27,652 bases of DNA from a virus, in IMG/VR virus record IMGVR_UViG_3300050821_012728. The stretch is one strand, 5' to 3'. The notes below the pieces were generated by a model, which was given only the letters and a program-made list of their open reading frames with translations, did no database searches and was not told the origin of the DNA. Positions 1 through 27,652 of the stretch are shown here, one piece after another. A program made the position numbers and the translations under genes. Numbering within the stretch: the stretch's first letter is position 1; every line of letters begins with the position of its first letter.

Positions 1-8580: not shown

Positions 8581-9582
8581 ATGACTAGGACAAATGCTGT
8601 GCTTGTCGGATGTGGAGTTGGGGACGCACTCGGGATGCCCTTCGAAACTCTTGGTGAGAAAGTGCATGAAGGGTTGCAAGACTGGGATGGCTCATACCGG
8701 GCTGGTACATGGCATAAGCTACCTCCGGGCCACTATACCGACGACACGGAGATGTCTATTTGTCTAGCGCAATCGCTGATTGCTAACCGAAATGGTTACA
8801 GTCTTAACGACGCCGCCTGGAGATATTTGGCTTGGTCCCAGTTAACTCCACACGGCATGGGTGACACTACCCGGAACGCTATGGTGAAGCTAAAACAAGG
8901 TTGCTCACCAGAGTCTAGCGGTATCTGGTTTGAGGACCCGAATGCTGTTGGCAGCGGCCCTCCTATGCGAGCATCGCCCCTAGGTGTTTTCTATCATGGC
9001 CGGTATGAGATGACTCGTGCTTGCTATAGGGATGCTTACATAACGCATCATAGTCCCGAGGCTATAGTTGCAAGCCTAGCAGTAGCTACTGCGGTTAGAA
9101 ATGGGCTCTATGGACATGAGTCAAGGACAATTCTTAAAATAGTGGTATCTGCTGTAGAGGCTGCAGAACGAATCCACGGGCAAACGCGTGTCGGAGACGA
9201 TCTTCGAAAATTCTGCACTTATTTGCCATTGTCCGAGTTCTCGCGGCGGGGAAACGCACGGTCAATTACAGTAACAGCGCTGCATTTTGCTCTTACAGCA
9301 ACTAATTTTCGTGATGGTGTAATTGCAGCTGTCAGATTTGGGGGTGACTGTGATACCCGTGGAGCTATTGCAGGGGCGATTCTTGGGGCTCGGTTCGGCC
9401 TAGAAGGTATTCCTGAAGAATACAAAATAGGACTACTTAATTTCGAACAGCTTCGTAAGCTCGACGAGGATCTACCCTGTAAGCATCCAGATAGCTACAT
9501 TGAACATGAAGGTATGACAGGAACGTTAGGACGGGTTATCTGTCCAACCTGTGGTCACGAACGAGAGTGGGACGCGTACTAA
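8581..9582 (+). CDS. ADP-ribosylglycohydrolase (ARH/DraG family) with C-terminal CxxC zinc ribbon
   Basis: N-terminal GCGVGDALGMPFE and HYTDDTEM motifs are typical of the ARH fold. C-terminus reads ICPTCGHEREW. Confidence 0.8.
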   Translation: MTRTNAVLVGCGVGDALGMPFETLGEKVHEGLQDWDGSYRAGTWHKLPPGHYTDDTEMSICLAQSLIANRNGYSLNDAAWRYLAWSQLTPHGMGDTTRNAMVKLKQGCSPESSGIWFEDPNAVGSGPPMRASPLGVFYHGRYEMTRACYRDAYITHHSPEAIVASLAVATAVRNGLYGHESRTILKIVVSAVEAAERIHGQTRVGDDLRKFCTYLPLSEFSRRGNARSITVTALHFALTATNFRDGVIAAVRFGGDCDTRGAIAGAILGARFGLEGIPEEYKIGLLNFEQLRKLDEDLPCKHPDSYIEHEGMTGTLGRVICPTCGHEREWDAY

Positions 9583-9585
9583 TTT

Positions 9586-10029
9586 ATGTCGGATCTCTAC
9601 TACCGTTTCCCGTATGGATCGTCTGATGTTCAAGACAAGGTCAAACATCTGAAAGACCGCGCGGATGCCCTTAGCGCCGTAGCAACTAAGTTAGACGGTG
9701 TAAGTGAGCAGACCATGCTGACCGAGATGGCTAAGTTGTACGCCTCGTTCGCGGGTTGCATGACTTTACTCGCAAAGCAAATACCATATAAAGTGGGTGA
9801 TAGGGTGTTCTTGGTCAAGGCACCTAAATGCGAAGGCGGTTGGGCATCTTCAAAGCATTTTCTGGTAGTCGGAGCGCCAGGTGATAACGAGTCGTGGATT
9901 GCATCGACGGATTTTGGTAAGTATGGTGACGAGCCTCCCCGAAAAGCCGGTGACGTTATTCCAGTCAAGCCTGAAGACAGACACGTATTTGGATTCTCGC
10001 GCGACTATATAGCTAAGTTTCCTATATAA
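9586..10029 (+). CDS. Hypothetical protein
   Basis: ORF tightly spaced after the ARH gene. Confidence 0.5.
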   Translation: MSDLYYRFPYGSSDVQDKVKHLKDRADALSAVATKLDGVSEQTMLTEMAKLYASFAGCMTLLAKQIPYKVGDRVFLVKAPKCEGGWASSKHFLVVGAPGDNESWIASTDFGKYGDEPPRKAGDVIPVKPEDRHVFGFSRDYIAKFPI

Positions 10030-10168
10030 AATGCCCAGAATACTGACTCTTAAAATCCAGTGCGACTACTGCAGTAACAGTGCAGATCACCAAGTTACAG
10101 TAATCAATACTGAAGGTGAGCTTAACGGGGCTACGATATTCACGATAAAGGAAGACCGGTGAAGATGA

Positions 10169-10441
10169 ATGGTAACAATGACGACTAACGACGACGAAAC
10201 GATCGATCGATCGAGCTGGACTCCTGAAGAAATAGAAGAAGAGCGGTTAGAGACGTTGATTTCGCCGTTGTTCGACATGTTCCTGAAGTTTCAGGACGAC
10301 TTTGCAGCAAAAGCCCTCGATGAGATCGGCCTCTCTGATGCGGACGCTGAAACCAAAGCACAGATTATGGAGAAATCCGATCTGAAGAATTCTAGATTTC
10401 GGATGGGATCAGCTTTTCGCTTATCTTCTTCGTCATGTTAA
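10169..10441 (+). CDS. Highly acidic small protein
   Basis: Asp/Glu-rich sequence. AAGGAAGA ribosome-binding site 13 nt upstream. Confidence 0.4.
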   Translation: MVTMTTNDDETIDRSSWTPEEIEEERLETLISPLFDMFLKFQDDFAAKALDEIGLSDADAETKAQIMEKSDLKNSRFRMGSAFRLSSSSC

Positions 10442-10454
10442 GACTGAACGAATT

Positions 10455-10571
10455 ATGCGCGAATGGCATGCTAAAATCAATGCGTGCTGGCCAAACGGAC
10501 TTCCGCACGCTGTATCGTTTGAACAGATACAGGAGGCGTATGAGAAACTACCGCCTAAGGGCGAAACCTAA
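10455..10571 (+). CDS. 38-aa ORF, translationally coupled to the next gene
   Basis: ATG…TAA with the TAATG overlap onto ATG 10571. Below the ORF-track size cutoff. Confidence 0.2.
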   Translation: MREWHAKINACWPNGLPHAVSFEQIQEAYEKLPPKGET

Positions 10572-10804
10572 TGGACGATCTGCCTGAAAATCTGCCTGAA
10601 GTAGACCTCACTGCTGAAGACGTTATCACTACGACCTGTGAGTACTGCGGTCGTAAATACTGGATTCTACCTTCTCACGACGAAGGCGCAATTGCTCACG
10701 AAACTCCTAGTTGCCCAGATTTCTTAGCCTTGGATGCGGTCGAATTTATTAGTCGTAACAATAAGATCAAGCTAGGAAAGCTTGATAAGGCGCCAAAAGC
10801 TTGA
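10571..10804 (+). CDS. Small Cys/His zinc-ribbon-like protein
   Basis: CEYCG…H…SCPDF pattern. AAGGG ribosome-binding site. Confidence 0.5.
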   Translation: MDDLPENLPEVDLTAEDVITTTCEYCGRKYWILPSHDEGAIAHETPSCPDFLALDAVEFISRNNKIKLGKLDKAPKA

Positions 10805-11259
10805 AGCGGCCAACCGTAGTTTGGCCTGACGATCGACTACGTCAGCCGTCGGTAGCTATAAGCACGATCACGAACTCAGTTCGTGAGCTTTATCGTGATC
10901 TATGCGATAGCATGCGAGCTGAAGACGGCCTGGGTATGGCGGCTATTCAAATCGGTGATCCTCGGCGGATGTTCATCGTGAATCCTACGCTTGTAGGTAA
11001 AGCTCACGCTCCTCCGTTTGTATTTATCAATCCCGAGATCATATCTGTCTCTAAAGAAACAGAGGAGACCGAAGAGGGCTGTCTGTCATTCCCAGGTGTT
11101 GTCGTTAAGGTCGATCGGCCGGTGAGAGCCCGATTTCGTGCGTTGAATCTGTACCGTAAGCAATTCGAGCTGGAAGGTGAAGGCTTGCTAGCTCGGTGTA
11201 TGCTGCATGAATACGATCATTTGATCGGTCGGTTGATGACTGACTACGGCAATAAATAA
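10801..11259 (+). CDS. def: Peptide deformylase
   Basis: The three deformylase motifs are present: GMAAIQIG (motif I), EGCLSFPG (motif II) and HEYDHLIG (motif III). TTG start overlaps the upstream stop in a TTGA arrangement. Confidence 0.85.
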   Translation: MKRPTVVWPDDRLRQPSVAISTITNSVRELYRDLCDSMRAEDGLGMAAIQIGDPRRMFIVNPTLVGKAHAPPFVFINPEIISVSKETEETEEGCLSFPGVVVKVDRPVRARFRALNLYRKQFELEGEGLLARCMLHEYDHLIGRLMTDYGNK

Positions 11260-11261
11260 CT

Positions 11262-11720
11262 CTAAAGCTTTTTCTTTAGTTCTGTAATTTCTTTGAGTTT
11301 CTGATCCGCTTCAGCCTGTAGCTGGGCTATACGTTTCTTGTTCGATTCATGGTCGACACGTTCAACCAGATCGCTCCACGTTGACTCGCCATCGAGTAAG
11401 CCATGTACATCATCGAATGGTTTACCTTCTCTGTGCCCGTGCCAGTGGTAGTGTGAATATCTATATGGCCGTTTATCTATCCAGTTAAGGTGGCCTACTG
11501 CGATTACCTTTCCAGTAACACCGTCCACAACTTCTACACATTCAGTCTCCACAACCTCTATACATTCAGCCGCAAATATTTGATCGTCGTGGACATACTT
11601 ACGTGGTACCGCAGCTAAGGCTTCAACGCGGTCGTCTACTTGTGTAAGTTTTGTCCAACTCTTGTGACAACAGCTGCAACGGTATCCGTTGTTGGTCGTT
11701 AATTTAACGAAATACGTCAT
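11262..11720 (-). CDS. Hypothetical protein with N-terminal RCxxCxKS zinc-ribbon-like motif and C-terminal coiled coil
   Basis: Contains a 24-bp in-frame tandem repeat (ECIEVVET/ECVEVVDG). Its N-terminus is paralogous to the upstream gene. Confidence 0.5.
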   Translation of the reverse strand: MTYFVKLTTNNGYRCSCCHKSWTKLTQVDDRVEALAAVPRKYVHDDQIFAAECIEVVETECVEVVDGVTGKVIAVGHLNWIDKRPYRYSHYHWHGHREGKPFDDVHGLLDGESTWSDLVERVDHESNKKRIAQLQAEADQKLKEITELKKKL

Positions 11721-11725
11721 TCTCT

Positions 11726-12043
11726 TTAGTACTTGTAGTCGTACTCAGCAGTCTCGTCTTCATCTTCGAAGTCGTCCTGACGCACCGTGTGAACAATAGG
11801 CGGCAATGGAGTGACCGCCACTAATGGCTCACAAGCCTTGTGGACGAGAACCTCACGGACGATTTCATGGCCGTCACCGCCATAATCAAACGTACCGTCT
11901 AGGCGCTCATATCGCATGTAAGACCGGTGGCGGAACTCAACTGGAACACGAACCGGCTGCTCATGTAGCTGAGATGACTTATCGCAAAATTGACAGCGAA
12001 ACATCGTGAAAGCGACTAAACCACGTTGGTACCCGCCTGTCAA
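11726..12043 (-). CDS. Hypothetical protein, N-terminus paralogous to 11262..11720, acidic C-terminus
   Basis: FRCQFCDKSSQL…RV in this protein matches YRCSCCHKSWTKL…RV in the neighbour. TTG start. Confidence 0.45.
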   Translation of the reverse strand: MTGGYQRGLVAFTMFRCQFCDKSSQLHEQPVRVPVEFRHRSYMRYERLDGTFDYGGDGHEIVREVLVHKACEPLVAVTPLPPIVHTVRQDDFEDEDETAEYDYKY

Positions 12044-12132
12044 GCCTTAGGAAATAGCTAACTATTTGATTTCTTAAAAGAACAGAACTTACTTTACTGA
12101 AACCCGTTCAGTTGCTATGGTAAGTCACACAA

Positions 12133-12681
12133 ATGGCCCCTGATAACACTCAAGAACCAACCGTTTCCATACCGATCTCCCAGTACGACAACCTTCGAGA
12201 TCGTATTCGCGACCTTAATCGTGAGCTAACTGAAACGCAGAAAGCCGTAGCAGCAGCTAAGCTATCCGATCCCGCTGGGACCATAGCTGCGTATCAAGCT
12301 GCGTTCGCTGAAGCTGTAGCTATCGTTCAGTACGCGGTAGCCAACTTAGACCCATCGACCGTGGCTGGATGGCCATATGCAGCCCTGTACAAGATCGCAA
12401 ACGCGATCGAGACCCTGCCAGGGGTCAACATGCACACCAAGGAAGTCGCCCCGGATATGCGACTATTTGCAGATTCAGCTCGCTCATACGAAGAGTGGCG
12501 AAAAGAGCGCGACGCTAAGAAAGTGGTTGTGCCAGCAACAGGCTCAGACTTTGGTCCTAAGACGCCTGCTGCTGCTGAGGCACACGCCAATCATATGGCC
12601 AAGCTAGCAGAGGTGGCAGCCGATAACGCGCCTGCTGGAGGCCCTATGCCGATTCAAGACACGATTGACTCATCGCGATAA
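12133..12681 (+). CDS. Hypothetical Ala-rich protein
   Basis: Isolated plus-strand ORF flanked by divergent and convergent intergenic regions. Confidence 0.55.
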   Translation: MAPDNTQEPTVSIPISQYDNLRDRIRDLNRELTETQKAVAAAKLSDPAGTIAAYQAAFAEAVAIVQYAVANLDPSTVAGWPYAALYKIANAIETLPGVNMHTKEVAPDMRLFADSARSYEEWRKERDAKKVVVPATGSDFGPKTPAAAEAHANHMAKLAEVAADNAPAGGPMPIQDTIDSSR

Positions 12682-12829
12682 GTCCATTTCAATAACGAAT
12701 TGTGCAGAAAAGTGTAAGGCTAGGCCAGGGTCCTTTAAGAGATCTGCACAGGATATGTGTACCCATCCGATATTGGTATTGGGGCTGACAGTAATGCTGC
12801 GTGTGCTTTCTTAACTTTGAATAAGTTTT

Positions 12830-12988
12830 CTACGCCAGTAACCGATTTAGGCTCTCGACGTCGCAGGCAATGTAGACTGCATCGGTTAGTAGTTTTGTTA
12901 CAACTTCCCAAGCGCCCGCAGACTTTGCTGCCTCAACTGCATCGTGAAGACGTAATAATTGCTTAGCTTTACGTTTGCCGCGGCGCAT
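12830..12988 (-). CDS. Small basic protein (MRRGKRKAKQ…)
   Basis: ATG sits 1 nt after the stop of the upstream gene. GGAG-type ribosome-binding site. The long 12830..13150 ORF is probably an out-of-frame extension of this gene. Confidence 0.35.
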   Translation of the reverse strand: MRRGKRKAKQLLRLHDAVEAAKSAGAWEVVTKLLTDAVYIACDVESLNRLLA

Positions 12989-12989
12989 A

Positions 12990-13400
12990 TTATTTTTGCT
13001 CCCCCAGATAGGTCTTGTAATTCTCTGAGAACGTCTTCCAACAGGTCTCATCGTCACAGACCCACGCATACACAGGATGCCTAGACAGTAAATTCGATCT
13101 TGGATAGCTTTGTGGTAACGAAAGCCTTCCTGTGTTGGGCGCAGTATCAAGTAACTTTACTGCGTACCGACACCTAATTGGTGCTGCAATCAGGCCTGAA
13201 ACACAAATTCGGTGACCGCGATAGAAATCGACGCTGGTATTAGAGAACGTTACCAGCCAGAGCAATCGTTCTACTATTAACTTCGCTGATTCTCTAGCGT
13301 CCTGCCCAACTGCGCGTTCGTTGTGACGCTGAAATCGCTTGAAGATCTCCAAGAAATAGGTCTTGCAGATCCGATTATTAGACCACTCTTTCAGGCGCAT
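12990..13400 (-). CDS. Hypothetical protein
   Basis: 136-aa ORF, coupled to the downstream small gene. Confidence 0.45.
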   Translation of the reverse strand: MRLKEWSNNRICKTYFLEIFKRFQRHNERAVGQDARESAKLIVERLLWLVTFSNTSVDFYRGHRICVSGLIAAPIRCRYAVKLLDTAPNTGRLSLPQSYPRSNLLSRHPVYAWVCDDETCWKTFSENYKTYLGEQK

Positions 13401-13496
13401 CTAGTGTCCAGGGTTCGTGTTGGATCTCAGACATACCGTCGCCGTCGTCGTATGGTAGGAACATGAAAGTGTACCAGACAGTCAACGCGATAGCGG

Positions 13497-13859
13497 CTAT
13501 GAACATGATTTTTGTGCGCGTTTAGCCCGTTTAGCCATCTTAGTCAACTCGTTTCGCCATTTCCTCGCGTTGATCATTTCACCGCTATCAATGTCGGCCT
13601 CGATGCACTCCTGCAGCATAGCCGGCATACTTCCAGGGGAGCCGTATTGCCCATGGACCTTAGCAAACTCCTCGACCATCTCGTTGCAGCGCATGCATTT
13701 TTTCTCTGTTGTTATTTCTCCGTCGAACCGAGAAAAGTGCTTCATGTAACGTTTGCCAGGCAAGATCACCCCATGGCAGCAGTCACATATGTGCCTCTTG
13801 TTAGCCTTGACAGCTGTTTCCGTGAATACTTCACAGGGTTCTAGATCAATTCGACACAT
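13497..13859 (-). CDS. Cys-rich (multi-CxxC) zinc-binding protein
   Basis: CDCCHG and CMRCNE motifs. Confidence 0.5.
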   Translation of the reverse strand: MCRIDLEPCEVFTETAVKANKRHICDCCHGVILPGKRYMKHFSRFDGEITTEKKCMRCNEMVEEFAKVHGQYGSPGSMPAMLQECIEADIDSGEMINARKWRNELTKMAKRAKRAQKSCS

Positions 13860-13862
13860 AGC

Positions 13863-14219
13863 TTAATAGGAATCACCTGTTAAGTCACGGAACGAACAGC
13901 CGTCACGGTCTTTGCCTGTTGTTTCATGCCCGTTAGGAAGATAGCAGCGCATATTCTTCGTGCAGGCTTGGCGCCATATAGGAATTCCAGCCGAATTAAC
14001 CGCAGCTGTAAGTTTGGAGGGATCGTTTACCGGCTTGTGAAGACTGTCTGGACGCGCTGTTACACAATACGCTATCTCATGCAACGACAGGACGTTGACT
14101 CGTACAAGAGGCACGTAGTCACCGTTATTGGTTAGCCCTAACGTATCCTCCAGATACGCCTTATCGGCATCGTTTTCAGGAATTACTCTGATGCCATAAC
14201 GCCCTTGTTCGAACTTCAT
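13863..14219 (-). CDS. Hypothetical protein
   Basis: ORF packed tightly between neighbouring genes. Confidence 0.5.
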   Translation of the reverse strand: MKFEQGRYGIRVIPENDADKAYLEDTLGLTNNGDYVPLVRVNVLSLHEIAYCVTARPDSLHKPVNDPSKLTAAVNSAGIPIWRQACTKNMRCYLPNGHETTGKDRDGCSFRDLTGDSY

Positions 14220-14381
14220 TTATTTCTTTCTTTCTCCAGTATGTCTACGATTTGTTTGATTAGTGGCTCTGGAAGTCGACTTACGACTACGCGCATAGCT
14301 AATCTAATACCAATCCAAGCGCCTAACAGGAATGAGCTTATGCCTAGCCCAATAATTCCAAGAATCAGGGTATCGTCCATT
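14220..14381 (-). CDS. 53-aa single-TM membrane protein
   Basis: MDDTLILGIIGLGISSFLLGAWIGIRLAM… Its stop abuts the start of the next gene. Below the ORF-track cutoff. Confidence 0.3.
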
Positions 14382-14439
14382 TGAAATACGGCTCGGTTTT
14401 AGCCTGCTTCAACTACCAAGTCAAGAACGTGATACGATC

Positions 14440-14631
14440 ATGCGTATGGTCGCGTCGTGGGAGCTGATCGTCTGCCTGTTCGTCTTGATGTATTTCGTGT
14501 CTGTGTTAACAATCGCCAACCGGTTACGCAAGCGTGAGCAAGCAGTACGAAGATTTCTGGAACAAGAACGTGAAGATGGAGAACAACATAAACGCAAGCA
14601 AACGCAATTTTCATCCAAGGTGATCCAATGA
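14440..14631 (+). CDS. Small TM-anchored protein preceding the glycosyltransferase
   Basis: Hydrophobic N-terminus, charged C-terminus. Stop overlaps the glycosyltransferase start in an ATGA arrangement. Confidence 0.4.
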   Translation: MRMVASWELIVCLFVLMYFVSVLTIANRLRKREQAVRRFLEQEREDGEQHKRKQTQFSSKVIQ

Positions 14632-15308
14632 TCCCAAAGGCGCTACAACAGGTTTGGTTAGGGCCCCGTCGGTGTCCAATTGAAGCCATAAATACTTGGA
14701 AATATAAAAATCCAGGTCTTGAGCATAAACTTTGGACTGAAGCCGATCTACCAAACCTGACGCTCAGGAATCAAGAATTATTTGATGCCTTTAACGGTGT
14801 CTACCATGCTCAGGCAGACATTCTGCGCTACGAATTGCTTTATCAATTTGGTGGGTTAGCTTTCGATGCAGATAGTATCTGTATCCGTGCTCTGGATGAT
14901 CGTTTCTTTGAAGTACAAGCAGGTGCCTGGGCTTGTAGTGAAAATAACAACGGGTTGCTAGCTTGTGGATTCATGGGGAGTGAGCCTCAGCATCCGTTGT
15001 TTAAAGCCGTACTTGATGAACTGGCTAACCTGGATGTTGAAGCAATAAAGAATGAAGATCGCCAAGAACTTTACGGAGCTACTTGGGTCCTAACCGGTCC
15101 GTGTTGTCTTAGTGAGGTTGTGAAGGCCAGCGGGATCCAACTCAAGACGTTTCCTGGTCATTGGTTCTTTCCTACCCATCATGATGGGACTGAATATATC
15201 GGGGACGACAAGCCGTGGGCCTATCATTGGTGGGGCACTACGCACAAGAGCTACGAAAATCCAGTTGTGATCGAAGCCATAAAAAAACTTATCAAGGAAA
15301 ATTCTTGA
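14628..15308 (+). CDS. GT32-family glycosyltransferase (DXD 'Gly_transf_sug', OCH1/TcdA-B-like)
   Basis: IPKALQQVWLG…HKLWTE…ADILRYELLYQFGGLAFDADSICIRALD matches the family signature, including the DxD motif. AGGTGA ribosome-binding site. Confidence 0.8.
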   Translation: MIPKALQQVWLGPRRCPIEAINTWKYKNPGLEHKLWTEADLPNLTLRNQELFDAFNGVYHAQADILRYELLYQFGGLAFDADSICIRALDDRFFEVQAGAWACSENNNGLLACGFMGSEPQHPLFKAVLDELANLDVEAIKNEDRQELYGATWVLTGPCCLSEVVKASGIQLKTFPGHWFFPTHHDGTEYIGDDKPWAYHWWGTTHKSYENPVVIEAIKKLIKENS

Positions 15309-15406
15309 CAGATTACTGTTGGCCGTTCACTGTTCGGTTGAATGGAAACATACATCGTCCTATTTAATCTGTTCGTCGGTACATTTCTAGTGGGTGCATT
15401 TGCCGC

Positions 15407-15700
15407 TTGGTATGCAAACAGGCCAAACAAGCCGGGAAATTGATCGTGTTGAAATTTATTTTCGTGGTCCTGCCGCTTACTTTGACGTCTTGTAGCGTAA
15501 GTGACCCTAGAACTTTGTACCGTTGTGTAGGTACCTGGACTTGTGACGGTTCATCGGTCATGCATGATGACGTTCTAGAACTCACTCCAGCATCGGCTGT
15601 AGATGAAGAGAATTCCTGGGAACGCTCTTGCGTGCAAACCGAGGAGTCACGCTGTTCAACTTGGTCCTGTTCCGATGCTTGTACGCTTTTCAGCGATTAG
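15407..15700 (+). CDS. Cys-rich lipoprotein
   Basis: Signal peptide with an LTSC lipobox. The mature part has 7 Cys. The TTG start is uncertain. Confidence 0.4.
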   Translation: MVCKQAKQAGKLIVLKFIFVVLPLTLTSCSVSDPRTLYRCVGTWTCDGSSVMHDDVLELTPASAVDEENSWERSCVQTEESRCSTWSCSDACTLFSD

Positions 15701-15710
15701 AAAGTTACTC

Positions 15711-15739
15711 TTGACAAGTTACGGCCATTGCTTTATTTA
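15711..15739 (+). promoter_or_regulatory. Candidate promoter for the DGQHR gene
   Basis: Perfect TTGACA -35, a 17-nt spacer, then TATTTA, about 13 nt before ATG 15753. Confidence 0.4.
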
Positions 15740-15752
15740 TCCGAGAAATTAA

Positions 15753-16703
15753 ATGACCCATCTCAAGATCGTTAAGCCGACTTCTTCGGCGCAGAAGAAT
15801 ACAGAGACAACGCTCAACACAGTTGAGGTCACGCCAACTGAAGTTCAGTCTTGGCAGATTCCTGAATTTCAGCGTGAGCTTAAGATCACTGCAAAGGTCT
15901 TGCAGATCAGTGAAGAGATGCGAGAGAATGGTGTGATTCCTGGTGTGATTACACTCGGGTATCTTGGGAATGACATTTTCCTTGTCGATGGCCAGCATCG
16001 TTGTGCTGCCTTCCTTCACACGGAGCTGCCAAAGGGCTATTGTGATCTTCGTATCCTGCATTTCCAGGATATGGCAGAGATGGCCGAGGAATTCGTCGAT
16101 CTAAATAGCCGTCTAGTGCCGATCAAGCCGGATGACATTTTACGCGGAATCGAGAGTTCATACGGACCGCTAGCTAAGGTTCGTGCAGCTTGCCCGTTTG
16201 TGGGTTACTCGCAGATTCGTCGTGGCCCCGCCAATCCTATTATGTCAATGTCTGTAGCGCTGCGATGCTGGTATGGGTCTATGACGCCTGTGCCCAAGCA
16301 AGGCAGCGGAAGTGCACCTCAGCTAGGCAAGCAGTTGACCGTAGAGGAGTCCGATAACTTGATCAAGTTTTTGGAGTGTGCTCATACAGCGTGGGGACGA
16401 GACGCTGCCTACACTGGACTCTGGCACGCTTTGAACATGACCTTGTGTATGTGGGTGTTCAGGAATCTGGTTCTTAGCGTTTATTCTCCCAAGTCGCCCC
16501 GATTGACTTCGGCACAGTTTACTCGATGTCTTATGAGTCTATCGGCCGATGACCACTACATCGAGTGGCTGCATAGCAGGAAAGTCACCAAACGCGATAT
16601 TGCGCCGGCATACAGTCGAATCAAGACGATTTTTGCACGCCGTTTGGGTGAAGAGTTGAAGAAGAAAGTGCTACTACCCGCACCGGGTTGGGCGACGTCG
16701 TAA
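15753..16703 (+). CDS. DGQHR-domain protein (ParB/Srx-fold, DndB/DpdB-like)
   Basis: Literal FLVDGQHRCAAF motif inside an N-terminal ParB-like segment. Confidence 0.75.
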   Translation: MTHLKIVKPTSSAQKNTETTLNTVEVTPTEVQSWQIPEFQRELKITAKVLQISEEMRENGVIPGVITLGYLGNDIFLVDGQHRCAAFLHTELPKGYCDLRILHFQDMAEMAEEFVDLNSRLVPIKPDDILRGIESSYGPLAKVRAACPFVGYSQIRRGPANPIMSMSVALRCWYGSMTPVPKQGSGSAPQLGKQLTVEESDNLIKFLECAHTAWGRDAAYTGLWHALNMTLCMWVFRNLVLSVYSPKSPRLTSAQFTRCLMSLSADDHYIEWLHSRKVTKRDIAPAYSRIKTIFARRLGEELKKKVLLPAPGWATS

Positions 16704-16721
16704 AACTATTGTAAGGAGAAA

Positions 16722-16922
16722 ATGTGCAATGGGACTTGTAACTACCAGACTGATTACATGCTAGCTCTAATTACCGTCGGAATCTCATTGCTAGGATTAG
16801 TAGCTATTCTGGATATTATCGGTATTCTTCAAGGTAATCCAGACGAAAAGGTACTAATGTCAGTCAACTTAGTACCTATAAGCTTTGCTATAATCGTTCT
16901 AGCCTTGAATATTCATTGTTGA
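16722..16922 (+). CDS. Small 2-TM membrane protein
   Basis: AAGGAG ribosome-binding site. Two hydrophobic helices. Confidence 0.4.
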   Translation: MCNGTCNYQTDYMLALITVGISLLGLVAILDIIGILQGNPDEKVLMSVNLVPISFAIIVLALNIHC

Positions 16923-16944
16923 AAACTGTGCTAGGTCAATTAAA

Positions 16945-17166
16945 TTGAAACCCTTCAAAGCCGGAGAGACGCCTACAAGTCAATTGATCATGCTCCTGAT
17001 TGATGGGCAGGCTATGAGCATGTCATTATTCGACGCTGAAGAACTAGCTCCAGGTGGACTTACTTCTGAACAACGTCGTCCGATTATTATCAATGCTATT
17101 ACTGATATAGTAGCGGAAATCGATAGACGGGTTCCTATAGATCCTGTAGAAACACCTAATGATTAG
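16945..17166 (+). CDS. Hypothetical small protein
   Basis: TTG start with no RBS. Acidic sequence. Confidence 0.3.
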   Translation: MKPFKAGETPTSQLIMLLIDGQAMSMSLFDAEELAPGGLTSEQRRPIIINAITDIVAEIDRRVPIDPVETPND

Positions 17167-17377
17167 CCCGACCACGAAGTTCATCTTGATGCTGATAGTA
17201 TCAGTTGGCGCCGCGGTGCTATATTTGAATTCCGTCCGGGCCGCTTGGATTGTTGTTGACGGTCCAAGACGCCCAAATGAAGCTAGAACGATGACCGTGA
17301 TTTGGTTGGTGAGCTTTGGACTAGCTGTGATGATGGTGATAGCGTCACTACGGTTGTATAGATTGCCTACTGACTAA
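17159..17377 (+). CDS. Small 2-TM membrane protein (holin-like topology)
   Basis: Two TM helices and a charged C-terminus. Overlaps the upstream ORF by 8 nt. Confidence 0.4.
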   Translation: MISPTTKFILMLIVSVGAAVLYLNSVRAAWIVVDGPRRPNEARTMTVIWLVSFGLAVMMVIASLRLYRLPTD

Positions 17378-17705
17378 GTGCTTGTAAAATGTCAAATCCA
17401 TATTTCATGTCGAATACTAGCTATTACCTAATACCCAAACGTCGGTGGGGACCATTTCGACAGGAGTGGTACTCTTATTGTTCGGCACATATCGAACCGC
17501 AAACAACTTGTAGTTTATGCTGTTCGGGGCATTGGCGGAATATGTGGAAGTCAACATTCAGCCAATTTATGTACAGTCTAAGCCCTCGGGTGTGGCGTTG
17601 GTGGATGTTCAACCGTGACTGACGCCGAATTCGAACAATGGCTAGATGCATGGGTTGCTGATATTCGTGAGTGCATCGCACGATTAGACGCTTTATTCAT
17701 TAGAC

Positions 17706-18248
17706 TTGGAATGTAGTTTGATCCGCGATACTAGCGTTGTAGGCTATGCAGATTTCAATGACGATCGGCGCCTTAGATACACCCTAAGACGTTGGTTAAC
17801 ACCTGGTGCAGGGTCGAAGACAGATCCTGTAATTGTCTGCTTTTTGATGCTTAATCCGAGCACCGCCGACGCCTTCGCCAATGACCCTACTGTCTCACGT
17901 TGCATCAAGTTTGCTAAGTTATGGGGCGCTGATATCCTCGATGTCGTGAACCTATTTGCGTTCCGGTCACCGTATCCAGTTGATCTTAAGTCAGCCCATA
18001 ATCGAGGCGATGATCACGTTAATGACACCGCTATCCGAGCTGCAGTGGCCTCATCTTGGCGAGCTGTAGCCGCCTGGGGTCTAAACGGCCAGCTAGCAAA
18101 TCGTGCAACCAACGTCAGGATAATGCTTGCTCGTCACGGTTTGAAGCTATTCCATCTAGGTCTGACAAAAGACGGCTTCCCGACACATCCGATAGCACGG
18201 GGCAAGAATTTTGTTCCGTACACGCGCGAACCCATGCTATGGGAATAG
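17706..18248 (+). CDS. DUF1643-family protein
   Basis: DDRRLRYTLRRW…MLNPSTAD…NDPTVSRC…NLFAFRS signature. TTG start. Confidence 0.7.
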   Translation: MECSLIRDTSVVGYADFNDDRRLRYTLRRWLTPGAGSKTDPVIVCFLMLNPSTADAFANDPTVSRCIKFAKLWGADILDVVNLFAFRSPYPVDLKSAHNRGDDHVNDTAIRAAVASSWRAVAAWGLNGQLANRATNVRIMLARHGLKLFHLGLTKDGFPTHPIARGKNFVPYTREPMLWE

Positions 18249-18250
18249 CC

Positions 18251-18514
18251 CTACTTGTTCTTGTTCAAGCATACCGCTACTCGCCTGTCCCATTCCTGTA
18301 GCTGGTTAAGATACCAACGGACAGTGAACTCGTTGGCAGCAGCCATCTCGGCAAGATGCGGTGGTGGCGGAATGTCGCATCTAGGATACGCCTGAATTAT
18401 ACTCACGTTACTCGGCGTTTCTACTCGGTGCATGTTACTACAGGCGATACCGATAAACGCCAACGTCCAAACCAGGAATGCAAGTAGGACTGCAGGGATT
18501 ATGATTGTCTTCAC
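18251..18514 (-). CDS. N-terminally membrane-anchored lysis accessory protein (spanin-like)
   Basis: N-terminal TM or lipoprotein-like signal (…IGIAC). Pro-rich periplasmic part. Start overlaps the endolysin stop in an ATGA arrangement. Confidence 0.4.
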   Translation of the reverse strand: MKTIIIPAVLLAFLVWTLAFIGIACSNMHRVETPSNVSIIQAYPRCDIPPPPHLAEMAAANEFTVRWYLNQLQEWDRRVAVCLNKNK

Positions 18515-19389
18515 GGCGTCTGGAGTTTAACCCAACTAAGGGGCGTATAAGTATCTAAACCGACAATTCCGTCTGCTGTAAGTCCGTTTTTCGTCTGAAA
18601 GTCTTTGACGGCTGCTTCTGTCATTGGACCGAAATTACCGTCTGCTGTTACACCAATGCGCTTTTGGATCCACGCAACGGTGCCATTTGAATCGTTGAGC
18701 CTAATCACGTTAGGAACGCTCACATCGACAGTGCTATTGAATCCTGGACAGCCTAATGCATCCCCTTGGCGCTGGTAGAGGACATAAGCAGCGAACGCAG
18801 GAATTACCAATGCAGTATCCGGTGATGCAGCCAAGTTGATTGGCTGACGCGGTGCCTGGTACCACGGCTTAGCAGTCCACTGTGGGGTATCGATCAGCAC
18901 GCCTGCAGCATGACTTCCCATGTTATCCGACCAGACTTGGTTAGAACTGTACTGCCCTGGCCAGACCTTGTAGAAATTATAGAGTGCCTGAGCACATCGA
19001 ACAGTCCAGTCGTACATCTCTTGTTCGTTTAGCATGTTCGAGGTCTCTTCGACGTCATAGAACGGCACGAAATCAGTTAGTGGGTTACTGCCGAGTTCAT
19101 TACCTACGTAATCGATGAGCGCCTGAGCCTGTACTTCTGGCTCTGGGGTCACCATTCCTTTATTGGGGTAACAAAGGAATAGGTAAGTTGAGCGCTTCAT
19201 TTTGGCGGCTATGACTGCATCTTTGTAGTCCGCCCATGTCTTGTCTATGTAGCACCCTGTGCTGCCACCGTACGGACGTCCATAGATAGACCGGAGAATA
19301 CACATACGAACGCCGGCTTGATAAGCAGCATCAAGATTTATCCCGGTGTTATTATCTTCATCAGCCCAATCGAGAATTAGAGTTGCCAT
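18511..19389 (-). CDS. Endolysin: GH25-like glycoside hydrolase with C-terminal PG_binding_1 domain
   Basis: N-terminal DWAD…YQAGVRMCILRS pattern resembling GH25 muramidases. C-terminal GVTADGNFGPMTEAAVKDFQTKNGLTADGIVG peptidoglycan-binding repeat. Confidence 0.75.
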   Translation of the reverse strand: MATLILDWADEDNNTGINLDAAYQAGVRMCILRSIYGRPYGGSTGCYIDKTWADYKDAVIAAKMKRSTYLFLCYPNKGMVTPEPEVQAQALIDYVGNELGSNPLTDFVPFYDVEETSNMLNEQEMYDWTVRCAQALYNFYKVWPGQYSSNQVWSDNMGSHAAGVLIDTPQWTAKPWYQAPRQPINLAASPDTALVIPAFAAYVLYQRQGDALGCPGFNSTVDVSVPNVIRLNDSNGTVAWIQKRIGVTADGNFGPMTEAAVKDFQTKNGLTADGIVGLDTYTPLSWVKLQTP

Positions 19390-19394
19390 AAACG

Positions 19395-19697
19395 TTATTC
19401 TCCTCTGTTCTTAGTTGTGAATCTACGTGCCTCTTCGATCAGACGGTTTTTCTCTATCAATGGTGCCAAACAGTCATCGCAAACATCAAGCGCCTTCATT
19501 GCCGGCAACGAGTCCGTTTTGAGTAGCGTTCCTATTAGACTAGGAAACTCACCCCCGGGTGGGCTCAAGTCCAGACTACTGCGTATTTGGCTGTAATCCG
19601 CTGTAGTCTGCAAGTTTTTAAGATTGACGAATACTTGATGTCCGATGTCACTCGGAATCTCAGCATCACAGCAATCACATCTGCTGATCCGTGCCAT
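19395..19697 (-). CDS. CxxC…CxxC zinc-ribbon protein
   Basis: Start moved to MARISRCDCCD. That ATG follows an AAGGAAAG ribosome-binding site and sits 1 nt after the upstream stop. Confidence 0.5.
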   Translation of the reverse strand: MARISRCDCCDAEIPSDIGHQVFVNLKNLQTTADYSQIRSSLDLSPPGGEFPSLIGTLLKTDSLPAMKALDVCDDCLAPLIEKNRLIEEARRFTTKNRGE

Positions 19698-19698
19698 T

Positions 19699-20100
19699 TT
19701 ATTTCTTTCCTTGAAGTCTAGCTGATCCACGACCAAATAGCCGTTTGACTTGGTCGACTACCCCGCCGTCCTTGCCCAATGCATGGCCCAAGTCCAATAC
19801 AATCTTTCCCCAAGGCAACGCCATTGCATTCGCTATGATACCAGGGGCAATTACCAATGCGAACCCTACAATTCGACGGTTATTCAAATTCTCTATTCTT
19901 ACTGCAGAAGGCTCAATATTAGACATCACCAAATCACTTGAATCTGGCGTGAATAGCACCGGACGTTCATTAGACTTCATTGGTGGGTCTACGGTGACCA
20001 CCGTAAATTCACCAGGTGACACTACGCCAATCATCGGCTTACGAGGATACTTGCGACGTGCATGACGATGCGCTTTAGTCGACTTTAGAGGAGGTTTCAT
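19699..20100 (-). CDS. Hypothetical protein with basic N-terminus
   Basis: Start moved to MKPPLK because that ATG has a GGTGA ribosome-binding site. The long ORF from 20133 would overlap the upstream gene by about 60 nt. Confidence 0.4.
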   Translation of the reverse strand: MKPPLKSTKAHRHARRKYPRKPMIGVVSPGEFTVVTVDPPMKSNERPVLFTPDSSDLVMSNIEPSAVRIENLNNRRIVGFALVIAPGIIANAMALPWGKIVLDLGHALGKDGGVVDQVKRLFGRGSARLQGKK

Positions 20101-20578
20101 CGTTTTCACCGTCGTCTTCCTCAGTATCGCCATTTACCTCGTCATCAGGCTCGTCGTCATCGTCGTCGTCACCTTCGTCATCGTCATCGTCATCGCTAGC
20201 ATCATCATCATCGTCGTCGTCATCATCATCGTCTTCGAATGCGCCGTCGTCTTCTAGTTCATCTTCGTCCATGATCTCTTCAACCGTGGATATAGGAGTC
20301 TTGGGTGTTGGAGTAACTATTGCCTTGGTAGCCTCTTTCGACGCTTTCTTGTCAGCCTTTTCTTTTCTTCGTTCTAGCGCAATTGAATTGGACCTTGATG
20401 TTGGTGCAATAATGCCTAACTTGTTGATACGATCGCTCAAGAAATTTGGGCTGACCCCTAATATGCTTGATGCTCTCAATATGGTTTGACATTGCTCAAG
20501 TGCAAAGGTGATTATGTGTCGTTCTGCTTCATGAATTTGAAGCCAAAACGGGGCGTTTTCATTTCTTTTTTTTGGCAT
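20075..20578 (-). CDS. Fis-type HTH DNA-binding protein with ~65-aa poly-Asp/Glu tail
   Basis: IITFALEQCQTILRASSILGVSPNFLSDRINKLGI matches the Fis/NtrC HTH_8 pattern. The C-terminus is almost pure Asp/Glu. AAGGA ribosome-binding site. Confidence 0.65.
   Translation of the reverse strand: MPKKRNENAPFWLQIHEAERHIITFALEQCQTILRASSILGVSPNFLSDRINKLGIIAPTSRSNSIALERRKEKADKKASKEATKAIVTPTPKTPISTVEEIMDEDELEDDGAFEDDDDDDDDDDDASDDDDDDEGDDDDDDEPDDEVNGDTEEDDGENDETSSKVD
20140..20245. repeat. GTC/ATC trinucleotide microsatellite encoding the poly-Asp tail
   Basis: Runs of (GTC)n and (ATC)n visible directly in the sequence. Confidence 0.6.
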
Positions 20579-21026
20579 TTCTCGTCATCCTTGCATCGAA
20601 TCGCATCAATATTGATTCGATACTGTGCCCTTTATCAAGCCGCCGTCTAATTGTGCTATAGGCAACATTTAATAGTTTTGCCCATTCGCAGATAGTATGT
20701 GTCTGACCATTAAACGTAATCCAATGTGTGTTTCTTCTATTGACTGCTTGTTCTTGTTTGGTCGCCCAACGAGCGTTGCCAGGTTTATATTTTCCGTTTT
20801 TGTCTGGATAACGATCAATAGTGTACAGCTTGGAAGGGCGTTCACCCATATCGGCTAGAAAATTTCTAAAATCCTGCCAACGTTTACATACTGTAATCCC
20901 TCTATAATAAGGATATCGCGGATCTTCTGGAGGTAACTGACAACGTTGGATCATTCTTCGCCAGCTTATATAGGTCGGGGACAAATTTGTTTTGCCGTTT
21001 GCGGATGTATGCCCATGGCGCCACAT
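20559..21026 (-). CDS. Conserved phage DNA-binding protein family (often annotated AP2/HNH-like)
   Basis: SWRRMIQRC…YRGITVCKRW…DMGERP…NARWATKQEQAVNRR…EWAKLL…TIRRRL pattern, recalled from many phage genomes. The family assignment is from memory only. Confidence 0.55.
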   Translation of the reverse strand: MWRHGHTSANGKTNLSPTYISWRRMIQRCQLPPEDPRYPYYRGITVCKRWQDFRNFLADMGERPSKLYTIDRYPDKNGKYKPGNARWATKQEQAVNRRNTHWITFNGQTHTICEWAKLLNVAYSTIRRRLDKGHSIESILMRFDARMTRNAKKKK

Positions 21027-21028
21027 TT

Positions 21029-21430
21029 TTAGGCCTCTGGGTGGGCTCGGCGGTCAGCAATGGCATTAGCTGCTGCTAGCGCATCCTGAAACTCTGTAGA
21101 CGGGTCGACTGTCTCCAACCCTCCCCCTAGCTGTATCAGCGCGTTGGTTTGCGCCCAGGCGATGATTGGAACGACTACCATAGCGGACATGCCCGAGGCC
21201 AAAACCGCCATCCAGGTCCTTCCAGCAAAGCCTAGGAAGTCGAAATCGAAACACCAGCCGCCAACTACGGCAGCGATGAGTCCTAACGCAAATCCGCTAC
21301 AGGCAGTACAGGACAAATAGCTGTCCAACCAATATGGGTATCTTGACCACAGCCACTCTGTGATAGTCGCTCGGACAAGCAAAAATGACGCAGCTGCACA
21401 CATCAACATGTATAGCGCAAATACCTGCAT
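21029..21430 (-). CDS. 3-TM membrane protein (class I holin-like topology)
   Basis: Start moved to MQVFALYM…, which follows a strong AGGGGAG ribosome-binding site. Three hydrophobic helices and a hydrophilic C-terminal tail. Confidence 0.5.
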   Translation of the reverse strand: MQVFALYMLMCAAASFLLVRATITEWLWSRYPYWLDSYLSCTACSGFALGLIAAVVGGWCFDFDFLGFAGRTWMAVLASGMSAMVVVPIIAWAQTNALIQLGGGLETVDPSTEFQDALAAANAIADRRAHPEA

Positions 21431-21431
21431 A

Positions 21432-21908
21432 TTATTTACTCCCCTTTCTAATACGCTCCTCCGCCTCTTGCTGCATTTCTTCATTGAGAAGTTTCTTCTC
21501 GCCTGGTGCAGATGCGAGCGATGAACCGTCTCGGCCTACCCAGCGGTCACAGGCAAAGGAATATGCGACGAAGTCCCCTTCGGGACCCCCCAATGACGCA
21601 GGCCTGGCCCCCTTCATACAGATGCCTACAGCGCCACGACTCACATTCTCATCCATAAACTTAAGCTGGTCTATACGCGCGTCACGTTGATCTGGGATCG
21701 CATTTTCTAGTTCACCTAATCGGGACACTCCAGGTGTAGCGGCAATATGCGCCAAATCTCGTTGTCGACAACTTTCCCAGTGTTTGCGCGATAACTCTCC
21801 GTTATTCCAAGACTTACAAGAATAACAGCCAAACCCGCGTTCGAATTTACGTTCTGGTGCGTGAAATTTCTTGATTGCGCTCATCTTGAATATGGATCTA
21901 TACAGCAA
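21432..21908 (-). CDS. Hypothetical protein
   Basis: First gene of the minus-strand block. TTG or ATG start. Confidence 0.45.
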   Translation of the reverse strand: MLYRSIFKMSAIKKFHAPERKFERGFGCYSCKSWNNGELSRKHWESCRQRDLAHIAATPGVSRLGELENAIPDQRDARIDQLKFMDENVSRGAVGICMKGARPASLGGPEGDFVAYSFACDRWVGRDGSSLASAPGEKKLLNEEMQQEAEERIRKGSK

Positions 21909-21979
21909 TTGCCCTTCGTGCGCAATCGCATATACGATTTTAAGACCTTAAATTTCGCAGTGCGCGATACTTTCATTGA

Positions 21980-22008
21980 TTGACTTATTGGCTATCTCAG
22001 ATTACAGT
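21980..22008 (+). promoter_or_regulatory. Candidate promoter for the 22079 gene
   Basis: TTGACT, a 17-nt spacer, then TACAGT. Lies in a 170-bp divergent intergenic region. A GAGGTGGA ribosome-binding site sits before ATG 22079. Confidence 0.3.
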
Positions 22009-22078
22009 GCCCAAATGATCGCTGTTGCGATCAGCTTGGATCCTCTACAAGTACCCTAATTGAGGTGGATCAAAAAAT

Positions 22079-24448
22079 ATGGCAACACCTAACAAAGACA
22101 GACATCAGGCGTTCGATCCCGCAAAATTGCAATCCATGGCGGAGCCGCTGCTGCTTCGCGTTGTAAAGCTCAAAGGCAGTGTTCAACAGCCTATTGAGCT
22201 GCCCAGCAAAGACGGTGGAGCCCCTGGTGCGGGCTGGACCCGCGATGAGATATTGAGTTTTGAGCAGTGGCTAGTAAACAAATGGTCTGGTGGCGGTCAC
22301 TATCGTGCGACCCTATTAGACAGCAAGAACCCGCCCAGTGAAATGACCTGGGAATTCCTTTTTGACCCTCGGGTTTATCCCGAGCGCGTTCCTCCTAACG
22401 CTTCTGAGGCAGCTGTAATGGGAAACACTCCAACGAATAATACGGGCCCCCAATTGGTGCCTGCCAACGTCCAGCCTTTAACTCAGGCGGTAAACAACAC
22501 CAGTTGGCCTCCAAGCGGCAATGCTTTGGGTTACGGTACGCCACCACAAAGCGGTATTACACTGCCTTCTTATCAACAGCAGCAGAATCAACCGCAGATA
22601 TTACAGCCGGTCGCACAGCCAACTATGCCTTGGCAGCAGGCTCCACAGGGCCCGTCGCCATGGGGCTTTAGTGGTCCAGCGCCTAGTTTTTATCCACCGC
22701 CCCAGTACGGCTACCAGCAATCTTATACTCGCACCCGTGACGAGCTACGTGACCGTGTACGCGGCAACGACGACGATTACAGCACGTCAAGGCAGCGCAA
22801 GGAACGTGAGGCTGAAGAGCAGAAGACAAAGGAACTAGAAGCCAAGCTTCGTGCTGCTGAATTGCTTCAAAAAGACAACGAGTACAAAGCGCAACTAGAG
22901 CGTATGCAAGCGCAGCAGCAGCAGCAGATTCAACAAATGCAGCAGCAGCAGGCTGAACAGCTGCGGGCTATGCAAGAAGAAATGCGGCGTATGGCTGAAG
23001 CACGGCACAAGCCCGAGGACGACGAGGTCCGTAGGCTTCGTGAGGAGACACAGCGCTTGCGTGAATCGGCTCAGGCTGAACAATTGAAGATGCAACAGCA
23101 GCTTATGGAAGCACACATGGCACAGATGCGTGCTGCTAGTGACCAGCAGGTAGCTGCATTGCGTGACCAGCTTGCAGCTATGTCACAAAATAATAATCGC
23201 GGTGAGTCAGATGAAGTTCGACAATTGCGGGCTGAACAGGATCGGCTACGTTACGAAGCTGACAAACAGCGTGAACACGATCGTCAGGAGCGTGAGCGTG
23301 AACGAGCTGAGACCGAACGGCGCCTAGAACTTGAACGCAATGAACGTAATGCAGAGCGTGAGCGCTATGAGCGTGAACGGCGAGATGAAATGCTACAGCG
23401 TCAGATCAAGGAACAGGCTGACGTCCTTGAGCGCCGTATGCAGCAAATGGCAGAAGCCAATAACAATAAAGGCCCTGATCCAATGATTGAGGTCCTACGG
23501 GAAACATCACGACAGAGCGGCGAGCAAATGAAGGAGATGGCACGCATGAACCAGGATCAGACTAATCGTCTGAGCAATTTCATGCTAAATCCATTGCAGC
23601 TTGCGCAAATGATGAAGGAGTCTAGTTCTGGTCAGGATACGTTCATGCGTAACCTAGTTTCTAGTGTCGACGGCATCGTTCAGATGTACCGCGGCGCAGC
23701 TGAACAGGTAATGCAGATGAGCGGCGGTGGTGGTGATAGCCCTACCGTTAGGCTTCTACAAGAAGGAATGAGCGGCGTCAAAGACACGGCTGAACGCTTC
23801 ATTGCTATGAAGCGTGACCAGGTTATTTCTGAATCGAAAGTCAAGCAGGCAGAGGCACAGGCCGTTGCACAGCGTGCAGCTGCCGAAGCTCATGTTCAAG
23901 CAGAAGCTATTCGGGCTCAGTCTCAGCAGACGTGGTCACCGCCACCGCCTGTGAGCCAAGGTAACGGCTTTAACGGCCCGCAACCGCAAGCCGAAGTGAT
24001 TCCCACGGCTGTACCGCAGCGCAAGAAACCAGCTGGACGTACACCAGCCCCAGAAGTCGTAGTCGCTGAGGGTCCTACACCAGTTCGTATTGAGGGTGTT
24101 CCTTCTGAGCCGACTCCTGCACAAAACGCGAATGAGATTGCAAATCTAAAGATGTTCGGCGCAGCATGGGAGAGCGTCAAGACGTTACGTATCGGTGTTA
24201 AGAACGGTCTGACACCGTCGGAGGCTGTTGATGCTATCCTTAAGGGCGTGGAAGCGGTAATTTCCAATAACTTGGTAATTCCTGCGTTCACGTTATTTGA
24301 CGATTCAAGGTTTGCAGACTTGATCGATGTACTGTTCCCCGACGGTGAACAGGCCTTCAAAGACGAGTGTGTAAGAATCCTCCATGAAGACGTTGAATTA
24401 GATGATAGTGATCCAGAAATAGAAGGCGAAGGACAAGGAGGCGAGTAA
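22079..24448 (+). CDS. Large Q/P/Y-rich low-complexity plus Arg/Glu-rich coiled-coil protein (789 aa)
   Basis: Globular N-terminus. Prion-like stretch QQQQNQPQILQPVAQPTMPWQQAPQGP…YPPPQYGYQQSY. About 250 aa of ERERERAETERRLELERNER-type charged helix. C-terminal domain. CAG repeat at 22912-22950. Confidence 0.75.
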   Translation: MATPNKDRHQAFDPAKLQSMAEPLLLRVVKLKGSVQQPIELPSKDGGAPGAGWTRDEILSFEQWLVNKWSGGGHYRATLLDSKNPPSEMTWEFLFDPRVYPERVPPNASEAAVMGNTPTNNTGPQLVPANVQPLTQAVNNTSWPPSGNALGYGTPPQSGITLPSYQQQQNQPQILQPVAQPTMPWQQAPQGPSPWGFSGPAPSFYPPPQYGYQQSYTRTRDELRDRVRGNDDDYSTSRQRKEREAEEQKTKELEAKLRAAELLQKDNEYKAQLERMQAQQQQQIQQMQQQQAEQLRAMQEEMRRMAEARHKPEDDEVRRLREETQRLRESAQAEQLKMQQQLMEAHMAQMRAASDQQVAALRDQLAAMSQNNNRGESDEVRQLRAEQDRLRYEADKQREHDRQERERERAETERRLELERNERNAERERYERERRDEMLQRQIKEQADVLERRMQQMAEANNNKGPDPMIEVLRETSRQSGEQMKEMARMNQDQTNRLSNFMLNPLQLAQMMKESSSGQDTFMRNLVSSVDGIVQMYRGAAEQVMQMSGGGGDSPTVRLLQEGMSGVKDTAERFIAMKRDQVISESKVKQAEAQAVAQRAAAEAHVQAEAIRAQSQQTWSPPPPVSQGNGFNGPQPQAEVIPTAVPQRKKPAGRTPAPEVVVAEGPTPVRIEGVPSEPTPAQNANEIANLKMFGAAWESVKTLRIGVKNGLTPSEAVDAILKGVEAVISNNLVIPAFTLFDDSRFADLIDVLFPDGEQAFKDECVRILHEDVELDDSDPEIEGEGQGGE

Positions 24449-24840
24449 TGCCACATTATAAAGATGGAACCGAAGCCAAAGTCGGTGATCAGGTAATCGG
24501 TAAGCTATACAATACCGTTGGTATTCGAGCCGGGACTCTTATTTCGATCACCAAGGGCACTGAGGCATGTAACGCACAAGTAGCATTTACTGAGGCTGTC
24601 GCGATCGACAATGACAGTGTCGATATTTGGCGCGGGTTAGAGAAAGATTGGACGGCGGAAGATCAATTTCGGAGTGAGTCACGTAAAGTTCCAAGCATGG
24701 CGCGATGGAAGGCTCAAGATTCTTCATCACGTCCAGTATTTCGTGTAGTTCTCGGCGAGAACCACGGCTCGACTGGTGCACCGTTTGCGGTATTTGACTG
24801 CGTAGATTACACCGGGGTGTGTGATTTGACTAAAGTATAG
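24448..24840 (+). CDS. Hypothetical protein
   Basis: AAGGAGG ribosome-binding site. ATG overlaps the upstream TAA. Confidence 0.6.
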   Translation: MPHYKDGTEAKVGDQVIGKLYNTVGIRAGTLISITKGTEACNAQVAFTEAVAIDNDSVDIWRGLEKDWTAEDQFRSESRKVPSMARWKAQDSSSRPVFRVVLGENHGSTGAPFAVFDCVDYTGVCDLTKV

Positions 24841-24842
24841 CA

Positions 24843-25250
24843 ATGGAACGGCCGCAACAGACAATTAGCGATGTTGACCTATACGTGATTGTCTGGGGTC
24901 TTGCTGAACTACACGCAGGAACGTTTGACGCGTTTCGTACGGCGGTCAAAGAGACAGGTGAGCCTTTTACTACGCTAGAAGATTCGTGGGATTCCTTCGA
25001 TGAAGGGCTGATTCCGATAGCACTGTCGCCGTTTGAGTCCCAAGACACCCTTAATAGTTGGCTTAAACAACTTCCAGCAGCTCAAACGGGTAAGTATCCC
25101 TTTGATGAATTACCCATTGCTGTGGTGGTAGGAGAGCATGAATCGCCGCATTGTTATTTGGTCGAAGGTGCTTTCACCGTTCCACGTGTTAAAGCCTTAT
25201 TAAGGCTAGTAGCTGAGACTAAAATAAAAATGCTACGTAGCGGTTTATGA
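24843..25250 (+). CDS. Hypothetical protein
   Basis: Tightly spaced ORF. Confidence 0.5.
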   Translation: MERPQQTISDVDLYVIVWGLAELHAGTFDAFRTAVKETGEPFTTLEDSWDSFDEGLIPIALSPFESQDTLNSWLKQLPAAQTGKYPFDELPIAVVVGEHESPHCYLVEGAFTVPRVKALLRLVAETKIKMLRSGL

Positions 25251-25251
25251 A

Positions 25252-25539
25252 GTGCATGTGAAGCCTGCGACTTTAAATATTGGCGGCGGGCATACCCTGC
25301 AGCCAATACAAGACCGAGTCGGGAAGTTGATCGGCTATATTCATACGCATCCTGATCCAACCTCTGGTATGTATTGTCAATATTTCTTGGCGGTTCAGAA
25401 GATAGATACTGTAGCTGTGGATGTCTATGAAATCGTCCATACAGCGCCATTAACCCTAGCACCTACGGTTAAATGCCTCCGGTGTGGGCTATGCGGTTAC
25501 GTTCGATTGGGGCGATGGGTGCCGATTACTTTAGGCTGA
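25252..25539 (+). CDS. Small protein with HTHPDPTSG (JAB/RadC-like) motif
   Basis: GTG start. The motif resembles the JAB/MPN HxHPxG segment, but no upstream Glu is present and the protein is too short for a full domain. Confidence 0.3.
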   Translation: MHVKPATLNIGGGHTLQPIQDRVGKLIGYIHTHPDPTSGMYCQYFLAVQKIDTVAVDVYEIVHTAPLTLAPTVKCLRCGLCGYVRLGRWVPITLG

Positions 25540-25570
25540 ATTTCTGAGATAGAGTATATCTAGGGACAAC

Positions 25571-27652: not shown

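Follow-up and report, generated by a model that had tools for sequence, protein, structure and literature searches.

A phage-like contig encodes an ADP-ribosylglycohydrolase that may act as an orphan eraser in counter-defense

Why would a phage carry an ADP-ribosylglycohydrolase (ARH), and whose ADP-ribose marks would such an enzyme remove? We addressed this question for a viral DNA stretch of 27,652 nucleotides (here, the window), in which one gene had been proposed to encode an ARH with a fused zinc ribbon and to counter ADP-ribosylating immunity. The limits of the ORF agree exactly with those of the original prediction (8581 to 9582, plus strand, 333 aa), and the three motifs on which the proposal was built, GDALGMPFE, YTDDTEM, and CPTCGHE, are all located in this ORF (Table 1). 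Translation probably begins at the ATG at 8581. Some gene callers prefer the GTG at codon 7, which gives a protein of 327 aa (P0001/P0260); in a variant strain (L012/P0262), codon 7 is GCG (V7A), and yet the ORF that begins at the ATG still encodes 333 aa. The ARH gene differs from that of the variant strain by 10 synonymous and 4 non-synonymous codons and, therefore, appears to be under purifying selection. The same locus was found in identical form in three further samples and as a 99.2%-identical variant in one more. The gene lies within a close-packed, co-directional series of small accessory genes, with which it is probably co-transcribed; a scan for promoters and terminators was uninformative, with counts no higher than expected from shuffling.

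Based on profile searches and structure prediction, the protein is a full-length ADP-ribosylglycohydrolase with an ARH/DraG fold. The match to Pfam PF03747 (ADP_ribosyl_GH; E = 1.9e-60, 205.4 bits versus a cut-off of 26.2) spans profile positions 2 to 287 of 287, and the protein also matches PHROG 6572 (E = 1.4e-37). The AF2 model has a mean pLDDT of 92.7 and a pTM of 0.90; residues 1 to 300 are all helical with a pLDDT of ~97, and values within the domain are 89 to 99 per 10-residue block. The best Foldseek matches of this model are 1t5j, 2cwc, 8za7, DraG, and Tri1, with a probability of 1.00 to 1t5j, 2cwc, DraG, Tri1, and ARH3 and TM scores of 0.78/0.86 versus 1t5j. The fold proposed at the outset is, thus, borne out by Pfam, AF2, and Foldseek.

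The active site appears equally complete. In an alignment of 86 homologue sequences (alignment A1), E22, D54, D55, T155, H156, D256, and D258 are invariant, while T53 and T259 are conserved in ≥90% of the sequences. In the query, all di-metal ligands (E22, T53-D54-D55, and D256-x-D258-T259) as well as T155-H156 are intact. The original prediction had been made to hinge on the presence of the catalytic Asp/Glu residues, and these acidic residues are not only present in the query but also invariant across the 86 homologues. Their counterparts in DraG (PDB 3g9d), as counted from the pairwise alignment or, for E28, assigned by motif, are E28, T59/D60/D61, and D243/D245/T246, which we take to be the Mn ligands of that enzyme. 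ARH domains have been described as having a binuclear metal site (PMC9503650), and the TH motif is named as catalytic in section 3.4.2 of the same work. The position of DraG Asp97 is occupied by Gly92 in the query (counted from the alignment), within the PHGMG that is typical of the clade in the consensus of alignment A1, and given this substitution, mechanistic details may differ from those of DraG. Altogether, the conserved residues argue that the protein is very probably an active ARH-type hydrolase.

Table 1. Positions of the ARH gene, its parts, and the upstream genes considered in the text
Feature	Position in window	Strand	Detail	Basis
ARH gene	8581..9582	+	333 codons + stop	ORF listing
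ADP-ribosylglycohydrolase domain (predicted)	8599..9420	+	aa 7-280	Pfam PF03747, AF2, Foldseek
Motif GDALGMPFE	8620..8646	+	aa 14-22; E22, metal-site glutamate	Alignment A1
Motif YTDDTEM	8734..8754	+	aa 52-58; T53, D54, D55, metal ligands	Alignments
ITHH	9040..9051	+	aa 154-157; TH motif T155-H156	Alignment A1
Motif GGDCDTRG	9340..9363	+	aa 254-261; D256, D258, T259, metal ligands	Alignments
Lineage-specific C-terminal tail	9475..9579	+	aa 299-333; PCKHPDSYIEHEGMTGTLGRVICPTCGHEREWDAY	Sequence comparison
CPTCGHE knuckle	9541..9561	+	aa 321-327	Sequence, sub-threshold Pfam signal, AF2
RtcB ligase	751-1947	Same as ARH		PHROG 1075
Metallophosphoesterase	2593-3360	Same as ARH	ApaH/PNKP-like similarity	Similarity
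MVP-like gene	3467-6085	Same as ARH		MVP_shoulder E = 3e-26, Vault_3 E = 3e-11

The replicon that carries the gene looks like a large uncultured phage. The window encodes an endolysin with GH25 and PG-binding domains, an HNH endonuclease (PHROG 3377; E = 1.8e-40), and an RtcB ligase and is dense in ORFans; together with relatives of the ARH on phage-like contigs, these genes agree with the phage origin assumed in the original prediction. Relatives at 50 to 61% identity are located on contigs of 184 to 502 kb that consist of small unannotated ORFs, ARH relatives are found on at least 480 viral contigs in IMG/VR, and the best cellular relatives in the genomes of 185,579 species are at most 35% identical to the query. 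Thus far, the ARH clade of the query has been found on phage-like contigs only. We found no nucleotide identity between the window and deposited phages. ARH enzymes were already known in phages: ARG was reported in about 5% of jumbo phages (PMC9503650), and we identified 32 deposited phage genomes encoding ARH relatives, including those of Xanthomonas phage XbC2, Erwinia, Salmonella, and Serratia giant phages, Bacillus phage G, and Streptomyces phages. These relatives are only 25 to 38% identical to the query, which belongs to a subclade known from metagenomic contigs alone. Across 84 other ARH loci, there was no conserved neighbor beyond synteny blocks at the level of lineages, and the loci of close homologues had no conserved neighbor that would point to a target. 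In this comparison, a by-eye assignment of a 190-aa neighbor to the CYTH family had no support in Pfam and was dropped.

Among characterized proteins, the nearest relatives of the query are DraG, Tri1, and Lmo0067, which we take to be arginine-ADP-ribosyl-protein hydrolases or immunity proteins against ADP-ribosyltransferase (ART) toxins. DraG (PDB 3g9d and 2woc) has the fold and the di-metal ligand set (E, T-D-D, D-x-D-T) in common with the query and is among its best matches by sequence (E = 3e-21) and by structure (Foldseek E of about 1e-14 to 1e-15); the chemistry, i.e., hydrolysis of an N-glycosidic ADP-ribosyl linkage, is probably also common to both. The query differs from DraG in scoring 112.5 bits against the TIGR02662 equivalog cut-off of 337.05, with an identity of about 25 to 27%, and in lying on a phage-like replicon, where the window ORFs scanned provide no DraT, nif/nitrogenase, or PII context. 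Tri1 (PDB 6dre) and the Lmo0067-type protein (8za7) are similar to the query in sequence and structure and exemplify the use of the ARH fold in conflict, in which it undoes the mark of an ART toxin. The query, however, scores 79.7 bits against the NF041672 cut-off of 490, matches this profile at positions 69 to 355 only and lacks the N-terminal toxin-binding extension of Tri1, and, in contrast to both proteins, has no detected adjacent ART or toxin gene. MJ1187 (1t5j) and an ARH-related protein of Thermus thermophilus (2cwc) are the best sequence matches (E = 4e-26 and 7e-24, respectively) and resemble the query in being prokaryotic ARHs with a single domain and a length of about 300 aa, although their identity to it is only 27 to 29%. 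Both are structural-genomics proteins for which we know of no established substrate, and the matches, therefore, say nothing about the function of the query. Human ARH3 (E of about 1e-11) and ARH1 (E of about 1e-4) share the superfamily and the metal-binding motifs but are farther from the query than DraG and Tri1 (E = 1e-18 to 1e-21), and the specificity of ARH3 for Ser-ADPr, PAR, and OAADPr is not transferable to the query. Finally, the ARG/ARH domains surveyed in jumbo phages and actinophages (PMC9503650) are the same domain on the same kind of replicon, but only the query has the Cys/His tail.

The explanation that fits these observations best is that the query is an orphan ARH eraser with a role in counter-defense. 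We give this explanation as a whole a probability of about 0.45 and its central element, action against an externally encoded ART, one of 0.4 to 0.45. The enzyme would be a divalent-metal-dependent (Mg2+/Mn2+) ADP-ribosylhydrolase that cleaves the ribose-1'' linkage of macromolecule-bound mono-ADP-ribose, and a macromolecular rather than a small-molecule substrate is reasonably probable. This substrate would most probably be an arginine-ADP-ribosylated protein because the nearest characterized relatives act on such proteins; arginine specificity of the query is only extrapolated because its scores fall far below the equivalog cut-offs for DraG and Tri1. No transferase gene was detected next to the ARH gene, and the mark itself would, therefore, most likely be written elsewhere, either by a host defense or toxin ART or by one from a competing element. 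Counter-defense by phage ARH domains is not a new idea but was proposed in PMC9503650, in which erasers without a coupled ART were suggested to act on externally written marks. In the literature searched, we found neither biochemical or genetic evidence on any phage ARH nor an experimentally defined substrate of one. A purely functional analogy is with AdfN (T4 gp30.3), an antitoxin-like phage orphan eraser of DarT1 marks that likewise has no cognate transferase (PMC11825919). AdfN differs in having a NADAR fold and an experimentally shown substrate, guanine-ADPr on DNA, whereas the query is a predicted eraser with an ARH fold. The DNA and RNA marks named as targets in the original prediction fit poorly: DarT marks on DNA are removed by macrodomain or NADAR enzymes rather than by ARH-fold enzymes (PMC11825919), and for CmdT marks, the paper that raises hydrolase-mediated reversal does no more than suggest it. 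If the counter-defense role holds, the clade would represent ARH-fold orphan erasers of phages, complementing the NADAR (AdfN) and macrodomain examples, and would point to protein-ADP-ribosylating defenses that phages must undo. Because the literature searched gave no phage ARH with an experimentally defined substrate, the clade, which has numerous members on large contigs of uncultured phages, is a reasonable biochemical target; the query gene itself adds little beyond one more member with an unvalidated tail.

The mark could also originate from the phage itself. T4 Alt, ModA, and ModB are phage ARTs that function in host takeover, and the ARH might reverse or time-limit the marks of such an enzyme or be the antitoxin or immunity half of a phage ART-ARH pair. 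The nearest characterized relatives are partners of precisely this kind, i.e., DraG with DraT, Tri1 with Tre1, and Listeria Lmo0067 with its ART, and as the analysis covered about 34 kb, reaching contig position 33.5 kb, of a contig that measures at least 82 kb (81.8 kb), an ART gene may lie elsewhere in the phage genome. The two genes of toxin-antitoxin or immunity pairs are normally adjacent, however, and the genes abutting the ARH gene (8209-8568, 119 aa; 9586-10029, 147 aa) neither match any family nor have homologues at the 84 other ARH loci. Moreover, the loci of close homologues (L005, L007, L008, L009, and L028) have no conserved adjacent partner. None of the window ORFs scanned matched an ART family in Pfam or PHROGs, in a family too divergent for HMM scans to give a reliable negative and with both immediate neighbors unannotatable. 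On balance, we consider a partnership with an ART of the phage itself unlikely.

Slightly less likely still is that the ARH hydrolyzes a soluble ADP-ribose derivative, such as O-acetyl-ADPr, an ADPr-based immune signal like gcADPR or His-ADPR, or alpha-NAD+, and in this way silences signaling or feeds ADPr/NAD+ salvage. ARH3-type enzymes hydrolyze O-acetyl-ADPr (cited in PMC9503650), and in 13 viral loci, a distant ARH (about 33 to 37% identity) is located within 6 kb of a gene for nicotinamide phosphoribosyltransferase (NAPRTase, E = 3e-56; NAMPT_N, E = 3e-32); this arrangement ties some phage ARHs to NAD+ salvage islands and hints at a role for them in NAD+/ADPr metabolism. This link is, however, limited to that distant subgroup, while the window and the loci of close homologues lack NAMPT. 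The greater sequence similarity of the query to DraG and Tri1 than to ARH3 also argues against a soluble substrate, as do the phyletic patterns from which viral ARG/ARH domains have been predicted to prefer macromolecular ADPr conjugates (PMC9503650).

For the C-terminal 35 residues, the fused zinc ribbon that had been proposed was not confirmed. The tail contains three Cys (residues 300, 321, and 324) and three His (302, 309, and 326), arranged not as two CxxC knuckles but as one canonical CPxCG knuckle (C321 and C324) plus C300-x-H302. When searched alone against Pfam, it gave a single signal, Zn_Ribbon_YjdM, at E = 0.03 and 14.8 bits versus a cut-off of 30.8, and this match comprises 8 residues on the second knuckle (positions 21 to 28 of a 30-position profile). 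In the AF2 model, residues 301 to 333 have a pLDDT of 38 to 59, and two-residue strands (319-320 and 327-328) flank CPTC as a low-confidence beta-bridge. The ligands are not conserved among homologues: the tail is missing from all 119 non-identical homologues whose C-termini were compared, no phmmer alignment extends beyond query residue 319 in the best 150 of 11,345 representatives, and tblastn found no similar peptide in 3.3 Mb of related loci. Given the lack of a match in these comparisons and in the Pfam search, the tail was ruled out as a conserved domain; it was found only in the query, in identical copies of it, and in near-identical variants. In the only diverged copy, which is 99.2% identical, the tail has one non-synonymous change (M to I) and no synonymous changes, and the Cys and His residues are kept, at a divergence too low to inform on selection. 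An origin by fusion with a downstream small ORF was also rejected, as L005, L007, L008, L009, and L028 have no comparable Cys-rich ORF 3' of the ARH gene. Cys and His are denser in the tail than in the body of the protein (6/35 versus 16/298; Fisher p = 0.019), and a single small metal site is, therefore, possible. We suggest that the tail is a recent lineage-specific extension of 35 residues and a candidate Cys3His-type site, in which one metal ion could be held through C300/H302 and C321/C324; it might contribute to stability or targeting, and the enzyme would be explicable without it. Short Cys-rich tails of unrelated sequence are present on other homologues (P0048/P0050, P0069, and P0106/P0110/P0112).

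The genes upstream raise the scenario that the ARH acts with RtcB and the ApaH/PNKP-like phosphoesterase in RNA repair, removing ADP-ribose from RNA phosphate ends or bases before damaged tRNA or mRNA is re-ligated, with the Cys/His tail aiding nucleic acid binding. ARH3 can reverse ADP-ribosylation on RNA phosphate ends, both genes are located 5 to 8 kb upstream of the ARH gene on the same strand, RtcB is 2 kb from the ARH gene at one close homologue locus (L008; 57% identity), and Cys-rich tails recur, albeit with unrelated sequences, on a few other homologues. Nevertheless, we consider this scenario improbable. L008 is the only one of the 84 other ARH loci with RtcB nearby, and an ARH-RtcB association was discarded on this count; the conserved partner of RtcB is MVP rather than the ARH; and the tail is unconserved, with a putative metal- or nucleic-acid-binding role. 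Furthermore, Rfam and ARAGORN detected no structured RNA or tRNA in the window, including no vault-RNA, Y-RNA, or tRNA genes near RtcB, MVP, or ARH (Rfam E ≤ 0.1). An extended version, in which the tail would be a metal-binding nucleic-acid knuckle and the ARH, RtcB, phosphoesterase, and MVP-like proteins would constitute a phage RNA-damage-reversal module against defenses with RNA-targeting, CmdT-like ARTs, is more improbable again, although tail-directed erasing of RNA or DNA marks would, if true, make the query the first phage ARH-fold eraser of nucleic-acid ADP-ribose.

Least probable of all is that the ARH is the eraser for a vPARP-like activity on or with the MVP-like protein, an echo of eukaryotic vaults to which the original prediction had drawn attention. 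A distance of 2.5 kb separates the ARH gene from the MVP-like gene upstream of it on the same strand, and a second lineage (L028/L124; MVP 53% and ARH 48 to 49% identical) has the same order with a spacing of about 3.05 kb, with none of its intervening genes homologous to those of the query. However, the linkage is not conserved: an ARH gene is nearby at only 3 of the 83 other MVP-like loci (L028, L124, and L127), 42 of which extend 4 kb or more downstream of the MVP-like gene. L028 and L124 are 92% identical at the DNA level and represent one lineage, so the three loci amount to two lineages, and at L127, a partial ARH of 31% identity is located 6.4 kb upstream of MVP. The MVPs nearest to that of the window (61 to 71% identity) have no ARH, L028 is the only one of the 84 other ARH loci with an MVP, and neither a PARP nor an ART was detected in the window. 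On these co-occurrence counts (3/83 and 1/84), the vault echo is essentially a coincidence, and a functional MVP-ARH module was rejected. We note that the adjoining RtcB-MVP gene pair is a more unusual feature of this locus than the ARH gene.

The ADP-ribosylglycohydrolase (ARH) gene named in the original prediction was confirmed as an open reading frame (see the table), and the motifs reported for its product are present, i.e., GDALGMPFE at residues 14 to 22, YTDDTEM at residues 52 to 58, and CPTCGHE at residues 321 to 327. The public gene calls P0001 and P0260 begin at a GTG at codon 7, giving a protein of 327 residues. In a variant strain with 99.2% identity, codon 7 reads GCG and the ATG-initiated ORF of 333 aa persists, which favours the ATG at 8581 as the start. 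Compared to this close variant, ARH differs synonymously at 10 codons and non-synonymously at 4, a pattern compatible with purifying selection. The gene lies within a co-directional gene run (~6957-11259) in which neighbours are separated, or overlap, by a few bases; promoter and terminator scans performed no better than on shuffled sequence.

Features of the window, with strand where assigned
Feature	Coordinates	Strand	Remarks
RtcB	751-1947		PHROG 1075, E=2e-111
Metallophosphoesterase, NinI/ApaH/PNKP-like	2593-3360		Below equivalog cut-offs; between RtcB and MVP
MVP-like (major-vault-protein-like), 872 aa	3467-6085		MVP_shoulder E=3e-26; vault repeat E=3e-11
ARH	8581-9582	+	333 codons
Peptide deformylase	10801-11259		
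Endolysin, GH25 + PG-binding	18511-19389	-	
HNH endonuclease	20559-21026	-	PHROG 3377, E=1.8e-40
Dual-specificity phosphatase	26277-26702	-	

Over residues 7 to 280, the match to the Pfam family ADP_ribosyl_GH is full-length (E=1.9e-60, 205 bits versus a cut-off of 26.2), and PHROG 6572, annotated as 'ADP-ribosylglycohydrolase', matches with E=1.4e-37. An AlphaFold2 model generated with 86 homologues as input has a pLDDT of ~97 over residues 1 to 300. Using Foldseek, we found that this model matches MJ1187 (1t5j, TM 0.78/0.86), Thermus ARH (2cwc), the Listeria ART-ARH immunity protein 8za7 (ART, ADP-ribosyltransferase), DraG, and Tri1, with ARH3 as a more distant match, and a sequence search of the PDB ranks the relatives in the same order. 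The predicted ARH/DraG fold is thus borne out, and the family assignment is correct and robust. ARH is not an equivalog of DraG (112 bits versus a cut-off of 337) or of Tri1 (80 bits versus a cut-off of 490).

In the 86-sequence alignment, E22, D54, D55, T155, H156, D256, and D258 are invariant, while T53 and T259 are conserved at ≥90%. By residue count in the HMMER alignment with DraG of Azospirillum (3g9d), the metal-site residues of ARH line up with DraG E28, T59-D60-D61, and D243-x-D245-T246, the ligands of the binuclear Mn site. By contrast, DraG Asp97 is replaced by Gly92 in ARH, and the clade consensus at this place is PHGMG. The ARH family (ARG in PMC9503650) is described as having a binuclear site and a catalytic 'TH motif' (PMC9503650). 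The check for loss of the catalytic Asp/Glu residues that came with the original prediction found all of these acidic residues present and invariant, so that the active site looks intact. Most likely, ARH would be a functional ADP-ribosylhydrolase that depends on Mg2+/Mn2+ and is produced by a large phage.

The last helix of the ARH domain (…LDEDL, residues 294 to 298) is followed by a 35-residue tail, PCKHPDSYIEHEGMTGTLGRVICPTCGHEREWDAY, with three Cys (300, 321, and 324) and three His (302, 309, and 326) residues. This tail had been read as a fused zinc ribbon, a fold that needs two CxxC knuckles, whereas the tail has a single canonical CPxCG knuckle plus a C-x-H. Searched alone against Pfam, it matched only the second knuckle of Zn_Ribbon_YjdM, over 8 residues and below threshold (E=0.03, 14.8 bits versus 30.8), and AlphaFold2 modeled it with a pLDDT of 38 to 59 and two-residue strands flanking CPTC. 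The tail is missing from all 119 non-identical homologues in a first search, most of which end 10 to 15 residues past the LDxxL helix; the homologues in the 485-kb uncultured phage LR745208 and at L028, a related locus, have C-termini without Cys. Among the best 150 of 11,345 relatives from an exhaustive search (E≤1e-3), no alignment extends beyond query residue 319, and a tblastn search with the tail through 3.3 Mb of related loci gave no match above chance. Based on these data, the Cys/His tail is an orphan, and a putative zinc-ribbon domain is not established. Because Cys and His are more frequent in the tail than in the ARH body (p=0.019) and a few homologues have unrelated Cys-rich C-terminal tails, it is possible that the tail holds a single small metal site. 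The latter tails (P0048/P0050, P0069, and P0106/P0110/P0112; for example, CPWAGCSTPLDCDGTRH, PCGSCQ, and CKNKTCSCATSCG) may reflect independent gain as a recurring theme among ARH homologues.

All ARH relatives at 50-61% identity are metagenomic, and where the contigs are long (502, 264, and 184 kb), the relatives lie amid runs of small unannotated ORFs in a huge-phage-like setting. At least 480 IMG/VR viral contigs, many of 200-600 kb, encode relatives; more distant ones (25-38% identity) occur in 32 deposited phages, and the best match in a cellular survey with one genome per species (185,579 species) has 35% identity. Judged by this distribution, the subclade is, as known to date, restricted to phage-like contigs. 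The presence of ARH in phages is already published, with domains in ~5% of jumbo phages as well as in certain actinophages (PMC9503650), and the ARH described here is a further member of this known family from a phage-restricted subclade. The literature searched contained no experimental work on a phage ARH. Among large phage contigs in IMG/VR, four encode two paralogues apiece, drawn one each from two synteny groups (3300010938_000951, L019 and L024; 3300049215_000529, L021 and L036; 3300034091_000148, L018 and L038; 3300015360_001243, L032 and L041), which suggests two distinct ARH functions in a single phage.

By analogy to DraG, Tri1, and Lmo0067, the closest relatives that have been characterised, and given the published argument that viral ARG/ARH domains act on macromolecular ADP-ribose (PMC9503650), the substrate would most probably be arginine-linked mono-ADP-ribosylated protein. 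No window ORF scanned matches an ART family in Pfam or PHROGs. The two genes abutting ARH (119 and 147 aa) belong to no family and have no homologue in 84 other ARH loci, and clustering of all ORFs within 6 kb of ARH at these loci recovered only lineage-level synteny blocks. Because no recognisable cognate transferase lies beside ARH, the mark probably comes from an ART of the host or of a competitor, and erasers without a coupled transferase have been argued to act on externally written marks (PMC9503650). Counter-defence, to which we assign a probability of roughly 0.4 to 0.45, is a reasonable but generic reading that has been published before for this domain. The systems originally named as targets are poor candidates: it is macrodomain or NADAR enzymes that reverse DarT marks (PMC11825919), and for CmdT marks, reversal by a hydrolase has been put forward only as a suggestion. 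It is unlikely that ARH reverses, or gives immunity to, an ART of the phage itself, which would have to be encoded elsewhere.

Somewhat less likely again is that ARH hydrolyses soluble ADPr derivatives or functions in NAD+ salvage, given the argument for macromolecular substrates. One of the synteny blocks places a confirmed nicotinamide phosphoribosyltransferase (NAMPT) gene (NAPRTase E=3e-56, NAMPT_N E=3e-32) no more than 6 kb from more distant phage ARHs at 13 loci, among them the viral contigs L024, L025, L027, L030, L032, L034, L036-L039, L042, and L045, accompanied by a PTH2 peptidyl-tRNA hydrolase gene; this proximity ties the distant subgroup to islands for NAD+ salvage. SLOG domains bind ligands derived from ADPr. 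Pfam identified a SLOG-family cpYpsA gene at 1040-1624 of locus L008, ~8 kb from its ARH, and a 172-aa ORF between MVP and ARH at L028 (8182-8700) has an N-terminus (…VTGHRPQKLGGY…) that by eye appears YpsA/SLOG-like. Homologues of the dual-specificity phosphatase of the window lie 3-6 kb from ARH in 4 of the 84 other loci (L026, L033, L035, and L060), adjoining a metallophosphoesterase homologue at L060. In host systems, ARG domains are coupled to rhodanese-phosphatase-superfamily/calcineurin-like phosphatases in >55% of neighbourhoods (PMC9503650), of which this proximity may be a faint echo. Stripping of ADP-ribose caps from RNA by ARH together with the RtcB and phosphoesterase of the window is improbable.

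A vault-related role, prompted by the nearby MVP-like gene and the original comparison with vPARP, is the least probable alternative: in 83 other MVP-like loci (41-71% identity; 42 with ≥4 kb of downstream flank), ARH is near MVP in only three. Two of these, L028 and L124, represent one lineage since their DNA is 92% identical, with an ARH of 48-49% identity ~3.05 kb downstream of MVP; the third, L127, has only part of an ARH (31% identity), located 6.4 kb upstream. The MVPs most like that of the window lack ARH, and no gene between or around MVP and ARH at L028 is homologous to the window's. The recurrence is mildly curious, the association is not conserved, and MVP and ARH are as a rule unlinked.

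RtcB and MVP-like genes recur as a directly adjacent pair in 11 of the 83 loci, concentrated among MVPs most similar to the window's. RtcB is upstream on the same strand at L096, L099-L105, and L110 (28-426 nt; 28-134 nt in most of the 11 loci) and downstream at L111 and L144; in the window, a 96-aa ORF and the metallophosphoesterase stand between them. No description of a prokaryotic or phage RtcB-MVP pair was found in the literature searched, and the pair looks more interesting than ARH itself. In the variant strain (L012, 1240-3366), one gene call of 708 aa covers RtcB, while the window has a 161-aa ORF (226-711) and a 398-aa RtcB ORF that match PHROG 32482 ('PhoH-like') at successive profile positions, suggesting that RtcB has an N-terminal extension and is broken in the window by a split or frameshift, or that the sequencing differs. 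The metallophosphoesterase resembles ApaH (Ap4A hydrolase), the bacterial Pnkp phosphatase module, and NinI-like phosphatases, and may form with RtcB an RNA end-healing and sealing set.

The gene content of the window looks phage-like and also includes a DXD glycosyltransferase, DUF1643, and dozens of small ORFs without family. The window had no nucleotide match among 50,697 deposited phage genomes; identical DNA was found in three other samples, once on an 81.8-kb contig, and the 99.2% variant in one further sample. The window yielded neither a structured RNA nor a tRNA. Many small ORFans contain CxxC pairs (6957-7592, 10571-10804, 11262-11720 [-], 11726-12043 [-], 13497-13859 [-], and 19395-19736 [-]) and have no significant Pfam match; the 211-aa protein among them ends in CEACHDSG…PCHDCP. 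The 67-aa ORF at 27352-27555 (-) has a pectate-lyase/tailspike-type N-terminal motif (…NVRNFGATGNGTTDDT…), its counterpart on L010/L011 is annotated as PF12708, and it is a short fragment, possibly either the remnant or the start of a tailspike gene. Finally, the 316-aa protein at 15753-16703 weakly resembles, with scores below threshold, the DGQHR domain and the N-terminal (ParB/DndB-like) domain of GmrSD and could have a DNA-modification-related or anti-restriction function.
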